Source: a virus
Taxonomy: Duplodnaviria; Heunggongvirae; Uroviricota; Caudoviricetes
IMG/VR virus record: IMGVR_UViG_3300017565_000017
Coordinates: 779-64,778 of that record
Strand: one strand, 5' to 3'
Length of the DNA: 64,000 bases
Shown here: positions 1 to 64,000 of the stretch, piece after piece
How the letters are laid out: each line of letters opens with the position of its first letter
Numbering within the stretch: the first letter of the stretch is position 1
The notes under the pieces: generated by a model
Databases searched by the model: none
What the model saw: only the letters and a program-made list of their open reading frames with translations
What the model was told of the DNA's origin: nothing
Program-made: the position numbers and the translations under genes

Positions 1-1
1 T

Positions 2-190
2 ATGGCGCAACGCGCCGCTACCCATTTCGACCGCGATCAGCGCGCCGATGCACCTAGCGCGGATTACGTGGTGTTTTACGTGGAACCGTGGGGGCGCTGG
101 GTCGGCGCGATCAACCTTAGCCAACTGGTAAACCGCAAGCATTCGACGGGCGGGTATCTCGGGTTTTGCAAGGGTTTCTATACGTGGTAA
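2..190 (+). CDS. Hypothetical early protein, possibly 5'-truncated by the window edge
   Basis: ORF ends at TAA directly before the repeated hairpin/palindrome/terminator module, like the downstream cassettes. Confidence 0.5.
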   Translation: MAQRAATHFDRDQRADAPSADYVVFYVEPWGRWVGAINLSQLVNRKHSTGGYLGFCKGFYTW

Positions 191-209
191 GCCCGGGGCG
201 AAAGCCCCT

Positions 210-225
210 TGTTTCCCGTGAAACG
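210..225. promoter_or_regulatory. parS-like site, 2 mismatches (TGTTTCCCGTGAAACG)
   Basis: 14/16 match to the ParB/Spo0J parS consensus TGTTTCACGTGAAACA; same position (after stop, before terminator) as the two perfect copies. Confidence 0.6.
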
Positions 226-226
226 C

Positions 227-248
227 AAGCCCCCTAGCGGGGCTTTTT
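227..248 (+). terminator. Intrinsic terminator (repeat family AAGCCCC(C)TAGCGGGGCTTTT)
   Basis: GC stem plus T tract; near-identical copies at 882, 1260, 2328. Confidence 0.85.
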
Positions 249-251
249 GTA

Positions 252-275
252 TGCTATACTGTAGTCCCCTAACCC
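252..275 (+). promoter_or_regulatory. Early extended -10 promoter TGcTATACT plus CCCTAACCC leader box
   Basis: TGnTATACT followed by GTAGTCCCCTAACCC, repeated in the other cassettes. Confidence 0.75.
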
Positions 276-293
276 GTATAACAAGGCGATTCT

Positions 294-860
294 ATGGCCC
301 CCACGTATACCCCCACACAATCCACCATGGCGCGCATTGCTGCGGAATTTGACGCGACATTTAACGCCCTTACGGCCCCTGGCGTTATACCGGATTCGCA
401 CCTATCCCAATGGCAACGCGACGAATGCGACCCGGTAGAAACCCGCGAATTCATCGCATCCGCCCGCGCCCTGCCTTGCCTGTATAGCGTATGGCAAGGT
501 TGCACGGCATACCCCGATGATGCGCGTTATACGGGATTGGGTATCATCCAATCCGAAAGCGAACAAGCGCATTTGCTAGGCGAGTACATAAGCCCCGATA
601 ACGATATGGCCGTGTTTGAATGCTTTTTGCAAGAAAGCCCCGCGTATGTTGTCGGCATGGTTGCCGAATACATAGCCGCGCAGTACCGCACCGAAGGCCG
701 GTATGTCATGCCCGCCGAACGCCCCGCCGACTATGGCCCCGCGCAATGGGCGGCGGATCAAAGCGGCGAACTAACGTATAACCGTTTGCTTGAAATTGAG
801 CGGCATGTACCCGCTCAATTTTTGGCGATGCTGCATAACGTTTTCCGCGACATTAACTAG
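294..860 (+). CDS. Hypothetical early protein (188 aa)
   Basis: Fills the cassette between promoter and parS/terminator. Confidence 0.75.
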   Translation: MAPTYTPTQSTMARIAAEFDATFNALTAPGVIPDSHLSQWQRDECDPVETREFIASARALPCLYSVWQGCTAYPDDARYTGLGIIQSESEQAHLLGEYISPDNDMAVFECFLQESPAYVVGMVAEYIAAQYRTEGRYVMPAERPADYGPAQWAADQSGELTYNRLLEIERHVPAQFLAMLHNVFRDIN

Positions 861-864
861 CCCG

Positions 865-880
865 TGTTTCACGTGAAACA
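865..880. promoter_or_regulatory. Perfect parS consensus site TGTTTCACGTGAAACA
   Basis: Perfect 16-bp palindrome (18 bp with flanking G/C) identical to the chromosomal parS consensus; intergenic. Confidence 0.75.
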
Positions 881-881
881 C

Positions 882-904
882 AAGCCCCCTAGCGGGGCTT
901 TTTT
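882..904 (+). terminator. Intrinsic terminator
   Basis: AAGCCCCC-TAGC-GGGGCTT followed by TTTT. Confidence 0.85.
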
Positions 905-946
905 GCATTGGGGTTTGTCCTAGGTGTACGCCACGGCCCTAAACCG

Positions 947-990
947 TGTTATACTAGTTGCACGTTAACCAAAACGGTTAACGCCTAACC
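947..990 (+). promoter_or_regulatory. Early extended -10 promoter TGtTATACT with CCTAACC box
   Basis: TGTTATACT 947-955, CCTAACC 984-990, GGAG SD before ATG 1003. Confidence 0.65.
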
Positions 991-1002
991 GGAGTTATAC
1001 AA

Positions 1003-1254
1003 ATGGCCTTACACGACCTGTCCCGCATGGATGCAAGCGACGCCTACGACGAAACCCAAATGCGCGACGATATCCGCGACGGCGATATTATCCGCGTGGT
1101 TAGCGGTGTCGTTATCATGGTGCAAGCGTGGCCCGTGCTGGTATGGGGCGATGCTTGCGAATGCTTCCAAACGCTTGCCCCCGGCTTTACGTGGGATATG
1201 GTAGAGAATGGCAAGTATGCCGATGCGGCCCGCCAAGCCCTAGCACTACAGTAA
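1003..1254 (+). CDS. Hypothetical early protein (83 aa)
   Basis: GGAG SD; single-gene cassette. Confidence 0.75.
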   Translation: MALHDLSRMDASDAYDETQMRDDIRDGDIIRVVSGVVIMVQAWPVLVWGDACECFQTLAPGFTWDMVENGKYADAARQALALQ

Positions 1255-1259
1255 AACAC

Positions 1260-1284
1260 AAGCCCCTAGCGGGGCTTTTCTTTT
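1260..1284 (+). terminator. Intrinsic terminator
   Basis: AAGCCCC-TAGC-GGGGCTT then TTCTTTT. Confidence 0.85.
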
Positions 1285-1318
1285 GGCCTAACCCCCTTGC
1301 GCACGTGGCCCGAAACCG

Positions 1319-1343
1319 TGTTATACTGTAGTCCCCTAACCCC
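1319..1343 (+). promoter_or_regulatory. Early extended -10 promoter plus leader box
   Basis: TGTTATACTGTAGTCCCCTAACCCC. Confidence 0.75.
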
Positions 1344-1356
1344 TAGGTATAACAAC

Positions 1357-1839
1357 ATGGCACAAAGTCTAGTTCAACAGGCGCGATTTATGCAGGCGGC
1401 AGGCGTTAACACTTACCCCCTAGTGCATGCGGCCCTAATCGGCATTCTTACCGCGCTGGATGTTGCCCCGCTTACCCCTTCGCGCTTTGCGCAAACGCCC
1501 CTTGTGCAATGGCCTGTCGTGCTATACGCGGCGCGGGATACGTGGGCCGTAGAACATATGGATATGTTGGCCGAACCCGATACGCCGCCCGTAGCCCCTG
1601 GCGTTAGCCCGCTTATGGCGCTAGAGGTACGTTTGTCGCAAAACCCGGCGCAAAACTTGCCCCGGTTTATCAATGCCGTATCCGAATTGGTACGCGACGG
1701 GCAACGGTATAACACCGATGGGCGCGGCGGGCAGGCCCTAGCGCTAGGTGTCGCGCCCGAAGTTGCCGCCAGCTTTTACCGGGATTACGCCGTGCCTATC
1801 CTTGATGATATCGCCAATGGTACTCTGATTCGCACGTAA
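1357..1839 (+). CDS. Hypothetical early protein (start moved to ATG 1357)
   Basis: The track start at 1297 lies upstream of the promoter; ATG 1357 follows the conserved GGTATAAC leader. Confidence 0.75.
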   Translation: MAQSLVQQARFMQAAGVNTYPLVHAALIGILTALDVAPLTPSRFAQTPLVQWPVVLYAARDTWAVEHMDMLAEPDTPPVAPGVSPLMALEVRLSQNPAQNLPRFINAVSELVRDGQRYNTDGRGGQALALGVAPEVAASFYRDYAVPILDDIANGTLIRT

Positions 1840-1845
1840 AACACC

Positions 1846-1864
1846 GGGGGCGCAAGCCCCTTTT
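1846..1864 (+). terminator. Intrinsic terminator, GNRA loop
   Basis: GGGGC-GCAA-GCCCC-TTTT. Confidence 0.75.
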
Positions 1865-1867
1865 GCA

Positions 1868-1891
1868 TGCTATACTGTAGCCCCCTAACCC
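1868..1891 (+). promoter_or_regulatory. Early extended -10 promoter plus leader box
   Basis: TGCTATACTGTAGCCCCCTAACCC. Confidence 0.75.
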
Positions 1892-1906
1892 TATAGGTAT
1901 AACCCC

Positions 1907-2305
1907 ATGCGAACGCCGCCCGTTACCTGCTTTCAGATTGAAAACGCCTTTAAGCTACTGGCTAAGGTATGCGAAGCGCCCGAAGCCGAACGCGCCGCCT
2001 ATTTCCCGCTTACTACGCAAGCCCTAACGCATGGGTATAACGCGGAAATGATCGGGGTTGCCGAACCCCCTAGCGCTGAATGGTTGGCGCAAGAAATAGC
2101 CGATCACGTGCGCAGTATGCCGCGCTGTTTCGCCTTGCTAGAATGCTGGCTTGCCGACAACCCTAAGCATATCCACCGGGCAGGCTTGTTTAATATGGCG
2201 CTGGCGGGTTATATCTCGGGCGAACCCGGCCTAACCGCTTATGCGCCATTGCGTACCGCATTGCCTATCGCTATACGCGCCTGCCTTGATGACGCATGGC
2301 GATAG
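1907..2305 (+). CDS. Hypothetical early protein (132 aa)
   Basis: Single-gene cassette. Confidence 0.75.
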   Translation: MRTPPVTCFQIENAFKLLAKVCEAPEAERAAYFPLTTQALTHGYNAEMIGVAEPPSAEWLAQEIADHVRSMPRCFALLECWLADNPKHIHRAGLFNMALAGYISGEPGLTAYAPLRTALPIAIRACLDDAWR

Positions 2306-2310
2306 CCCCT

Positions 2311-2326
2311 TGTTTCACGTGAAACA
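2311..2326. promoter_or_regulatory. Perfect parS consensus site TGTTTCACGTGAAACA
   Basis: Perfect 16-bp palindrome, intergenic, directly before the terminator. Confidence 0.75.
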
Positions 2327-2327
2327 C

Positions 2328-2353
2328 AAGCCCCCTAGCGGGGCTTTTCTTTT
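2328..2353 (+). terminator. Intrinsic terminator
   Basis: AAGCCCCCTAGCGGGGCTTTTCTTTT. Confidence 0.85.
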
Positions 2354-2365
2354 ACCCCGTTTTCG

Positions 2366-2390
2366 TGTTATACTGTAGTCCCCTAACCCC
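2366..2390 (+). promoter_or_regulatory. Early extended -10 promoter plus leader box
   Basis: TGTTATACTGTAGTCCCCTAACCCC; leader nearly identical to that of ORF 1907. Confidence 0.75.
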
Positions 2391-2405
2391 TATAGGTATA
2401 ACCCC

Positions 2406-2705
2406 ATGCCTCAAAATATGATCGACCTAGCACTAGCTAACCCTGGCCTTGCGGCGGGCTATGCGTTTGTGCTGTATGCCATGCTGTACGGCGTAGTAAT
2501 GGCCCGTGTCAATCGCCAGCGCCGTATACTTATCGCGGCCACGCAACGCAAAGCGCGGGGCCTGCCTAACGGGGCCGTTATCCCCGTACCGTATCGCCCT
2601 AACTGGTTTATCCGCGTATGGCCCGATACCGGCATTCGCATAGCCCTAGCCCTTGTGATTGTGGGCGATATCGGGCACATGGTGTATAACCGCCTAACCC
2701 TCTAG
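2406..2705 (+). CDS. Hypothetical membrane protein (99 aa, 2 predicted TM helices)
   Basis: Hydrophobic segments LAAGYAFVLYAMLYGVVM and IRIALALVIVGDI separated by a basic loop. Confidence 0.7.
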   Translation: MPQNMIDLALANPGLAAGYAFVLYAMLYGVVMARVNRQRRILIAATQRKARGLPNGAVIPVPYRPNWFIRVWPDTGIRIALALVIVGDIGHMVYNRLTL

Positions 2706-2923
2706 GGCAGGGCAACCCCCTAACCCGTCAACGCATAGCAGCAGCAGCAGCGCACGGGTTAGGGCTTACCCCCATACCCCATAGGGGGGGGGCGATCACA
2801 GGCGGGTTAGGGTTTTTACCCATGGCCCGCGATTTTGGGTTTTTTGCTATGACGAGTTTTACAGAAACCTCTGTTATACAAACATAGACTCCAGAAAACT
2901 TATGACCCATCTGACCGACTCAG

Positions 2924-2968
2924 GGGGTGTACCCGTGTTCTATCCAGTTTTCCTGGAGGTACCATTCG
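2924..2968 (+). repeat. Structured repeat GGGGTGTACC-N24-GGTACCATTCG, copy 1
   Basis: Conserved ends; inner hairpin TCCAG/CTGGA. Confidence 0.75.
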
Positions 2969-3056
2969 GGGTTTAGAGGAATAAATTCCTCAGCCGTATG
3001 ACGATTTTTGCACAGACCGTAAACTAGAGGTTTCCAACCTCCAAAAGCGCACCCCT

Positions 3057-3614
3057 ATGGATATAAACACTCAATATCTCGATGAGGGACCTCTGGACGA
3101 CGGTAGTGAACGGTGGGCCTCTATAGACGAAATGTATGCAGTTTCTGACCATGGGCGCGTATGGGCAGCGTATGTGCCTCAGAACCAAACCTGGGACGGC
3201 ATGGAACTGATGGTTCTCAATGGACGACCGGGAATTCTGAAGAAATTTTTCCTAGATCGCTACGGCTACCAGCAAGTAATGCTGCGTGAGCGTAAGATGT
3301 TAGTCCACCGACTAGTAGCCCTATCCTTCATAGCGAATCCAATGTCCTACCCTATGGTACTCCACCAGGATGGGAACCCAACTCACAACTGGTTCCGTAA
3401 TCTACGTTGGGGAAACGCCCGTATGAACACAAGGGACGCACAGACCCATGGAACCTACAGAAACGGGACTGGCCGCATTCCAAAGCAGGATCTGTACAGT
3501 GTAGACCTACTGTATGAAATGGTAGACAGAGGACTTCCTAATAAGAAGATTGCTCGTATGTTCGGCATAGCTCCATCCACCGTTCGCTACCGAGTTAAGA
3601 ACCGCCCTCAATAG
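3057..3614 (+). CDS. NUMOD4-HNH homing endonuclease with C-terminal HTH
   Basis: YAVSDHGRV (NUMOD4-like); VHRLVALSF..VLHQDGNPTHNWFRNLRWGNARMN (HNH_3); IARMFGIAPSTVRY (HTH). Confidence 0.9.
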   Translation: MDINTQYLDEGPLDDGSERWASIDEMYAVSDHGRVWAAYVPQNQTWDGMELMVLNGRPGILKKFFLDRYGYQQVMLRERKMLVHRLVALSFIANPMSYPMVLHQDGNPTHNWFRNLRWGNARMNTRDAQTHGTYRNGTGRIPKQDLYSVDLLYEMVDRGLPNKKIARMFGIAPSTVRYRVKNRPQ

Positions 3615-3658
3615 GGGTGTACCTCCTTAGAACTCATTCCTGAGTCTGGTACCATTCG
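3614..3658 (+). repeat. Structured repeat, copy 2
   Basis: GGGGTGTACC-N24-GGTACCATTCG; inner hairpin ACTCA/TGAGT; starts at the last base of the HNH stop codon. Confidence 0.75.
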
Positions 3659-3758
3659 CCCTATAGACCCGGATTTGCAAGCAAATCCTAAGACCTATTA
3701 GAACGGACTCTAACGCTCGGTTTTATGGCCCGCTTTACGCCGTAAAGCTAGCGCCCCC

Positions 3759-3802
3759 TGTACAAAACCCCACAAACAAGGGTAGTATGGCAAGCCCTAA
3801 CC
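3759..3802 (+). promoter_or_regulatory. Putative sigma70-like promoter with CCCTAACC box
   Basis: TGTACA-18-TAGTAT; CCCTAACC 3795-3802; perfect inverted repeat GCTTTACG-C-CGTAAAGC at 3732-3748 just upstream. Confidence 0.45.
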
Positions 3803-3824
3803 AAAACAGCGCCCGCATAAGCCC

Positions 3825-4193
3825 ATGGCAGACCAAGATTTGCAGACAAATCCTAACCGTTCCCAACAGATGAAGCAACTGGAGTCGTTCTTCAACCGAC
3901 CCGACCTGGACCCAGCAGACCGGGCTTACGCTCTACGCATTGTTCGTCAGATTGAAGAACAGTCCTATCCTGTTCCGGTCACTGCCCGTATCCTGAGCGA
4001 GCACCCTCTCCAGGCTCTACTTAGCTGGATCTTCACGTGGGGGCGGGTACGTGTATGGATCCGTAATCAAACGGTAGTCGTGACCACTATACGCAACGAC
4101 GGTACAGAGGTGGTCCATGAGAACATTGGGATCAAAGGTGACTTCCGTATCCCTATGGCCCTGGCACTCTCACACACGGATTTGCTGGACTGA
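3825..4193 (+). CDS. H[PT]D-motif paralogue family protein
   Basis: 122 aa, ends LALSHTDLLD. Confidence 0.75.
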   Translation: MADQDLQTNPNRSQQMKQLESFFNRPDLDPADRAYALRIVRQIEEQSYPVPVTARILSEHPLQALLSWIFTWGRVRVWIRNQTVVVTTIRNDGTEVVHENIGIKGDFRIPMALALSHTDLLD

Positions 4194-4204
4194 GGACCTA
4201 AACT

Positions 4205-4573
4205 ATGCTCGATACCATAGCCGACCCCAACTGGTCGGTCATCAGTCATCAGGTGCAAACCAATATGGAGCACCTGCCGGAGACTGTCCGGAGACGCTTC
4301 CTAAGCGTTAACGTAGGTCTGTCGTTTTACGGCCTCCCTCCACCTCAGGTCATGAACCTGACCTCCAGCTGCGCAAATCTGATCTGGAACTATAACTCCA
4401 CGGTCCGCGTCTTCACCTGGGCGACACCTGAAGGCATAGGAGCTCGGGTCAAAGACGTACTGACTGGTGAGTTTCTATATCAGGTCGGTGACGATGTGGA
4501 CACTATTGTAGACTTTGTTATACGACATGCGAGCCACCCTGACCTGATTAACAACCTGAAGACTCCCCTGTAA
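4205..4573 (+). CDS. H[PT]D-motif paralogue family protein
   Basis: 122 aa; DPNW, YGLPPP, SHPDLI. Confidence 0.8.
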   Translation: MLDTIADPNWSVISHQVQTNMEHLPETVRRRFLSVNVGLSFYGLPPPQVMNLTSSCANLIWNYNSTVRVFTWATPEGIGARVKDVLTGEFLYQVGDDVDTIVDFVIRHASHPDLINNLKTPL

Positions 4574-4574
4574 G

Positions 4575-5006
4575 ATGGAACTCGATAACCCCACCTGGGA
4601 CCAGATCATAGAACTGGTCCAGAAGATGCCTAGTCTCAACCCTCATATACGGGACACCTTCCACATCTTTACCCAGATGGCTCAGAACTACAGAGTGCCG
4701 TCTCCGTGGCGCGTGTACTCCCCCGATCCTCGTACGCTGGAATCCAGTCCAGGGTCGAGTGCGCAACCTAAAGTCCAGATCTTCTTTCCGCAAGGCGTAT
4801 ACATGGCAATCCGGCCCGCTGCATTTTATGTGGGGCAGCTTGTGATCCGGCCTCGGCTGGATGTCCGCATCGAGCAGACGGGGACATGGCACGACGTGAT
4901 TGTCGAACTCAAGAGGCTGATCGGTCACGCAGATGACTACACGCTAGACTACCACCTGGACATACCCTGGACTAGCAAAGATCTGGCGTCATTGATCAAG
5001 AAGTAG
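4575..5006 (+). CDS. Probable H[PT]D family member with degenerate motif
   Basis: 143 aa; N-terminal DNPTWDQII like the 6725 protein; C-terminal GHADDY. Confidence 0.75.
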   Translation: MELDNPTWDQIIELVQKMPSLNPHIRDTFHIFTQMAQNYRVPSPWRVYSPDPRTLESSPGSSAQPKVQIFFPQGVYMAIRPAAFYVGQLVIRPRLDVRIEQTGTWHDVIVELKRLIGHADDYTLDYHLDIPWTSKDLASLIKK

Positions 5007-5024
5007 TCCAGAAGGTGGATCTAG

Positions 5025-5070
5025 GGGGTGTACCCCCCTTTCAGACTCTAGATCCTAGAGGTACCATTCG
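5025..5070 (+). repeat. Structured repeat, copy 3
   Basis: GGGGTGTACC-N25-GGTACCATTCG; inner hairpin CTCTAG/CTAGAG. Confidence 0.75.
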
Positions 5071-5107
5071 GGCTTTACCTCCTATTTTTGTTATACGGTA
5101 CGGGTAA

Positions 5108-5158
5108 TTGTTATACAGGGCAAAGCGTGGTAACATAGGCCGCAAGTAACCCCTAACC
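5108..5158 (+). promoter_or_regulatory. Putative sigma70-like promoter with CCCTAACC box
   Basis: TTGTTA-17-TAACAT with TGn; TTGTTATAC direct repeat at 5088 and 5108; CCCTAACC 5151-5158. Confidence 0.55.
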
Positions 5159-5174
5159 TATAAACCCGCTGCCC

Positions 5175-5519
5175 ATGCCCCAATTTCTAAACCCCGACCT
5201 ACTGACCTCCATATACGAGTTGGGAATCCACGGTCCCAGTTCCGTGTACGTTCATAACCTATGCACGGCTGGCATTCAGGTGGCTCATACCCGGCTGGGA
5301 CCACCTCCTGTCATGTCCTTGAACCGCACCCTTGTCCGGCTCTGGTATCCTCAGCATAAGTTGTGTCTTGCCCTTCGGGGTCGCCACGTGTGGGCCTTTT
5401 CCAGAATGGTCCCCATTCGTCAGATTAGCAGTACGGAATACCTGTTCCGGCTCCGTGGCACTCGTGATCTGTTGAGCGCTATCGATCAACATCTGGGTCA
5501 GCGAGCCGTTCATGGGTAA
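5175..5519 (+). CDS. Hypothetical protein (114 aa), possible array member lacking the motif
   Basis: Follows the promoter; GPPPVM segment resembles its neighbours; overlaps the next ORF by 8 nt. Confidence 0.65.
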   Translation: MPQFLNPDLLTSIYELGIHGPSSVYVHNLCTAGIQVAHTRLGPPPVMSLNRTLVRLWYPQHKLCLALRGRHVWAFSRMVPIRQISSTEYLFRLRGTRDLLSAIDQHLGQRAVHG

Positions 5520-5937
5520 GATTTGGCGCATAGCCAGCAATTGGAACTGGGACAAGATTCGCGAATACGCACAGACCATGGATCTGGAGGAGGTCTCCAG
5601 GGAACAATCTCTCTGGGTCCTAAAACAGGCGAGTTCTCTGGTCAAACCCCCGGAGCTAGTTGTAGCTACCCCCGAAATCACGGTCTTGACCTGGTATCCT
5701 AACCCTAATCAGGTACGGGATCACACCGAGATGAAGATCCATCTTGAGGACTACGCGCCCAAGGGTTCCGTGTACGAGTTTGAGCCGCACGCCGTATTTC
5801 CTGAGCTGAAACAAAGAGCAGTTGGGGCCACGGACACTCTAGCCCTCCTCGTGACCCAACTTCTTCACCCGGACTTGATTGCCAGACCTGGGAATCTGGT
5901 CTACACTGTAACAGGATGTAACGATGCCGAGAGCTAA
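5512..5937 (+). CDS. H[PT]D-motif paralogue family protein
   Basis: 141 aa; LLHPDLI. Confidence 0.8.
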   Translation: MGKIWRIASNWNWDKIREYAQTMDLEEVSREQSLWVLKQASSLVKPPELVVATPEITVLTWYPNPNQVRDHTEMKIHLEDYAPKGSVYEFEPHAVFPELKQRAVGATDTLALLVTQLLHPDLIARPGNLVYTVTGCNDAES

Positions 5938-6334
5938 ACCCCGGGACTGGAACGACGTCAAGTTCGCGATCCACAACTACGGTATTGACGAGGACACCCG
6001 AGCGTGTGCCCTCCAGACGGTTAAAGGACTAACGGATCGAGGTGTGGCCCTGCCTTCGTGGGTTATCCTAACGGACCGGGAACCAGACGACATTAAGCGC
6101 ACAGAGCCTCGTATTGCTCTGGTGTGGGAACCCTCGAAAGCGGCTTCGTACCCATTCCTGGTCGTCTACCACGACCGATGCACGGTCGGCCACTATGAGG
6201 CCGAGACCTACACGGCGGTTCTCCTGGATAACGAAGCTCGGGACACGCAGGATACTATGGTGCTGATTCGCGCCCTCGCAGCCTATCTTATCCACCCTGA
6301 TGTGGTGACCACCAACGAGGAATACCAGCGATGA
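5924..6334 (+). CDS. H[PT]D-motif paralogue family protein
   Basis: 136 aa; RGVALPS, LIHPDVV. Confidence 0.8.
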   Translation: MPRAKPRDWNDVKFAIHNYGIDEDTRACALQTVKGLTDRGVALPSWVILTDREPDDIKRTEPRIALVWEPSKAASYPFLVVYHDRCTVGHYEAETYTAVLLDNEARDTQDTMVLIRALAAYLIHPDVVTTNEEYQR

Positions 6335-6735
6335 GCAGCATTCTCATTCGAGATCCCAAGCCATCTGACGTGCGCGTCCAACTCCTGGAATGGATACAGC
6401 CGTACCAGCCTCAGGCGGCGCACATTCTTTTGAGGGCAAGCCAACGACTTCGTGCTCATGGGGTGTCGCCTGTAATGCTTGCCCGGTATGGTGCGGATGC
6501 TCAGCGGTCGAACGTAGTGCTTCATTACCATATGAAGCCCAACCCCAACATTCCGCACGTTTTGTTCCTGCACACGGAATCCATTCGCAAGACAGTGCTC
6601 ATGACAGGCTACCGGAAGATTCCGAATAACTACGAATCTATCTCCAAAGACTACGACACGTGGCCCGCGCTTGTCCAGGATGCCTACGCCCGTCTTGTTC
6701 ACCCTGATATGGTGCCCATCATAGATGGCCTCTGA
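6331..6735 (+). CDS. H[PT]D-motif paralogue family protein
   Basis: 134 aa; ATGA coupling; LVHPDMV. Confidence 0.8.
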   Translation: MSSILIRDPKPSDVRVQLLEWIQPYQPQAAHILLRASQRLRAHGVSPVMLARYGADAQRSNVVLHYHMKPNPNIPHVLFLHTESIRKTVLMTGYRKIPNNYESISKDYDTWPALVQDAYARLVHPDMVPIIDGL

Positions 6736-7105
6736 ACTCACAATCCTAGAAGATCCGACCTGGGAACAGGTGACTGAGACTGTGTTGAGCAGGCTGACCA
6801 AGACCCAGGATCCACAGGCAATACGCAATAAGGTGCGTATCGTGCTCTTGAGACTTCAGATGGCGGGTCTCATAGACCCGCCCTCCATGGGCCGCATTGG
6901 GTCTGTCAGAGGTAGCCTCACTTGGCAACTGACCATCCCGTATTACCACCGGGTGACCTTCGTCTTTTCCAATGAATACTTCGGATGGGTTATGAACAGA
7001 CCTTACTTCTGGGTCAAGGAAGGTCCCGATGCTCAGACCCCCGATCAGGTAGCAGATGACCTGATTTTTCACCTGTCCCATACGGACTTTGCAACAACCA
7101 ACTGA
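6725..7105 (+). CDS. H[PT]D-motif paralogue family protein
   Basis: 126 aa; EDPTWEQV, AGLIDPP, LSHTDFA. Confidence 0.8.
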   Translation: MASELTILEDPTWEQVTETVLSRLTKTQDPQAIRNKVRIVLLRLQMAGLIDPPSMGRIGSVRGSLTWQLTIPYYHRVTFVFSNEYFGWVMNRPYFWVKEGPDAQTPDQVADDLIFHLSHTDFATTN

Positions 7106-7110
7106 CGATT

Positions 7111-7638
7111 ATGCCCTATACCTCTACCATTGATGTGAAAGACGCTTACCTGACCGACAACCTGCCGATGCTGGTGAGCAAAGCGCTTGCCGGTAAGACG
7201 CTGCTTGTGAGCTGCGAGTTCGACAGCCTAGGCTTCTACTACTCGGTCTTGACCTACCTGGAACAGGACAAGCACCCGGAATTCGGCACCGAAGCTCATT
7301 TCCGTACCCGCTCCTGGATCGACATGGTGCCCGTCGCTCAAGGCTTTCTCCGTTCGGGCGGGGGTGACATCGTTTACGCTCCGAAAGGTCGCGTGGCGCA
7401 CACTCTGGCTCAACATGCGCTTGAAAACGACGAGGCGAACGCCATCACCGAAGCAGCGCTGCTGCTCCACGAAGACCACCTTGCCCACCTGAAAGCCCAT
7501 CCGAACATGGACGCCCAAGTTCTGGACGCCATCGAGCGGGGATCCAAGGAAGTTGAGCAGTGGCGTGCTCAGTTGGAAGCCGAATTTGCTGCCGCCGACG
7601 CGGAATCCGGATCCAGCGAAAAGCCGGTGCTCCACTGA
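7111..7638 (+). CDS. Hypothetical protein (175 aa), second paralogue family
   Basis: N-terminal half resembles the 8888 protein (LTD..LV..ALAGKTLLV vs LTSD..VV.LLQEGKKLLV). Confidence 0.75.
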   Translation: MPYTSTIDVKDAYLTDNLPMLVSKALAGKTLLVSCEFDSLGFYYSVLTYLEQDKHPEFGTEAHFRTRSWIDMVPVAQGFLRSGGGDIVYAPKGRVAHTLAQHALENDEANAITEAALLLHEDHLAHLKAHPNMDAQVLDAIERGSKEVEQWRAQLEAEFAAADAESGSSEKPVLH

Positions 7639-7997
7639 TGGCCGACTACGACGGCACTTGGCCTTCGGCCCGGCTACATATCTACGCGACTAATCTATCG
7701 CCCGTGGATAAGCACCGTCTGGGCTACGTGTTCACGTGTCTCCGACGCTATGGGTGCCCCGCGCCTACCCGAATGCTTCACCCTATGGAGCAGCCGAACG
7801 AAGGCATCGGATTCGTGTGGGATCAGTTCGGCCGACGCATGTACTTGGGCCAGCGTCGTGGACAGCCTAGTGTCTTGCGTATGTACACCCCCGGTACACC
7901 CATGGGTGTTCAGCGCTATTCAGGGCTCCCTCCGCACGACACCATAGACCTGCTCATGCAGGCTCTCAACCATCCAGATCTATTGACAACCGTATGA
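7638..7997 (+). CDS. H[PT]D-motif paralogue family protein (start moved to ATG 7638)
   Basis: TGATG overlap; RYGCPAP, LNHPDLL. Confidence 0.8.
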   Translation: MADYDGTWPSARLHIYATNLSPVDKHRLGYVFTCLRRYGCPAPTRMLHPMEQPNEGIGFVWDQFGRRMYLGQRRGQPSVLRMYTPGTPMGVQRYSGLPPHDTIDLLMQALNHPDLLTTV

Positions 7998-8362
7998 GCG
8001 GAAAGTTCCAATTCAAAGACTGGGATTCTTACATAGACGAGGCTGTCACCATTGGTGAATCTTCCGTGGCTCGTCTACGGATTCGAAGTGCTTTTCGCAG
8101 ACTTTCACTCATGGGGTGCCCGCCACCTGACCTGATGTTGCGAGGCCCCGGATCGAATGTACTTTTCTGGCGACCTCATCAGGTCGGGACCCACGTCCGT
8201 CTTCTGATAGACAGCGATACGATGGCCGTGCTCAAAACGTTCCCGGCCCATTCGATGCCTACTGGGAACACCACGGTGGATCCGTTGCTGGTACTTTTCC
8301 CTCTGATCGCCATGACTCTAACTCACACCGACCTCGTTCCAGAACCTGCTCGGTGCGTGTAA
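7994..8362 (+). CDS. H[PT]D-motif paralogue family protein
   Basis: ATGA coupling; LMGCPPP, LTHTDLV. Confidence 0.8.
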   Translation: MSGKFQFKDWDSYIDEAVTIGESSVARLRIRSAFRRLSLMGCPPPDLMLRGPGSNVLFWRPHQVGTHVRLLIDSDTMAVLKTFPAHSMPTGNTTVDPLLVLFPLIAMTLTHTDLVPEPARCV

Positions 8363-8367
8363 ATAGT

Positions 8368-8416
8368 TTGCGCTGCCCTGGGGTTAGCTGTATAATATTG
8401 CTTTACACCCTAACCC
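8368..8416 (+). promoter_or_regulatory. sigma70-like promoter with CCCTAACCC box
   Basis: TTGCGC-17-TATAAT; CCCTAACCC 8408-8416. Confidence 0.7.
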
Positions 8417-8435
8417 CAGCTATAAAAGGCGCGCT

Positions 8436-8879
8436 ATGGATATTGGTCGCAGCTCCAAGGAGTTCAGTTCCACGTTTGACCAGCACTATGTGGCTATGGG
8501 AACCAGCGATTTGGATTCGTTGATTACCATGATGAAGGACCCGGAGCGCCGCATCGTGCTCTTCACGGCGGTTGACCCGGAGATTCTGATTGCCAGCATC
8601 ACGATCTGCGCCCTGGATATCACAGTCGACGAATTTACCTCGAACATGGCGCACTACCTCAACGCGGGCCAGGAATACATGAACCTGTCCGGCGATAACC
8701 AGCGCCGCATTGGTTTCTACAAGCGCGCGACCATCAACGTCGAAGACGCTGTCAAGAGCTACACCCAAGCGACCGGACACGCGCCTCAGTACATCCTTTA
8801 TTTCGACCCGGAGCTGGAAGATACAGTCAAGACGGCCACTGGCAAGACTCTGAAAGAAGCGTCAGTCACTCGTCACTAG
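8436..8879 (+). CDS. Hypothetical protein (147 aa)
   Basis: Follows the promoter; weak resemblance to the 7111/8888 proteins. Confidence 0.75.
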   Translation: MDIGRSSKEFSSTFDQHYVAMGTSDLDSLITMMKDPERRIVLFTAVDPEILIASITICALDITVDEFTSNMAHYLNAGQEYMNLSGDNQRRIGFYKRATINVEDAVKSYTQATGHAPQYILYFDPELEDTVKTATGKTLKEASVTRH

Positions 8880-8887
8880 GAGCGGAT

Positions 8888-9358
8888 ATGCCTGTTCTTG
8901 AGAATACCAACATTGAAATCCTGCTGACCTCTGATCCCAAGCGCGTGGTGCATCTTCTCCAAGAAGGTAAGAAGCTTCTGGTCCAGACGTGGCGTGGGGC
9001 CAGTGATATCATGTCCTACGCGGTCCAGCACCTGTCGGGGATGACTATCGCACAGGCCAAGGAAAAGGGCATCAGCGACCAGGAGCTGTTTAACCTCGTC
9101 AGCACGCGCATGCACGCGAACGGCGGCTCCATGTATTTCGGAGACCGGACAATTATGCCGGGTTCCATGATTGACCAGTATGTGGCCCGGAAAGGTCACG
9201 AGCCTGATATGTTCATCTTTTTTCTACCGGAAGGTGCGGATAAACTGGCGGCTGCCATAGACCCAGAACTTATCACCAAATATCTGGAGCCGGAAGCCGA
9301 GAAGGCTCCCGACCCGTGGGCGAGTGCTACCCACGGCGCACCCGCTACTCCGCAGTAG
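8888..9358 (+). CDS. Hypothetical protein (156 aa), second paralogue family
   Basis: GGAG SD; similarity to the 7111 protein. Confidence 0.75.
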   Translation: MPVLENTNIEILLTSDPKRVVHLLQEGKKLLVQTWRGASDIMSYAVQHLSGMTIAQAKEKGISDQELFNLVSTRMHANGGSMYFGDRTIMPGSMIDQYVARKGHEPDMFIFFLPEGADKLAAAIDPELITKYLEPEAEKAPDPWASATHGAPATPQ

Positions 9359-9365
9359 GAAGACC

Positions 9366-9722
9366 ATGAATCTCAACAATATCGAAGAGCTGATGCAGGT
9401 CTTCCGGACACGACTTACCCAGGAAGAGGCGGATGCGCTGCGGGCTAGTCTCGCAATTCTCGTACAGAATTGGCCTCTTGACGCGGCTATGACACGTGAT
9501 ACCCACAAGAGCTCTGCGTTCATTGTTTTGTGGTCAGAGGCTACCGACCTTATTAAGTCTCCGTGGACCCTCCGGATCGGCCGCGATGGCGAATACTACG
9601 CGGAGACGTATGACTTGAATGACCCAACCATTGAGCTGGAAGATATAACTACCAAGGACCCCGTGGAAGTTGTGGATTTCTTCCTCCATCACCTTTCTCA
9701 CCCGGATTTGGTGGTCAAATGA
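9366..9722 (+). CDS. H[PT]D-motif paralogue family protein (start moved to ATG 9366)
   Basis: AGGA SD; ends FLHHLSHPDLVVK. Confidence 0.8.
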   Translation: MNLNNIEELMQVFRTRLTQEEADALRASLAILVQNWPLDAAMTRDTHKSSAFIVLWSEATDLIKSPWTLRIGRDGEYYAETYDLNDPTIELEDITTKDPVEVVDFFLHHLSHPDLVVK

Positions 9723-10135
9723 CAGCCCGTCCTTTTATGCAAGCGGCATGGGACGCCATTGACCCCCAGAAATCTGAGGCAGCGGAATCTATTTCCACCG
9801 AGCTGATGATGGTGCTGGCTCCGCTTCTGGCCTATTGGCCGAAAATGCTTGGCTGCCCTAACATCAGTGTGACCGTATCTGACGCTAACATGCCTCACGG
9901 GACCGTTGTTCGTATGGGGTTTATGACGAACCTCAATCGGCCTAAGCGCCCAAAATACGGGGTACTGACGTTCGGCGTTGACTCTGATGCAGAAAGTGTT
10001 AGGATACACGAATACGATTGTAGTCTTCACGTGATGGCAGAGCGCCAACTTACTTCCCTTACCGATCTTCTGGACTACCTGACTGTCACTTGGACCCACA
10101 CGGATATCCCCCATGACTCAGACCCAAATGCCTGA
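9719..10135 (+). CDS. H[PT]D-motif paralogue family protein
   Basis: ATGA coupling; ends LTVTWTHTDIPHDSDPNA. Confidence 0.75.
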   Translation: MTARPFMQAAWDAIDPQKSEAAESISTELMMVLAPLLAYWPKMLGCPNISVTVSDANMPHGTVVRMGFMTNLNRPKRPKYGVLTFGVDSDAESVRIHEYDCSLHVMAERQLTSLTDLLDYLTVTWTHTDIPHDSDPNA

Positions 10136-10376
10136 CCCGCTTCTGGCGCGGCTCCAAGAAGAAGGCTATACCCATGTGCGTGTTCTGCCGGACGGTACGT
10201 ATGCTGGTATCGGCCGACTGGCTTTCACAGTTGCCCTGTACACGAAGCTCACTGATATCGGTTGGAGCCGCCGATTTTGCTATGAGAGCCTGACCGATGC
10301 TCTAGTAGGGTTGGTTGAACTCAAGTCCTGGGATGACGAGCCGGACCCGGTCTACATTGCTCGCCGACCGGAGTAA
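10128..10376 (+). CDS. Hypothetical phage protein (about 82 aa)
   Basis: Compact ORF overlapping the previous stop; EEGY..VRVLPDG...RRFCYE looks like a recurring small phage protein (from memory). Confidence 0.7.
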   Translation: MPDPLLARLQEEGYTHVRVLPDGTYAGIGRLAFTVALYTKLTDIGWSRRFCYESLTDALVGLVELKSWDDEPDPVYIARRPE

Positions 10377-10379
10377 TGC

Positions 10380-10424
10380 TTTACACGCCAGCGCAACCCT
10401 GTTTATAATAGGCCATTACCTAAC
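10380..10424 (+). promoter_or_regulatory. sigma70-like promoter with CCTAAC box
   Basis: TTTACA-18-TATAAT; CCTAAC 10419-10424. Confidence 0.65.
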
Positions 10425-10447
10425 TATCGTATAAAAGGATTTTCGGT

Positions 10448-11155
10448 ATGCCTATTTCCAACCTTCGCGAACTCACCATGGGTGCTGACTCGGAATCGGG
10501 TCCTGTACTTATCGGTAAGTACCTGACCCAGGACCTGGACAAGGAAGTGGCGTCTCTGGATCTGACGGACCTCATGCCTTCGGGTCCGGGCAACCCACCC
10601 CTGATCAACGGTCTGATCTCGTTGCTGAAAATCTCCATGTCTCAGGAGAATCACGACGAGTCACTACGTTCCTGCGCGGAGCGTGTGGGCAATGACTTAG
10701 GCATTGACCTTACTGTGCCTGAGCTGCCGGAAGATATGAAAGCACTTAACAAGAAAGTGCGTCAAGCATATCTTGATCTGCGCGGGCGTCATCTGGAGAT
10801 CCTGAACAAGCACGGCGGCGCGGCTGACCAAGTGATGGACGCCTACAAGGAACTGGATCGGGGTACGATTACCCTCCACCAGTTCTATGCCATTGCCAAG
10901 CTCTATGCGAAGCGGGCGTTTACCCATAAATACATGGAAGACCGCCTGAGTACCCGAGACAAGAAAATTCTGCTGGACCCTAACAACCCCGAGCTCCAGA
11001 CTGTGGTGAAGGAGCTGGCTACTATTCTGCAACTTATGGATGACGCAAAAGTCTCGGACGACAAGAAGACGATGCCTACGTCCGAAGACGCATCCCGCAT
11101 TGTGGATATGGTACGCACCGTGCTGAAAGGTAAAACCGATGTTCCAAACAACTGA
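10448..11155 (+). CDS. Hypothetical alpha-helical protein (235 aa)
   Basis: AAGGA SD; follows the promoter. Confidence 0.75.
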   Translation: MPISNLRELTMGADSESGPVLIGKYLTQDLDKEVASLDLTDLMPSGPGNPPLINGLISLLKISMSQENHDESLRSCAERVGNDLGIDLTVPELPEDMKALNKKVRQAYLDLRGRHLEILNKHGGAADQVMDAYKELDRGTITLHQFYAIAKLYAKRAFTHKYMEDRLSTRDKKILLDPNNPELQTVVKELATILQLMDDAKVSDDKKTMPTSEDASRIVDMVRTVLKGKTDVPNN

Positions 11156-11543
11156 CATTCAGGCCCATGGCGTAACGTGGGCTCTTGACTATATCAAGAG
11201 CAAACTGCGCCACGACATGGACGCCCTTAGCATGAGCGACCTGCTCGCTGATGATGTTGCTCCGCCTTTTTATCAGGTGCTGGCATTCGTCTACGAAATG
11301 CGCCGCAACTGCGATGCCCACCAGCGGGTCTACGGCCCTACGGATTTGACGTTCCACGCTAACTTGCAAGCGCGTAACGCGCTTCAGATGATGCGTGCTG
11401 CCCAGATTCGCGTGGTGCGTCCCCAGATTCACCGGGATTTGGATGCACTCCACTCACAACTCGAATCCAACAAGATGCAGATCCTGGAAGGCATGTTTCG
11501 CATGCACGAGCTGACTGCGGGCCGGGAGATTATCCATGTCTGA
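11139..11543 (+). CDS. Hypothetical protein (134 aa)
   Basis: Overlaps both neighbours; weak similarity to the 11536 protein. Confidence 0.7.
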   Translation: MFQTTDIQAHGVTWALDYIKSKLRHDMDALSMSDLLADDVAPPFYQVLAFVYEMRRNCDAHQRVYGPTDLTFHANLQARNALQMMRAAQIRVVRPQIHRDLDALHSQLESNKMQILEGMFRMHELTAGREIIHV

Positions 11544-12033
11544 CCGCTACTTAACTACCGAGGATCTCCATAAGATCGAGAGTGATACGGAGATCCTCAC
11601 GCTGCTCGTCAACTTAGCGATAGCCCTGTCGCCCGACTCTGATTTGCGAATGCAAGTCGAGGACTGGCGAACTGATTTGCACGCGCCGCATCGCATTCCG
11701 CCAGTTGCCCCGACCGTGGGGTTCATTTGTGTAGCGCTCAAGCAGGCTGTAGGCTTCCTGACGCTTATTCAAGACACAGACCCGAGTTCGGTAGTTTCAG
11801 ACGAAGGTTCGATCGGTACATATACCGAACGTATGCAGCAGGTTCGCACAATGGCTACTCAGTGCTTACGCCTGCTGAAAGACCGTCACTTTGAAGTCTT
11901 GGAGCCAATGCCTATTGAGATTCAGATTGAGCTGGAGAATCTGTATTTGCGTGCAGAGGCTCTTACGGTAGAACCCGGTGTGGTGCGGGACGGATTGTTC
12001 TCGCTCACCTTAAAAGCGATGGTGGGAAAATGA
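11536..12033 (+). CDS. Hypothetical protein (165 aa)
   Basis: GGGAG SD; operonic packing. Confidence 0.7.
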   Translation: MSDRYLTTEDLHKIESDTEILTLLVNLAIALSPDSDLRMQVEDWRTDLHAPHRIPPVAPTVGFICVALKQAVGFLTLIQDTDPSSVVSDEGSIGTYTERMQQVRTMATQCLRLLKDRHFEVLEPMPIEIQIELENLYLRAEALTVEPGVVRDGLFSLTLKAMVGK

Positions 12034-12212
12034 CAACCGAAACCCCTGTGTGGGACAAAGATGCTGGCTCCTGGTCCGTTCCTGAAGGTTACGCCCATCC
12101 TAAATGTCGAGGGTGCGGTCATACCTATTACGGTGTAAAGCCGCGTCCTATGGTAGACGGTCGTGCTCCTGATGGTGGTCAGTGCCATTGGTGCGCAGAG
12201 GAGGAAGAATGA
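12030..12212 (+). CDS. Small C4 zinc-finger protein (60 aa)
   Basis: CRGC...CHWC; ATGA coupling on both sides. Confidence 0.65.
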   Translation: MTTETPVWDKDAGSWSVPEGYAHPKCRGCGHTYYGVKPRPMVDGRAPDGGQCHWCAEEEE

Positions 12213-12556
12213 GCTGGTGGAAAAAGAAGCCGCTCGTTGCCACTGCCGTAGCTCTGGTGACCGGGCCTCAGGCCACCCGCATTGAGGGTGAACTAGTGGA
12301 GGACTCCGCCGAGTACGACCCTGACTACAGTGTGGTCTACTACCGATACTCCGGCAAATGGGCCGCTATGTACAAAGGTGTCCCACTCTACCACTGGTAC
12401 GGGTCCGGTAAAGTGGAACCGGATAACCGCAACACTGGCTGGACTCACTGCCCGAACGAGCGCGCAGCATGGCGTCTGTGTAACATGCACCGAGAGCAGA
12501 AGAACGGAGCCCCCTTGTCCGACGTTCACCGCACCCCTTCCTACGACCGTAAATAA
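12209..12556 (+). CDS. Hypothetical protein (start moved to ATG 12209)
   Basis: GAGGA SD; ATGA overlap. Confidence 0.7.
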   Translation: MSWWKKKPLVATAVALVTGPQATRIEGELVEDSAEYDPDYSVVYYRYSGKWAAMYKGVPLYHWYGSGKVEPDNRNTGWTHCPNERAAWRLCNMHREQKNGAPLSDVHRTPSYDRK

Positions 12557-12700
12557 AGGGCGTGGCACGGCTGGCGGTACTACCACGTACCCCCACACCT
12601 ACCCCACACTAAAGGCCGCGCCTGTACCCGTTTAACCGTGGCGGCGCGGCCCTGTTATATAGCAAGTGCCTTAACCAAAACTATACCGGAGCAAAATTAG

Positions 12701-13072
12701 ATGTTGGATCTGAAGAGTGTTCGCGAAGTAGAGTCTACTGAATCGTTGATCTCAGTCAGCGGCATTGATTTGCTGTGGGTAGTTCGTCACCCAGAAACTC
12801 AACAGCTATATCTGGCGTATCAGAGTGATCTCACCTCTGACCTCACCGAGGAGTGGGTTGTTTATCTGCCGATCACTTGTGAGGACCTCACTGATCTTAA
12901 GAACAAGACCCGAACGCTGTACGAGCTTATGAAGCAGCCGCTGGCCCGGTTTCACGTCAAATTCTATGACGAAGGTCCAGAATTTCTAATGGTTGATTAT
13001 CTGGACTCAGTAGACGATTTGCCGATTGGCAATCGCCCTACCCAAGACAGCTATCTGCTCGATCCACTCTAA
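12701..13072 (+). CDS. Hypothetical protein, DUF6575-like
   Basis: GGAG SD; LLWVVR..QLYLAY..D..EWVVYLPIT.EDL.DLK resembles DUF6575 as I recall it. Confidence 0.6.
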   Translation: MLDLKSVREVESTESLISVSGIDLLWVVRHPETQQLYLAYQSDLTSDLTEEWVVYLPITCEDLTDLKNKTRTLYELMKQPLARFHVKFYDEGPEFLMVDYLDSVDDLPIGNRPTQDSYLLDPL

Positions 13073-13093
13073 TGGAGCCCGGTTGAGGATCCC

Positions 13094-13384
13094 ATGTCTC
13101 AACCTCGTAACAAGCCAATGAAGTCCTTTAGCATGAAGCTGACTGAGGACCATATCAAGTTTTTACTCGATTATGGTGCCGGGAATTTAGCGAATGCTGT
13201 GAGAAAGCTGATTGATGAGAAGATCAGCACTAAGGGACGCACCTTTGTGGAACTTACCCATGTCGACCCCTTCAATCGCACGATTGTTCACCGCCTCTCC
13301 GACACTGATAACTCAGGGGACGGACCTGAAGGCACAGACCCCCTATGTATCGCCGACAAGCCCTCCGATTCAGAAAAGATCTGA
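13094..13384 (+). CDS. Ribbon-helix-helix (CopG/Arc-like) DNA-binding protein
   Basis: MKSFSMKLTEDHIKFL..GNLANAVRKLIDE is the RHH beta-alpha-alpha pattern. Confidence 0.65.
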   Translation: MSQPRNKPMKSFSMKLTEDHIKFLLDYGAGNLANAVRKLIDEKISTKGRTFVELTHVDPFNRTIVHRLSDTDNSGDGPEGTDPLCIADKPSDSEKI

Positions 13385-13604
13385 ACCTGAGGAGCGAGCA
13401 CCACTCACCAACCTTAAGGCATATTTGGGCGGAGTTGTTTTATGGAATCCTAAAACAGGTGAGCTTTACGTACAGAACAAGCCCGTTGGCATTTACACGG
13501 AAGCTCAGCGTGACTTTGTCATTCGAACCGTTGCCCAGCAACTGACAGAGCGTGCCAAGCAGCAACGCCGCGAACAGAAAGCCAAGTCCCGGTACAACTA
13601 CTAG
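13260..13604 (+). CDS. Hypothetical protein overlapping the RHH gene; start uncertain
   Basis: C-terminal half looks folded and ends before the terminator; no in-frame ATG after the RHH stop near its start. Confidence 0.45.
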   Translation: MSTPSIARLFTASPTLITQGTDLKAQTPYVSPTSPPIQKRSEPEERAPLTNLKAYLGGVVLWNPKTGELYVQNKPVGIYTEAQRDFVIRTVAQQLTERAKQQRREQKAKSRYNY

Positions 13605-13619
13605 AACTTCTGGTCGTTC

Positions 13620-13655
13620 AAAAGCCCCGGTCTCCGTTTGGAGCCGGGGCTTTTT
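13620..13655. terminator. Bidirectional intrinsic terminator between the convergent early and late operons
   Basis: AAAAGCCCCGG.CTCC-GTTT-GGAGCCGGGGCTTTTT. Confidence 0.85.
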
Positions 13656-13661
13656 CATGGA

Positions 13662-14492
13662 TTACAGCTTGCCACCCAGAGGAGTGTCGCTGTTAACTTG
13701 GTGAACGATGTCATCGATGTAAGACTTGGTAGCGCCGCCGTCATTGACGCCAGTGCCTTCCCACAGCTTGTACAGTTCGCGCCAGTAGTCAACCGAATCG
13801 CCTGCGCCCTTGCCTGCTTCGTTACCCTTGACAGCGGCAACGACAGCCTTGTGGTGCTCTTGCGAGACCGGCACTTGAACTAGAGACACGACGTTTTCGT
13901 TAGCTACAACCACATGCTCGCCAGTCGAGGCAGAAACCACCTTGAACTTTTCAGGCTTGGTGTGGGTCACGAAGCCGTGGTCCATGTCGCCGTACTTGTT
14001 AACGAACGAGGCAAACTCGCCTGGAACAGCGCGAGCCATAACCACACGGCTGAGGCGCGGCACCGACATCACGTCTTTGTTGACGCGGGCTTCCAGCATC
14101 TCTGCCAGATTTTCCGTGCCATTGCGGGCCAGGAATTTGTTGCCCAGACCGTCATCCTTGATTTCCCACAGGGTGCGGTCACGTGTATCCATCATGATGT
14201 TGCCGTGGCTTCCCATAACCTTGAAGCTGGCACGGATTTCGCTTTCGTCCCACGGCTGAACCGTAGGCTGGTAGCGGATGAAGCCCACCGCCGAATTGTC
14301 CGTCAGTTGACGGAAGCTGTATTCGACCGGCGAAGCCATGTTGTCTAGAGAGGCGGTCAGCACTTCTGCTACGTCGTTGCCCGTCGGATTACCCGTCCAA
14401 GCGATAACGACCTTAGCCAGAGTGGGGCTAACCATGCGATGATCTGTAATGTTAACGGAGCAGATCTTGTCACGCGAAGTAAAGATACTCAT
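13662..14492 (-). CDS. Putative virion structural protein (276 aa)
   Basis: AAAGGA SD; last gene of the morphogenesis operon. Confidence 0.7.
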   Translation of the reverse strand: MSIFTSRDKICSVNITDHRMVSPTLAKVVIAWTGNPTGNDVAEVLTASLDNMASPVEYSFRQLTDNSAVGFIRYQPTVQPWDESEIRASFKVMGSHGNIMMDTRDRTLWEIKDDGLGNKFLARNGTENLAEMLEARVNKDVMSVPRLSRVVMARAVPGEFASFVNKYGDMDHGFVTHTKPEKFKVVSASTGEHVVVANENVVSLVQVPVSQEHHKAVVAAVKGNEAGKGAGDSVDYWRELYKLWEGTGVNDGGATKSYIDDIVHQVNSDTPLGGKL

Positions 14493-14598
14493 TATTAGTC
14501 CTTTGACTTGTGAACCTCACGGCCTATGTCGAGATCATTCAAGACTATAGGCTCTGGGTAGGCACGTATGGAGGTCTGTAATTGGGCCAAGACCTAAA

Positions 14599-15108
14599 TT
14601 AAACTGTTTCCCAGTCGACATACTTGAAGACGACCGTCAATTGAACTAGGCCAGATTGACCGCCGTCCAGTGCAACTTCTTGCATTTCGGTCGGCCACAC
14701 GTAGTTCAGCTGAGTTACGTTAACCGGCTGCGGAATATCGTTGTACGTCACAAGTTGAACGCCACCGACAGCATAGGTAGCGAAGAAGCTACCGCTGTTA
14801 GTGCGCCAGTCGCGAGCGATTGCGATCCAACGACGGAACTTCTCGCGAGTTCCCCAGTCATACGTTTCCAAGAACGTAACGTTCATGGTCTGGGTAAACA
14901 TGCGGCGACCCGCGTAGGGAATTACCACGCCGTGAAGCGGTGCTTCAACGACTTCTAGTTGAGTGCCCGGTAGGTCCGTGGTCATGCAGCGGAACGTGAG
15001 GTCACGTGACGAAGCTGATCCCGGAATATACGGGAAGAACAGGTCGAAGTTCCATGTTTGGGCAACGTCGCCCAGCGACAGAACATCTTGTAAGCTAGTG
15101 CGGGCCAT
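14599..15108 (-). CDS. Tail tube protein (T4 gp19-like)
   Basis: TWNFDLFFP..FRCMTTDLPG..IPYAGR..MNVTFLE..REKFRRW..WPTEM; near the sheath gene. Confidence 0.8.
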   Translation of the reverse strand: MARTSLQDVLSLGDVAQTWNFDLFFPYIPGSASSRDLTFRCMTTDLPGTQLEVVEAPLHGVVIPYAGRRMFTQTMNVTFLETYDWGTREKFRRWIAIARDWRTNSGSFFATYAVGGVQLVTYNDIPQPVNVTQLNYVWPTEMQEVALDGGQSGLVQLTVVFKYVDWETV

Positions 15109-15118
15109 TGCCGACTCC

Positions 15119-15304
15119 TTATGTTGATGTCACGCCAATATCGGTATTGCGCGTAGGCTTAGTCCACTTAGTATCGTCCGTTGACTTAGTCAGCTTCGTT
15201 TCCTGAGTAGGCACAGTTTCTTCGGAAGTATCCGTTTGGCGTGTCGGTGCAATTTCTTGTTTCGGGAGACTGGCCAGAATACGGTCTACGAATTCGTAAG
15301 CCAT
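15119..15304 (-). CDS. Small protein with MxFxxRILA-type leader (61 aa)
   Basis: MAYEFVDRILA; Thr/Lys-rich tail. Confidence 0.55.
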   Translation of the reverse strand: MAYEFVDRILASLPKQEIAPTRQTDTSEETVPTQETKLTKSTDDTKWTKPTRNTDIGVTST

Positions 15305-15306
15305 AA

Positions 15307-15918
15307 TTACACCCCGATGTAGACGCCCGTACCTAGAACCGGATCGTTAACGAATTGACCGATCTTAGGATCGACCGCCGTTAGAACCATCGTATTGTCC
15401 AGAACTTCCCCCGTCTGCTTGTTAACCGCCCTGAAGCCCAGCTTGAAAATGCCTGACAGCAGTGGAACATTCGGGTAGACGATTTCTTGGACCACGTTTA
15501 CTTTGCCTGTGTTGGGTTCGTTATCTTCGCGGGGTAGAGGATACAGGATGTATTGTTCATCCAGATACTGTAGATTAACCGAAGGTACGGAGAACGTTTC
15601 CCCCACGATAGTCGTAGCCAGAAGCGTGACATCGTAGAGATCCGTAATGGGGCGTTCGATATCCTTCATGTATGCCGTAATAACGAATACCCAGTCACGA
15701 CCTTGATCGTCAGTTTCATTGGTAGTCAGTTCCCAGCCTGTTTCCGGAATATCGTCGTTGTTAAAACGATACCGAATTGCAATACCCAGCGACAGAGTGC
15801 CATCTTCAACAAGGTAGAAGCCGCCGTTAGGAAGCCCCGTACCTGCGATGAGTGTAGTACCGTCGTCTTTGAGAGCGATTTCGTCCAGATCAGCATTAAC
15901 TTGACGCGTAATAGCCAT
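15307..15918 (-). CDS. Hypothetical beta-rich structural protein (203 aa)
   Basis: AAAGGAG SD; between sheath and tube. Confidence 0.7.
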   Translation of the reverse strand: MAITRQVNADLDEIALKDDGTTLIAGTGLPNGGFYLVEDGTLSLGIAIRYRFNNDDIPETGWELTTNETDDQGRDWVFVITAYMKDIERPITDLYDVTLLATTIVGETFSVPSVNLQYLDEQYILYPLPREDNEPNTGKVNVVQEIVYPNVPLLSGIFKLGFRAVNKQTGEVLDNTMVLTAVDPKIGQFVNDPVLGTGVYIGV

Positions 15919-15964
15919 TTCTTAACTCCTTTGCATGTGAGGGGGCCGGAGCCCCCTCCAGATA

Positions 15965-17902
15965 TTAACCGATGCCCAGAGCAGCCAGCGTTTCGGTGAA
16001 CGACACACCCTGCTTGCTAATCACCAGATCGATGATCAGTTGGTGCACAGGAATGATCGGCACGATAATAACGGTAGCGCGCAGAACACCAGAGTTAACG
16101 TCAGCAGCAGAGTTGTTGCTGTTATCGCTGATAACCGAATAGCTGAATAGTGCGCGAGCATTCTTCAGGGTTTCCAGATAGTCAGAGAACGAGCCCACTA
16201 GCTGACGGCGCGTGAAGTCATCGTTAGGCTCTTGGAGCACATACAGGCCGAATTGGTACAGCGAGACCTTGATAACGTTCACGATACGACGCACGGACAA
16301 CCACGATAGAGCGCTTGCCTTGGCCTGTAGAGTTTGTTGCTCCCACAGGGCAATACCCTGACCCACGAAGTTGCGGGTATAGTTAACTTGTGCGTTGAAT
16401 AGCTCGTCCGACTGACCTGGGTCGTAGTTGTAGCGTAGACGCAATACGTTAACCAGACCACGATTCAGACCAGCAATCGAGTACGACGGGTTAGCGACAC
16501 GGTCTGTACGGGCACACAAGGCAGCCGCCCATCCAGAGAACGGAACATACTGCTGTTTGCCGTTGATCGTATCGTTTTCCAGCACATCCGGGCAGAACAG
16601 AGCAGCGTAGGAGCTGTTCAGGTTCAGGCTCAGATTGCGGTAGTTGATTGCCGCCTGGAATGTTTGTTGGTTGGAAGGTACATCGAGCAACGCCACCGAG
16701 TCGCCTCGGGTACGGGCCAATGACTCCATAGCCATTTGAACACCAGGATCCGCGTGACCGCCGTTGATCAGCAGGTTGACAGCATACAATTCACGGTTTT
16801 GGAACCGAGCCCATGCCCCTGCTACATCGAAGGACGTCGGGGCCGCACCGGAATCGCCGCCACCCATGTTCACGTAAGCTGCGTTCGTGACCCGTGGCAG
16901 TGTACCGACAATATTCGGAACGTTAGATGTGACATACACATACTGCGAGAACGGGTTGATTCGTTCCATCAATTCGGTTGCAACGCCATCACCGTCGACC
17001 CCGGGCTCTAGAGTGCAGGTGAACGATTCGACCGGCTGTGACGTAGAAACGTCAGTGTCGAATACTTGCACAACAAAGTCAATATTAGTGGGTTCGGTAG
17101 TGACCGGCTGAAGCGTAGTGTTCGGCGCAATCGCCCCTGTATCTACGAATTGGTACGTGCCTTGACCAATGTCTGCGATTCCGCCGTAAGTAGCACCCGT
17201 CACACGACCATAAACTCGATATCCGATGGCATTAGGAACGGGATCCCAGCTAATCGTAATCGAGTTGGTGACACCGCCGCCTGCAATGATAGAGACCACC
17301 TGAGCGCTGGCCAGAGTAGGGCCTTCTGGAGTAAGCGCAGCCACCTGATAGGTGTATGTGCCTGCTGGAATAGATCCACCAGTAGTCGCAGAAGCAACCG
17401 CTACGTTAGTCGGGGGCAGGATGTTGTTGCTGCTGATACCGACTGCGATGTTGGAAGCATACGAACCTGGGCCACGACGCGGATAGAACAGTGCAATGGG
17501 CGTGTCTGTCGGATTCGGCTTGATTACGTTCCAGTCGGGGAATGTCGGATCTGTGACATCACCTGCGGCTACCGCCGCCATTTCTGTCAGATCTCCAGTC
17601 GCATTCTGATACATTAGCGTACCCGCATACGAGTAGCCAGAACCCAGGACACGCAGAGCCCACAGACGATTACCTTCCGAGAAGTAATCTAGGCCGCAGT
17701 ACACGTCAAACGAGATTTGGGCGTTAGGGTTGCCGTACTCAGCCAGATAATCTTGACCATTGGTCCAAAGTTTAGGCTCCGGAGAACCTTGATTGCTAAC
17801 AATCACTTGGGCACCAACGGAAGCTGAAGCACCAGTCACGATCTGCGAGAGGTCAATCTCGTTAATAATGACCTTACTTGCCCCTGGTGTATAGATCGCC
17901 AT
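15965..17902 (-). CDS. Tail sheath protein with an inserted fibronectin-III-like domain
   Basis: N-terminal PGASKVIINEIDLS; C-terminal VPFSGWAA..SIAGLNRG..VRRIVNVIK..EPNDDFTR..NSAADVNSGVLRATVIIVP. Confidence 0.92.
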   Translation of the reverse strand: MAIYTPGASKVIINEIDLSQIVTGASASVGAQVIVSNQGSPEPKLWTNGQDYLAEYGNPNAQISFDVYCGLDYFSEGNRLWALRVLGSGYSYAGTLMYQNATGDLTEMAAVAAGDVTDPTFPDWNVIKPNPTDTPIALFYPRRGPGSYASNIAVGISSNNILPPTNVAVASATTGGSIPAGTYTYQVAALTPEGPTLASAQVVSIIAGGGVTNSITISWDPVPNAIGYRVYGRVTGATYGGIADIGQGTYQFVDTGAIAPNTTLQPVTTEPTNIDFVVQVFDTDVSTSQPVESFTCTLEPGVDGDGVATELMERINPFSQYVYVTSNVPNIVGTLPRVTNAAYVNMGGGDSGAAPTSFDVAGAWARFQNRELYAVNLLINGGHADPGVQMAMESLARTRGDSVALLDVPSNQQTFQAAINYRNLSLNLNSSYAALFCPDVLENDTINGKQQYVPFSGWAAALCARTDRVANPSYSIAGLNRGLVNVLRLRYNYDPGQSDELFNAQVNYTRNFVGQGIALWEQQTLQAKASALSWLSVRRIVNVIKVSLYQFGLYVLQEPNDDFTRRQLVGSFSDYLETLKNARALFSYSVISDNSNNSAADVNSGVLRATVIIVPIIPVHQLIIDLVISKQGVSFTETLAALGIG

Positions 17903-17905
17903 TGC

Positions 17906-18190
17906 TTACTCCTTGTTGATCTTTTGTACCGGAGCCGCAGGAAGCGAGGCTGCCTCATTCTTGGCCGGCTCAACGTTGTTGTAGACAGGCTTCGCCAGTT
18001 GAACATCCCCATCTTCGGGAATTTTGACGATGATGCCCGGGTTTACTGCCTCCCAGCGCGGATCTACAACAGACCCATTGGGTAGGCTTACCATGCGGAC
18101 CCGCGCCATTACACGCACAGTTCCCACACGGCCATCCGCTAGAACGATACCGACCTGTTGCGGAATAGAACTTACGTTTGAGATTTTCAT
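17906..18190 (-). CDS. Hypothetical protein (94 aa)
   Basis: GGAG SD; tight packing. Confidence 0.7.
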   Translation of the reverse strand: MKISNVSSIPQQVGIVLADGRVGTVRVMARVRMVSLPNGSVVDPRWEAVNPGIIVKIPEDGDVQLAKPVYNNVEPAKNEAASLPAAPVQKINKE

Positions 18191-18191
18191 G

Positions 18192-18887
18192 TTAACTCCC
18201 TGATCCCGGAACAGTCCACGTAGTGGTTTCCGGAGTTCCTATGATTCGAAGTCCTTGACTGGCTACCGCAGGTCCGATAGTTTGCTCTAACTCTACCTCT
18301 TGCACAATCCCGACAGTTCCAAGTTCTGCTTGGCTTGTGTAGCCATGAACAGTCATCGATCCTTTCACAATGTACACGGATTCACCCTCTGCCTGGTTTT
18401 CCATGGTTGGGATTTGTACATTGGGAGCAAGCTCAACTTGCGTTTGCAGCACCAGCCGACCATATTCAGTCTCGAATTTCAGGGAGCCTGTGCGCCGCGC
18501 GAATAGCCACTGCTTCGCATACGACAGAACTGAGGATTCCAGACCGAGATTGAATTGATTTGTGTAGAATTCGACGTCTATATCGAAACTTGTGGGCATA
18601 AGCCTCACTGTATACGCTGCGTTGTTTGAGTCATGGACAACCGCCTGCATACCCCGGCGAGCCATGTAGTTAGTGTTCCAGCTATCCGTATTCTGGTACA
18701 TTGCCTTCGTCATGAAGATGGCATACGGATACTTGACGGGACGCCCATCAAACATCTGCTGAACCACGCGCATCTTTTCATATGTATTCGTGAAGACGTT
18801 AATGCACCCGAACACTTGCTGAAACCGGTCAGATAGACCTTTAAGGATTAATTCCTCTACAGGCCGTAGACGTACGATTTCTGCCAT
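18192..18887 (-). CDS. Putative tail completion/neck protein (231 aa)
   Basis: Between capsid and sheath genes; beta-rich PTSFDIDVEFYT; function inferred from synteny. Confidence 0.5.
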   Translation of the reverse strand: MAEIVRLRPVEELILKGLSDRFQQVFGCINVFTNTYEKMRVVQQMFDGRPVKYPYAIFMTKAMYQNTDSWNTNYMARRGMQAVVHDSNNAAYTVRLMPTSFDIDVEFYTNQFNLGLESSVLSYAKQWLFARRTGSLKFETEYGRLVLQTQVELAPNVQIPTMENQAEGESVYIVKGSMTVHGYTSQAELGTVGIVQEVELEQTIGPAVASQGLRIIGTPETTTWTVPGSGS

Positions 18888-18901
18888 AATCCTGTCCTAA
18901 A

Positions 18902-18947
18902 CGAAAAAGGCCCGAGCGCTATTCCACATAGGGTTTGCGCTCGGGCC
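18902..18947 (-). terminator. Intrinsic terminator after the capsid-block genes
   Basis: AGGCCCGAGCGC...GCGCTCGGGCCT then TTTTCGT on the minus strand. Confidence 0.7.
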
Positions 18948-18975
18948 TCGGTTAGTACCGCACAGGTGCCGGGAC

Positions 18976-19386
18976 TTACTTGGTTTCGGCCAGAGCCTTA
19001 GCCAGAGCCTTGGCGAGCTTCAGAGTGTTTGCATCCACTTCCTCAGAAGCCTGAACCTTGGCAGGCTCTTGAGGAGCCAGCTTGGCGGCGAGTTTGTGCA
19101 GAACAGCGGTGACTTTCTCGTCGGTCTTTTCAAAAGAAACGCCTGCAACAACCGGAGCAGCTTTCACTTCTCCAGATTTTGCAGCAGCTTCGACTTGAGC
19201 TCCATGCGCGGCGCTTGCCTCTGCGACAGCCTTAGCATTCGTAGCTTCGATCATGCGTAGAGCATGTTCAGCACTAGGTTCTTGCGCGGCAGCCATCAGA
19301 ATGAACGCAGCATTTACGGAGTTGCCTTTGAGTTGCTCAGTTACAGCCAGACCCAGAAGGTCCAGGGTGTAGTTGTATTTAGCCAT
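18976..19386 (-). CDS. Ala-rich head-associated protein (136 aa)
   Basis: GGAG SD; directly downstream of the capsid gene. Confidence 0.7.
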   Translation of the reverse strand: MAKYNYTLDLLGLAVTEQLKGNSVNAAFILMAAAQEPSAEHALRMIEATNAKAVAEASAAHGAQVEAAAKSGEVKAAPVVAGVSFEKTDEKVTAVLHKLAAKLAPQEPAKVQASEEVDANTLKLAKALAKALAETK

Positions 19387-19434
19387 TATCAGCTCCTTTC
19401 AGCTAGATGGAGGGGCGAAAGCCCCTCCAACTGA

Positions 19435-20523
19435 TTACGAGCGGATGCCCTTAGCCACAGCGCGGCTGTTCGCCAGAGCGATGGCCAGGGTTTCGGTCAG
19501 CACCCAGCCACGGCCCGGGATTTGTTCCGTGGTGATGTTGATGGGCATCGAATCGATACCATCGCGATCAGAGTAAGCACCGAAGTTGATGTCGTCGGCA
19601 AACACGAAGAACTCACCACGATTCAGAACTTTGTGTTCCGGGTGACGGGTAGCATCCGAGACCAGCGACATACCGTACAGCGTACCGAGTTCACCAGTCA
19701 GCAGCAGTTCGTGACGGGCAACGGGGTCGATGGCCGTGTAGAACTCAGCGTTACCGATGATGTCTTGCATCAGGTCAGTAGCCATCAGCATGTACGGGGT
19801 CTTCAGGCCCCAGGCGATGACCTGTTGCATCACTTGAGCCAGCGTGAACGGGGTCAGCTGACCAGCGATGATCGACAGGGGGTTGTCGATACCAACCATC
19901 TGGTTGCACAGATTGTACATCAGGCGGTCTTCCGTAACCATCACGGCTTCGGTTGCTTCCACGTACTTTTCTTCCAGCACGTCGCCAGACGATTGCTGAA
20001 TTTCGTTCAGCGGCACGAACGGACGCGTAACGATTTGAATTTCCGGAGGAGTGAGCCAGCGGTCACGCGTGATTTCGGTGTCGATCTTGGTAGCCGACGT
20101 CGACATCACAGCCGTAACGTTCTTGGTACGAATCGGGAAGCGAGGAATCGAGCCTTGCTTCACTTCGTTCTTAGCCAGGAACTTGCGCATGAAGCCTTGG
20201 CGGTTGGCCGTAACGTACAGCGACTCAGCCATCTTCTGACCCAGAACGCGGTGGGCGTCCATGTCTTGGAAAGCAGCAGTCATCAGTTCTTTGTTACGAC
20301 GGGTGAACTGAACGCGCTCAGCCAGAACTGCATCCGCGACCACCTCGTTACGGGCAGCGGCTTGCATCAGCTGGAAGCCACGGCTCAGCAGGTCTTTACG
20401 CGAGCTGGCGTTGACTTCGCCGTTATATGCAACGGCGCGCTCTTGCGAGTCACCGATACGATATTCGGACGCTGCGGTCACGACCGGCTTCTTCGCAGTG
20501 CGAAGTTGAATTTTGTTAACCAT
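19435..20523 (-). CDS. Major capsid protein (HK97 fold)
   Basis: 362 aa; strong codon bias; head-cluster position; followed by a GC hairpin; recognised capsid-like pattern. Confidence 0.85.
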   Translation of the reverse strand: MVNKIQLRTAKKPVVTAASEYRIGDSQERAVAYNGEVNASSRKDLLSRGFQLMQAAARNEVVADAVLAERVQFTRRNKELMTAAFQDMDAHRVLGQKMAESLYVTANRQGFMRKFLAKNEVKQGSIPRFPIRTKNVTAVMSTSATKIDTEITRDRWLTPPEIQIVTRPFVPLNEIQQSSGDVLEEKYVEATEAVMVTEDRLMYNLCNQMVGIDNPLSIIAGQLTPFTLAQVMQQVIAWGLKTPYMLMATDLMQDIIGNAEFYTAIDPVARHELLLTGELGTLYGMSLVSDATRHPEHKVLNRGEFFVFADDINFGAYSDRDGIDSMPINITTEQIPGRGWVLTETLAIALANSRAVAKGIRS

Positions 20524-20569
20524 TTAGGTGCTCCTGAATTTTGTCTATGAGTTGGTCGCGCGGCTCGTA

Positions 20570-21250
20570 TTAGGGAGCGCTGAATTCGAGACCGAGGAAC
20601 GGAATTTCCACGCCCGGGACCGCGATGATCTGCGCGTCGAGTTCGATGCCCGTACCGGATTGGTCGGTAACTTGACCATTCGCAGCCGCCTTAACAGCAG
20701 TAGCCGCAGCCCAGTTCTTAGAGGCGTCGAATTCCGACGTGTAGATGAAACCACGCTTCACCAGACCGATCTGGCCGATGTAAGCACCCGAGTAGCCACC
20801 GGGCTGTACGTTACCGAACAGAGCCACTTGCTGGATCATGGTCAGAGCATACTTGTAGGTCACAATAACGTTGTCACCGGCGTTCATGCCCGTGCCGGAC
20901 ACAGTATTACCAGTCACGGTGGGAGTAGCGATCTGAGCACTGGTCGTCACGTTATACACGCTAACTTGACCGGCAACCGGGGTCATCGTCAGGACGACGT
21001 TACCGGTAGAGGAAACCACACGAGCTTCCACTTTGTTGGTGTACATTTCGGGGAACGGGGCAGCAGACGTACCAGCGATGGAGAAGCCAGCGAACTTCTC
21101 GTCGGTACCACCGGTCGAAGGCAGAACGCCCTGAGCTTGAGCACTGGTCTTGCGAACCATAGCCATGCCCTCGGCCTGAATTACAGCGCCAGGAGCAGTG
21201 ACTGCTTCTGAGCTGTCGCGGAATTTAGAAAGCGGCAGATAGATAGCCAT
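20570..21250 (-). CDS. Capsid decoration/minor head protein (226 aa)
   Basis: GGAG SD; immediately upstream of the capsid gene; FAGFS..GQIG pattern of capsid cement-type proteins. Confidence 0.55.
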   Translation of the reverse strand: MAIYLPLSKFRDSSEAVTAPGAVIQAEGMAMVRKTSAQAQGVLPSTGGTDEKFAGFSIAGTSAAPFPEMYTNKVEARVVSSTGNVVLTMTPVAGQVSVYNVTTSAQIATPTVTGNTVSGTGMNAGDNVIVTYKYALTMIQQVALFGNVQPGGYSGAYIGQIGLVKRGFIYTSEFDASKNWAAATAVKAAANGQVTDQSGTGIELDAQIIAVPGVEIPFLGLEFSAP

Positions 21251-21331
21251 GAGAAAATCTCCTATGGAGTAGGGGAAGGTAGGATTGGAACTCCTCCCCT
21301 ACCATTATGTTACGCGATAAAAATGGAGGTT

Positions 21332-23086
21332 TTAGCGGTTGAACAGAAGCTCATCGCTATTTAGAACCGCAGCCGCAGTAACCGAATACCCGGTTTGCTT
21401 CGGGGTCAGCAGAACACCGCGTTCCCGAGCAGGACGACCAGCAAACGATAGAGCAGCCATCACAGATGTAGGAGTATCGTACTCATCTTCATCCGATTGC
21501 ACCGACGCATGAACCTCTGACGAGCTGTCGTCCATGACGTCTTCGAACTTACCGCTCGCATTCACCATGTCCAGAGCCGCAGCCAATTCGTTGCGGGTTT
21601 GTTCGCTCATTTGCGACAGCTTGTTAGCCATAGCCACGATAGCCTTAGCGTAAGAAGTGCCGTACTGAGCAAATACTTCACGAACAACCTTACCTGCATT
21701 TCGCAGACCTGCCGCAGTCAGTTGGTTTTCCAGAGCAGCACGCAGTTCGTTGGGGACGTCTTGCCAGAAGTTGCGGTTGATACCAACCGAAGCAATCGCA
21801 AGGCAGTGACCAAACGAAGTGTCCTTATCTGCAAACTGAGCACGAACTTCTTCGGTACGTTTTTCAACGTGAGCGTGTACGCGAGCTTCGATGATATCGT
21901 TGCGACCGATATTCACTTCGGACAGAACGTATCCCATCGATTCTAGACCAGCACGCAGTCCATAGCGTTGGCACTCAGCCGTAGCCACTTCGAAGAATTG
22001 ATCCGACATATAGTGTTCGCCTGCGCCTGCTTTAACTGCTTGCTCAGCGCTCATGGAAGCGATAATGCGCAGATCCTTGAGAACCGCAATAGTTCCAGCT
22101 TGCACTTCAGCGAATGCCATACCACCGCAGTCACCGTCGTCGATACCGTCAGCGTCCAGGATCGACATAACGTCTTCACCTTCAAACGCATCGCCCTCAC
22201 CCACACCCAGATTCATGGGCAGCGGAGCATCTGCAGGACCGGGGACCGGAGCAGGGGCAACGATAGGTGCAACAGGGGGCGTCGGCAGAGGAGCAACAGC
22301 CGGGGCCACAGCCGGAGCAGGGGCAGCCACAGGAGGCACAGCGGCCGGAGCTGGAACAGCAGGGGCCGCCGGAGCCAGACCCGGTTCACCCTCAGGGCCA
22401 GCCGGAGGCGTTTCCATAGGATTAGTGGTTTCTTCCCACTCTTCCTCTTCTCCGGCTTCATCGTCAGCAATCAGCGGGGCCATGTTTTGCGGGGTGCCTG
22501 CGCCTTGATTGGTCGTAGCACCGGGTCCACCCTGGTTTGCAACCGTCAGAGCGTTAGCTTCTACATCTAGCTTCTGCTCACCTTGTTGGTTGTTTTCCAG
22601 ATCGGTTTCGCCTTCCACTTTGGCACCGGGTTCTGCTAAGACGCCGGGAGCGCAGTTGTCTTTCAGCGGATATCCATCAAGCGGATTAACGTCGTTGGGG
22701 ATCGTGCTGATGTTGATAGTATCATCCGGAACCATTTTCTGGGCCGGGGATTCGCCACCACCGTCGGTCGTAGCGCCAGGACCAGGGCCGTCATCAGCAT
22801 TAGCCTTGACTTTACCCGGATTCTTGTCGTTGCGAGCTGCACTAGAACCCTTTTCGGCTTTAACGTCTTTGTCGTTATTGTCGTGGGTGTAGATGCACTC
22901 GTTATCGTTCGTGCCCGGAGTGTGATCCGGATCAACCATCAAGTCTTGCGTATCTTGTTGATTGTTTTTCAGATCCAGGTCACCGGTCATCGGCTTCGGA
23001 TCCTGCACGTTGTTGGTGTGCGTATAGATTGATTTGTCCGCAGCGGTAACTTTGCTACCTGCGAGGACCTGGGGACGGATTGCCAT
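21332..23086 (-). CDS. Scaffolding-like prohead core protein (584 aa)
   Basis: Acidic, disordered N-half with Pro/Ala-rich linker; helical C-half; between protease and capsid. Confidence 0.6.
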   Translation of the reverse strand: MAIRPQVLAGSKVTAADKSIYTHTNNVQDPKPMTGDLDLKNNQQDTQDLMVDPDHTPGTNDNECIYTHDNNDKDVKAEKGSSAARNDKNPGKVKANADDGPGPGATTDGGGESPAQKMVPDDTINISTIPNDVNPLDGYPLKDNCAPGVLAEPGAKVEGETDLENNQQGEQKLDVEANALTVANQGGPGATTNQGAGTPQNMAPLIADDEAGEEEEWEETTNPMETPPAGPEGEPGLAPAAPAVPAPAAVPPVAAPAPAVAPAVAPLPTPPVAPIVAPAPVPGPADAPLPMNLGVGEGDAFEGEDVMSILDADGIDDGDCGGMAFAEVQAGTIAVLKDLRIIASMSAEQAVKAGAGEHYMSDQFFEVATAECQRYGLRAGLESMGYVLSEVNIGRNDIIEARVHAHVEKRTEEVRAQFADKDTSFGHCLAIASVGINRNFWQDVPNELRAALENQLTAAGLRNAGKVVREVFAQYGTSYAKAIVAMANKLSQMSEQTRNELAAALDMVNASGKFEDVMDDSSSEVHASVQSDEDEYDTPTSVMAALSFAGRPARERGVLLTPKQTGYSVTAAAVLNSDELLFNR

Positions 23087-23140
23087 TGTGTATCTCCGAA
23101 AATGTGTTGGGGCGATCCGCGCCCTAACTTGATACAGGAA

Positions 23141-23149
23141 TTAAATTGT
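23141..23149 (-). promoter_or_regulatory. Candidate late promoter ACAATTTAA
   Basis: Same 9-mer in gene orientation upstream of three late genes. Confidence 0.35.
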
Positions 23150-23164
23150 GGATCGCCGGATGCT

Positions 23165-23977
23165 TTAGTACCATGAACGGTCAGTGAATTGCCGTACTCG
23201 AGTGGGTGGAGCTCTCTCTGCGAACTGTCCAGATGGTTCCTGAATTGATTCAAGAACGTACCCAGATTGCGCAGTGGTCCATGCCGGATCTCGCACAATA
23301 CTAAGTTCAAAAGGAGTTAGGTCATACGCATTGCGAAACGCTAGATGCTTCTGTCCATTCCAGTCCATTACGGGGGTGAAGTCGACACCAGATCTTGGGT
23401 CAATGTGGTGACAGTGGCTGAATTGAGTGATTGCCGTGTCACAATAACTGCACCGGAAGGAATCCGCCATTGCACCCATGGAATAGGTGTCAATTTTTCC
23501 GCTGATGACTTCTTGTGCAATATCCGGGTACTTTAGCTTTTCAATAGCGTAGAGTCCCATAACCTTAAAGATCTTTCCATCGCCATACCTAGACACCGGG
23601 CTGAGGCTAGAGTCTAAAACTACCCCATGCGCCTTCGTGTAATCTTCGTTATCGTGTTCAAGATGGATCGGACACCCGGCCCACGCCTTGTACACGATAC
23701 GGTTCATTGGAGCCGGGCGGAACTTGGTTAGTTCTGCCAATGGGAACCCGATGCCATTGCGGTTAGGTAAGTCTGCTGGACAAATAGGAGCACACACGAT
23801 AGCATAGTCTTCGATACGAGGACTTAGTATGTAAGTCTCCGCCATCTTGGGTAGCCACGTTGTGTAATCCAAGGCGTATGCACCTGATGCTTCCCGGATA
23901 CCTTCGCGCCCTTCTGGAGAATCCATATCCACCGAGAAGAGCGGCTTTTCAGTCGCTGCTCTGATCTTAATGGACAT
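23165..23977 (-). CDS. Prohead (capsid maturation) protease
   Basis: PIHLEHD, YSMGA, ELSIVRDPAW (HK97-type H/S and EVS.V..PA motifs) plus CSYC..CHH zinc site. Confidence 0.75.
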   Translation of the reverse strand: MSIKIRAATEKPLFSVDMDSPEGREGIREASGAYALDYTTWLPKMAETYILSPRIEDYAIVCAPICPADLPNRNGIGFPLAELTKFRPAPMNRIVYKAWAGCPIHLEHDNEDYTKAHGVVLDSSLSPVSRYGDGKIFKVMGLYAIEKLKYPDIAQEVISGKIDTYSMGAMADSFRCSYCDTAITQFSHCHHIDPRSGVDFTPVMDWNGQKHLAFRNAYDLTPFELSIVRDPAWTTAQSGYVLESIQEPSGQFAERAPPTRVRQFTDRSWY

Positions 23978-23979
23978 GG

Positions 23980-24372
23980 TTATCTCGCGTAGAAGGTTAC
24001 GATGGCGTCAGCACCGAAGGTGATTTCCGCTACGGTAAAGATAATCGGATCGACCTGAACAATATCGCCCGCAGTCAATGACTGATTAGCTGTCCACTGA
24101 GCATTATCTCGAACATCCGGATCATTGGAACCTGCAAGTGCGATATTGTCAAGAGAATACCGAATAGTGACAGCCGCTGAAGCTTGTACAAAAATTCCAA
24201 TGCGAACTTGGTCGTAGATTACTTGATCTACGGTAACGGGAACGATCTCGCCTGACTTGCCAGCAACTTGTCCCCATGAGCCGATAATCGGACCAATGTT
24301 AGCAACCCCCACGCCTGCCGGAGTTTGCCCCCGACGGTAATATGGGCCGTGGTTCCCTATGAATTTAGCCAT
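23980..24372 (-). CDS. Hypothetical beta-rich virion protein (130 aa)
   Basis: GGAG SD; tight packing. Confidence 0.65.
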   Translation of the reverse strand: MAKFIGNHGPYYRRGQTPAGVGVANIGPIIGSWGQVAGKSGEIVPVTVDQVIYDQVRIGIFVQASAAVTIRYSLDNIALAGSNDPDVRDNAQWTANQSLTAGDIVQVDPIIFTVAEITFGADAIVTFYAR

Positions 24373-24382
24373 CTAGTTCTCC

Positions 24383-24901
24383 TTAGCATAGGGAATCCCC
24401 GAATAACTTAGGCTGGAAGTTAATTCGTATAGGATATCTGTACAGAATGTCATTGAGTCGTTGTACGAAGATCCGGAACTCAAACAGACTGACGGGTTCC
24501 ACAAACTTCCCTAGGGTAATATGAGGAACATATTCTGGGAATGAATGTACGAAACCTTGAGCACGAAATTCATTATGAATACGTACTAGGTCTGGTGAGT
24601 AGAGCTGTGCGACAACGATTTGCTTGCCTTTGTGATCGTTCCATCCTAGAACGTTCTGCACGACCCCGACCATGTTTTGATCTGGCGGGATCGCTGGATG
24701 AGCTGGAAGTTCTCCTGGATGATATACGATAGTTGCATGTAGCTCAGTGGAATATTCCCACTCGAATAGTTCGGGCTTAACCACCGAGCATTTCAACTTA
24801 CTGATTTCCAGAATTGATTCTTCAACCAGGGACGCCCATACGTACAGACCGCTGTTAAGAGAACGTATCACCGGATAGATGACTCTTGCCTCTACCTTCA
24901 T
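24383..24901 (-). CDS. acb1: 2H phosphodiesterase, Acb1/T4 gp57B-like anti-CBASS nuclease
   Basis: GLYVWA start; two HxT motifs (LHATIVY, YVPHITLG) spaced as in T4 gp57B. Confidence 0.8.
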   Translation of the reverse strand: MKVEARVIYPVIRSLNSGLYVWASLVEESILEISKLKCSVVKPELFEWEYSTELHATIVYHPGELPAHPAIPPDQNMVGVVQNVLGWNDHKGKQIVVAQLYSPDLVRIHNEFRAQGFVHSFPEYVPHITLGKFVEPVSLFEFRIFVQRLNDILYRYPIRINFQPKLFGDSLC

Positions 24902-24909
24902 GGGCTCTC

Positions 24910-25623
24910 CTAGAGTAGACGGTGCATAACCCCGACAGGTCGTATTGCCCGCACGATGGGTTTATAGATTATATTGGCAATGAAGTCTTCGAGTTCCGTA
25001 TCCGATGCTATGTACTTGCCCGGAATTTCTGGGAACCATGGGACAGCGATTTCGTACCCAAACGTCCAGCGGTTGGACATACGAGCTCCTTCATTCGCTA
25101 TGAAGAAACGTACACCCGAATCGATTTCACGCTCCCAGATAGACGGATTTCCAACGGCGCTTTTTCTTAGCCCCATGGAATCGAACACTCCGTTGACGTT
25201 TAGAATGTCTGGATCTTTCTTAAGCTGATCTGCCCGAGCTTCGGCTTTGATAACGAAGCCTTGCGCGAGCATGCTAACTTGCTGGGTAACGGAACGCGGG
25301 CGCAGTGCGGTGTATAGATCGTGACGATCCATGAACTTAACGAGTGCCCGACGGGCTTCCACTAACCGACCGTAAATCTTATCGTTGTTGGTCTTGTGAC
25401 CTTTGAACGGAAATACATTGGCTTTGGAACACAAGTCAAGAAACTTGGCAATCGTATCTTGCCAAGCCTTCTTCGGATTCTTGACCTTGACGGACGAGAC
25501 AGCTTGTCGCCAGATTTTATCCGTAGCTGGATTGAATTCCAAAGGCAACGAATAGATATCGGGGACATCGTTTTGCTCAGCGATCGGTACTCCAAGGGCA
25601 CTAAGATTGATGTCCTTTGCCAT
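24910..25623 (-). CDS. Hypothetical protein (237 aa)
   Basis: GGAG SD; operonic packing. Confidence 0.7.
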   Translation of the reverse strand: MAKDINLSALGVPIAEQNDVPDIYSLPLEFNPATDKIWRQAVSSVKVKNPKKAWQDTIAKFLDLCSKANVFPFKGHKTNNDKIYGRLVEARRALVKFMDRHDLYTALRPRSVTQQVSMLAQGFVIKAEARADQLKKDPDILNVNGVFDSMGLRKSAVGNPSIWEREIDSGVRFFIANEGARMSNRWTFGYEIAVPWFPEIPGKYIASDTELEDFIANIIYKPIVRAIRPVGVMHRLL

Positions 25624-25628
25624 GTCCG

Positions 25629-25994
25629 TTACTCCACAGGTTTCGTTACTGGAGCTCCGTCCGAATACGTAATCGTCTTGATCATCGTGTCCTTCTCTGA
25701 CGAATTCCAGCCGTCATTGGTAGACACTCGGTTTGTCGGTGCCTCGATGGGGCAGATATCGTCTTGGAGAATACGCTCCGTCATAGTGGCCGCATACGTG
25801 TCGCCGACTGACGGTTGCATCTGATTGGTCTGCTCTCCGAACATCTTGTAAATGACCGCCTCAAGGGTCTCTTTATCTACACCGACGGCTCCAGCAAGTG
25901 CATGAATTTGCGCATCTGCCGGGTGTGGGTTGATGTTGAAGAAATTTACGATCAGTGTCTCCAGGGCATTCTCCGGATTAGCTTGCAATTCCAT
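25629..25994 (-). CDS. Hypothetical acidic protein (121 aa)
   Basis: GGAG SD. Confidence 0.7.
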   Translation of the reverse strand: MELQANPENALETLIVNFFNINPHPADAQIHALAGAVGVDKETLEAVIYKMFGEQTNQMQPSVGDTYAATMTERILQDDICPIEAPTNRVSTNDGWNSSEKDTMIKTITYSDGAPVTKPVE

Positions 25995-26016
25995 GTCAGG
26001 CTCCTGTTCTGTGAGA

Positions 26017-26025
26017 TTAAATTGT
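26017..26025 (-). promoter_or_regulatory. Candidate late promoter ACAATTTAA
   Basis: Intergenic, about 23 nt upstream of ATG 25994. Confidence 0.35.
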
Positions 26026-26029
26026 ATTT

Positions 26030-26299
26030 TCAGTACTCTTCAGACGGAGTTTCTGGCTGCCCTTCTTGCCGTTCTAGGCTGTCTAGATTTTTCACTATAT
26101 GTTCGTAGTGAGCCATGTTGAGTACCGGGGATTCTTTGGAGCACTTAAGTATTGCAGTCACTAGATCGTGCAGTTGCACGTCCGTCTTTAAACTTTCCCG
26201 ACACAGCTCTAGGACTCTCATTAAAAACGGAACATCCATCGTAACCGTATCCAGCGGATCAGTGTTTGACAATATTCGGGTGCTGAAATTTGTTTTCAT
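26030..26299 (-). CDS. Hypothetical protein (89 aa)
   Basis: GAGG upstream; tight packing. Confidence 0.65.
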   Translation of the reverse strand: MKTNFSTRILSNTDPLDTVTMDVPFLMRVLELCRESLKTDVQLHDLVTAILKCSKESPVLNMAHYEHIVKNLDSLERQEGQPETPSEEY

Positions 26300-26300
26300 G

Positions 26301-26597
26301 CTATCGGCCTCTATACAGATGATTGTGGCGCTTGTCGTGACACGACTTACACAAGCACATTAGATTGCTCAGTATGTTACGGCCCCCTCTGGATAGAGGC
26401 ACAATGTGGTGGACCTCTTTAGCTACGCTTCGACATCCAGGTTCATCACACATACCTTCGGAACGTTCCATAGCCGATTTGCGCAACGACCACCAAGAGT
26501 TTTTCTCAGTGAACCCACTGTTAGTCGCATACGAATCGCGGCGAATACGAGACACACCACCTTTAGATTTGCGAATACTAGGGCGTCGAGCGTACAT
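26301..26597 (-). CDS. Small HNH endonuclease (HK97 gp74-like)
   Basis: CDEPGC..EVHHIVPLSRGG..SNLMCLCKSCHDKRH. Confidence 0.88.
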   Translation of the reverse strand: MYARRPSIRKSKGGVSRIRRDSYATNSGFTEKNSWWSLRKSAMERSEGMCDEPGCRSVAKEVHHIVPLSRGGRNILSNLMCLCKSCHDKRHNHLYRGR

Positions 26598-26605
26598 GGT
26601 TCACC

Positions 26606-26725
26606 TTACAGTAAGATTGCGCCTACTAAGATCCCAGCCACGAAGCCTGCGATCATGCCATTTTTGCCAGGATTTTCTGCAATCCATGCTAGAAGAGCAG
26701 CTTTAAGTTCTTTGAGTTTTTCCAT
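26606..26725 (-). CDS. 39-aa tail-anchored membrane peptide (not in the ORF track)
   Basis: AAGGA SD; MEKLKELKAALLAWIAENPGKNGMIAGFVAGILVGAILL; fills the gap exactly. Confidence 0.65.
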   Translation of the reverse strand: MEKLKELKAALLAWIAENPGKNGMIAGFVAGILVGAILL

Positions 26726-26769
26726 GGTAGTTCCTTAAGAAGGGGGAGGGGGCCGAAGCCCCCTTTTGA

Positions 26770-27513
26770 TTACGGTGCCGTGACCGTTACAGTGTGAGCA
26801 GCGCTCGTCTGACCGCCGAAGGCGGCTGTGATATCTGACGAGCCTGCTGCTACGCCCGTCACAGTACCGGCGCTAACCGTAGCGTCTGCTGGGGTAGCTG
26901 AAACCCAGGTTGCCGTAGCTGTCACATCCTCAGTGAGCGGTGCGACGTTGTAATTAGCCGTAGCTGTCAGATTGATAGTTGCGCCTTCAGCGACCGTCAC
27001 CGGACCTGCCACCGTAACCGAAGTCACGACCCGAGCTGCCGTCACGGTAAACGTCGTCGGGGCACTTTCTACGTCTCCAACAGAAGCCGTAATGGCAGAA
27101 GTGCCCTCTGCCACACCCGTCACCAACCCGGCTGCGACTGTAGCGTTTGCCGGAGTGCCTGAAGTCCACGTAGCCGACGCTGTGATGTCCTCGGTTAGAG
27201 GAGCCACGTTGTACGTACCCGTTGCCGTCAGTTGTGACGTTCCACCCACAGCCGCCGTCGCCGTACCCGTGATCGCGATGCTTTGCAGCTCGCGAGCGGG
27301 GGTTCCACCTGCGCCGGGGAACGCCGGATCTACCTCAAGCAGGAGATCCGTGTACTGGAGGCCGTAAAAGCCCGGAACTGGGGGCAGATTGTTGTAGTGG
27401 AAGTAGATATATTGGAGATACTGCTCTTGATCAGCAGGAGTCCAGACAGCGCCAGCAGATACCGTGTATCCCTTGGCAGTCATATCAGCTTTCAATTCAG
27501 TGTAATTGATCAT
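26770..27513 (-). CDS. Virion protein with two Ig-like (Big_2) domains
   Basis: Two repeats: SIAITG..AVGGT.QLTATGTY..DITASATWTS..ATVAAGLVTGVAEG.SAITAS. Confidence 0.85.
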   Translation of the reverse strand: MINYTELKADMTAKGYTVSAGAVWTPADQEQYLQYIYFHYNNLPPVPGFYGLQYTDLLLEVDPAFPGAGGTPARELQSIAITGTATAAVGGTSQLTATGTYNVAPLTEDITASATWTSGTPANATVAAGLVTGVAEGTSAITASVGDVESAPTTFTVTAARVVTSVTVAGPVTVAEGATINLTATANYNVAPLTEDVTATATWVSATPADATVSAGTVTGVAAGSSDITAAFGGQTSAAHTVTVTAP

Positions 27514-27522
27514 TTCATTTTC

Positions 27523-29055
27523 CTAGAGAATACCAGATCCTGGGTAGTACGGATAACGACCACTCCATGTCGCTGGTGTTATGGAGATACCGACGGAACC
27601 CATAGCCCCGCGTTGGAGTTGATTGGGATCAACAGAACCATCGCCAGAGGTGTTCCCTTTGTTGATGAGCTGTGTTTTAAAATTCGGCAACTCGTCGGCC
27701 AGACGTTGCTGAATTTGGTTAGCCGCCGCGTCCAGATAAGCTGTGCGGTCGACGTTCAGGCTAATGGCCTGACCTTGGAAGTCGAAAGCCTTTTCGCCTT
27801 CGGCTAGATACTGCGAACGCAATGCCATGAGCTCTGTACACAGAAGCCAATACTCACGGATGGATCCGCGTGCATTGAGCATTGAGAAGTTTGTGAAGTA
27901 TCCTTTGAATCCGTTAAACATATCCATACCGCGACGCAGCCACGTTAGGATTGTTGCAGCGGGGAACAGTAGGTCAGGAGTTCCGTACAGAGTGGTGCGC
28001 GCCTTGTTTACCATGGCCTTCACGTCTGATACAGCTTGGGAGATCGTCGGATTGATAACCCAGAAATCCGCTTGCTCGCTGTACACCATTGAAGGGAATT
28101 GAGCTTGCGAGTACCGCCAAATCATAGTGAATGGGCGCACCGCATCCGGAAACATGGTCGATGTGTCAATGGACGCCATATACAGCCACCCGTTCGCCAC
28201 CTTGACAGGTGCAAAAGAGCCTGCTACGTTTGGCCCTGTTATTGGAATAGGGTTAGAGAACGGCGTGTTATCGTAATAGACCTGGAACGTTACTGTGTCG
28301 TAAAGTTGATCAGTGACTAGAGTTGCTTGAGCAACCATGCCTTGAAGTTCTACGATTGGCTGAGTTCCTAGCGGGGTCGTATTCAAACCTACAACCGTAA
28401 TTTGCTCTGCCGTGTAGTAGACCGGTTGCATTGACGCGTCGTCGAGCTGCAACGCCCAACGGATCTGATACTTCTGCCCTTCGAGTGTCGGAGGGATATC
28501 AGATGGAACGTTGATTACTGCCTTGGCTATAACCGTATTCGAGAATCCGGTGCTCTGGACCGTGTATGAGAACGCATTTCCGGCTGAATAGATAGTTCCA
28601 TTCTCAGCCAGCAACTCCCACGTTACGTATCCGCCTGTAGGATTTACCTCTGGACCAAACGCGAAGATTCCAGTACCGATAGCTGCTTCCCCTGCTTGGA
28701 TCTCTCCGACTAGATCCCTGAACGCGTCAGGATTCTGAGTTGTATACGGGTAGATTTCGCTGGAAGCATCTTGTACATTGATTGCCAACAGGACGATGAA
28801 CGTTTTGGCCGAGGTGGTGACTAGAATCTCCACCCCGTAACTCGTACCGTGCTGGCCGCCCTGAAGCGTATACACCGCAGCCGGATTAGACGGCGGTGTC
28901 TGAGTCACGATAGTTAGAGGTGGAGTGGTCGTCGGGCTGGTAGTCTGCACGACTGCGCTGGTTAAGATTTCTCCCGCAGCTAGAAACTGATTCAGACCCA
29001 CATCAATGGTCCGGTCAGACTGTGTTTCTTTATAAAAGACTAATGTGCGGGCCAT
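27523..29055 (-). CDS. Structural protein, probably neck/head-tail adaptor with N-terminal beta domains (510 aa)
   Basis: Helical C-terminal ~150 aa of head-completion type; assignment is inference. Confidence 0.5.
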   Translation of the reverse strand: MARTLVFYKETQSDRTIDVGLNQFLAAGEILTSAVVQTTSPTTTPPLTIVTQTPPSNPAAVYTLQGGQHGTSYGVEILVTTSAKTFIVLLAINVQDASSEIYPYTTQNPDAFRDLVGEIQAGEAAIGTGIFAFGPEVNPTGGYVTWELLAENGTIYSAGNAFSYTVQSTGFSNTVIAKAVINVPSDIPPTLEGQKYQIRWALQLDDASMQPVYYTAEQITVVGLNTTPLGTQPIVELQGMVAQATLVTDQLYDTVTFQVYYDNTPFSNPIPITGPNVAGSFAPVKVANGWLYMASIDTSTMFPDAVRPFTMIWRYSQAQFPSMVYSEQADFWVINPTISQAVSDVKAMVNKARTTLYGTPDLLFPAATILTWLRRGMDMFNGFKGYFTNFSMLNARGSIREYWLLCTELMALRSQYLAEGEKAFDFQGQAISLNVDRTAYLDAAANQIQQRLADELPNFKTQLINKGNTSGDGSVDPNQLQRGAMGSVGISITPATWSGRYPYYPGSGIL

Positions 29056-29064
29056 GTCAACCCC

Positions 29065-29673
29065 TTATTCAGCATCCGCATCCGCTTGAGAGACGCGCAC
29101 CAGACTCTTACCCGAAGGCTCGGTCTTCAGCGTCACTTGGCGATTGCCCTTTTGCAGTTGAGATCCAGTTGCCAGATCGTACTTTAGAGCCCATCCACGA
29201 TTTAGATAATCGTCGATAAGATCACGACTTTGGTCGTAATCCATACGTACAGCGCGCTCACCAGTCGTTTTATTTGTGACCGTGATCCCTCGCTGAAGCA
29301 GTTCTTCCAAGGGATCCGGAACGTCATCGGTAATATCCATGGGCGCGCCATCACTACCTCCGGAACGCGGGGTTCCAATAGACCCAGCATCACCCTTCGG
29401 AGTAGCAGGACCCGGTTTGTCTTCTTTCTCTTCCGGACCCGGGCTAGGTTGATCTGCACCCGGCTCCGGAGCCTGCTCGCCGGGCTGTCCTGATGTCGGA
29501 GCCTCGCCTGTATCTTCCTTCTTCTTTTCAGAATCTTCTGGAAGACGGAAATCTGATTCCGGGTGTCGATTCAGGTAGTCCACCTGCTTTTCATAGTCCC
29601 ATTTGCGGAACTGGTCGTACGTTAGGGCGTCAACCTCGACTTCGGACGCCAGTACGCGAGTTGCGAAATTCAT
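29065..29673 (-). CDS. Putative internal head protein with MNFATRVLA leader
   Basis: GAGGA SD; shares EVDALT..QF.KWD..KQ..YL..HP.SDF with the 29685 protein; acidic disordered middle. Confidence 0.7.
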   Translation of the reverse strand: MNFATRVLASEVEVDALTYDQFRKWDYEKQVDYLNRHPESDFRLPEDSEKKKEDTGEAPTSGQPGEQAPEPGADQPSPGPEEKEDKPGPATPKGDAGSIGTPRSGGSDGAPMDITDDVPDPLEELLQRGITVTNKTTGERAVRMDYDQSRDLIDDYLNRGWALKYDLATGSQLQKGNRQVTLKTEPSGKSLVRVSQADADAE

Positions 29674-29684
29674 GTTAGTTCCTC

Positions 29685-30179
29685 TTAGGTTTGTTTCACC
29701 CAGAACTGCTCTTTCAGAGAGTTAAGGAGCGTTTGTGTTTCAGGCTCCAACTCCTTAGGAGCAGGAAGTCCCTGGCTCAATGTTGAGATGACGTATTGAA
29801 GCTGTGCTCTAGTAAGCGACCTCAGATTATTCTCTGCGATGCCAATCAACTCCTTATCGTACTGAGCATCTAGAATCTGCTGAATCATCTGGGTAGTTTT
29901 CTTATCCAGCTGACCAAGAGCTTTACTCAGCACCATATACGTAGTCGGGGCTTGCGGAACCGGGTACACTTCACTTTCGTCGCGGGGCGCTCGGCCGTTG
30001 TCATCGTCCATCTCATGGACTTTGTTCTTGCGGCGCTCGGACTCAGGTTTAGCAAAGTCGGAATCGGGGTGATCGCGCAGGTATTGCTCTTGCTTTGCCC
30101 GATCCCATTTGCTGAACTGTTCAAACGTTAAAGCATCAACTTCTTGTATCTCACCTAGTAGTCTAGATGCGAAGTTCAT
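29685..30179 (-). CDS. Putative internal head protein with MNFASRLLG leader
   Basis: N-terminal ~45 aa paralogous to the 29065 protein. Confidence 0.7.
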   Translation of the reverse strand: MNFASRLLGEIQEVDALTFEQFSKWDRAKQEQYLRDHPDSDFAKPESERRKNKVHEMDDDNGRAPRDESEVYPVPQAPTTYMVLSKALGQLDKKTTQMIQQILDAQYDKELIGIAENNLRSLTRAQLQYVISTLSQGLPAPKELEPETQTLLNSLKEQFWVKQT

Positions 30180-30820
30180 ACCTTGCGTTGTCCTATTCTG
30201 TTGGGGTCCATACCAAGACCCATCATCTGGGCTGGGTTTGACGTAGTGGGGCCAGGAGCTGGACCCGAACCTGGGCCTGGACCCGGCTTGGCATCCAATT
30301 CAGGACCTGGGCCGGGGCGGCTACCCATACGATCTTGCTCAATCGGAGCTTGGGGATTCTCCTCCGGCGCACCGCCTGGACCTTGCTTGATGCCGTCTTC
30401 GATACCTGTTAGTAGATAACATATCTCACGGATCGTGATATCCACAGGCACTTCATGTTTCTTGTAGAAGTAGTTGACTTGGTCAATGTCCAGACCATCA
30501 GCGAACTTGATGTTCAACGTATCGTCTTGCCCACCAATAAACCATTTGATACCGAAATCCAGAGTACTACCCGTAAACTCCGCAAATACCAGATTGGATG
30601 TCGACGAGGCGAACGGGTCTTTGGGGTTGATCAAGATGCACATACGCTTCGCATCCGAATCGTATTCATACGGCTTGACCGCAACCCATTCAGGACCTCC
30701 GGACTTATCTTCATCTTCCGGGGCTTCCGCGACTTGCTGCTGGGTAGGGGCTTTGTTAGGCGCAGACGGAGGCTGCGGGGCCAAACCGTGATTCGCCATA
30801 ATTCTGTCAGTAAAGTTCAT
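30176..30820 (-). CDS. Putative internal head protein with MNFTDRIMA leader
   Basis: AAGGA SD; Pro/Gly-rich tail. Confidence 0.7.
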   Translation of the reverse strand: MNFTDRIMANHGLAPQPPSAPNKAPTQQQVAEAPEDEDKSGGPEWVAVKPYEYDSDAKRMCILINPKDPFASSTSNLVFAEFTGSTLDFGIKWFIGGQDDTLNIKFADGLDIDQVNYFYKKHEVPVDITIREICYLLTGIEDGIKQGPGGAPEENPQAPIEQDRMGSRPGPGPELDAKPGPGPGSGPAPGPTTSNPAQMMGLGMDPNRIGQRKV

Positions 30821-30831
30821 GATTGAATCCT

Positions 30832-32148
30832 TTAGGTTCGTCTTGGTCCGGTGACATTATCCATGAGATAATCTGTCGTACGGTCCTTAGTCGGGACGCG
30901 GCCTCTACGTGGCAACAGATTAAAATACTCCATGGGCTGTACTGGCCTGACGGTGATTTCTTGCCCTAGGAGGCGGCGATTTCGAGTGTTCCATGGGGTC
31001 ACTGCACCGACCACCAAAGTCTTACCATTCACCGACTCTGTAATAACATCCCCCACCTTTACTTCCTGGGGAACGCCTGGGTCTAGGATGATTTGGAACG
31101 GCAGTGTGCGTTCCAGCTTATTACCGTCTGAGGATTTAGGTTGCTTTGGGAACTCAAATCGCGCACTCTGCTGGAAAGCCCCTAGATTGAACTGAATCTC
31201 GAAGTGTGTCCACTCAGACCCGTTGATAAGTTGGATTTCCAGAACCTTGGGTTTCCCATCGCAGAAGCTCATTACATTGGCATCCGTGACTCGAACGGTG
31301 TCAATGGTCATGATATACGGAACCTTGACGTCACCTTTCCACAGAGTAGCTGTATCCAGAGAGTGTGCTCCACGTGGGAACGCCAGAACTACTTCAAACC
31401 GAGTGTTGTTTTTGGTGGAGAACGGTAACTCCAGAGTGTTAATTTCCCCGTCGATCAGGTTGACCTCATAGGGAGCCACTACTTTGCGCCAGCCATACAG
31501 CGGGGTAAAGCCCCCTATAAAGCCCGTGCCGAAACATACTGAGCACCCGGGGTCATTACCCCGGTAAACTCCAGTGTCCCAATCTTGCACAAGGGCGTCC
31601 ATATCTTTCGAGCGTACTGCCCCGTTGTCTCCGAATGAGTCTCCGTTCGCTATGCGCTCGGTTGGGTATTCACCACCCTCAGTAACAACGTCAAACACGC
31701 CCAGATGCTTGTTACCTGGGTTAGCGGGGCTTGTCACCGTGGAAGAGTCTTGGCCAACCCATAGACTAGAATTCGACTCTATAGCTGAATTGTCAGCGGC
31801 TGGATAGTTTGGGCTGTCGAATCCATTCTCTGACCACACTACTGAACCGTAACGGTTGTTTTGGAAGTTGCGCCCTGTCAGCAATTCATTGATTATACCG
31901 GGACTGGCTTTTCCATCTTTGCCAAGCACGGAGTTAATGATTCGACGATGGTTTTGGCAACTGCATTTAGCTCCACCACCTTCCATGCGTGAGTAGAGCA
32001 CGCACTGATATCCTTGAGGGGAGAACGCCGCGAGATATCTCTGCTGTTGAACGTGAGAGATCTCTTCGATTGCCTTGGTCGCAACGTCTGCTGCCCGCGC
32101 ATTGGCAGGCAATATGCGATTATTAGATGATTCTCGAAATGGAGGCAT
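30832..32148 (-). CDS. Hypothetical virion-operon protein (438 aa)
   Basis: Long ORF; CSC and CSVC Cys pairs. Confidence 0.7.
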   Translation of the reverse strand: MPPFRESSNNRILPANARAADVATKAIEEISHVQQQRYLAAFSPQGYQCVLYSRMEGGGAKCSCQNHRRIINSVLGKDGKASPGIINELLTGRNFQNNRYGSVVWSENGFDSPNYPAADNSAIESNSSLWVGQDSSTVTSPANPGNKHLGVFDVVTEGGEYPTERIANGDSFGDNGAVRSKDMDALVQDWDTGVYRGNDPGCSVCFGTGFIGGFTPLYGWRKVVAPYEVNLIDGEINTLELPFSTKNNTRFEVVLAFPRGAHSLDTATLWKGDVKVPYIMTIDTVRVTDANVMSFCDGKPKVLEIQLINGSEWTHFEIQFNLGAFQQSARFEFPKQPKSSDGNKLERTLPFQIILDPGVPQEVKVGDVITESVNGKTLVVGAVTPWNTRNRRLLGQEITVRPVQPMEYFNLLPRRGRVPTKDRTTDYLMDNVTGPRRT

Positions 32149-32967
32149 TCAGATTCTCCTGCAATTATCGAAGTGCCACCGCTTCATGGCGTACTCCTGA
32201 CCAACTTTCTGGCAGTGAGGACATTGGACCTGCGGTACTTCTGCGTTACGCTTCTGTATAGAAGCTCGGATTTTAGCTCTGACCTCTGGGCGGTCTCGAG
32301 CAGCGTGCAATGCGCTAACGCGGGTATTCCGTTCTTCCACAGAACGCTTTGCCCATATACGTTGCCCGTTAGTGGACTTAATCTCGGCCACTTCTTCCTT
32401 AGAGCGGCGATGATCACGCTGCTTCACGTATTCTTCGTACTCTACATCTGTCATGTGCCCTTTCTTAGCCAATACCAGAGCTTTCTTGTGGCAGTCTGTA
32501 AACTCCATACCTTTCTTAGCCATAGAGATTTTTCTACCAAATTCTGCACCTAGTGGACGTCCACGCTTGCGTTTGGACTGTTCTAGCTTCCATTGTTCCG
32601 TGTGTTTCCAGCCGCTATCAACTCCACCGCCTGTAGAATGGTTGGTTAATGGACCTCCCTCTACAAAGCGACCTATGATGCGTATGTACTTCGCTTCCAA
32701 CTCATACGCTCTTTTCTCAGAACACCTAGTGTGAAGCTTAACAATCTTAGGCTCGTAACCCTGGCTCACTAAAGATCTGATTAGACCCTGGCGGCGATTC
32801 ACACGGCCCTTACGTCTAAGAGCTTCTCTAACATGCTCGTAACATCGTCTGCCTCTACCCTTTCCTATATAGAACGGTTTGTAGGCAAAACAGAGCTTTC
32901 CGTTTCCGTAGACCCATAGACTTACTTCGCGCGGGTCTAGAAGCGCATAGACGTAAAAATCGTTCAT
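32149..32967 (-). CDS. Free-standing GIY-YIG homing endonuclease (NUMOD3-like repeats, C-terminal CPHC zinc knuckle)
   Basis: FYVYALLDPR..PFYIGKGRGRR..EH; E..YI..GPLTN; KISMAKKG; QCPHCQK..MKRWHFDNC. Confidence 0.88.
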   Translation of the reverse strand: MNDFYVYALLDPREVSLWVYGNGKLCFAYKPFYIGKGRGRRCYEHVREALRRKGRVNRRQGLIRSLVSQGYEPKIVKLHTRCSEKRAYELEAKYIRIIGRFVEGGPLTNHSTGGGVDSGWKHTEQWKLEQSKRKRGRPLGAEFGRKISMAKKGMEFTDCHKKALVLAKKGHMTDVEYEEYVKQRDHRRSKEEVAEIKSTNGQRIWAKRSVEERNTRVSALHAARDRPEVRAKIRASIQKRNAEVPQVQCPHCQKVGQEYAMKRWHFDNCRRI

Positions 32968-33075
32968 GAATTTCTCCTCGTGTCAGGAACAAGATAGGAT
33001 CTAGATCGTGACACGACGATCGGGACTGGCCGGTCTGTTCGACCCTATCTCACGATAAAACTGGAGCTCAATTCC

Positions 33076-33084
33076 ACAATTTAA
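33076..33084 (+). promoter_or_regulatory. Candidate late promoter ACAATTTAA
   Basis: In the divergent intergenic gap, about 32 nt before the RuvC-like gene. Confidence 0.35.
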
Positions 33085-33115
33085 GTCTGTACCTATTACA
33101 AGTTGGACCCCCATT

Positions 33116-33730
33116 ATGGACACCCTCCCAGACTTTAGGATGGCGTACCGGCTGCCTGAATTCCGGAAGCGCTCCTCCGTTGCAACAGTGATCTCCCTAG
33201 ACCCCGGCTCCCGCAATATGGGAATCGCAGCCACGCAGATAGACCTCCGCACCGGAAGAGCGGCCGTCCTTGCCAACGCCGTGATGACGAATCCAATTCA
33301 TGGGTTGACGCGAGAAGTTCTTGAGCCCCAGCGGGATGCGTTTATTGAGGAGCTTGGTCAATGGGTTTCGCGCTTTGACCCAAATGCGATTGTCGCAGAG
33401 CGGTTTCAGAGCCGGGGTCTTAAAGGGAGTTTGGTAGAGTCTGTCAATCTGATGCTTGGGATTATCCTAGGTCACTTCTCAGATCGGTCGATTCGGTTAA
33501 TAACCGCTGCCACTTGGAAGAATCGTTTCCAAAAAGCACACTCAGTAGACCTTAAATATCTGTATAAGGTCTGTGGTGCGCAGCCTCACCAGTTGGACGC
33601 AACCCTCATCGGGTTGTGGGCTCTGGAGCAAGGTCTACGCCCATTCCCACATACCCCAAAATCCGTTCTGGAAAGCGTTGAGCGCACTTCTTTAGTAAAG
33701 CTCAGTACCAGAAAAGCAAAGAGAGACTAG
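33116..33730 (+). CDS. RuvC-like Holliday junction resolvase
   Basis: VISLDPGSRNMG (D), AIVAERFQ (E), HQLDATLIG (D): RNase H-fold catalytic residues. Confidence 0.8.
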   Translation: MDTLPDFRMAYRLPEFRKRSSVATVISLDPGSRNMGIAATQIDLRTGRAAVLANAVMTNPIHGLTREVLEPQRDAFIEELGQWVSRFDPNAIVAERFQSRGLKGSLVESVNLMLGIILGHFSDRSIRLITAATWKNRFQKAHSVDLKYLYKVCGAQPHQLDATLIGLWALEQGLRPFPHTPKSVLESVERTSLVKLSTRKAKRD

Positions 33731-33731
33731 C

Positions 33732-34010
33732 ATGAGCCAATATCTACCTAAAGCGTGGCGCGAAGCTGGAACCAAGCCTACGGCGGTGACTGCTGCTCCT
33801 ACCCCTGGTTCCACAGAGGTTAACGCCCGAGTAAATATGTCCGAGGACATTGTCGGGATGGGGTACTGCCCGGTATGCCAGAAACCTATGACCTCCGGCT
33901 TCGTAGCCAACGGACATCCGGTACAAGTGTGCCTCAACGATCGAATCGCATTGCCTCTACCTAATACGCAGCCACAACCGCAGGCTCCAGGTGGGGACAT
34001 TCCTATCTAA
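33732..34010 (+). CDS. Small zinc-ribbon protein (92 aa)
   Basis: YCPVCQKPM..VCLNDRI. Confidence 0.65.
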   Translation: MSQYLPKAWREAGTKPTAVTAAPTPGSTEVNARVNMSEDIVGMGYCPVCQKPMTSGFVANGHPVQVCLNDRIALPLPNTQPQPQAPGGDIPI

Positions 34011-34019
34011 GGATCCCCT

Positions 34020-34958
34020 ATGCTCTTAAAGAAAACCCCTTCCCAGAATAAGAAAGTGGCGGACCGCCTCCTTAAGAAAGTCGAAGATTTGAAAAATATT
34101 AAGGATGTGGTTGAAGATTATGACGAGCCGGACTACCCGGACGAGAAGCCTGCCCGTAAAGTTAAGAAAACCCCGGCTGTTGATATTATCGAAGCAGAAG
34201 AGGTTGAAGTCGAAGACACAGATGACAATCCACTGTTAGCAGCTCCCAGAGGCCGTGGTCGGCCTCGGATCAACGCCGAAGAGACTGTGCAGCAACGCAG
34301 GGCGCGTGAACGCCGGGAGCGTCAGGCTGCCAGAGAGGGTTTGAAGGCTTCCGAATTGGCGGTATCTAGCAAGACCCGCGATCTTATGAACGAAGCAGAC
34401 GACCTAATTGACGATCCGGGTACGGATTTGGTTGTACGCCCCGAGAACGCTCCGATCTCAAAACTCGGAGTTCGTGGTCAGCGCACGATTATCGGTCGGT
34501 CCGCCGAAGAGATTCACCAACTTATCGAGAGCGGTCATACTGATGCAGCTACGACGCTTATCTACAAGCGAATGTTGCAATCCGTAGTTGACACGCTGCC
34601 TTACATGGAAATGGTCATTCGTAAATCGAAAGGCCAGAAAGGCGCTTACGCCTACAACTCCATGGTGAGTAGTGTGCGCGAGCTCATGACCGATATCCAG
34701 CAAAGCCAGGATCGAGGTCGTCAGGGTGAGTTGCTTGTTGAGCGCTTTATCCTGCCAGTATTTCTAGACATTGGTATGGCTATGATGCAGGAGTTTGACC
34801 TTATTGCTCAAAGTCTGCGCCGAGACCCTAATGTTACGGACGTTCAGACCAAGGAGTACGATAAGCTCTTCCATGAGTGTCAAGTGCGATTTGGTCAGCA
34901 ACTGCAAGCGAAGCTCAAAGAAGTTCGTGAGCAGTGCCGCAAATTCCTCCAAAGGTGA
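34020..34958 (+). CDS. AT-hook-containing helical protein; candidate terminase small subunit
   Basis: PRGRGRPR AT-hook; charged N-terminus; directly upstream of the portal; function is inference. Confidence 0.45.
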   Translation: MLLKKTPSQNKKVADRLLKKVEDLKNIKDVVEDYDEPDYPDEKPARKVKKTPAVDIIEAEEVEVEDTDDNPLLAAPRGRGRPRINAEETVQQRRARERRERQAAREGLKASELAVSSKTRDLMNEADDLIDDPGTDLVVRPENAPISKLGVRGQRTIIGRSAEEIHQLIESGHTDAATTLIYKRMLQSVVDTLPYMEMVIRKSKGQKGAYAYNSMVSSVRELMTDIQQSQDRGRQGELLVERFILPVFLDIGMAMMQEFDLIAQSLRRDPNVTDVQTKEYDKLFHECQVRFGQQLQAKLKEVREQCRKFLQR

Positions 34959-34964
34959 TTCGTT

Positions 34965-36956
34965 ATGTTTAGCTCTAATAAGATTTTGGGTGTCGCCGGG
35001 GGACAGCTCCAACTAGCACGCCCGACAGATATCAATACACGACCTGTAGCTCACGACTTCGTTCGCAACAATGACCACGCTGTAGCTTCGGTTATGCGCA
35101 GTGGCAAGGGTACTCGCGTTGAGGGTGCGATTGCCACGGGTATGGCCGGTTCCGTCAACCTGAGCGTGAACACAGCATGGCCTGCTGAGTACCAGTATTA
35201 CCTGACGGGTATTCTGGCAGGCGCAGACCCCATGGTTACGGATGCTAGTTCGCTGGCTCTGTTCTACCGGGATATGTACTTGCTGGACCACACTGCCGGT
35301 TCCGCGGTTGACATACAGTCTAGTTTTCCATTCTCTTCATTCCAGTTGCGCGGCCTCGACGAGCATGAGCTTAAGCCATTTCGTGAAGCGGTCGAGCGGC
35401 TGGATATTGAACGTTTGATGCCAGAAATTAGTAATTCGTATCTAGTAGACGGTTACTTCTGCGGCTCCCTGATTTTCGATGCGCGCACTCGCCAGTTCAT
35501 GGACGTTATGATCCATGATGCGCTTAATTGCACGGTCAAGCGTAGTCCATTTCATAACGTTGACCCTGAGATTGCAGTTAACGTGAATACGTCTATGTCT
35601 GACTTTTTCACGAGTGACAGTAAATACTATCAGCGTTATTTGGAGAGTCTACCGCCCGCTTTTCTGAGCTTGCTGGAGGACGGTCGATTCACTCTGGATC
35701 CCGTTGCCACTCTGTTTGTGGCTCGCAAGACTTTGTCAGACCGCTCTTATGTGAGTTATCTGCATCGTTGCTTGCCTATGTATCTCATTGAGAAGACCAT
35801 GTATCGTGGTACTCTCACTGAAGCACATCGCCGCCAACGTGCTATGACTCACATCACGGCAGGCGACGAGAATTGGGTTCCTAACACGGCAGAGCTTGCT
35901 CAACTGGTTGCTCAGTTCCAGGCTGCAGAGTTTGACCCGCTGGGTGGCTGGATTACTACTCGTAATGCTGTTCAGGCCACTGATATCCGCCCCGGTGGTG
36001 ACTTCTGGACCTGGATGGAGGTTGTGGAACAGCTCACTTCGTATAAGCTGAGAGCCCTTGGTATTAGCGAATCGTTCTTGTCGGGGGATGCCAGCTATGC
36101 GTCAGCCGAGTCTGCGTATTCGAGTTTTCTCGAGACCCAAAATGCGTACCGTCGCATGCTTACGGATCAAGTGTTTTATCGGAAGATATTCCCTCTTGTG
36201 GCAGTGGTCAATGGCATGTACAAGAATCCGAATGGTATTCGCGCTAACGACAGCGTGATTGATTTCTTGTTCAACGCTAATGCCCGTGCCAACCTGAAGA
36301 TTCCTGAAGTGCATTGGGACAAGCAGCTCCAGACCAACCGCGAGGAAGGTATGATGGACATGCTAGACCAGCTAGATCAACGCAACGTGCCGATTCCAAT
36401 CAAGGCTTGGGCTGCGGCTGCGGGCATTGACCTAGAATCCCTCATTCGTGATCTACGGGAAGACACAAAACTGCGTCGCCGTCTGGCGGAGGCCACTGGT
36501 AAGGACACTGGCTACGAATCTGAATTGGGTCATGGAAACGGCGGGGGCTGGAATACCGAAGGCACCCCTCCGAGTGACGCTAACCTGAAGCCATTCCGGT
36601 ACGACAGTCAAGATCAGGAAAGTGTGGAATCCATGACTCGCCGCACCCGACTGCCGTTCTTGTCGTTAACTGCGGGCGGCTCCCGTCGCCGTAACCTACT
36701 TACTAGAGACTTTGACGAGGCTGAAGGTCTTATCTGGGTTCCGAATAAGAGTGGTTCCGGACGTCACCACGTTACGGATCAGGTCAAGGCTCGCAAGCGT
36801 AGTAACGATCAGATCCTAAAAGCCAACCGTGCCATGCAAGATCCTAACTACCGCGAATCCGTTCGTCGCCGTAACCTACAAGTTAGGGGCACGGATGTAA
36901 TCCCTGGAGCTTCTGCTCTCAAGGATCCGCGTAAGAAGGGCCGTGGCTTTTTCTAA
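34965..36956 (+). CDS. Probable portal protein (663 aa)
   Basis: Size; helical core; RRQRAMTHITAG..KLRALGISESFLSG..YASAE segment resembling T4-type portal clip/stem. Confidence 0.6.
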   Translation: MFSSNKILGVAGGQLQLARPTDINTRPVAHDFVRNNDHAVASVMRSGKGTRVEGAIATGMAGSVNLSVNTAWPAEYQYYLTGILAGADPMVTDASSLALFYRDMYLLDHTAGSAVDIQSSFPFSSFQLRGLDEHELKPFREAVERLDIERLMPEISNSYLVDGYFCGSLIFDARTRQFMDVMIHDALNCTVKRSPFHNVDPEIAVNVNTSMSDFFTSDSKYYQRYLESLPPAFLSLLEDGRFTLDPVATLFVARKTLSDRSYVSYLHRCLPMYLIEKTMYRGTLTEAHRRQRAMTHITAGDENWVPNTAELAQLVAQFQAAEFDPLGGWITTRNAVQATDIRPGGDFWTWMEVVEQLTSYKLRALGISESFLSGDASYASAESAYSSFLETQNAYRRMLTDQVFYRKIFPLVAVVNGMYKNPNGIRANDSVIDFLFNANARANLKIPEVHWDKQLQTNREEGMMDMLDQLDQRNVPIPIKAWAAAAGIDLESLIRDLREDTKLRRRLAEATGKDTGYESELGHGNGGGWNTEGTPPSDANLKPFRYDSQDQESVESMTRRTRLPFLSLTAGGSRRRNLLTRDFDEAEGLIWVPNKSGSGRHHVTDQVKARKRSNDQILKANRAMQDPNYRESVRRRNLQVRGTDVIPGASALKDPRKKGRGFF

Positions 36957-36967
36957 AGAGGTTTTCA

Positions 36968-37420
36968 ATGGATGCTACTGAATACTGCGTCATTGGTTTT
37001 CTATGGGATGATTACACCCCACAAGTAGAAGCCCAATTGGCGAAGGACCTCATCGCTCTAAACAAAGCCGTTACCCGCTGGCCGGGTAACGCTATGCTGG
37101 TGCGGGCTGGTCCAGAAGCCCACCGACTCATAGCTTCGCTAGATTTGCAGATTGCCTCTAATGACGAGCAAGCTAAAATCTGGCGCACATACAGCACTAT
37201 GGGACGACGCCTACGCGCTCCAGATTGGGCCACGACTGTTGTTAGTTGTGACTTGACGGTGCGCCAGTCTGATTCCAATCGCCTAGAGCGCGGCCCTCAC
37301 AGCTCGTATGGCTTGAAGGAATTTGGACGTATGAACGGGTACGACCCATTCCGTCGCCGTCCACCTTCTACTAAATGGGCAACTACTGACCCTCTGGTTA
37401 CTATGATCTGGGGCGGGTAA
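36968..37420 (+). CDS. Hypothetical protein (150 aa)
   Basis: GAGG SD; operonic packing. Confidence 0.65.
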   Translation: MDATEYCVIGFLWDDYTPQVEAQLAKDLIALNKAVTRWPGNAMLVRAGPEAHRLIASLDLQIASNDEQAKIWRTYSTMGRRLRAPDWATTVVSCDLTVRQSDSNRLERGPHSSYGLKEFGRMNGYDPFRRRPPSTKWATTDPLVTMIWGG

Positions 37421-37444
37421 CACTAATTAGGACAGGAGTCTTAG

Positions 37445-39859
37445 ATGCAAGTCCAAATTACCAATTTAGGCGTAGCCGCACTGACCGCTGGTGGTGGGGC
37501 TCCTGTCCAGCTGACCGCATGTAAGTTTGGTTCAGCATTCGGCTATATACCAGCACTAACTGACACTAACATCCACGGAACGGAACTGTTTGAGGTTGCC
37601 CCATCCGACCCTGTTGCGGTTAACGGCAATACGGTTCAGTACTCTGCATATCTAGACTACAGTGTCGGCGACTTCGATTGGGGTGAATTTGGCCTCTTCA
37701 TGCAGAATGGCGACTTGTTTGCTCTTGGTACGGGTGACGCACTCATTGCCAAAATCAAGCAGACCAGTCTGTTGACAGGTAACTCCATTCGTTTGGATGT
37801 GTACCTGAACATGGTCGGAACCAACTACGAAATGTGGCTGGATCTGGCGAACACGAACAATAACTTCCGTATTGCTACGATCCAGAGTATCGACTACCTG
37901 CCGTCCTCTGCCAACGCGGTCCCTAACGTTTACATTGTTCAGTCTGCTGAGGCTACTCAGACGTCTTTCCAGGCTTACACGGACCGCCAAGGTCTGTGGA
38001 ATTTCGACGCCTACGCCTATTCGACTACTGCCGCACTGCCTCTGACTGTGGTCTCGGCAACTAATACTTCGGTCGATATCGCCCTAGGCAGTTACGACCC
38101 TAGCATGGCCCCCACTTATCTGGGTCAGCGAATCATCCAGTTCAATTCCGGCAACCTGTATAGCATCTGCCGCAATGTTTTGTCGATTGTTCCTAGCGGA
38201 AGTACTGCTACGATCAACTTCGCCACGCCTCTGGCGATTGTTCCAGTTGTTGGAAGCACGTTCTTCTATTACAATCGTGATCCATTTACGACGACCAATG
38301 TTTCTGTACCTCCTGCGACTACCACGTCTCTAGGTCTAGTGCAGATAGGCGCAGGTATTGACGTTACTCCGGCCGGTATAATCTCGGTTGACCGTGACAC
38401 TATTCCTGACGGAGTTGTGTTTTCTGTCAATACTTTCCAGGGGGACGTTGTACTGACTGCTGCGGACATCCCGGGAACGGTTCGTAGCGTTAACGGTGTA
38501 TCGCCTGACGGCTCTGGTAATGTCACTATCGCTACCGGATATACTCTACCTGTAGCTTCCTTGACTACTCTGGGTGGAGTCAAAGCCAGCGCCACGATTA
38601 CGGTTGCTGCTGATGGTACTATGGGTCTTGGATTTACTCCGGTGACTTCAGTCAACGGTCAATCTGGTGACGTTACGATTGTTGGTCTTATTGATCCTAC
38701 TGCTATTGCCAATGGTACAGATCTAAATACCCTGACGACAGCCGGTCTGTATTTTGCTGCGACAGATGCCATTGCGATTTCTGTCGGAAATGGTCCTAAT
38801 CTGCCATCCGGTACTCGCCTCAGTGCAACTTTGGAAGTTATCCCGCTGACTGCCCTCGGTAGTGGTGGTGATGTTATGCAACGTTGGATGCAGCACGGGT
38901 ACATGGCAGAGCGTCGTTTGACCGGAGCTTCCTGGTCCACGTGGTCCGCTGTAGGTGCTTCCACTATACAGGTAGCCTCTAAGACGCAGCTCGGTGTCAT
39001 GCAAGTTGGTGACGGTCTTAACGTGGTTGGCGGATTGGTCAGCACTCAGATTCAGGCAGTCAACGGCAAGAGTGATCAATTTATCACTCTGACTGCCGAA
39101 GACGTGGGCGCTATTCCTATGGACCAACTTGGTGTCCAGGCCGGTGCTGCTGAATTGAATTTAGATCCAAATCCCCCAGTAATATCGGATCCACCGACTG
39201 CTGCGGATAACAATGCACTAGCTTTGTCCGACTATCTATACCGTAGACTGCTCGCGAATGAAAGCGAACCCGGAACTTGGGTAAGTCGTGCGTCTTGGAA
39301 TGCGTCTACCAACACGGCGGTGTATACGACCTCTAAGCCCTCGGCTCCGCCTGATCCTCCGGTGGTGACTACCCACACGGTAACTCTTCAGAGCGGTGGT
39401 CTAATGACTGACTCTACTGATGACGTTCCGCCTGTGACCTTTCAAGCTTCAGGTTCTGGTCTGGTGTTTGTGGTATCTGTTGCCGGTTCCACGGTAATCG
39501 ATGGTATTGGTCAATGGAATGTGGGTGATTTAGTTGTTGGTGTGAACAACGTCTGGCGACGCATTCCTGCATCTATTGCCCCAGACATTACCCCGACAAT
39601 CAGCACTGCTTCACTGACTGCCGCAAGTCTACTGTCTGGTGTGTTTTATTACTATACGGGTCCCACGACTTCGTTGGCAATGACTACCGGCTTGGGAGTT
39701 CAGGAGTTTACTATCTATACTACGACGAATGCGGTAACTCTTACTGGCGCTGTCGTGGCAACCGGTTCCGGAGGTCTAATTATTCCTGGTGGGTGTGTTG
39801 CATCTGTCAAGAAGCTGCCTACCGGAAATTATCTAATTTTCGGTGATACTTCTACATGA
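37445..39859 (+). CDS. Baseplate-proximal tail fibre protein (804 aa)
   Basis: N-terminal ITNLGVAAL..KFGS (P2 gpH/DUF3751-like); SVNG..G.V.L and AS.TTLG.VK fibre repeats. Confidence 0.75.
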   Translation: MQVQITNLGVAALTAGGGAPVQLTACKFGSAFGYIPALTDTNIHGTELFEVAPSDPVAVNGNTVQYSAYLDYSVGDFDWGEFGLFMQNGDLFALGTGDALIAKIKQTSLLTGNSIRLDVYLNMVGTNYEMWLDLANTNNNFRIATIQSIDYLPSSANAVPNVYIVQSAEATQTSFQAYTDRQGLWNFDAYAYSTTAALPLTVVSATNTSVDIALGSYDPSMAPTYLGQRIIQFNSGNLYSICRNVLSIVPSGSTATINFATPLAIVPVVGSTFFYYNRDPFTTTNVSVPPATTTSLGLVQIGAGIDVTPAGIISVDRDTIPDGVVFSVNTFQGDVVLTAADIPGTVRSVNGVSPDGSGNVTIATGYTLPVASLTTLGGVKASATITVAADGTMGLGFTPVTSVNGQSGDVTIVGLIDPTAIANGTDLNTLTTAGLYFAATDAIAISVGNGPNLPSGTRLSATLEVIPLTALGSGGDVMQRWMQHGYMAERRLTGASWSTWSAVGASTIQVASKTQLGVMQVGDGLNVVGGLVSTQIQAVNGKSDQFITLTAEDVGAIPMDQLGVQAGAAELNLDPNPPVISDPPTAADNNALALSDYLYRRLLANESEPGTWVSRASWNASTNTAVYTTSKPSAPPDPPVVTTHTVTLQSGGLMTDSTDDVPPVTFQASGSGLVFVVSVAGSTVIDGIGQWNVGDLVVGVNNVWRRIPASIAPDITPTISTASLTAASLLSGVFYYYTGPTTSLAMTTGLGVQEFTIYTTTNAVTLTGAVVATGSGGLIIPGGCVASVKKLPTGNYLIFGDTST

Positions 39860-40590
39860 GACCTATACTCCAAGCTATTGAAAGTATCGTACCTCGTGAG
39901 AAACCCGCGAAACCTCAGGAATCGCGGGTCGTCCCATGCGATCCGGCTACTTCTTGGGGACCCGGCTATAACCAGGCTAGGGTCTGCACTTTCAACTATG
40001 GGCTACCATTCCAGTGGGAATGCACTGATTGGGTGACTGTCGGAGGCTCCTGCAGTCCGATACCTCCTCGGCCTTCAGAGGCGCAGTATGTTCCATGCCC
40101 GCCTGGATCTTCTGGATTCACTGGTCAGTATCAGACCCGATCATGTACCTTTAACTACTCCACCGGTGTTTGGAATTGTACAGGTTGGGTGACTCAATCC
40201 TCGGACTGCATACCTAACTACGTGGACGTGACGTTTGCATTCCCAACTGCATCTTATACCTCGACTGGGGAGCCTGGATTTAATGTAAGCACTCAATACG
40301 GCCCCTACACCAGTACCCAGTCCTATAACGGATTCAACTACACGTGTCAGTTAGTCTCTACATACAAACGTGTCGGCTCTTCCGGTCCAGTAGCTTTGAC
40401 CTTTTTGGCTACGTTCTCGACGAACGGGCCGGTTGCTCTACCTGGAAAGCTCCTGCATGTGACTCCAGTTGGATCTCCAGTGGCCTTTGTGGACTGGGAC
40501 GTAGACTCAAGTAACCAGAGATTATGGAGTGAGTCTGACAGTAATCAGCCCTCGGGGTCTGTCTCATTTTCTATTAGGATGTACGGATGA
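39856..40590 (+). CDS. Cys-rich virion protein with two C-P-x-G..Q-x-R-x-C..W-x-C-x-x-W repeats
   Basis: ATGA coupling; paralogue of the 40587 protein. Confidence 0.7.
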   Translation: MRPILQAIESIVPREKPAKPQESRVVPCDPATSWGPGYNQARVCTFNYGLPFQWECTDWVTVGGSCSPIPPRPSEAQYVPCPPGSSGFTGQYQTRSCTFNYSTGVWNCTGWVTQSSDCIPNYVDVTFAFPTASYTSTGEPGFNVSTQYGPYTSTQSYNGFNYTCQLVSTYKRVGSSGPVALTFLATFSTNGPVALPGKLLHVTPVGSPVAFVDWDVDSSNQRLWSESDSNQPSGSVSFSIRMYG

Positions 40591-41159
40591 GACCCATTAT
40601 CCAAGCCGTGGCGGCCATAAACCCTCGGACGAAACCTCCACAAGTAACTACTCAAGTAGTTGCGTGTCCGGTGGGTATGATTGGCACCGGCGACCACCAG
40701 CAGCGATCTGTGACAGGCTTCAATTATGGGCTTCCGTTCACCTGGGAATATGGTCCTTGGGAATCTGTGAACTATGATTGTCAAGTGCCAATATATACAT
40801 TCACAACTCCTCTACAGGAGTTCGACCCTCCGCTCAGTGGAGGTGGTATGTCGGAAGGTCAGGAACAGACTTATGGTCCAGTGAATGCCTCAAGTGGTCC
40901 ATACACCATCACCCTAACGTACCACGTATACGTGACTGGAACGGAAGCCGAGGCCAACTTGGAGCGAGTATCCAATCTGACTATAGTCATATCACCAATT
41001 CCAAGTGGTACGTACAATATTGTATGGGACCGAGATTACGCAACCTTTCCAGATAAGGCGGTAGATCCTTCTGGGACAACTACTTGGCTTGCTGTTCCAA
41101 ACGATGAATGGACAGCTAACGACTCTCAATTTACGGTGACCTTAACTGTGAACGTGTAA
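40587..41159 (+). CDS. Paralogous Cys-repeat virion protein (one repeat, different C-terminal domain)
   Basis: MRPIIQA vs MRPILQA; FNYGLPF.W shared. Confidence 0.7.
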   Translation: MRPIIQAVAAINPRTKPPQVTTQVVACPVGMIGTGDHQQRSVTGFNYGLPFTWEYGPWESVNYDCQVPIYTFTTPLQEFDPPLSGGGMSEGQEQTYGPVNASSGPYTITLTYHVYVTGTEAEANLERVSNLTIVISPIPSGTYNIVWDRDYATFPDKAVDPSGTTTWLAVPNDEWTANDSQFTVTLTVNV

Positions 41160-41175
41160 TTCTTAGAGGTGTACG

Positions 41176-41385
41176 ATGGAAAAGTATCAAGGGTTTCTGA
41201 TCATTGCATTGGGTTTCACTGTAGTCGTGGCAGTCTTTACGATTGTTTCCCTTTTACTTTTCCGCAGTAATGCCACCATCAGCCCTGACCTACTCGGGGC
41301 CATTGTTGGATATTTATTCGCCGATCTGAAGATAGTCCTGGCCTATGTCTTCTATAGGGCGAATTCAGCGCCGGGCGATTCCTAA
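41176..41385 (+). CDS. Small 2-TM membrane protein (holin/antiholin-like)
   Basis: GAGG SD; two hydrophobic helices; next to the holin. Confidence 0.6.
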   Translation: MEKYQGFLIIALGFTVVVAVFTIVSLLLFRSNATISPDLLGAIVGYLFADLKIVLAYVFYRANSAPGDS

Positions 41386-41461
41386 AGCTGAGCAATTTTA
41401 TCCATACGAGAGGAGCGTGCCTTCCTGGACTCCTCCAGAGTTTCACATAAAAGGGCCAAAA

Positions 41462-41800
41462 ATGGATAAAGACCCATTTGGATACCCGATTTCCACATAT
41501 TTGACGGTAGTAGCTGTAGCCTCAGTCGCAGCAGCGATACGTTACCTCAATAACATGACACGATTTTCCGTGGGTCGGTTGGTAATTGATGCTTTGTCTG
41601 GTGGCTTTACTGGGCTCTTGACCTTTTGGCTCTGTGAGAGCTCAAACATAACAGGCCCGCTCAGCGGATTTTTGATTGGCGTTTCCGGATTGATGGGTTC
41701 GAAGGCTTGGCAGGAATTTGCTAATGTCTTGCGCTCCAAGATAGGGGTTCCTGTAGAGCCTACACGACCCTCTCCTCCACAAGACGAGGAGTCGAAATGA
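41462..41800 (+). CDS. Holin, LydA-like (start moved to ATG 41462)
   Basis: DP..Y..TY..V..A..IRYL..F....ID...GGFTGLLTFWLC..L.G..IGVSG.MGS; 3 TM helices; charged tail. Confidence 0.8.
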   Translation: MDKDPFGYPISTYLTVVAVASVAAAIRYLNNMTRFSVGRLVIDALSGGFTGLLTFWLCESSNITGPLSGFLIGVSGLMGSKAWQEFANVLRSKIGVPVEPTRPSPPQDEESK

Positions 41801-42303
41801 ACGTAACGGGCTTACTACATCACGCACTAGTTCGAATCATCGGCCACTCTGCGGCCGACTCAGTCTCAGCCGTATGCGGCGCACTGTGGACTGTGACTTG
41901 TATGGTTGGAGTTCCCGCCATCTTTATCATGGGTGGCGCGCTTTTTGTAGAGAGCCCGACTGTAACAGAGTTTAAATCCCCCGCCAATCAGTTGGCAACC
42001 ATGTCGGTGACCCCAGCGGCCCCCGTATATGTCACCTCACCCGTTACTCTAGGTCCCAACATCACGAAAGCGCTGTACACAGCGTACATCGTAGATCACA
42101 AAGGGGAGATTATCTACAGATATCCCTCCATGTACGTGGACACTATAGGCGGCAGAATAGAGGCAGGGGATTTATCCTTCAAAGTTCCGAGCACCATCGA
42201 ACCAGGATCTTACTTTTTGAGGGCAGACATTGTTTACCCTATTAACGCGGTTAAGAACGGCGATCTTAAGATGGAGCTCGCGAGACTTATCATCAAGGAG
42301 TGA
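41797..42303 (+). CDS. N-terminally membrane-anchored periplasmic beta protein in the lysis cassette
   Basis: ATGA coupling; TM LWTVTCMVGVPAIFIMGGALFV. Confidence 0.6.
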   Translation: MNVTGLLHHALVRIIGHSAADSVSAVCGALWTVTCMVGVPAIFIMGGALFVESPTVTEFKSPANQLATMSVTPAAPVYVTSPVTLGPNITKALYTAYIVDHKGEIIYRYPSMYVDTIGGRIEAGDLSFKVPSTIEPGSYFLRADIVYPINAVKNGDLKMELARLIIKE

Positions 42304-42307
42304 TCCC

Positions 42308-43000
42308 ATGATTAAGGTTACGGCAGACCAAATTTTGAAATTTAGTTCCAAGCTGACGGCTGCACAAGGATCTGCTATAGCAGATGCGGCCAATACCGCT
42401 ATGGAGAAATACGGAATTAACTCCACTGCCTTGCGAGTCCGCCATTTCATGGCCCAGGCTGCATCCGAGACGCAGGGATTTACTAAGTGGGAAGAAGTAT
42501 TGGTCTATAGCTATCCGGACCGCCTGCCTGTCGTGTGGCCGACTCGATTCTACTTTAAAGGTAAAGATCGAAACGGCAAATACGTCGATATAGGTCGGGG
42601 TCCGCGCAATGCGGTAGACTACGCTGGAAAGCCTGAGAAACTAGCTAATGCAGTTTACGGTGGTCGTGAAGGGAACGGTGATGAAGCTTCAGGTGATGGT
42701 TGGAAGTTTCGCGGTCGCGGGGGCAACCACCTGACGTTCCGCAATAATTACACCCAGGCGTCTAAGGATATCTATGGAAATACAAAGCTCGTAGACGACC
42801 CCGACTTAGTAGCTCAGTATCCCGACGGCATGTTGACTGCTGCATGGTATTGGTCTGTCAACAAGATTTTACCGCTCGCCGATAAGGATGACTTCTCGGC
42901 GGTGACTAAAGCAATAAACCGCCCATCCGATGCTGATCTCCCGAGGGTTGTGGCCGAGCGTAAATCCTGGATGGACATTGCGAAGGCCGTTTTCGTGTGA
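42308..43000 (+). CDS. Endolysin, glycoside hydrolase family 19 (start moved to ATG 42308)
   Basis: HFMAQAASET..E; NAVYGGREGNGDE.SGDGWKFRGRG..LTFRNNY; DPDLV..AAWYW; VTKAIN. Confidence 0.92.
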   Translation: MIKVTADQILKFSSKLTAAQGSAIADAANTAMEKYGINSTALRVRHFMAQAASETQGFTKWEEVLVYSYPDRLPVVWPTRFYFKGKDRNGKYVDIGRGPRNAVDYAGKPEKLANAVYGGREGNGDEASGDGWKFRGRGGNHLTFRNNYTQASKDIYGNTKLVDDPDLVAQYPDGMLTAAWYWSVNKILPLADKDDFSAVTKAINRPSDADLPRVVAERKSWMDIAKAVFV

Positions 43001-43009
43001 GGACAGACT

Positions 43010-43040
43010 AGGTGTGGGTCTTTCGGGACTCACACCTTTT
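43010..43040 (+). terminator. Intrinsic terminator after the endolysin
   Basis: AGGTGTGGGTC-TTTCGG-GACTCACACCT-TTT. Confidence 0.75.
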
Positions 43041-43081
43041 GATCATTTAAAGAGTCCAAAACTTCAGTGAAGGTGCCTAGA

Positions 43082-46000
43082 ATGGCTGAATCTCGATTTT
43101 ACTACCCAATTACGGTCCATCAAGGGGCGTCCTCCGCCAGTATAGACACGCCCTTCGTATGCACCATTCCTTTGAATCAAGCCCTCAAGGGCTCAGCTAT
43201 TATCCTGTCCGCTGACGAAGGCACAGCCACGCAGGGTCTATACATATGGGACGACAGGCGTTGGCGCTTTGCATTGCCTCAGGTGAACGTGTCAGTCGGT
43301 GTGATTGATGGGTACACTATCGACGTGTACTGGGATCAGACTGGTCCGGTATCTCCTTTACCCGATGGCGCGATTGTGTTCCGCAATGGAACTTTGTCGC
43401 CTACCCAGCAGGTAGAAGGCACCCCCGGCGTGGTGTACGTTGTCATGGTTCCAGTTTCTGGAACAGGTTCTGGTACTGTTAAGTCGGTTAATGATGTTCT
43501 GCCTGACGCTAATGGTAATGTAGAGGTCACAATTGCGGACATACCTGGGCTTTCTACCGAGCTCGACTCCTTCGTTAAGTCAGTAAACCATATTCTGCCC
43601 GATTCTGCAGGTGATTTGACGCTGGCTGCGGCTGACGTTAGTGCTGTAGCTCTAGCCGACGTTGGTCAGCCTGACGGCGTTGCCTCTCTGGATTCAAATG
43701 GTTGGGTTCCAATGTCCCAACTCCCGCCCGGTATTATTGGCGGCCTTCAATACCAGGGTACATATGACGCTGCAACTGACACTCCACCTCTGCCCGCCCC
43801 AGACCCCAGCAATAAGGGTTACTATTGGGTTGTCAGCGTATCTGGCACTCAGCAAGGGTTGGAGTTACGGGTTGGTGACTGGGTAGTTAGCAATGGCACG
43901 TCTTACGATAAGATCGACAACCAAGAAGGCCGAGTGTTGTCGGTTAACGGAGCTACGCCGGATCCGTCTGACGGTAACGTTGTGGTGCCGGTCGCTACCG
44001 CGTCTGTCGCTGGTACGGTGTACGTACCAACGGTCGGCGGTTTGACCGTAGCTCCAGACGGTGCTCTTGCGATTGGCCCTGGATTTGGCCCGTGGACTCC
44101 GTCACAGACCCTGTGGGTTGACTACGCTGGTGATCCGATTAACGGCACAGGTCAGCAGAACAATCCATATACGACTATTGGTCAGGCGATTGACAATGCA
44201 GCCCCTAACGCTGTTATTATGATCAGCCCTGGGTCGTACGCTGAGAGTCTGGTCCTAGGATCAAAGCCTCTGTATTTGAAAGGCTGGGGGAACGTAGGTA
44301 ACTATGCCCGTACCGTTATCACCGGTAATCTAGTCGTTGGAGGCGCGAATCAGATCCGTATCCAGGATCTGGGAATTAATTACAACGGCACTCAGCCCTG
44401 CTTTTGGATCACTAGCGTCGGTACGACAGCGGGTTTCAAATTCGAAAACATCGTTATCAACGCGAACAACACGCAGACGGCCTTGCAGACGGATGCAAGC
44501 GCAGGCGCGTGGACTGGTAGTGCGTACTTCGTCTCGCTGTATGTCAACGCAGGCAAGATCAATCACGCTGCCGGAACTGGCTACGTGACGACACGCATGT
44601 TCCCGCAGGACAGCATGAGCACGCTGGAAGTTCACGGTGGTACCATCGACCTCACTGAGGTGTGGCACCTGAACTCGATCCTGCACACTGCCGGTACGCT
44701 TCAACTGTTCCGCGCGCGCTCCATCGGTACAGATCCGGGTGTGGCTGCAATCGTTTCGACCGCGGATAACAGCGCAGGCAACTTCCTGCTGATGCACAAA
44801 GTGAGTACGTGGATCACCGCGACGGCTCAGTCCTTCGTGAGCAAGACAGGTAACTGCCCTTACGTGATCGACGGTTTGACGCGCAACCTGGTCAACGATG
44901 TCTTCAATGGGATCATGGTCCCATTGAAAACTGATCAGGACCAGGATACTATCGTTTCGTACACCGGAGTCAATTATACGGGTGCTCGTGGTGCCTATCT
45001 ACCTGCGCACTTGGGCGGTATCGACACGGCTCTTGGTCAGCGTTTGCGTCAACTCGCAAGTATCGGCACTGGCACTACACTTGTCGGTGTTGCAGCGAAC
45101 GGCGAAGTGAAGTCACTTGCGGCTGGAACGGGTGTGAGTGTTTCGAGCTCAGCTAACACCGTTACCGTGGTGAACACTGGAGTTATCGCGCTTTCGAACG
45201 TTGGCGGCGCTGGTACGACTTCTCTGGTTAACACGGCTGCTGGACAACTGAAATCGATCCAGGGTGCTGGGGGCCTGACTATCAGTGAAGCTGGTGGTGT
45301 TGTCACGTTGACTAGTTCACAGGCTTCAACAGGTGTAACGACGCTGAACGGACTTGCGGATGCGGTGACACTTGTAGGCAATGCTCCTATCACAGCAATT
45401 GTCAACGGTCAGGATATCAACCTTTCCTACACGGGCCTGCGCTCGTTGAATGGTATTGTCGGTGCTGGTCAGTTGATCGAAGGTCTTGGTATCGACATTG
45501 ACACCACAGGTCAAAACTTGACCGTGACTAATACAGGTGTGCGCTTCATGCAGGCGGGCGCTTCGCAGTTGACTGGCGGCGTGGTTCTTGTCGCCGGTGA
45601 AAATGTGACGCTGACGCCAGATGAAGGTGCTAACACAATCACGATTGACAGCACGGGTGGTGGAGGTACTGGTGGTGTTACGTCGGTGAATACTCTACAA
45701 GGAGCACTGACAATCGCTAGCGGTACTGGAATTGCAGTTTCTGCTATGGGGAGCACCATAACAGTAAGTGCGACTGGGGCTGCTAATCCAGTAGCCACGC
45801 TGAATACTCTGAGTGGTAATCTAAATCTTGTGGGCGAAGGTGGTATCACTGTTACCGCTCAGGGGGCAGACACTCTTCTGGTCACTTATGATGGCGGGGC
45901 TTCGGTTTCAGTGACCTCACTGAATACCCTGACTGGTGATGTGTCGCTTGTCGCCGGTACGGGTATCAATATAGATAGCACTACAACCCCAGGTAGTATC

Positions 46001-46417
46001 GTCATTACGGCACCCCCAACCGGCATTCAGAACGTGCAGACAATTCCGGATGGTGGAATTGCTGGAGCCGTTTCGCTTATTGAAAGTGTCTCAGCTGGGG
46101 TGGCGAATCTGAAGAATTTGCTACCTAGCTCGACGATTAATTTCGTTGACACTCCTGAAGGTATTCAGATCTCGACGCTGGGTGGCGGTGGTGGTTCTGT
46201 CACTACTGTTGCTGGTATCGCACCGGATGGAAGTGGAAACGTCCCACTAACAGCACAAGATCTGGATGCGCTGAAAGCTGATGGCACTGTACCGTTTACC
46301 GCTAATCTGGATGCTGCAACGTTCACCATTGACAATTTGGCTGATCCAGTGGCCGCACAACAACCTGTCACGCTGAACTATGTGGAAACACTAATGGTGG
46401 ATCAAGGAACTTTCTAA
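43082..46417 (+). CDS. Long tail fibre protein (about 1111 aa; start moved to ATG 43082)
   Basis: SVN..PD..G.V.L repeats; YQGTYDA..KGYYWVV..VGDWVVSNG domain; central beta-helix-like region; repeated V.S.N.L.G.V.L.AG.GI.I units. Confidence 0.8.
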   Translation: MAESRFYYPITVHQGASSASIDTPFVCTIPLNQALKGSAIILSADEGTATQGLYIWDDRRWRFALPQVNVSVGVIDGYTIDVYWDQTGPVSPLPDGAIVFRNGTLSPTQQVEGTPGVVYVVMVPVSGTGSGTVKSVNDVLPDANGNVEVTIADIPGLSTELDSFVKSVNHILPDSAGDLTLAAADVSAVALADVGQPDGVASLDSNGWVPMSQLPPGIIGGLQYQGTYDAATDTPPLPAPDPSNKGYYWVVSVSGTQQGLELRVGDWVVSNGTSYDKIDNQEGRVLSVNGATPDPSDGNVVVPVATASVAGTVYVPTVGGLTVAPDGALAIGPGFGPWTPSQTLWVDYAGDPINGTGQQNNPYTTIGQAIDNAAPNAVIMISPGSYAESLVLGSKPLYLKGWGNVGNYARTVITGNLVVGGANQIRIQDLGINYNGTQPCFWITSVGTTAGFKFENIVINANNTQTALQTDASAGAWTGSAYFVSLYVNAGKINHAAGTGYVTTRMFPQDSMSTLEVHGGTIDLTEVWHLNSILHTAGTLQLFRARSIGTDPGVAAIVSTADNSAGNFLLMHKVSTWITATAQSFVSKTGNCPYVIDGLTRNLVNDVFNGIMVPLKTDQDQDTIVSYTGVNYTGARGAYLPAHLGGIDTALGQRLRQLASIGTGTTLVGVAANGEVKSLAAGTGVSVSSSANTVTVVNTGVIALSNVGGAGTTSLVNTAAGQLKSIQGAGGLTISEAGGVVTLTSSQASTGVTTLNGLADAVTLVGNAPITAIVNGQDINLSYTGLRSLNGIVGAGQLIEGLGIDIDTTGQNLTVTNTGVRFMQAGASQLTGGVVLVAGENVTLTPDEGANTITIDSTGGGGTGGVTSVNTLQGALTIASGTGIAVSAMGSTITVSATGAANPVATLNTLSGNLNLVGEGGITVTAQGADTLLVTYDGGASVSVTSLNTLTGDVSLVAGTGINIDSTTTPGSIVITAPPTGIQNVQTIPDGGIAGAVSLIESVSAGVANLKNLLPSSTINFVDTPEGIQISTLGGGGGSVTTVAGIAPDGSGNVPLTAQDLDALKADGTVPFTANLDAATFTIDNLADPVAAQQPVTLNYVETLMVDQGTF

Positions 46418-46418
46418 C

Positions 46419-47645
46419 ATGGCTACGATAAATATCCCGATTCAGATGAAGGGAACGGAGGTCGCAGGCCGTATCCCTACTGCGGCTGATCTAGTTGAAC
46501 GACAACTAGTTATGAACTTGACTGACGGTCGTCTGTGGTCTAAAACGTCCGGTGGTCAGGTGGTGCAGTTTGGTGTCGCTAGTGCGGATTTCTCACAAGT
46601 CGCTTTCACGGGCGACTATGATGATTTGACGAATACGCCCAGTATTACCCCTTATACATTACCTCCATCTACTGCGGCACTCTTAGGCGGTATAAAGATT
46701 GGGGCTGGTCTTAATGTTACTCTGGATGGTACAGCCTCGGCTGCTGTCCAGAGTGTACAGGGCCAGAATGGCACAGCAAAAACCGGCATTGTGACCATAA
46801 CTCGCTCAGATATAGGTCTAGATATCCTAGACGCGAACGATCGAATCAAGCCGGAATACTTGCCTGATTCAATCACGGGTGCAATGGTTTATAAGGGGAC
46901 CTGGGATGCGGACACAAACACTCCCACAATACCCGCAGCGGACTCAGGCAATTTGGGATGGCTCTATGTTGTCTCAGTTCCTGGAACCACTTCAATCGAT
47001 GGTAATTCTACGTGGGAGGTCGGTGATTGGCTCATAAGCGATGGTACGGCGTGGCAACGGGTGGCTGCGTTGCAGACTACTGTAGTGAGCGTCAACGGGA
47101 AGACTGGAGCAGTATCTCTTACCCTTGTTGACTTTCCCGATGCCTCCACAGTAGCCCGCACTGGTCAGTATAGTGATCTGCTGGGTATTCCCACAGAATT
47201 CCCACCGCAGGCACATACCCAACCGATTTCGACTATTACTGGCGCGTCGGTTGTAGCTGCTACTGGTCAGTACGCAGATCTGCTTGGACTTCCGCCGAAT
47301 CCAGCTGTGGCGAATGTTGGATTCAATGCTATAGGTACTCCCGTTCTACAAGGTAACGTCCGATTCCCATTTCCGGTGCCGATTAAGTTTAGTGCAAACT
47401 GGGCCGGTTCCGTAGCGTTCTTCACACTTTATACCGGCACTACCGCAACTATTCAACTAAACCGTATTCGTGCGGGCGTTTCGACCAATGTAGGTTCTAT
47501 TCAATACGTAGAATCCACTGGAGTCGTCACGTTTACCGCGTTGGAACCTGAACCGACGTTTCTGGCCGCAGATCAACTCGAATGGGTGTGGCCCAGCAAC
47601 ATCGCGCAATTCAACTGCAACATGCTTGGCACCCGTTCGGCCTAA
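46419..47645 (+). CDS. Tail fibre protein (408 aa)
   Basis: T4 gp34-like N-terminus (RIPTAADLVERQLVMNLTDGRLWSK); YKGTWDA..VGDWLISDG domain. Confidence 0.75.
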   Translation: MATINIPIQMKGTEVAGRIPTAADLVERQLVMNLTDGRLWSKTSGGQVVQFGVASADFSQVAFTGDYDDLTNTPSITPYTLPPSTAALLGGIKIGAGLNVTLDGTASAAVQSVQGQNGTAKTGIVTITRSDIGLDILDANDRIKPEYLPDSITGAMVYKGTWDADTNTPTIPAADSGNLGWLYVVSVPGTTSIDGNSTWEVGDWLISDGTAWQRVAALQTTVVSVNGKTGAVSLTLVDFPDASTVARTGQYSDLLGIPTEFPPQAHTQPISTITGASVVAATGQYADLLGLPPNPAVANVGFNAIGTPVLQGNVRFPFPVPIKFSANWAGSVAFFTLYTGTTATIQLNRIRAGVSTNVGSIQYVESTGVVTFTALEPEPTFLAADQLEWVWPSNIAQFNCNMLGTRSA

Positions 47646-47669
47646 TCGCCATAACGTAAGGAATTAATC

Positions 47670-48848
47670 ATGGCTACCCCGCTTTTCATCAAAGACACGT
47701 TCGGAATGGAAGCCGATCCGGTTGGCATTCTGACGCAGAATTATCCGGTCTACACGCCGAACGCGACCTACACGCCGCAGATCACCGCAGGCACCGGGAA
47801 ATTCTCGGGCCAAGGTCTGAGCGTTAACCGTGCACCTTCAGCAACGTTTGCAGTGGGTATGCAACGTGAGTTCGCGTCCACCGGTCGTATCACGAACACC
47901 GTTACTGCGGGCGCTGGAGCAAACGCGGAAAAATCGCTGTTCCAATGGTCCGGCTGGGTTCAACTGAATACGGTTGCGACCACGTTGGCCGCGACGCCAC
48001 TGATTTCGCTGGCATCCAGCGCACAAGGAACCGGCAACCGCATCCCTCTGTTTGGTGTGCTGAACAACACCACAGCCGGGTTGAATCTGGTGTTCCCCAC
48101 GAACTACAGTTCGTTCACCACGGGACCGGTGCTGGTGGCCGTGCAAACCGGCCTGTACTACTTCGTGAGCGTTCGCGTGTCCGGTGCAGTCGCGTCCAAC
48201 ACACTGCAAACGACGGTGGTCGTGTCTGGCGCGACGATCCGCGACAACCTTGCCACCACCTACAGCGCGGCGCAGTTTAACGCCGGCAGCATCGTTAATC
48301 GTTGGCAGACGGAAAATTCAACATCTGTCACTTATACGCTCGATGACGTGACGATGCAGCAAGTGGATGGCACTTCCCCGCTGTGGCCAGCAGGCTTTAC
48401 CGATGGTGTCGCCAACCTGCCTGTGCAGGGTGCGAACGATATGCCGCTGATGCCGCCCGTGCGTTCCTGGCTGCGTCCGTTGGACTCGAACGGTTCGGTG
48501 AATCAATGGGTTCCCAGCGCCGCAATCCCCAACTATCAAGCGGCTGCATCGTCCACTGAATTTGTGCAAGCCACGGATTCGGGTCAAGTCGATCTGTACA
48601 AGTTCGACCCCACCACGACGCCTGCGCTGACCGGCATCAAGGCTGTGCAGATCACGGAAACGAGCGCGAAATTCCTTTCGGTCAATCCGCAACTGAAGTA
48701 CGAGGCGGCGGACGCCACCACCACGAATTTCGACGTGGTGTCGAAGGGAACGCAGCGCATCATCGCTGTCAAGGAACAAGGCGCGAGCGACACGGAATTC
48801 ACTCCGGCCACGCTGGCAACCCTGGAAGTCGGAAACATCAGCCTGTAA
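47670..48848 (+). CDS. Adhesin-cassette protein (392 aa; lectin-like N-half plus shared C-terminal domain)
   Basis: AAGGA SD; C-terminal QW.P..NY..FVQA.D.GQVDLY..IKAVQ similar to the next four genes. Confidence 0.7.
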   Translation: MATPLFIKDTFGMEADPVGILTQNYPVYTPNATYTPQITAGTGKFSGQGLSVNRAPSATFAVGMQREFASTGRITNTVTAGAGANAEKSLFQWSGWVQLNTVATTLAATPLISLASSAQGTGNRIPLFGVLNNTTAGLNLVFPTNYSSFTTGPVLVAVQTGLYYFVSVRVSGAVASNTLQTTVVVSGATIRDNLATTYSAAQFNAGSIVNRWQTENSTSVTYTLDDVTMQQVDGTSPLWPAGFTDGVANLPVQGANDMPLMPPVRSWLRPLDSNGSVNQWVPSAAIPNYQAAASSTEFVQATDSGQVDLYKFDPTTTPALTGIKAVQITETSAKFLSVNPQLKYEAADATTTNFDVVSKGTQRIIAVKEQGASDTEFTPATLATLEVGNISL

Positions 48849-48866
48849 AGGCGTTGGAGTAAAGCA

Positions 48867-50951
48867 ATGACGATACTTGGAGCGGAAAGCTATAACGGCC
48901 CGCGCAACTCAGCAGACCTTCAAGCCGCTGGTTCCTGGGCGAGTCCTGCGGCACTTACTGGCGGCGGTGTCCCTTATGGAGCTCCGCTTCAGTATCGTTC
49001 CCTGATGCGCTCGAATACCGCTGTGTCAAGTTCTGCCTATCCGTTCACGTTGACTACGGGAAATGATGCGTTCATGAACGTTCGCCGCATCGGGAACGCG
49101 CAAGACCTTTACACCGCTGGTGGATTCTGGCTCGGATTCACCGCGACGAGTTTGAGCGCCAGTGCTAGTAACTTTGTGACAAACGGCACCGACATATTCG
49201 GCATGAACACGATAGGTACTGCGCGCACGAGCACAGATCGTGTGGTTTGGTCTGACGTGACGAACACGGTGATCAACATTGCTGGAACTACCGCAATCGG
49301 AAACACTCCGGTTTACGTAGGCGGCAAATACTACGTGATGGTTTCGAATACGGGATGGGCGTCCGGCGATTCCATTCCCGGCACGTTCACGTACACGGCA
49401 TTTAGCATCGGCGGCGGTCCCGGGTTCTATGGGTTTATGCCGCCTGCTGCCCCTGATAACTTATACTACGTATACGGATACGTTTTTGCAGGCGGGTTTC
49501 AGTCACGCTTGTGGACTTCGGCATCCGGTGGCGCAGGCACTTGGGCCATATCGTCCGGAAGTTTTCCGGGTGGTGGTGTGGTCAACATGTTTCGCGCTGG
49601 CGGCGCTGTCTACGCTGTTTCGCAGCCGCTGGACGGAAGTGTGCAGGTGTCTTATCTGTCGCGTTCACCTGACGGCATAACGTGGACAAACAAGGGCAAC
49701 ACCAACACTCGGAACGGCTATCAAACGATGGCCGCAAGCCCCACAACGATTGTAGTCGGTGGTGTTGGCGGTCGTATTTTCTCATCTACCGATGACGGTG
49801 AAACTTTCGTTCAACGCACGTCCGGAACAACCGCAAACGTTGTTTCGGTGGTGTGGACGGGAACTGAATTCGTTGCGTTCCTGCACAACTTAGACATTAT
49901 GTATTCGGCGGATGGTCTGACGTGGACCGTCAAGCCGCGCGATCTGGTTCCGTCCACCTACGATCCGCTGATAACGTCAGGCCAAGTTCTTGTCACGACC
50001 ACAGGCACTTTCTTTGTGAATCCTGTGTACACGTTCAAGTGGGACGAAGTTGGTAAGCGCTGGGAGTGCTTGCGCGCGGCTCAGGCCGGGGCGCTTTCGA
50101 ATGGTGCGATAACGCAACCCACTGGATTCTTTTTCGGGTCCGGCACTTCGCCAACTGGGGCGATCACGGGCGGTCGCGGCATGTGTGGTTTTGTGCAGTA
50201 TCTGTCACGACTTGACGCAGTAGGAACGGCAAGTACCAACGCGTGGTCGTTGCAGCAAACTTTTGTGAACGCTGCGATGGTGCAGGATCAGCCCGCGCGA
50301 TTCGAAATGAGTGCAACTGCTGTACCGGGTCAGTCTGTGCCGACGTTCGACGTGCAATGGATTTACAACGGAACGCCCGGCAGCACGACGTTGCGTGTCA
50401 CGGCTGCATCTGCTGCACAAGACGTTTATTTCACGACCGCAGCCACCGGTCACAACCAGTGGACAAACGTCGTCTACGGCAACATGGCGGGCACGCGCAA
50501 CAAAGGCCCGATGGGTGATGTGCGCATTCTGAAAAAGTCGAACACGACAGACGTTCAAGCACAGTGGGAACGCGTTCCAGGTGATGCGGCATCGAACGCG
50601 GTTGCTGCGTCTGGAAACGGATCGCTCACGCTGAAAACGTCTTCTGTGCAATCGCTGGCCGTTGATGACACGGACGAATACACGGGTGCCCCCGTCGATA
50701 TTCCGGCTGGCTACAAAGTGTCGGCGTTGATGGTTTCTGCTGGTGCTCAGCGTCTTGGCATTCCCACGCCGTCTGTGACGTTGGGTGTGATCGACAACGG
50801 TGCGGCGCTGCCCGTAGCAACGGCGAATCTCACCGGATCGACCGCCACGATTGTTCCACTGTCGCAAATCTACGAAACGACGGATAGCGGCGAACCGTGG
50901 GATGCAGCGTCCCTTGCAACGTCATCGGTGGCGATCAAACGAACAGTTTAG
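48867..50951 (+). CDS. Asp-box beta-propeller receptor-binding/adhesin protein (694 aa)
   Basis: SPDGITW, STDDGETF, SADGLTW; shared C-terminal domain ending IKRT. Confidence 0.75.
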   Translation: MTILGAESYNGPRNSADLQAAGSWASPAALTGGGVPYGAPLQYRSLMRSNTAVSSSAYPFTLTTGNDAFMNVRRIGNAQDLYTAGGFWLGFTATSLSASASNFVTNGTDIFGMNTIGTARTSTDRVVWSDVTNTVINIAGTTAIGNTPVYVGGKYYVMVSNTGWASGDSIPGTFTYTAFSIGGGPGFYGFMPPAAPDNLYYVYGYVFAGGFQSRLWTSASGGAGTWAISSGSFPGGGVVNMFRAGGAVYAVSQPLDGSVQVSYLSRSPDGITWTNKGNTNTRNGYQTMAASPTTIVVGGVGGRIFSSTDDGETFVQRTSGTTANVVSVVWTGTEFVAFLHNLDIMYSADGLTWTVKPRDLVPSTYDPLITSGQVLVTTTGTFFVNPVYTFKWDEVGKRWECLRAAQAGALSNGAITQPTGFFFGSGTSPTGAITGGRGMCGFVQYLSRLDAVGTASTNAWSLQQTFVNAAMVQDQPARFEMSATAVPGQSVPTFDVQWIYNGTPGSTTLRVTAASAAQDVYFTTAATGHNQWTNVVYGNMAGTRNKGPMGDVRILKKSNTTDVQAQWERVPGDAASNAVAASGNGSLTLKTSSVQSLAVDDTDEYTGAPVDIPAGYKVSALMVSAGAQRLGIPTPSVTLGVIDNGAALPVATANLTGSTATIVPLSQIYETTDSGEPWDAASLATSSVAIKRTV

Positions 50952-50962
50952 GAGTAAAGGAA

Positions 50963-53095
50963 ATGGCGATCACCAAAGTTCGCGGCTTCAACCGGGGCAA
51001 AACTTACGACGATCTGCGAGCAATCGCAGGTGGTCCGTCCGTTGTGCCCAATCTTGCTAACGCCGGACTGTTTGCGCACCCTGGCTACGGAACTCCGTGG
51101 AATAGCACTCACACAGGATCGCTGCATAGATCATGGACAGCGACGGATACTTCTTCTTATCCCGGCGCAACCGCTGGCAACTCAGAACGTGTAGTGTATC
51201 TGGAAGATATGGGTTCGTTGGCCGATTACGCTGCCTCTGGTGGTTTTGCTGTTTCGATGAAAGTCAAGTGGGAAGGTATGTCGTGGCAAGCGTTAGGTTC
51301 TGACGGCACAAACTTCATTTGTGCATATTCATCAGCCCTGAGTGCGACAACTCCGGATTTGGTGAATTATCAAGCACTAAACAACAGTAGTTCGGGTCCG
51401 AATGTTGGCTACAGTAATGGTCGTGTCTCTTTCGCGAACAACCGCATTTTGGCTGCAACCGGAACCACGTATGCCACGCTAGGTGATGCGCCCGGGGGTA
51501 ATTGGACCACCCTGACTTTCGGTTCTGCGCAGCAGAATATGTCGGCAAATGGGATTGTGTTTCGCAACGGTCAGTATTACGTGTATGGGTACACGAACGG
51601 CCTAGGCGGGGCAGTTTGGCGAACTGCTGATGAAACGTGGACGCTTACCGGCGGCACAATGGTTTATGCAGCAGGGAACACGATCAATGCTATTGAACAC
51701 ATGGATTGGTTTGACGACGTGGGGTGTTTTCTTGGTGCGTGTACGCGTAACCGGGCCAGTGCCCAAGCCCAAGCGGGTATCGTTAAATCCGTGGATGGAA
51801 CTACGTGGACTGACGCTTTCGTAAGCACTACCAGCACCACAGGATTGATGAGCGTTGCTACGAACGGATCGGGTACGGCTGTGGCCGTTGGCTACAACGG
51901 ATTTATCGTTACGAGTACGGATGGCACGGCAACAACGTGGACACAAGTTAGTTCAGGCCAAACCAATCAACGTTTTACGTCGGTACGTTGGTTCAACGGA
52001 GAATTCGTAGCCATCACCCAGGGTGGCGGCACGTCAACATCTCCAGACGGCCTAATCTGGACCTGGGTAGAACAGCCGCAAACCTATGCCGTTAGTGCAG
52101 CAATTGGGTTTGAACAGTTCATCCATCAAGGAAACTTATACGCGTACAAACGCGGAGTCGGGATAAATCAACAAGTAGTTGTGAGATATTCCGATTCGGG
52201 CACCTGGGAAATCATTCAGTTTCTGTTCACATCGATCACGAACGTTAGTACAGTGACCATTCCTGCGGGTATATTTTTCTCTGACGCGCCGAACGCCACC
52301 GGCCTACTGCTAAATTCGAGCAACATGGCAGGTATCAATATGTTCAGTACGGGTGCATACGTGTGCCAGTCGTCATCTTCGGCCATGTGGACAGTTAATG
52401 AACAGGCCGCACCCGGGCCGCGTGATAACGACTGGCATAGAATTTCCATCGTGGGAACTACTGTCGCAGGGCAGCCGGTTCCCACGTTCAACATCAGTGT
52501 CTATTACGATGGAAATCTTGTGTCCGGACCGAGTGGCAATCGGGCAGCAGCGAACGCGAATCAGCGCCTGTGGCTATGCAGTTCAAGTGGCACGTGGAAC
52601 ATGATATGCGACGTGATTGCTACGGATTTTTCCGGATCGCGCAACGTTGGATTGACCGGTGATGTTCAGATTCGCCCACGCGCACTCACAACCGACGTTG
52701 AAGCGCAGTGGGAAAAGATTCCGGCAGGTGCTGCATCCAACGCTGCGGCTGCGCAAGGAAACGGGTCTGTCCTTTACGCCAATTCATACGTGCAAAGTTC
52801 CGCCACGACCGACACCGACGTTTACGCGGGTGACACGCTTTCTACGATCCCTGGCTACAAAATCGCTGCTGTAAATGTCACTGCCTCATTCCAGCGCCTG
52901 GGCATTCCGACGCCCACGGTTGAACTGAGCGTGACGGAAGGTGGTTCGAGTCTCCCGGCGCAGTCCACAACGCTTACCGGATCAACGGCTGAAAACGTGA
53001 GTCTGGTTGCGCTCTACCCGACGAAACTTGATGGCGGAAGTTGGACGCCGGAGACGGTGACGACCGCCAACGTACAAATCAAACGCACAGCATAA
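50963..53095 (+). CDS. Asp-box beta-propeller adhesin paralogue (start moved to ATG 50963)
   Basis: AAAGGA SD; SVDGTTW, SPDGLIW; C-terminus closely similar to the 48867 protein. Confidence 0.75.
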   Translation: MAITKVRGFNRGKTYDDLRAIAGGPSVVPNLANAGLFAHPGYGTPWNSTHTGSLHRSWTATDTSSYPGATAGNSERVVYLEDMGSLADYAASGGFAVSMKVKWEGMSWQALGSDGTNFICAYSSALSATTPDLVNYQALNNSSSGPNVGYSNGRVSFANNRILAATGTTYATLGDAPGGNWTTLTFGSAQQNMSANGIVFRNGQYYVYGYTNGLGGAVWRTADETWTLTGGTMVYAAGNTINAIEHMDWFDDVGCFLGACTRNRASAQAQAGIVKSVDGTTWTDAFVSTTSTTGLMSVATNGSGTAVAVGYNGFIVTSTDGTATTWTQVSSGQTNQRFTSVRWFNGEFVAITQGGGTSTSPDGLIWTWVEQPQTYAVSAAIGFEQFIHQGNLYAYKRGVGINQQVVVRYSDSGTWEIIQFLFTSITNVSTVTIPAGIFFSDAPNATGLLLNSSNMAGINMFSTGAYVCQSSSSAMWTVNEQAAPGPRDNDWHRISIVGTTVAGQPVPTFNISVYYDGNLVSGPSGNRAAANANQRLWLCSSSGTWNMICDVIATDFSGSRNVGLTGDVQIRPRALTTDVEAQWEKIPAGAASNAAAAQGNGSVLYANSYVQSSATTDTDVYAGDTLSTIPGYKIAAVNVTASFQRLGIPTPTVELSVTEGGSSLPAQSTTLTGSTAENVSLVALYPTKLDGGSWTPETVTTANVQIKRTA

Positions 53096-53106
53096 AAGGT
53101 GTAATC

Positions 53107-55179
53107 ATGCCCTATAGCTTCGTGGGACTCGGGGGAACCCGAGTTCAAAACGACCTGCGCACAATGGGTGCGTTTTCTGGAACGTCCACCAACATTCTCA
53201 CAACCGGCAATGCTCCTTATGTCGGTGGCAACGCGCTGAACGTGCATTCCGCTGGAACTGCTGGCACTGCGGTGCCCGGTTCTGTCGCGGATTATTTCTG
53301 CTACCAGATGACCACCAAGACAAGTGCAGAGCTTTACGCACAGGGTGGATGGGGTTGTTCGTGGAAGGCGATGAGTTGGATCAACAATTCCGTTACTACC
53401 AATCTCACGTGGGATGGTCAAAATTATTGGCTGCCCACAACTAGCACGGTTTCCGGAAATTGGATCGGTAAAAGTCCAGACGGAAAAAGCTGGAATTTCG
53501 TGCAGATCGTGGGCGCGCAATCTCAGTTCACAACCCCAAGTGGCGGGATCGCCCTAAACGGTGTGTTTGGATATATCGACAGAGTTGGAGCGGCTGCCGT
53601 TGTTCGATACATGAGCGGCATGTCTATGGGAGCCACCACTATTGCGGTATCGGGCAACATTTCCGCGCGCAGCGGGTATGCCTCTGATACGCACGCGGTT
53701 TTTGTTGGCAATAGCGCTATCTGGGTGGCTACTGACATGTCAGGTCCGTGGACTCGGATTAACACCGCGTCTGGCGGTCTAATGAGTGTGACCAACATAC
53801 CAGGAACGTCAACTTGGCTTGTTGCAGGTGGTGCCGGAAACATTTGGCGATCTACCGATAATTTTGCCACCGATCCTACATCGGTTGTTGTGGGTGTAGC
53901 TTCGTTTGCCAGTGTGGCAAGTTCTGGCACTTCCGCGATCATTACATCTACCACCAGCTATCGATCTACCGACGAAGGACTCACGTGGAACCCCATTACG
54001 TTCACCACGAATCCAAGCTCGTGCTTGGTAGCCTATGGCAACGGGAGATACGTTGTTTCTTCTGTGAACGGCACGACCATTCAGGTTAGTAATGATGACG
54101 GAGTTACGTGGGCGAACGCCGTGTCTCCGTTCCCTACACTTACGCGTTACGGAAACTTTTTCAATGCGGGTGCTACTGACGGTCTGAAGTTTCAGAATGG
54201 CCGTTTCTGGCTATGCGCTTCCAATCAAGAAAACAACAACTCACAGAACAACTATCTGCTTGCTAGTTCCGCAGATGGTTTGAACTGGGAATTGCATGTG
54301 TCTGTGCCACCGGGTGTTGCGAGTGGCACCGCCACCGCTTCTTGCCAAGGCGTATTTGCGGCGCAGAACGTGAGCGGTACACCGACGAATGCGAACACTT
54401 CTGTTGGTCTGGGGCTGAACGCATTTCCACCACTCACGCAAAACCATTACCCCACGTGGGTTGTGAACAATGCAGTGGTAGGTACAGGTGCACCAACGCA
54501 AACGCTTGGCGTGAATCAATGGCACGAGTATCAAATCTTCGGACGTCCGGCGACAACTACGAACGAATGGAACATCACGTTTATCATTGATGGGACCGCA
54601 TACGGCCCGTTTGCGACAACCACGTTTGCCGCGAAATCAACGATGCCGCTGTGGTTCATGTTGGGTCGCGGCAACTTCTTCACGATCACGAGCGATATCG
54701 TTTTCTACGATTTCCCGCTTGCGCAAGACCCGGGGCTGTTGGGGCCTGATCTGCGTGTCTACTACGATCAACCGGCAACGGATGTGGCGGTAGAGTGGAA
54801 TCCTTCCATTGATGGCGCGATGAACGCTGAGATGGTGGCAGTCACCAGCATCACGAACGCGCAAACCTACGTGAGTGAAGCGGGTGCGCCGAAGACGGAT
54901 CAGTACACGATCCAAGAAACGGCGGTGCCTATCGGGTTCACCGTGCTTTCCACCAAGAACGAAGCGTATTTCTCGCGCATGCAGTCGGTTTCGACAGACG
55001 TATCAATCGGCGTTGAAGTTGATGGCGTGATTTCCGATGCTACGCCGCAAACTGTGGCATCGCCGGTGGGTTCGTGGACCTACGTATCGCAGACCGTGGA
55101 CAACAATCCGCAATCGGGCACTGCCTGGACGCGCCAGAAACTTAACGAAGCGCAGATGCGAATTCGCCGCACCAGCTAA
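53107..55179 (+). CDS. Asp-box beta-propeller adhesin paralogue (start moved to ATG 53107)
   Basis: AAGGT SD; SPDGKSW, STDEGLTW, SNDDGVTW, SADGLNW. Confidence 0.75.
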   Translation: MPYSFVGLGGTRVQNDLRTMGAFSGTSTNILTTGNAPYVGGNALNVHSAGTAGTAVPGSVADYFCYQMTTKTSAELYAQGGWGCSWKAMSWINNSVTTNLTWDGQNYWLPTTSTVSGNWIGKSPDGKSWNFVQIVGAQSQFTTPSGGIALNGVFGYIDRVGAAAVVRYMSGMSMGATTIAVSGNISARSGYASDTHAVFVGNSAIWVATDMSGPWTRINTASGGLMSVTNIPGTSTWLVAGGAGNIWRSTDNFATDPTSVVVGVASFASVASSGTSAIITSTTSYRSTDEGLTWNPITFTTNPSSCLVAYGNGRYVVSSVNGTTIQVSNDDGVTWANAVSPFPTLTRYGNFFNAGATDGLKFQNGRFWLCASNQENNNSQNNYLLASSADGLNWELHVSVPPGVASGTATASCQGVFAAQNVSGTPTNANTSVGLGLNAFPPLTQNHYPTWVVNNAVVGTGAPTQTLGVNQWHEYQIFGRPATTTNEWNITFIIDGTAYGPFATTTFAAKSTMPLWFMLGRGNFFTITSDIVFYDFPLAQDPGLLGPDLRVYYDQPATDVAVEWNPSIDGAMNAEMVAVTSITNAQTYVSEAGAPKTDQYTIQETAVPIGFTVLSTKNEAYFSRMQSVSTDVSIGVEVDGVISDATPQTVASPVGSWTYVSQTVDNNPQSGTAWTRQKLNEAQMRIRRTS

Positions 55180-55190
55180 AGGGGGAAATC

Positions 55191-55793
55191 ATGGCTGACG
55201 TGAAATCCTCTGCGGTATGGACGGAACTCGTTCTAGAAGAAGTCCCGCAACTGAATGGTGTGCGCGTTGAAGTTCTGGCGCTTGATACGTCATTCGTTCC
55301 GTTGCCTGAAGTACGTTCAACCATCGTTGGTCGGCATGCGCTAGTACAGGCACAGCAAACTATCGAATACAACGGTGTACGTGTCGAAGTGCTTGCCGAC
55401 GACACGACGTTTGTTCCGCTGCCGAATTCGAAGGCATCTGTAGCTGGACGGTCTACGCTGGCACGTGCACCGACGCAGATTCCGGTGAATCGCTACGCCG
55501 TGGAAGTGCTGGCAGAAACGGACTTGCCGCCTATCCCTGCCGCACGTGCAAAAGCGCTGGAACTCGACGTGGTGTTTGAAGAAATTCCGACACCGCCAGT
55601 CAACATCTACACCGTCGAAGTTCTAGCAGGTTCCAGCTTCGAACCCGAAGCGCAAAATTTTATGGTGGAAGTTCTTGCGAACGACACGACCCCAAACAGC
55701 ATCAGCCGATACGTGGTGGAAATTCTCGCGGACTCTACCGATCCGGTAAACCTGACGGGCCAACAAATCGTGTGGTTCTTCAGCATTCGATAA
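55191..55793 (+). CDS. VEVLA-repeat adaptor/chaperone-like protein (200 aa)
   Basis: Several VEVLA repeats; paralogue of the 58603 protein. Confidence 0.7.
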   Translation: MADVKSSAVWTELVLEEVPQLNGVRVEVLALDTSFVPLPEVRSTIVGRHALVQAQQTIEYNGVRVEVLADDTTFVPLPNSKASVAGRSTLARAPTQIPVNRYAVEVLAETDLPPIPAARAKALELDVVFEEIPTPPVNIYTVEVLAGSSFEPEAQNFMVEVLANDTTPNSISRYVVEILADSTDPVNLTGQQIVWFFSIR

Positions 55794-55800
55794 GGCATAC

Positions 55801-55829
55801 GCGGGGGACTAAACACCCCCCGCTTTTTT
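55801..55829 (+). terminator. Intrinsic terminator
   Basis: GCGGGGG-ACTAAACA-CCCCCCGC-TTTTTT. Confidence 0.75.
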
Positions 55830-55839
55830 CGAGGGAATT

Positions 55840-58590
55840 ATGCCCTATACCTACTATGAAAGCTTTGGCAACGCCAAGGTCACAAACGATCTGAGCACGC
55901 GAGGGTATTACGTCGGATCGGCGGGGCGCACTCGCATCACTCGTCCGATGCCCTACGGCGGCGCAGCTATCGGCGTTCTCACTCCCAGCGCCGCAATAAC
56001 CCAACCGGGCGCGAGCGCGAACGATCCGTTTTGCGCAAACCTGAGCGGCAAAACCATGTCCGAACTTTGGGCGTCTGGTGGATTCGCCTGCTATTGGCGC
56101 GGCGTGAACTGGATTCCTACATCTGCGCAATGTATGCCGTTGTGGATGAATGATCAATGGGTGTGGCCCGTCACATCCGCCCTCACAGGTTCGTACATCG
56201 GCACGAGTCCTGACAATCAGAAGTGGACGTTTTCAACGATTGGCGGCGCGCAAAACGTGTCCGCCGTTTCCCGTCCTGTTGCGCGTAGCAATCCAGTCTA
56301 TGACTCGACTACGGGTCAAATGATGTGGCTGGACCAACTCGCAAACAACAACCTTGTGTGCCGCTACGGAACTCCTGCTCTTGGTTTTTCTGAGCAACTT
56401 GTGTTTGCAAGCACGAGCGCGCAAGCTGTGTGGTACGGCATGCTGAGCGATGGCGGCATCACTGTTGCTTTCGGGCAAGATGGAACGTTCAATCGTCTCA
56501 TCAAATCAACCAACGGCGGTGCAGGTCCGTGGACACTGGTCAGCACTGGTGGCAACGTGATCATGATTTCCGCGTGCCGTAGTCAGGTGAATCCTGATGC
56601 ATGGTTGTTTGCTGTCGAATCGAGCGGTTATTACCTGTCTCTTGATAACGCGGGCACCACCGCGTTTTCTGGCATTACTGGTGTATCAGCGCCACGCGCA
56701 TTCGCTTCGTCGCCTACCAGCGTCGTTGCAGTTGGCACTGGTGGATCAATCGCACGGTGCACAACGTCCACGATGCTTTCATCAGAATGGGTGGCATCCA
56801 CGATTACGCCAGCGCCGGGCAACATCGTTTATCGCACCGTCGCGTACGGCAATGGCGTTTACGTCGCTATCGGTGATAACGCAACGGCAGCAGTAAGCAC
56901 CGACGACGGGATCACGTGGCAAAACATTTCGCCGTTCGCGGGATTCACCACTTCCAGCGTTGCTTATGGCGCTTCGGGTTTGTCGTTCCAGAATGGCAAA
57001 TTCGTGCTTGTCGTTGTTGATGGAACTGTTGTTGCGGAATCCGTGGATGGTGTGACTTGGAACGTAGTGGGCTTCTACTACAGTTCGTCGCTGGGCGGTT
57101 CTAGCGATATCAACCCGATCACCGGCGTTTTCATCGCGCAGCAACCCAGCGGTACGCCGGTTAGCGCCGCAGGACAAACCGGGTTCACCATTGGCGGGAC
57201 GATCACGCAGACTTCGCTATATACGGCGTATCGAATGAATCAGACCGTATCTCAGACGACGTTTCCGCCTGTTGGGGTGAATCAATGGCATGAATTTCAA
57301 ACCGTGTGGCGTCCCACCGGAACATCTGGTCTTAGTTGGATCATTACGATGGTTCTGGACGATGTTCCGGTAACGTCGGTTGCTATTGATATGAACGCAA
57401 CGCAGGCCGCAGGTTATCCGTGGTTCAACATGAGCCGTCGTGCGGTGTTCACGAACATCGGTGCGCTCGTGATGTACGAATTCGAAGGAACTTCGGATCA
57501 GACGGTTCTAGGCCCCGATCTTCGCATCTACGATTCTGCGCCAACATCAGATGATGAGACGGAGTGGAATCCGCTGAATGCCACGTTGTCGAATGCGCAA
57601 AACATAGCAACGGGAACGGTGACGAACCCGGCAACCTATGTGAGCGAATCGGGCGCAAACAAAGTGGACCAGTACAACGTTTCCAACACCGCGCCGTCGC
57701 TTGCAAAAGTGCTGTCGGTCAAGAATGAAGCGTTTTTCTCGCGCATGCTGAACAACCCGGCGTACGTGCAGGTCGGCACGGAGTATTCGGGAATCGACAC
57801 GGATTCGATGCCCATACAGGCAGTTGCACCCGTGAATTCGTTCAACTACGTGTCGCAGGTTTTGGCAACAAATCCCGTGACAGGCAATCCGTGGACTCCG
57901 GCGCAACTTTCGAGCGCACGATTTCGGGTCAAGCGTGCGGACAGCACACCCATCACGACGATGCTCGTGCATGCGGATACGCAAACCGGCAACAGCACGC
58001 CGTATGCGATCAACGTTGGTGGCGGCACGAACGCGCTGCTAGGTTCTGCTGCGGTGATCACCACTGATTCGAAATTCGGCACAGGATGTTTGCAAATCCC
58101 TTCGGGTTCGAGTTGTGCGTTTTCTGGTGCATTCGGTGGCCCAGGTAATGGCCTAGGTCTGTACGACTGGACGATTGAATGCTTCGTGAAAACTACATCC
58201 ACCGCTAACTCTGTCATGTGGTCTATGGACACCGCAGCTTTCGGCAGTAGCTTCGGCGGAATCCTGATGGCAACTTCAGGACTGTTTGTGTCGAATTCTG
58301 GAACAGCCTGGGATTTGTCCGTTCCTGCGTCATTCAATAACGGCCAGTGGCGACACGTTGCTGTATGTCGTCTGGGGTCGTTGTTCTATGTGTGGGTGGA
58401 TGGTAATCCGGCCAGTGGATCACCAGCGGTTAACGCAGGCCCAATCAGTCAGCGCGGCAACGTCGGTGTGCTTTCGTTCGGCTCTACTTCTGGCAACGTG
58501 TGGCCCGGCCTGATTGACGAAATCCGGGTTTCGCGCGGTTGTCGTTACACCACCGCATTCACACCGCCCACCGCACCATTCACATCGTAA
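55840..58590 (+). CDS. Asp-box beta-propeller adhesin with an added C-terminal LamG/ConA-like lectin domain (916 aa)
   Basis: STDDGITW, SVDGVTW; shared domain; then WTIECFVK..WRHVAVCR..YVWVDG..IDEIRVSRG.RYT..FTPPTAPF. Confidence 0.8.
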   Translation: MPYTYYESFGNAKVTNDLSTRGYYVGSAGRTRITRPMPYGGAAIGVLTPSAAITQPGASANDPFCANLSGKTMSELWASGGFACYWRGVNWIPTSAQCMPLWMNDQWVWPVTSALTGSYIGTSPDNQKWTFSTIGGAQNVSAVSRPVARSNPVYDSTTGQMMWLDQLANNNLVCRYGTPALGFSEQLVFASTSAQAVWYGMLSDGGITVAFGQDGTFNRLIKSTNGGAGPWTLVSTGGNVIMISACRSQVNPDAWLFAVESSGYYLSLDNAGTTAFSGITGVSAPRAFASSPTSVVAVGTGGSIARCTTSTMLSSEWVASTITPAPGNIVYRTVAYGNGVYVAIGDNATAAVSTDDGITWQNISPFAGFTTSSVAYGASGLSFQNGKFVLVVVDGTVVAESVDGVTWNVVGFYYSSSLGGSSDINPITGVFIAQQPSGTPVSAAGQTGFTIGGTITQTSLYTAYRMNQTVSQTTFPPVGVNQWHEFQTVWRPTGTSGLSWIITMVLDDVPVTSVAIDMNATQAAGYPWFNMSRRAVFTNIGALVMYEFEGTSDQTVLGPDLRIYDSAPTSDDETEWNPLNATLSNAQNIATGTVTNPATYVSESGANKVDQYNVSNTAPSLAKVLSVKNEAFFSRMLNNPAYVQVGTEYSGIDTDSMPIQAVAPVNSFNYVSQVLATNPVTGNPWTPAQLSSARFRVKRADSTPITTMLVHADTQTGNSTPYAINVGGGTNALLGSAAVITTDSKFGTGCLQIPSGSSCAFSGAFGGPGNGLGLYDWTIECFVKTTSTANSVMWSMDTAAFGSSFGGILMATSGLFVSNSGTAWDLSVPASFNNGQWRHVAVCRLGSLFYVWVDGNPASGSPAVNAGPISQRGNVGVLSFGSTSGNVWPGLIDEIRVSRGCRYTTAFTPPTAPFTS

Positions 58591-58602
58591 AGGGGAAACG
58601 TT

Positions 58603-59205
58603 ATGGCTGACGCATCCCTATTTGCGATCAATGAAGAAGTGCTGTTGACCGAAACAATTCCTGCAAACGGGTTCCGTGTCGAAGTGCTCGCGCTCGACAC
58701 GACGTTTATCCCGTTTCAGGAATTGAAAGCGGTAGCGGCGAATCGTCAGGTGCTGGTGCAGATTGTTGAACCGAAAGACGTGAACGCGTTCATGGTCGAA
58801 GTTCTGGCCGATGACACCGGGTTCGTTTTTCCGGACGATCTGAAAGCAACATCAGCAGCACGTCAGACGCTAATTGCAATGCCGTTTGCACGTCCATTGA
58901 ATTCGTATCGTGTCGAAGTTTTGGCCGAAACAGTCCTAGAACCGCTGCCTGCTGCGTCAGTATTTGCGCTTGACGAAGAAATCATTGCTGTCGAAAAGCC
59001 CACGCCACCGGTCAACAATTACGCAATTGAGGTTTTGGCGCAGGGCGCCTTTGAGCCCGAAATCAACACCCTAGTTGTGGAAGTTTTGGGCGATGACACC
59101 ACTCCGAATTCTGTCCAGCGTTACGCAGTAGAAGTTCTCGGGGATTCTACAGATGACGTTGCGCTGACGAATCAGCAAATCGTTTGGTTCTTCAACATTA
59201 GGTAA
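58603..59205 (+). CDS. VEVLA-repeat adaptor/chaperone-like paralogue (200 aa)
   Basis: Same length as the 55191 protein; both end QQIVWFF.IR. Confidence 0.7.
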   Translation: MADASLFAINEEVLLTETIPANGFRVEVLALDTTFIPFQELKAVAANRQVLVQIVEPKDVNAFMVEVLADDTGFVFPDDLKATSAARQTLIAMPFARPLNSYRVEVLAETVLEPLPAASVFALDEEIIAVEKPTPPVNNYAIEVLAQGAFEPEINTLVVEVLGDDTTPNSVQRYAVEVLGDSTDDVALTNQQIVWFFNIR

Positions 59206-59216
59206 AAGGAAACATC

Positions 59217-59510
59217 ATGCTTTACGAAGGCTTCGATAAAGAAGAGCTCCGCACACTAATCCAATATTTAGACGAACCTGTGGCGATTGCCAATCGGATC
59301 TTAACTACTGAAGACATTGAAGATCCAGAATATTTTCACGGTTGGATTTTTGAGCCGGAATGGTATTCGACCCAAGTGATTTCTTGGGGTCCAGGTGCCG
59401 TCAGCTCCAATACTTCAGTACTTCAGCGCCTAGTACCCCCTATGGGTTGGGTTCCAGCACCAGTTCCAGAGCCTAAGGATCTAACTCCAGAAGACTCAAG
59501 TGAAGTTTAA
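59217..59510 (+). CDS. Hypothetical acidic protein (97 aa)
   Basis: AAGGA SD. Confidence 0.65.
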   Translation: MLYEGFDKEELRTLIQYLDEPVAIANRILTTEDIEDPEYFHGWIFEPEWYSTQVISWGPGAVSSNTSVLQRLVPPMGWVPAPVPEPKDLTPEDSSEV

Positions 59511-59662
59511 TATGTCACTGGACCCCGGCCTTAATCATACACACTCAGTATGAACCAGGGCTTCTACAGATTCTTCTCCCCACTAACCATACGTGTTACC
59601 GTTCTATGAATGGTACTAGGTTCCCCGGTGAAGATTAAACCTCATAGAAGAGAGACTCATGT

Positions 59663-59995
59663 ATGATTAATGTCTTGACCCACGCTTCATCGAGACCTCC
59701 TCGAAGGGAAGATTCGACCTTGATCCTTCCCGATACCAATTATGACATGAGTTCCTATTCTTACACGGAATATCATTTGGATCAGGATCGGGTGCTTACG
59801 TGTCAGGCTACTCAACTGCTGATACTCCAAGCATCTGATCCTGTCACCGTAGTTGTGACCCAGGCTACTGGAACTGTTACGTTTGACGTAAAGAATCTCC
59901 TCATAACGGACATTCCAATGGTTAGCTTTACGGTAGCCGTTGCCGATAACGTAGAGTCCGACATCCGCATGTTTCATAAGGCGCTCGTGTCTTAA
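59663..59995 (+). CDS. Hypothetical beta-rich protein (110 aa)
   Basis: Pattern similar to the middle of the 60011 protein. Confidence 0.6.
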   Translation: MINVLTHASSRPPRREDSTLILPDTNYDMSSYSYTEYHLDQDRVLTCQATQLLILQASDPVTVVVTQATGTVTFDVKNLLITDIPMVSFTVAVADNVESDIRMFHKALVS

Positions 59996-60010
59996 CTTAT
60001 AGGTATACAC

Positions 60011-60568
60011 ATGGCTACATCATCTATTTCTCTATCCGCGAGCCCCGCCCGTCACTCACTGATGATGCAGGTGGATGTTGGTACAGCAACTGCCCAGCTC
60101 CGTCGCAATATCGGACTTTTCAGTGCAAATTACAGCTCTGCTAAAGCGATCACCAATTCTTATCTGGAACTCCAGCCCGGTGAGAGCATTACAGGCCCTA
60201 TGACCAGCGGGTTGTTTATAAAGACGAACAAAGTTCTAACCTTTTACGCGGAACGCCCGAATCCAGACCCTCCAATTTCGTACGTGATTAACCAGCTGAG
60301 TTTTGTCGATTACGAAATTACTACATTCACTATAACCAATTCAACGTTGGATTTAGCGATTGTCCAACTCTCGTACGCGTCTATTGTACCTCAATTGAAC
60401 GAGAATCCAATCACAGCCCCAGTTCTTACTGTCAACGGCCAAGCGCCGGACGCCAGTGGCAATGTAGTAGTGGACACTGGAGTTATGACTGTGAACAGCA
60501 TCGTCCCTGGCTCTCAGGGTATCCCCGGTGACGTGAACGTTACTGATGAAGGCACCTATCAGAACTAA
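60011..60568 (+). CDS. Tail-fibre-associated protein (185 aa)
   Basis: TVNGQAPDASGNV repeat; C-terminal DEGTY like the fibre ends DQGTF/DEGTF. Confidence 0.65.
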   Translation: MATSSISLSASPARHSLMMQVDVGTATAQLRRNIGLFSANYSSAKAITNSYLELQPGESITGPMTSGLFIKTNKVLTFYAERPNPDPPISYVINQLSFVDYEITTFTITNSTLDLAIVQLSYASIVPQLNENPITAPVLTVNGQAPDASGNVVVDTGVMTVNSIVPGSQGIPGDVNVTDEGTYQN

Positions 60569-60577
60569 AGGAAAATC

Positions 60578-61780
60578 ATGGCTAATAAATTTCTACATTT
60601 GCGCTCTGGGATTCAGGGTACGGCTCCTACACCGGCTCAAATTGAGGTCGGTCAGATCGCGATGAACTACAATGATGAATATCTATTCATCTTGAATTCG
60701 GCTGGCGAAGTGGTCGTGATCAGTAGCGCTGCCTCCGTTACCCGTGCCGACTCGTCTGTGGTAAGCGTAAACACTGTACTCCCGAATTCTTCGGGTGCGC
60801 TTACGTTGGCTCCAGCGGACATCGGTGCTAACGGGGTGGTTCCAATTAATGGCTCTGGTAAGATTGACACGCAATATCTACCAGAAGCTCTGGTAGGTGC
60901 TGTCACGTACCAAGGCACTTGGGACGCCTCCGCCAATACACCGACACTCGACGATCCCACTACAGTGAAAGGATGGTACTACGTCGTAACTACGGCAGGT
61001 ACTCAGTTCGGTAACGACTACGGTGTCGGGGATTGGGTGATCAGTAATGGTATTGAATGGCAGAAGGTAGACGCCATTGACGCTGTTACGTCAGTTGCCG
61101 GAAAGACGGGCGCTGTGGTTCTGGCCGCAGGTGATATCGCCTCGGGTATTTTCGCCTCGGCTCGACTCGGCTCAAATCCAGGTAATGACTTGGTACTTAC
61201 GACGGACGGCACTGGTGCCACTGTTTGGGCCGCGAAGTCAACCTTGAGTGGCGTTACATCAGTGGGTCTTACGCTGCCTGCTGAATTCACTGTCACAGGT
61301 TCCCCAGTGACTGGAACTGGAACTCTGGCTGCTACCAAGGCGGCTCAAACCCAGAATACGGTATGGGCTGGTCCTGTTTCCGGTGCAAACGCTGCTCCGA
61401 CGTTCCGCGTTCTGGATACAGCTGATATTCCGGATCTAGACACTGCGAAAATCATCTCAGGGATATTTGACACGGCTCGACTCGGCTCAAATCCAGGTAA
61501 TGACTTGGTACTTACGACTGATGGTACTGGTGCTCCTGAGTGGGTCGCAAAAACCACATTAGGTACGGGTACAGTCACTAGCGTCGCTATGTCAGTGCCT
61601 TCCACGCTGCTCGCGGTTGGCGGTTCTCCAATCACTACTAACGGCACTCTTGCTGTGACTTTACCCGCGCGTGCTGCGAATTTGGTTTTCGCAGGTCCAA
61701 CGACTGGTGCGGATGCTGCGCCTGCGTTCCGTGCTTTGGTAGGTGATGATATCCCGACGCTAGACGAAGGTACGTTCTAA
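60578..61780 (+). CDS. Tail fibre protein with two ~105-aa internal repeats (400 aa)
   Basis: gp34-like N-terminus; YQGTWDA domain; ARLGSNPGNDLVLTTDGTG and GTVTSV repeats. Confidence 0.8.
   Translation: MANKFLHLRSGIQGTAPTPAQIEVGQIAMNYNDEYLFILNSAGEVVVISSAASVTRADSSVVSVNTVLPNSSGALTLAPADIGANGVVPINGSGKIDTQYLPEALVGAVTYQGTWDASANTPTLDDPTTVKGWYYVVTTAGTQFGNDYGVGDWVISNGIEWQKVDAIDAVTSVAGKTGAVVLAAGDIASGIFASARLGSNPGNDLVLTTDGTGATVWAAKSTLSGVTSVGLTLPAEFTVTGSPVTGTGTLAATKAAQTQNTVWAGPVSGANAAPTFRVLDTADIPDLDTAKIISGIFDTARLGSNPGNDLVLTTDGTGAPEWVAKTTLGTGTVTSVAMSVPSTLLAVGGSPITTNGTLAVTLPARAANLVFAGPTTGADAAPAFRALVGDDIPTLDEGTF
61158..61203 (+). repeat. 46-bp exact direct repeat, copy 1
   Basis: CGGCTCGACTCGGCTCAAATCCAGGTAATGACTTGGTACTTACGAC, identical at 61473-61518. 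Confidence 0.9.
61473..61518 (+). repeat. 46-bp exact direct repeat, copy 2
   Basis: 315 bp (105 codons) downstream of copy 1, in frame. Confidence 0.9.
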
Positions 61781-61793
61781 ATAAGGATGCTGT

Positions 61794-62018
61794 ATGCCTA
61801 TCTATCATCTTCTGTATAGGTCGGCCACAGCAGCAGTCGTCCCGGAAGCAGTTAACAGGCCTTCGGGACGACTTGCTATAAACACGACAGATGAACGGTT
61901 GTATTTTCGCAATACGGCGGGCACTGTCGTGGAACCTGTGCCTAGAGCCCAAGAACTCGGGCTTACTCAAGCGCAGATAGACGACTTGTTTGTGTTGGCT
62001 TCTACAATACGGGCTTAA
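61794..62018 (+). pseudogene. Truncated chimeric fibre gene (fibre N-terminus fused to a tail-assembly-type C-terminal tail)
   Basis: First ~52 aa paralogous to the 62063 protein, then QELGLTQAQIDDLFVLA; may still be expressed. Confidence 0.55.
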
Positions 62019-62062
62019 GGATCCTATCTTAGACAGACGGAGTTGTAACTTGGAGTTTTGTA

Positions 62063-62644
62063 ATGCCTATCTATCACTTATTGTATCGGACGCAAACCGC
62101 GAGCACTGTTCCGTCTGCGGTTGATATGCCTGCCGGTCGATTGGCGCTCAATACAACAGATGAGCGCATATTCTTTCGGAATACTGGTGGGTCTATAGTT
62201 GAGCCTCAGCCCCGAGCCCACACTCACACTATTTCCCAGATTACGGATCTCAACAAAGGTCTGGCTAACGGGGTAGCGTCTCTAGATGCGAACGCTCAAG
62301 TCCCACTTTCCCAGATTCCCCCGGCTCCGATTAACACCGTGGCTGGGACTTCTGTGACTATAGGGACTACCGTCGGCACGAACGTGGTGTCCGGGTACTA
62401 CACTCGATTCACCTCAGCCTCGGCGGTTACTGTCACAGTTAATACGGGTGTGGCAACCGTTGGTCAAGAATTCCATATTCGCCAAGCTGGGGCGGGCTTG
62501 GTAACTCTAGTGGCTGGATCTGGCGTAACAATCAACGTTCCATTCCAAGGGACTCTTGCTCTGGCTGGGCAAGGTGCAACTGTTACTCTGAAGTGTGTTG
62601 CCTCAAATACGTACGATTTGTTCGGACTCGTAAACGCGGCTTAA
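62063..62644 (+). CDS. Short tail fibre/spike protein (193 aa)
   Basis: gp34-like N-terminus; HTHTISQITDL metal-binding fibre motif; GVASLD; beta-sandwich tip. Confidence 0.75.
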   Translation: MPIYHLLYRTQTASTVPSAVDMPAGRLALNTTDERIFFRNTGGSIVEPQPRAHTHTISQITDLNKGLANGVASLDANAQVPLSQIPPAPINTVAGTSVTIGTTVGTNVVSGYYTRFTSASAVTVTVNTGVATVGQEFHIRQAGAGLVTLVAGSGVTINVPFQGTLALAGQGATVTLKCVASNTYDLFGLVNAA

Positions 62645-62684
62645 CACGGATAGTTTTATACTGTTACCCCTGGAAGGATTTATC

Positions 62685-63026
62685 ATGAGATTCGCAGAAC
62701 GTATCTTGGCAGAGCTTCCGAATCGTCCGAATCGACCTGATAAGCCCGATTGGATCCGGAAAGCCGAGCGCCACCAAAAGCAAGAGCCGGAAAAGATCAA
62801 TAAGGTGCCTGAAGGTACATTTGAGCAAATGAGCCCTTCCCAGATTGCTCAGGATATCAAGACAAAGAGTGATAGTTTTGAACAAGCTATCAGTCGCATC
62901 CAGTATTATATCAACCGTTCAGGGGATCGGTTGACGGAAGCTGACAAACAAAAGATGGATAGGGTTAAAGAATCCCTATATCGATCTTACGGGCGCGAGC
63001 TTCCGAAGAATTCCTACGGATCGTAG
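62685..63026 (+). CDS. DUF3175-like protein with MRFAERILA leader
   Basis: AISRIQYYINRSGDRL...MDRVKESL resembles DUF3175 (AMSML.FYINRAGKNL) as I recall it. Confidence 0.6.
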   Translation: MRFAERILAELPNRPNRPDKPDWIRKAERHQKQEPEKINKVPEGTFEQMSPSQIAQDIKTKSDSFEQAISRIQYYINRSGDRLTEADKQKMDRVKESLYRSYGRELPKNSYGS

Positions 63027-63056
63027 GATGTATTACTTTTTGTAGGAATTAATAAG

Positions 63057-63272
63057 ATGGACCCTCTCGATTATGCCTCTGAGAATGAACAGATCTTTAA
63101 TGACAAATCTGTTCAGACTATACGTGACCAAGCGAAACGTCGTCTTCTATATTCAGGCTACTGCCGATATTGTGAAGAATATGTTCCAGAACCTCAAGTG
63201 TTTTGTGGCCCTGAATGTAGGGACGACTGGGAGCACGAACAGAAGATGGAGGCATTGAATGGGAAACGTTAA
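63057..63272 (+). CDS. DksA/TraR-like C4 zinc-finger protein (71 aa)
   Basis: MDPLDYASENEQ helix then CRYCEE..FCGPECRDDWE. Confidence 0.65.
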   Translation: MDPLDYASENEQIFNDKSVQTIRDQAKRRLLYSGYCRYCEEYVPEPQVFCGPECRDDWEHEQKMEALNGKR

Positions 63273-63296
63273 CCCTAAATAGAGTTGAGGTGTGTT

Positions 63297-63548
63297 ATGG
63301 CGGTAATTGATCGTTACGAGGCTCGCGTTACCGATAGTGGTATCCAGATTTTTATCGGTGTTGATTCAGAGACCCCGCAAACTACGCTGGTCGAAGGTCA
63401 AGGCTACGACGTGTTCATAGATTTCTATGACACGATTAATACGTTCCTTACGCCGTACATGAACCCGGAGCAGTATACTCCAATTCAGTCTATTTTAACT
63501 CAGGATGTTTACCGCATCGACATAGATGACCAAGGCGTAACTCCTTAA
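63297..63548 (+). CDS. Hypothetical acidic protein (start moved to ATG 63297)
   Basis: GAGG SD; ends before the terminator. Confidence 0.65.
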   Translation: MAVIDRYEARVTDSGIQIFIGVDSETPQTTLVEGQGYDVFIDFYDTINTFLTPYMNPEQYTPIQSILTQDVYRIDIDDQGVTP

Positions 63549-63557
63549 TGCTCGTTC

Positions 63558-63597
63558 AAAAGCCCCTGTGGACCATAATCCACAGGGGCTTTTCTTT
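63558..63597. terminator. Bidirectional intrinsic terminator
   Basis: AAAAGCCCCTGTGGA-CCATAA-TCCACAGGGGCTTTT-CTTTT between convergent genes. Confidence 0.88.
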
Positions 63598-63625
63598 TGA
63601 CTACGTACTTCTGGCTAGTGAAGCT

Positions 63626-64000
63626 TTACGTCTCTTGTCGAGCTTTCATTATGGCTTTCACCAACTCCATACGGGTCGGCAATGCCTTGGAGTCTACTGC
63701 CTTCACGATACGATCCCGGAAACCCTGTATCAGAATTAGCCGAGTTGCGCGTTTTTCATCGAATTCTGCGCATTTAGCCTCAATTCCTTTAACCACATCT
63801 TCCACGCTGGTCTTGGAATACTCTGAGATAGCTTTGAGGAAAGGGCCTACTTTAGTCTGGTCCACGCGCCACGCCGTAGCTTCGCGTCGCTGATCCTCCC
63901 AAGTGTAGGATTCTGCCATGGAATACTTATCATCCGGGCGGGGCATCTTAATGTCCTCCAGAAGAACAAGCAGCTCCATCTTGGCATCTTCAAGACTCAG
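63626..64000 (-). CDS. Hypothetical protein, probably 5'-truncated by the window edge
   Basis: Frame stays open from ATG 63979 to position 64000 (LSLEDAK-M). Confidence 0.65.
   Translation of the reverse strand: MSLEDAKMELLVLLEDIKMPRPDDKYSMAESYTWEDQRREATAWRVDQTKVGPFLKAISEYSKTSVEDVVKGIEAKCAEFDEKRATRLILIQGFRDRIVKAVDSKALPTRMELVKAIMKARQET

Follow-up and report, generated by a model that had tools for sequence, protein, structure and literature searches.

The early region of an uncultured jumbo myophage related to phiRSL1 and BcepSauron (~251 kb) carries a dense, centromere-like array of 13 parS sites of the bacterial chromosomal type. The phage itself is ParB-less. Judging from the sequence, host ParB probably loads on this array and may couple the phage DNA to the host ParA/SMC machinery. 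The window analyzed here is a stretch of 64,000 nt (positions 779 to 64,778 of IMG/VR record IMGVR_UViG_3300017565_000017). It holds three of the 13 sites, which form the right-hand end of the array.

An array of parS sites in the early region

The initial annotation had described three intergenic copies of the 16-mer TGTTTCACGTGAAACA in the window, two of them exact (sites 12 and 13) and one with two mismatches (site 11; Table 1). These copies were confirmed on rechecking, and an ORF check agreed with their intergenic location. They turned out to be an understatement. A scan of the genome (250,940 bp) at up to two mismatches gave 13 sites, of which 11 were exact, one carried T5C and one carried A7C and A16G. 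All of them fell within 8,162 bp (8.2 kb) of the early-gene region, at about one site per 0.63 kb, and the remaining ~243 kb gave zero matches. The proposed centromere-like clustering was thus borne out.

Two of the further sites are immediately upstream of the window, at genome positions 15 and 519. Eight of the 13 are inside an 8,081-bp segment that is absent from the IMG/VR record and present in two fuller assemblies. All 13 sites were intergenic, in a span of which just 40% is non-coding (p about 6e-6). Within the window, four matches to the 16-mer were found at up to three mismatches, versus 0.35 expected, and none of 100 shuffles reached four. The look-alike listed in Table 1 is probably non-functional, because its position 6 is altered.

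The assignment of the 16-mer to chromosomal-type parS agreed with the published consensus. The canonical chromosomal site is the same 16-mer, including that of Burkholderia cenocepacia chromosome 1, and the 11 exact copies together with the T5C copy (a change at an N position) fit the consensus TGTTNCACGTGAAACA (PMC5450999, PMC7022226).

Other readings of the palindrome were rejected. As for a restriction site, CACGTG was neither depleted nor enriched in the phage (65 copies versus 59 expected). LexA-box and CRP/FNR-type readings were dismissed, as the spacing in these consensus sites would not fit the 16-mer palindrome.

The repeated sites break assemblies, and the public IMG/VR record of the phage lacks exactly this region. 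Strain contigs from wastewater, sediment and soil that cover the region break at the repeated parS-terminator modules. None of the differences listed for these contigs touched the parS copies at genome positions 15, 519 and 988, a comparison of little power.

Table 1. Coordinates of the parS sites and neighboring features in the window.
Feature	Position	Strand	Remarks
Look-alike TGTTTTACGTGGAACC	72..87	.	3 mismatches; within a 100-aa ORF; left out of the array count
G+C hairpin GGGGC-GAAA-GCCCC	195..208	+	directly 5' of site 11, whose left arm is the T-rich tail
parS site 11 of 13	210..225	.	TGTTTCCCGTGAAACG, A7C + A16G; weakest copy; L174 orthologue is the T5C variant
Intrinsic terminator	227..245	+	3' of site 11
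Extended -10 box TGcTATACT	255..260	+	next early promoter, 29 bp past site 11
Early ORF, 188 aa	294..860	+	no known family; query that found the diverged relatives
parS site 12 of 13	865..880	.	exact; begins 5 nt past the end of the 188-aa ORF's stop codon
Intrinsic terminator	882..900	+	3' of site 12
Extended -10 box TGtTATACT	950..955	+	69 bp past site 12
GTAAAACA and terminator	1251..1277	+	contains a TAA stop; A-tract of a bidirectional terminator more likely than a half-site
CACGTAAAACA and terminator	1833..1860	+	ambiguous: possible parS remnant or A-tract
Early ORF, 132 aa	1907..2305	+	no known family; upstream of site 13
parS site 13 of 13	2311..2326	.	exact; final site of the array
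Intrinsic terminator	2328..2346	+	3' of site 13
Extended -10 box TGtTATACT	2369..2374	+	42 bp past site 13

Conservation of the 16-mer

Two diverged lineages, in which the flanking protein is 73-75% identical, retain the 16-mer in spacers orthologous to those of the phage studied, with six (L174) and three sites. Each of the six in L174 has a counterpart in this phage. Orthologous sites were 15/16 and 16/16 identical, and their flanks 33-83% identical; the L174 counterpart of site 12 was 16/16 identical, versus 55-73% identity in the 60-nt flanks. Terminators and spacing had also changed around the 16-mer. The initial annotation had proposed that a hairpin kept in relatives with unrelated sequence would imply a purely structural role in the RNA. 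The outcome was the opposite, with the 16-mer kept and the flanks diverged.

Over 14 sites from the three lineages, the information content was 1.9 bits per position inside the 16-mer versus 0.25-0.35 in the 20-nt flanks, and the fall coincided exactly with the edges of the 16-mer. Substitutions among these 14 sites were confined to positions 5, 7 and 16. ParB tolerates changes at positions 1/16, at 5/12 and partly at 7/10, so that both changes in site 11 (positions 7 and 16) are at permissive positions (PMC5450999).

As read from these alignments, selection targets the 16-mer DNA word itself. The sharp edges, the ParB-permissive variation and the changed context together speak for a ParB-type protein, most likely that of the host, as the binder and against a terminator or RNA-hairpin role.

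A phage protein other than ParB, such as the product of an orphan early ORF, might also use the palindrome as an operator, its identity with parS being mimicry or coincidence. About 20 small early ORFs without a family surround the array, and the sites are near promoters and terminators, as operators would be. Three early promoters also have a half-site-like GTTTCAC just 3' of the -10 box, close to where transcription presumably starts. On the other hand, the chance of an exact 16-bp palindrome equaling parS is 1 in 65,536, the variants tolerated match exactly those of ParB, and the same word is enriched in unrelated ParB-less viral contigs that lack such ORFs. We regard a phage-encoded binder of this kind as improbable.

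The 188-aa and 132-aa early ORFs gave no tblastn match among cultured phages and no Pfam family. No relatives of the 188-aa protein were found in IMG/VR, and the JGI metagenome collection returned only one identical contig. The full early region matched no Rfam family, and none of the sequencing runs listed was an RNA run holding the phage.

parS in other viral contigs

Exact parS was present in at least 119 IMG/VR stretches, versus 12 and 8 for composition-matched control palindromes. This is a more than 10-fold enrichment, and it was spread over unrelated ParB-less contigs of 30-72% G+C. ParB_N was missing from 33 of 35 parS contigs that had been selected because they were large or had several sites. 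The parS-bearing contigs belong to lineages unrelated to the phage studied, and none carried its leader box or promoter words. Their sites often formed small clusters, with no more than five sites per stretch among the 119 stretches listed. A context-extended parS pattern gave no match in IMG/VR.

Relation of the sites to terminators and promoters

The three window sites had been assigned to a common slot between a stop codon and a terminator. This was correct for the window, where each site is followed after 2 nt by a near-identical intrinsic terminator (for site 12, the 3' edge is 2 nt ahead of the terminator stem), but it was not general across the array and the relatives. Other copies are past terminators, within a 5' leader or, in the relative L173, near a promoter. 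Strong early units transcribe most of the sites as part of their 3' UTRs or leaders, and passing RNA polymerase would disturb any ParB there.

The arrangement in the window is what would be expected if the 16-mer acted in RNA or in termination, either through a 6-bp hairpin that stacks on the terminator or through an A-tract paired with a U-tract for bidirectional termination, and had spread only with a repeated terminator-promoter cassette. A small hairpin is possible in the RNA, and the right arm of genome site 519 can be paired with the U-tract that follows it. Across the full array and the relatives, on the other hand, the 16-mer was found past terminators, without terminators and inside leaders, and the spacing to the terminator shifts by 20 nt at an orthologous site. 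There were no compensatory changes, the loop ACGT was as invariant as the stem, and T5C recurred despite breaking a stem pair. Tandem duplication of whole cassettes was rejected as the origin of the copies, because the flanking ORFs are not paralogous. The varied context indicated that the constraint is not terminator- or RNA-based. We consider a role of this kind largely refuted and very improbable.

Two sequences in the window, at 1251-1258 and 1833-1843, had been taken for decayed right halves of parS. This is doubtful. The former, GTAAAACA, is a recurrent motif of the region beside terminator stems, and its sequence suggests that it acts as an A-tract pairing with the U-tract. Its complement, TGTTTTAC, can be read as including TTTACA, the -35-like hexamer of the early promoters.

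Host ParB may also bind with an offensive or regulatory purpose and not for positioning. On the offensive reading, each copy made during phage replication would add 13 sites, drain the ParB pool away from the few sites of the host and block its origin segregation, SMC loading and division. The density of the array exceeds the two sites of B. cenocepacia chromosome I (PMC7022226), but a lytic phage would gain little from disturbing segregation in a doomed cell.

On the regulatory reading, sliding ParB clamps would restrain the early promoters to a degree that depends on the state of the host, much as KorB does. The window sites are 29-69 bp upstream of early -10 boxes, a gap of 14 bp separates one L173 site from a -10 box, and KorB, a clamp of the ParB family, is known to silence promoters (PMC11790492). 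However, the distance between site and promoter is not conserved (site centers are near -50, -62, -90 and -97, estimated with a start ~7 nt past the -10 box), and several sites have no promoter nearby. An offensive or regulatory purpose thus seems possible, though unlikely.

Gene content, relatives and host of the phage

The whole phage genome gave no match to ParB_N, HTH_ParB or TIGR00180. The sole ParA match in it was a 16-bit P-loop match in a 442-aa frame, and neither integrase nor tubulin genes were found. ParB and ParA domains were also absent from the ORFs of the 8.1-kb segment missing from the record. The lack of parA and parB that had been reported for the window therefore holds for the entire genome by domain searches. 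There is no self-contained partition cassette, in which ParB and usually ParA are encoded on the same element; instead, this is a ParB-less, integrase-less, virulent-type phage with multiple host-type parS sites. With 13 sites and no ParB gene of its own, it is most likely host ParB that is loaded onto the phage DNA.

The host inference is based solely on the portal, with about 50% similarity to phages of Burkholderia, Ralstonia and Achromobacter. No near-identical DNA was found among cultured phages, and a 434-aa phage gene, searched against GTDB genomes for the host, gave no relative. The type of site would argue against Pseudomonas and Enterobacteriaceae. The chromosomal parS of Pseudomonas is presumably TGTTCCACGTGGAACA, and we know of no chromosomal par genes in Enterobacteriaceae.

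At up to two mismatches, parS was absent from the complete genomes of four cultured relatives, which also lacked the Burkholderia chromosome-II-type parS. It was likewise absent from 21 portal relatives in IMG/VR; these genomes are all incomplete (3-82%), so their lack of sites is weak evidence. The absence of parS from portal relatives suggested that the array is not needed for the basic lytic cycle of this phage family.

Proposed action of host ParB

We infer from the sequence that host ParB binds the array, and the same applies to all the consequences that would follow. Host ParB dimers would recognize each of the sites, clamp around the DNA with CTP and spread outward by sliding, and the entire early region would turn into a ParB partition complex. 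This complex might link the phage chromosome to host ParA/SMC, which is the least certain step. The phage DNA may as a result be positioned, compacted or passed on, above all under delayed lytic growth. Likely side effects would be competition with the few chromosomal sites of the host and some damping of the neighboring early promoters.

A purpose in positioning or inheritance is proposed by analogy. In its strongest form, which we put forward as speculative and rather doubtful, the array is a borrowed centromere for a large lytic-type phage in a non-sporulating Gram-negative host. The ParB-CTP partition complex on the early region would let ParA/SMC center, individualize or pass on the phage chromosome. 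Such a centromere might support a carrier or pseudolysogenic state that needs neither integrase nor plasmid genes, or might be a host-supplied stand-in for the PhuZ spindle, which the phage lacks. On this view, the lineages would owe their turnover of sites, with its net gain, to selection for increasingly strong ParB capture.

Comparison with known systems

To our knowledge, phi29 is the only phage documented to load host ParB via parS. Its case contradicts the initial suggestion that such sites were undescribed for a lytic phage. In phi29, host Spo0J binds parS at five sites (PMC2731898), and the work of Meijer et al. (2005), as summarized there, placed host-type parS in the virulent Bacillus phages phi29 and Nf. 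Like the phage studied here, phi29 is ParB-less with multiple sites of the chromosomal consensus; Spo0J, the host ParB, is its binder, and the segregation machinery of the host handles its genome. It differs in being a podovirus that infects a spore former, has a 19-kb genome replicated by protein priming and carries its five sites dispersed, whereas the present phage is a ~251-kb myovirus with 13 sites in 8.2 kb of the early region, known from sequence only. In phi29 the use of parS is tied to entrapment in the spore, together with Spo0A boxes. That use is probably inapplicable here, because the cultured relatives infect (Beta)proteobacteria that are non-sporulating.

The array shares with the bacterial chromosomal centromere (ParABS-SMC, with parS near oriC) the same 16-bp palindrome, its permissive positions and the clustering of copies into one loading zone. 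Unlike the chromosome, the phage replicon has no parAB operon. At ~1 site per 0.63 kb, the array also exceeds the 2-10 sites quoted for most chromosomes (PMC7022226).

The partition cassettes of P1 and N15 and the KorB/OB system of RK2 are likewise mobile elements with sites for a CTP clamp of the ParB family, and in RK2 these sites regulate the promoters close to them. Each such element supplies a ParB or KorB of its own for element-specific sites, whereas the present phage encodes none and uses the sequence of the host chromosome.

Implications

Since host-type parS on a ParB-less phage was already known from phi29, the novelty is an unusually dense array of such sites on a jumbo phage. It is a clean case, with 13 sites, no phage ParB, sites kept in relatives amid diverged surroundings, and sharp boundaries of conservation. 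Together with parS being enriched more than 10-fold in viral contigs, it suggests that phages far beyond phi29 recurrently borrow the centromere of their hosts. If host ParB loads on this array, ParABS/SMC would be a host factor for a jumbo phage, and would offer a concrete way to study the organization of very large phage genomes in a cell without a phage spindle or nucleus.

Extent of the parS array

A motif scan of the window for parS (TGTTTCACGTGAAACA), the 16-bp chromosomal centromere palindrome bound by ParB, found two perfect matches and one with two mismatches, at the places named in the initial annotation. With up to 3 mismatches allowed, 4 matches were present versus 0.35 expected, and none of 100 dinucleotide-preserving shuffles of the window reached 4. 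The fourth, a look-alike within an ORF, was left out of the site count. As also described initially, the three sites were intergenic, between a stop codon and a terminator. Each began a few bases 3' of the stop and ended 2 nt 5' of a strong intrinsic terminator. Each was followed by an extended -10 promoter (TGnTATACT).

The two sequences previously taken for decayed right halves of parS were present, but this reading was ambiguous, as the GTAAAACA-terminator motif recurs elsewhere. Immediately 5' of terminator stems, GTAAAACA pairs with the U-tract, and it was repeated there at other ORF ends of the early region and in relatives. Its complement, TGTTTTAC, was enriched in the early region and includes TTTACA, which by inspection of the early promoter sequences is their -35-like hexamer. 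A parS-half-like word (GGTTTCACGT or AGTTGCACGT) stood right after the -10 box of two early promoters, followed by a leader hairpin with compensatory differences between the two copies (CGTTAGC...GCTAACG versus CGTTAACC...GGTTAACG).

The window covers bases 779-64,778 of the 242,859-bp IMG/VR record. When the whole record was scanned, all matches with up to 2 mismatches were confined to its first 3.1 kb. A 188-aa protein encoded by an early ORF was found also on a 251,081-bp ENA contig and an independent 12.4-kb contig, both of which join the right end of the record to its left start (identities 141/141, 818/818 and 11,636/11,638 bases). Both contain 8,081 bp that have no counterpart in the record, which is rated 100% complete and 'linear' despite this gap. 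The ENA contig has a 141-bp terminal overlap and measures 250,940 bp as a circle. Since 242,859 + 8,081 = 250,940 = 251,081 - 141, we interpreted it as a circular k141 assembly of the ~251-kb genome. The break at the gap was probably caused by the repeated parS-terminator modules.

The missing segment contained eight further perfect sites. Over 8,162 bp, the complete array comprised 13 sites, of which 11 were perfect and the other two were T5C and A7C+A16G (numbers are positions in the 16-mer); only the last three are in the window. In three close pairs, the starts of the two sites were 58, 24 and 47 bp apart. All 13 sites were intergenic in a span of which just 40% is non-coding (p ~6e-6).

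The only domain recognised in the ORFs of the missing segment was a NUMOD4-HNH homing endonuclease, directly 5' of where the array is densest (four sites in 220 bp). A 1.3-kb ORF-free stretch of this segment carried ~12 irregular CTGCTG-rich repeats spaced 38-78 bp, and may be compared with a short CAGCAGCAGCAG run between inverted CCCTAACCCG and CGGGTTAGGG copies in the window; Rfam gave no match.

Features of the parS array and its surroundings (L178 and L179 are the two assemblies bridging the record ends)
Feature	Window	Genome (IMG/VR record)	Bridging contig	Remarks
parS site		15-30		perfect; splits leader box (genome 1-50; L178:8215-8280)
parS site		519		T5C
parS site	210-225	988		two mismatches; promoter 29 bp 3'
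parS site	865-880	1643		16/16; promoter 69 bp 3'
parS site	2311-2326	3089		16/16; promoter 42 bp 3'
parS look-alike	72-87			3 mismatches; position 6 altered
ORF, 188-aa protein	294-860
Right half-like sequence	1251-1258
Right half-like sequence	1833-1843
Half-like word, leader hairpin	956-982
Half-like word, leader hairpin		619-644		outside window
Inverted copies around short run	2701-2830
Missing segment			L178:142-8222; L179:819-8919	8,081 bp
CTGCTG-rich repeats			L178:1100-2408
Homing-endonuclease ORF			L178:2409-2969
GNAT acetyltransferase		241,587-241,994		outside window

The phage

Tail sheath, portal and connector identified the phage as a myovirus. Its portal was ~50% identical to those of Burkholderia phages BcepSauron, BcepSaruman and BCSR5, Ralstonia phage phiRSL1 and Achromobacter phage Motura. 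The array sits among consecutive small orphan ORFs spaced by modules of terminator, sigma-70-type promoter and leader box, which is typical early-gene architecture. A small GNAT acetyltransferase (Pfam E 3.5e-6) was also encoded among the orphan early genes.

Near-identical strains were present in soil, wastewater and sediment metagenomes. Strains 1-6% diverged over window 1-6000 (runs X7-X11) came from wastewater and sediment metagenomes of 2024-2025, and also from 2018 soil samples, which are probably the origin of the IMG/VR record.

Conservation of the 16-mer in relatives

Orthologues of the 188-aa protein at 73-75% identity were found on short Logan contigs of two diverged lineages. One locus (L174) had six parS sites in 4.6 kb (five perfect, one T5C), the other (L173) three in 3.2 kb (one perfect, two T5C). 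All six L174 sites had counterparts in the phage array, and one shared pair kept its 47-bp spacing while the 31-bp spacer diverged. Orthologous sites were 16/16 identical with flanks 55-83% identical, and 15/16 with flanks only 33-44% identical; the copy at window 210, already weakened, was 13/16 identical (flanks 70-90%).

Fourteen sites (five of the IMG/VR record and those of L173 and L174) were aligned with 20-nt flanks. Information content was 1.9 bits per position in the 16-mer versus 0.25-0.35 bits in the flanks, and the drop coincided exactly with the 16-mer edges. Only positions 5, 7 and 16 varied. In a systematic SPR study of B. cenocepacia ParB with canonical parS, binding withstood changes at 1/16, the distal positions, and transitions at 5/12 (PMC5450999). 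Positions 7/10 are partly permissive in other species, and every other symmetrical change abolished binding (PMC5450999).

The context of the copies also varied: before a terminator, after one, in a 5' leader, or 14 bp from a -10 box, and in one case 20 nt were inserted between site and terminator. A role as terminator or RNA hairpin was therefore rejected by the kept 16-mer, its sharp edges, its few variable positions and its shifting context. Relatives keeping a hairpin of unrelated sequence would have favoured such a role; in L173 and L174 the opposite was found. By these comparisons the 16-mer is a DNA element with the boundaries and tolerances of a ParB site.

The copy at genome 15-30 had no counterpart at the orthologous spot in L174. 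It splits a CCCCTAACCC leader box with CTAAC on either side, and from this sequence seems to have been inserted recently, with 5 bp duplicated. AGCCC(C) bounded four other copies at both ends. As the flanking ORFs are not paralogues, duplication of entire gene cassettes was ruled out as the source of the copies.

parS sites in other viral contigs

Perfect parS was present in at least 119 IMG/VR stretches, versus 12 and 8 for two composition-matched control palindromes. Among the matches listed, 29 of the 119 had two or more sites, and none contained the promoter or leader words of the phage. Thirty-five parS contigs, picked for large size or multiple sites, were screened for ParB_N, which was missing in 33, including 9 of the 10 that were at least 90% complete. 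Two 15-16-kb records (L093 and L099) with inverted terminal repeats and ~37% G+C, rated 100% complete, had three perfect sites each and lacked ParB_N; these are probably podoviruses resembling phi29, in line with published precedent.

Host-type parS sites have been described in phi29, which has five, and in Nf, with evidence that Spo0J aids segregation of the phi29 genome into the prespore (PMC2731898). The initial statement that such sites had not been described for a lytic phage was thus wrong. Apart from these two phages, our literature search turned up no case in print, and in particular no jumbo phage and no Gram-negative system. The present array is notable in three respects: the number of sites (13), the signs of selection seen by comparison with relatives, and the kind of phage that carries it.

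No match with up to 2 mismatches was found in the complete genomes of four cultured relatives, nor in 21 IMG/VR relatives, the latter being weak evidence because all are incomplete. It follows that the array is an accessory adaptation of this lineage, outside the core cycle of the family.

Candidate binder and possible roles

Searches of the phage genome for ParB_N, HTH_ParB, TIGR00180 (ParB), tyrosine integrase and tubulin were negative, and the sole ParA signal was a 16-bit P-loop match, not a credible ParA. This agreed with the earlier report of no parA or parB in the window. On chromosome I of B. cenocepacia, the array 16-mer also serves as parS, in only two copies (PMC5450999; PMC7022226). 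Since the phage has no ParB-family protein, host ParB would be the parsimonious binder. Binding by a phage early protein of another kind is possible but unlikely: by chance, a perfect 16-bp palindrome would equal parS exactly in 1 of 65,536 cases, and the same 16-mer is enriched in unrelated viral contigs.

With host ParB as binder, the 13 sites would load ParB-CTP very strongly across the early region. Of three possible purposes, damping of the early promoters by ParB clamps was ranked third; the distance from site to promoter is not conserved, which argues against a pure promoter role. Drawing ParB away from the few sites of the host was ranked second. Ranked first, with phi29 as the analogue, was a link of the phage chromosome to ParA/SMC of the host, by which the phage DNA may be positioned, compacted or inherited in delayed infection.

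Follow-up and report, generated by a model that had tools for sequence, protein, structure and literature searches.

A short intergenic element that recurs three times at a single locus of a phage genome appears, from its pattern of conservation, to be a selected cis-acting element. This is supported because four other phages have preserved its arms, with divergent spacer and flanks, and because the GGTACC that it contains is retained despite purging of that word. We tentatively favor, at somewhat less than even confidence, the reading that the element separates early transcription units, as a boundary module, in a jumbo phage dependent on the host RNA polymerase and that its conserved blocks double as joints for the insertion, loss, or exchange of gene cassettes. 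The phage, a jumbo phage of the phiRSL1/BcepSauron/Motura group, has a genome of 242,859 bp; "the window" is the whole 64,000-nt stretch of it that was analyzed.

How is the element organized? A pattern scan of the window for GGGGTGTACC-N24/24/25-GGTACCATTCG gave exact matches at 2924-2968, 3614-3658, and 5025-5070, all on the + strand, and the pattern was matched 0 times in 100 shuffles. The three copies, with fixed arms and spacers of 24, 24, and 25 nt, lie exactly where the original prediction had placed them. All three are intergenic, as it had also said, the second having one base in common with the stop codon of the ORF at 3057-3614. That ORF, an endonuclease gene between the first two copies, had been overlooked in the earlier reading. 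The three copies (W1-W3) fall within 2.2 kb, a single locus of the 243-kb genome, and their similarity is confined to a unit of ~45-60 nt, with none beyond it. The features of the locus, including three conserved blocks (Boxes 1-3), are as follows:

2706-2880, no strand assigned: conserved non-coding junction, across which the TC+GA dinucleotide frequency rises from ~0.05 on the left to ~0.13 on the right
2872-2880, + strand: TGTTATACA, a promoter-like site of the extended -10 type, read from the sequence, that would read into W1
2923-2979, + strand: copy W1, with Box 1 (A-GGGGG-TGTA-CCC) at 2922-2934, spacer at 2934-2957, Box 2 (GGTACC) at 2958-2963, and Box 3 (TTTAGA) at 2972-2977
3057-3614, + strand: free-standing HNH homing endonuclease gene (185 aa), with an HNH catalytic part and a C-terminal HTH_7-like DNA-binding helix-turn-helix
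3613-3669, + strand: copy W2, with Box 1 starting from the last base of the endonuclease stop codon (3614), Box 2 at 3648-3653, and Box 3 (TATAGA) at 3662-3667
3825-5006, + strand: three-ORF cassette (3825-4193, 4205-4573, and 4575-5006) between W2 and W3
5024-5081, + strand: copy W3, with Box 1 (GGGGG-TGTA-CCCCC), Box 2 at 5060-5065, and a Box 3-like TTTACC at 5074-5079
5089-5117, + strand: two TGTTATAC promoter-like sites (5089-5097 and 5109-5117), read from the sequence, 3' of W3

How widespread is the element? The whole genome holds only these three copies, a count that did not change when two mismatches were allowed per arm; the covariance-model search proposed with the original prediction, run over the whole genome at E<=1, likewise returned the same three and none more. 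Nine further copies were found in four related uncultivated phages, at the same locus and with two or three copies per relative (Q1-Q3 in L026, R1 and R2 in L033, S1 and S2 in L035, T1 and T2 in L039), for a total of 12 copies in five phages. A profile search with the 99-aa ORF upstream of the locus led to L039 and L040, plus two short contigs (L037 and L038) that stop short of the element locus. No additional copies emerged when viral contigs were scanned for the exact pattern, the sole match in a metagenome scan was a 5-kb contig of the same phage, and a nucleotide search of the region against GenBank phages returned no match. The relaxed pattern was absent from the cultured relatives BcepSauron, phiRSL1, BCSR5, and Motura and from the nearest IMG/VR relative. 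No RNA run was listed as containing the locus, and contigs of four runs covered only window positions 2400-3000, at low depth, and were uninformative on the elements.

Across the 12 copies, the consensus of Box 1 is G4-5 TGTA C4-5 TT (A-G4-5-UGUA-C4-5-UU on the transcribed strand). Box 2, GG[T/C]A[C/A]C, follows after a spacer of 22-25 nt, and a third block, Box 3, reads YTWTAGAYC (YUWUAGAYC in RNA); the order of the blocks is fixed on the transcribed strand. The centers of Boxes 1 and 2 are 30-32 bp apart in 10 of the 12 copies, and 10 copies keep a constant 8-10 nt from Box 2 to the TATAGA/TTTAGA of Box 3, S1 and S2 carrying a 20-nt insertion there. While the boxes are maintained across the five phages, spacers and flanks are divergent. 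This holds even between the window and L033, in which the DNA at 3781-4230 is 100% identical and the arms of W2 and R1 are identical, yet the spacer differs by several changes and a 6-nt insertion. Copies inside one genome have a box variant in common that differs between genomes: GGTACCATTCG occurs in every window and L033 copy, GGCACC in both L039 copies, and GGTACCCC with the same hairpin in both L035 copies, and the spacers are not homogenized. Genome-wide, GGTACC is avoided roughly 10-fold (6 sites observed versus 51-66 expected), and three of the six sites are the elements themselves—an unusually direct sign of selection on a non-coding site. The words TAGAC, GGACC, and CTAGA were not enriched around the elements. 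A coding role was rejected: the arms of the first two copies lie in different reading frames, and spacer length is variable.

Is a fold conserved along with the boxes? The original prediction saw a motif folded as RNA or single-stranded DNA, with a GUACC/GGUAC outer stem closing a hairpin that varies in sequence while keeping its structure. Each window spacer does contain an inner hairpin of at least 5 bp within 0-2 nt of the right arm (TCCAG/CTGGA in W1, ACTCA/TGAGT in W2, CTCTAG/CTAGAG in W3), which has a chance probability of ~0.02 per spacer and ~7e-6 for all three. ViennaRNA predicted this hairpin in 3/3 window copies, and spacer folding z-scores averaged -2.45 in the window and -1.2 over the 12 copies. 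The outer stem, however, was predicted in the second copy only, and the whole-element z-scores of the first and third were not significant. Nor could the hairpin be called covarying: the window spacers are plainly different sequences, and the orthologous copies decay without compensatory change, R1 (orthologue of W2) and R2 (orthologue of W3) both having lost pairs. The further copies, in which a lack of hairpin or covariation was to count against the prediction, are largely of that kind; an adjacent hairpin of at least 5 bp is found in just 4/12 spacers, of which W3 and Q3 are mutually orthologous. The GTACC/GGTAC stem is broken in 4/12 copies (by GGCACC in T1 and T2, by GGTAAC in Q1, and by an insertion in the left arm of Q2), and every one of these variants disrupts pairing, with 0 compensatory changes. 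RNAalifold recovered neither helix, and unrelated palindromes are abundant in the region, so that hairpins are locally common. Rfam, the other search proposed, gave no family match: nothing overlapped the elements at E<=10 over window positions 1-12000, and nothing was found at E<=1 in the four relatives. We therefore regard the folded motif as improbable; what stands of the earlier interpretation is the selected cis-acting element, with its kept arms and retained GGTACC, while its structural argument is not supported, given the hairpin decay and missing compensation.

The sole consensus helix that RNAalifold returned over the 12 copies is a different one, a 5-bp G:C hairpin inside the left arm, in Box 1. 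It has a foldable G:C stem of 5-6 bp and appears in the minimum free energy fold of 5/8 copies folded singly. In Q2 the loop changes from TGTA to AGTAG with the 5-bp stem GGGGT/ACCCC retained, and in W2 the stem survives via one G.U pair where the opposite strand would have an A.C mismatch. A candidate compensatory change between W1 and Q2 (A-U to U-A) was dropped, as it requires a register slip and a bulge.

Where do the copies lie relative to genes and promoters? Two kinds of position recur: 0-18 nt after a stop codon and before the promoter of the next cassette, or 36-100 nt behind a promoter with no intervening ORF. W2, Q3, R2, W3, and Q2 lie 0-18 nt past stop codons (W3 is 18 nt past that of ORF 4575-5006), and W1 lies ~43 nt 3' of the TGTTATACA site and 88 nt 5' of the endonuclease start codon. 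An equivalent promoter-like site precedes the first element in every relative and, in L039, has been duplicated along with the element. The TGTTATAC type of site follows W3, Q2, R2, and S2, at a distance that varies between phages (32 nt after the start of Box 2 in W3, 50 nt in Q2, ~130 nt in W2), and the pair at 5089-5117 stands before a CCTAACC leader and ORF 5175.

Comparison of the five phages establishes that their differences start and stop at the element and that its flanks have been shuffled. The endonuclease gene bracketed by W1 and W2 is missing from the close relative L033, which has one element where the window has two and carries the same three-ORF cassette between R1 and R2. Homology between the two phages ends at 2881 and restarts exactly at 3614, the first base of W2, and the length of the endonuclease cassette equals one element-to-element period. 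W1 and Q2 share an identical Box 2-3 flank, Q2 being on the opposite side of the endonuclease gene in L026; the palindrome 3' of W2 is found 3' of Q1 in L026; and the flank of Q3 matches that of W2. In L035, two copies stand in tandem with no ORF between them. These end-points suggest crossovers within 10-16 nt of homology. At this one joint, sister phages have the homing endonuclease cassette, lack it, or carry a replacement, which makes a clean natural example.

How might such a boundary module work? We suggest that the Box 1 hairpin, formed in nascent RNA, would act as a weak terminator, an attenuator, or a 3'-end hairpin that insulates cassettes from one another, and that at W1 it would hold endonuclease expression low. 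Boxes 2 and 3 would be read by their sequence, by a putative factor. As identical direct repeats of 10-16 nt, the copies could offer enough homology for the phage recombination system, whether by unequal crossover or by circle integration, and the endonuclease cassette, with its own copy of the element, could thereby have been placed before a resident copy. On the transcribed strand, the element resembles Rho-independent terminators in having a G:C-rich hairpin directly behind stop codons, with U residues after it; unlike them, it has only 2-4 U, which speaks against a terminator role, a stem of 5 bp, and conserved sequence 3' of the hairpin. The original prediction had noted that no copy has a U-tract, and 0/3 window copies passed a scan for terminator-like sites (G:C-rich stem and a U-tract of at least 5 U in 8), so termination would be weak at best. 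The same scan picked up canonical terminators of this phage (AAGCCCC...GGGGCTTTTT, with 7-bp stems and U5). A plain terminator model assigns no role to Boxes 2 and 3 or to the constant length of the spacer. Several observations also sit poorly with the boundary model: there are only two or three copies per genome at one locus, other boundaries in the operon array (e.g., 8362-8436) are without the element, Box 1 is imperfect in W1 and W2, and in Q1 a C-run in place of the G-run destroys the hairpin.

The closest parallel to the boundary module is the promoter-early stem-loop (PeSL) of T4-type phages, a Gn-loop-Cn motif that terminates transcription, lies between early cassettes, and mediates their shuffling (Arbiol et al. 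2010, PMC2839356; Comeau et al. 2014, PMC4122927). Both are short conserved intergenic motifs of early hyperplastic regions with a poly-G then poly-C stem-loop (here the RNAalifold consensus), both follow a stop codon and precede the next early promoter, and in both cases close relatives differ by indels and replacements that have the motif at their edges, with homing endonucleases active in the same regions. Unlike PeSLs, however, the element has no built-in sigma-70 promoter (promoters lie at variable distances of 20-130 nt), adds GGTACC and TATAGA-like boxes at a fixed distance from the stem-loop, lacks a U-tract, and occurs in 2-3 copies per genome at one locus rather than dozens; terminator activity and mini-circles, known for PeSLs, are only putative for the element. 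If the boundary reading is correct, linker-mediated cassette shuffling extends from T4-type phages to an unrelated jumbo phage lineage, with a linker that is bipartite and specific to one locus. Integron attC sites likewise have conserved short ends around a sequence-variable center with dyad symmetry, one site per cassette in direct orientation, and a number of sites that tracks cassettes (two in L035, two in L033, three in the window). In contrast to attC, the ends of the element are GGGGTGTACC and GGTACC rather than RYYYAAC/GTTRRRY cores and are not a maintained inverted pair (the GGCACC variants are uncompensated), and its cassettes have their own promoters. No tyrosine or serine recombinase (PF00589, PF00239) was matched in the genome, in searches whose controls gave signal.

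Could the neighboring genes or a polymerase account for the element instead? The element could make up all or part of the site at which the adjacent HNH endonuclease family homes, in which case endonuclease-driven gene conversion would have duplicated it as a side effect. Conserved sequence is the usual target of homing endonucleases; the element bounds the presence/absence polymorphism, and an HNH gene lies 45-90 nt 3' of a copy in 3/5 phages, in two lineages with 29% identity. Yet the window copies on either side of the gene are intact, which implies self-cutting if the boxes alone were targeted; L033 and L035, without an endonuclease gene, retain two copies each, including R2, far from the insertion point; the different endonuclease of L039 (29% identity) starts 45 nt after the second copy and has none 3' of it; and the boxes are more widely conserved than the gene. 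We consider this origin quite unlikely. The fixed boxes, the constant Box 2-Box 3 gap in 10 copies, the orientation of every copy toward downstream genes, and a weak sigma70_r2-like ORF located 188 kb into the genome would fit a promoter recognized by a phage-encoded polymerase or sigma factor, either an N4-type hairpin, as the original prediction had allowed, or a T7/SP6-like Box 2-Box 3 arrangement (GGCACC-N9-TATAGA in T1). We give it very little credence. The genome matched neither the T7-like polymerase domain PF00940 (a weaker negative, its control being silent too) nor the multisubunit, beta-type domain PF00562, and the relative phiRSL1 encodes no RNA polymerase and is rifampicin-sensitive (PMC5468394). 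A polymerase or sigma regulon would need many more than three sites in 243 kb, a 20-nt insertion separates Box 2 from Box 3 in S1 and S2, and the cassettes are already served by host-type TGnTATAC promoters. Sigma-factor promoter readings tried by eye were set aside: TACCAT as a sigma-70 -10 box fails in L035 and L039, a box-like CCCCCTT...CCAT for sigma-32 has spacing 4-5 nt too long, and the GG-N10-GC spacing of sigma-54 fits W3 and R2 only.

Another possibility, rather unlikely in our judgment, is a site in double-stranded DNA that a phage or host protein recognizes by sequence, whether as an operator or to mark a domain boundary, pause injection, or serve a partition-type role; Boxes 1-3 would be contact points about three helical turns apart, hairpins incidental, and recombination secondary. 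Protein-binding and recombination sites were both among the options listed in the earlier reading. Sequence is conserved without pairing covariation, the 30-32-bp spacing of Boxes 1 and 2 is kept in 10/12 copies, GGTACC persists despite its avoidance, the few copies share one locus at a conserved compositional boundary, and genome-specific box variants with unhomogenized spacers fit co-evolution with a trans-acting factor better than gene conversion. On the other side, Q2 shifts its half-site spacing by 1-3 nt with complementarity kept, a change easier to accommodate for a hairpin than for a protein dimer on DNA; the R1 spacer is 6 nt longer; the binding protein is only putative; and this model does not require apposition to stop codons or constant orientation with transcription. 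A more specific and decidedly improbable version is that the cluster, together with its upstream junction, is a domain boundary read by a dedicated protein at the inner end of a pre-early block, at least 6 kb of TC/GA-poor and possibly differently modified DNA. If so, it may be an injection-pause, modification-boundary, or insulation signal, with a role comparable to that of the non-coding repeat regions of T5 first-step-transfer (pre-early) DNA, which include an injection stop signal (Davison, bioRxiv 10.1101/866236). Both are clusters of conserved non-coding repeats at the inner border of pre-early-type single-gene units, are conserved better than adjoining ORFs, and are interrupted by the insertion of an HNH endonuclease gene in some relatives and not others. 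However, the T5 repeats are long, at 66-131 bp, occur in both inverted and direct form, and have no sequence similarity to the element, which has no DnaA boxes; the likeness in injection is an analogy, the conserved compositional border being what is seen here. That border is sharp, and the first element follows the TC/GA step by ~50-150 nt in the window and in all four relatives, which points to an unexplored two-domain genome organization.

How many copies of the element does the phage genome carry, and what surrounds them? The pattern GGGGTGTACC-N24/24/25-GGTACCATTCG matched exactly at three places in the window and nowhere in 100 shuffles, reproducing to the base the three-copy pattern with fixed ends of the original prediction:

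2924-2968, + strand: W1 (copy 1), ~43 nt behind a TGTTATAC-type promoter-like site (2872-2880)
3614-3658, + strand: W2 (copy 2), beginning at the last stop-codon base of the endonuclease ORF 3057-3614
5025-5070, + strand: W3 (copy 3), 18 nt past the stop of ORF 4575-5006, with two further TGTTATAC promoter-like sites ~20 nt downstream

These are the only copies in the 242,859-bp virus record, even with 2 mismatches allowed per arm, and a covariance model trained on 12 copies recovered the same three from the whole genome. Similarity among the window sites is confined to a unit of ~45-60 nt. No Rfam family matches the element, and neither the cultured relatives nor the nearest relative in IMG/VR contain its pattern, even when relaxed. 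Looking up the proteins encoded by neighbouring ORFs located four related uncultivated phages that have it at the same locus. In all four, as in the window, the first copy lies at a sharp compositional step, where the TC+GA dinucleotide frequency passes from ~0.05 to ~0.13 (left and right of window ~2800; step at ~2700-2880):

L026, step ~2300-2500: three copies (Q1-Q3), an endonuclease gene 61% identical to the window's lying between Q1 and Q2
L033, step ~330-500: two copies (R1, R2), no endonuclease gene
L035, step ~6100-6290: two copies (S1, S2) 150 nt apart, no intervening ORF
L039, step ~5300-5540: two copies (T1, T2), with a separate promoter copy ahead of each

The low side of the step includes coding DNA. 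TC/GA-poor DNA extends for at least 5-6 kb before the first element in L035 and L039; the single such block of the 243-kb record is its first 3.6 kb, the record being incomplete on that side. The step junction itself is conserved and non-coding—an (AGC)n run, CCCCTAGGGGGG, a terminator-like hairpin and then a TGTTATACA site. Within the TC/GA-poor cassettes, perfect, parS-like TGTTTCACGTGAAACA palindromes (window 865-880 and 2311-2326) lie between stop codon and terminator, and another is found at the extreme start of the genome record. A near-identical contig (L025, positions 1-418) extends the left end of the record by 418 nt, entering another TC/GA-poor cassette, and same-phage contigs of ~251 kb exist (L027).

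Which part of the element is conserved? Alignment of the 12 copies from five phages defined three boxes: Box 1, A-G4-5-TGTA-C4-5-TT; Box 2, GG[T/C]A[C/A]C, separated from Box 1 by 22-25 nt of spacer, or by 30 nt in R1; and Box 3, YTWTAGAYC, 8-10 nt beyond Box 2, ahead of which S1 and S2 have a 20-nt palindromic hairpin inserted. The right-arm portion past GGTACC (ATTCG) is clade-specific. The original prediction had placed a covarying hairpin in the spacer and an outer stem, GUACC/GGUAC, around it. Neither the covariation nor the outer stem survived: the stem has no compensatory change and is broken by every variant (GGCACC in T1 and T2, GGTAAC in Q1, an insertion in Q2), and R1 and R2, the orthologues of W2 and W3, lose inner-hairpin pairs without compensation. 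Inner hairpins are indeed present in all three window spacers, each improbable by chance (~0.02), but a comparable one occurs in no more than 4 of the 12 spacers, and the mean folding z-score of the spacers is -2.45 in the window versus ~-0.9 in the relatives. Unrelated palindromes abound in the non-coding DNA around the element. The sole helix returned by RNAalifold is the Box 1 hairpin, which forms in the minimum-free-energy structure of 5 of 8 singly folded copies, withstands a loop change from TGTA to AGTAG in Q2 (stem GGGGT/ACCCC) and is preserved in W2 by a G.U pair that would be a mismatch on the opposite strand. By these structure tests, what is conserved is the sequence together with a single small hairpin, rather than a covarying fold.

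The proposal of a selected cis-acting motif fared better, since arms and boxes are kept while spacers vary, and GGTACC is retained despite its genome-wide depletion (6 observed versus 51-66 expected), three of the six being Box 2 copies. It is one among many palindromic hexamers depleted in the whole genome (against 52-85 expected: GGCGCC 2, GGGCCC 2, CCGCGG 6, GCCGGC 6, GCTAGC 5, GTGCAC 5, ATGCAT 4 and GGTACC 6), an avoidance that points to several type II restriction systems as the source of the pressure. W2 and R1 have identical arms and adjoin 450 nt of 100% identity between window and L033, yet a 6-nt insertion and several differing positions set their spacers apart. The box variant is uniform within each genome and differs between genomes, with spacers not homogenised; this pattern speaks for boxes read by a trans-acting factor rather than shaped by gene conversion.

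Element copies also mark breaks in homology. Across most of the region, identity between L033 and the window is 92-100%, and R1 and R2 flank the same three-ORF cassette; homology stops at 2881 and restarts with the opening base of W2 (3614), so the window has gained one element-to-element period (W1 plus the endonuclease gene) relative to L033. Flanks are shuffled between phages: W1 and Q2, the latter downstream of the L026 endonuclease gene, are identical from Box 2 to Box 3; a GATTTGC...GCAAATC palindrome follows W2 in the window and Q1 in L026 and is missing in L033; Q3 and W2 have matching right flanks; and a T-rich tract with a TGTTATACGG promoter stands after W3 in the window but after Q2 in L026. 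W3/R2 is an identity island, bordered on one side by a diverged ORF end and on the other by a 40-nt indel.

We read the element as a putative boundary module of early transcription units: the Box 1 hairpin would serve as a weak terminator, attenuator or 3'-end hairpin, and the identical blocks would double as recombination joints. This resembles the promoter-early stem-loop (PeSL) cassettes of T4-type phages, whose Gn-loop-Cn stem-loops act as transcription terminators and lie on either side of shuffled ORFs (PMC2839356, PMC4122927). The element is not a PeSL member, because it has no built-in promoter, occurs in 2-3 copies at a single locus, lacks a U-tract and has two additional boxes at fixed distance. 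Those two boxes are left unexplained by the terminator model. Particular to this element are its bipartite architecture, confined to one locus, the GGTACC that it retains and its place at the compositional step. The main rival is that the element is a duplex DNA site for a putative protein at the domain border; a possible functional analogy is the T5 pre-early repeat region, which in some relatives is likewise interrupted by an HNH endonuclease gene (bioRxiv 10.1101/866236).

Could the element instead be the homing site of the endonuclease? ORF 3057-3614, overlooked in the original prediction, sits exactly between W1 and W2 and encodes a free-standing homing endonuclease of the HNH type (PHROG 59, E 9e-30) that carries an HTH_7-like domain at its C-terminus. 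In L039 the HNH gene that starts 45 nt past T2 belongs to another lineage (NUMOD4/HNH_3) and shares 29% identity with that of the window; no element copy comes after it. We consider a homing site less likely than a boundary module. A promoter for a phage polymerase is likewise less likely: a genome search found no RNAP beta-type domain and, as a weaker negative, no T7-like RNA polymerase, and phiRSL1, which rifampicin blocks, has no RNAP gene (PMC5468394). The genome also yielded no serine or tyrosine recombinase. The portal protein shares 45-50% identity with its counterparts in BcepSauron/BcepSaruman (Burkholderia), phiRSL1 (Ralstonia) and Motura (Achromobacter), and early genes of the window phage have a CCTAACC leader together with extended -10 sites of the host type, TGnTATAC. 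Outside the window, a 330-aa open frame (genome 188006-188185, - strand) with a weak Sigma70_r2 match (E 6e-5, under the curated cut-off) may be a candidate phage sigma-like factor.

Other repeats accompany the element. The palindrome after W2 is the 18-bp GGATTTGCAAGCAAATCC (window 3671-3688), with a related copy at the start of ORF 3825 (3836-3854) and another after Q1 (L026 2445-2466); it may be operator-like or mobile. L039 5435-5745 is a tandem duplication of the whole promoter, leader and element unit (T1, T2). An 18-bp hairpin palindrome, GGACCAGC-TT/AA-GCTGGTCC, follows Box 2 in both S1 and S2 (L035 6335-6354 and 6486-6505) with its loop dinucleotide flipped, TT versus AA; 30 nt beyond there is part of a third copy (6533-6550).
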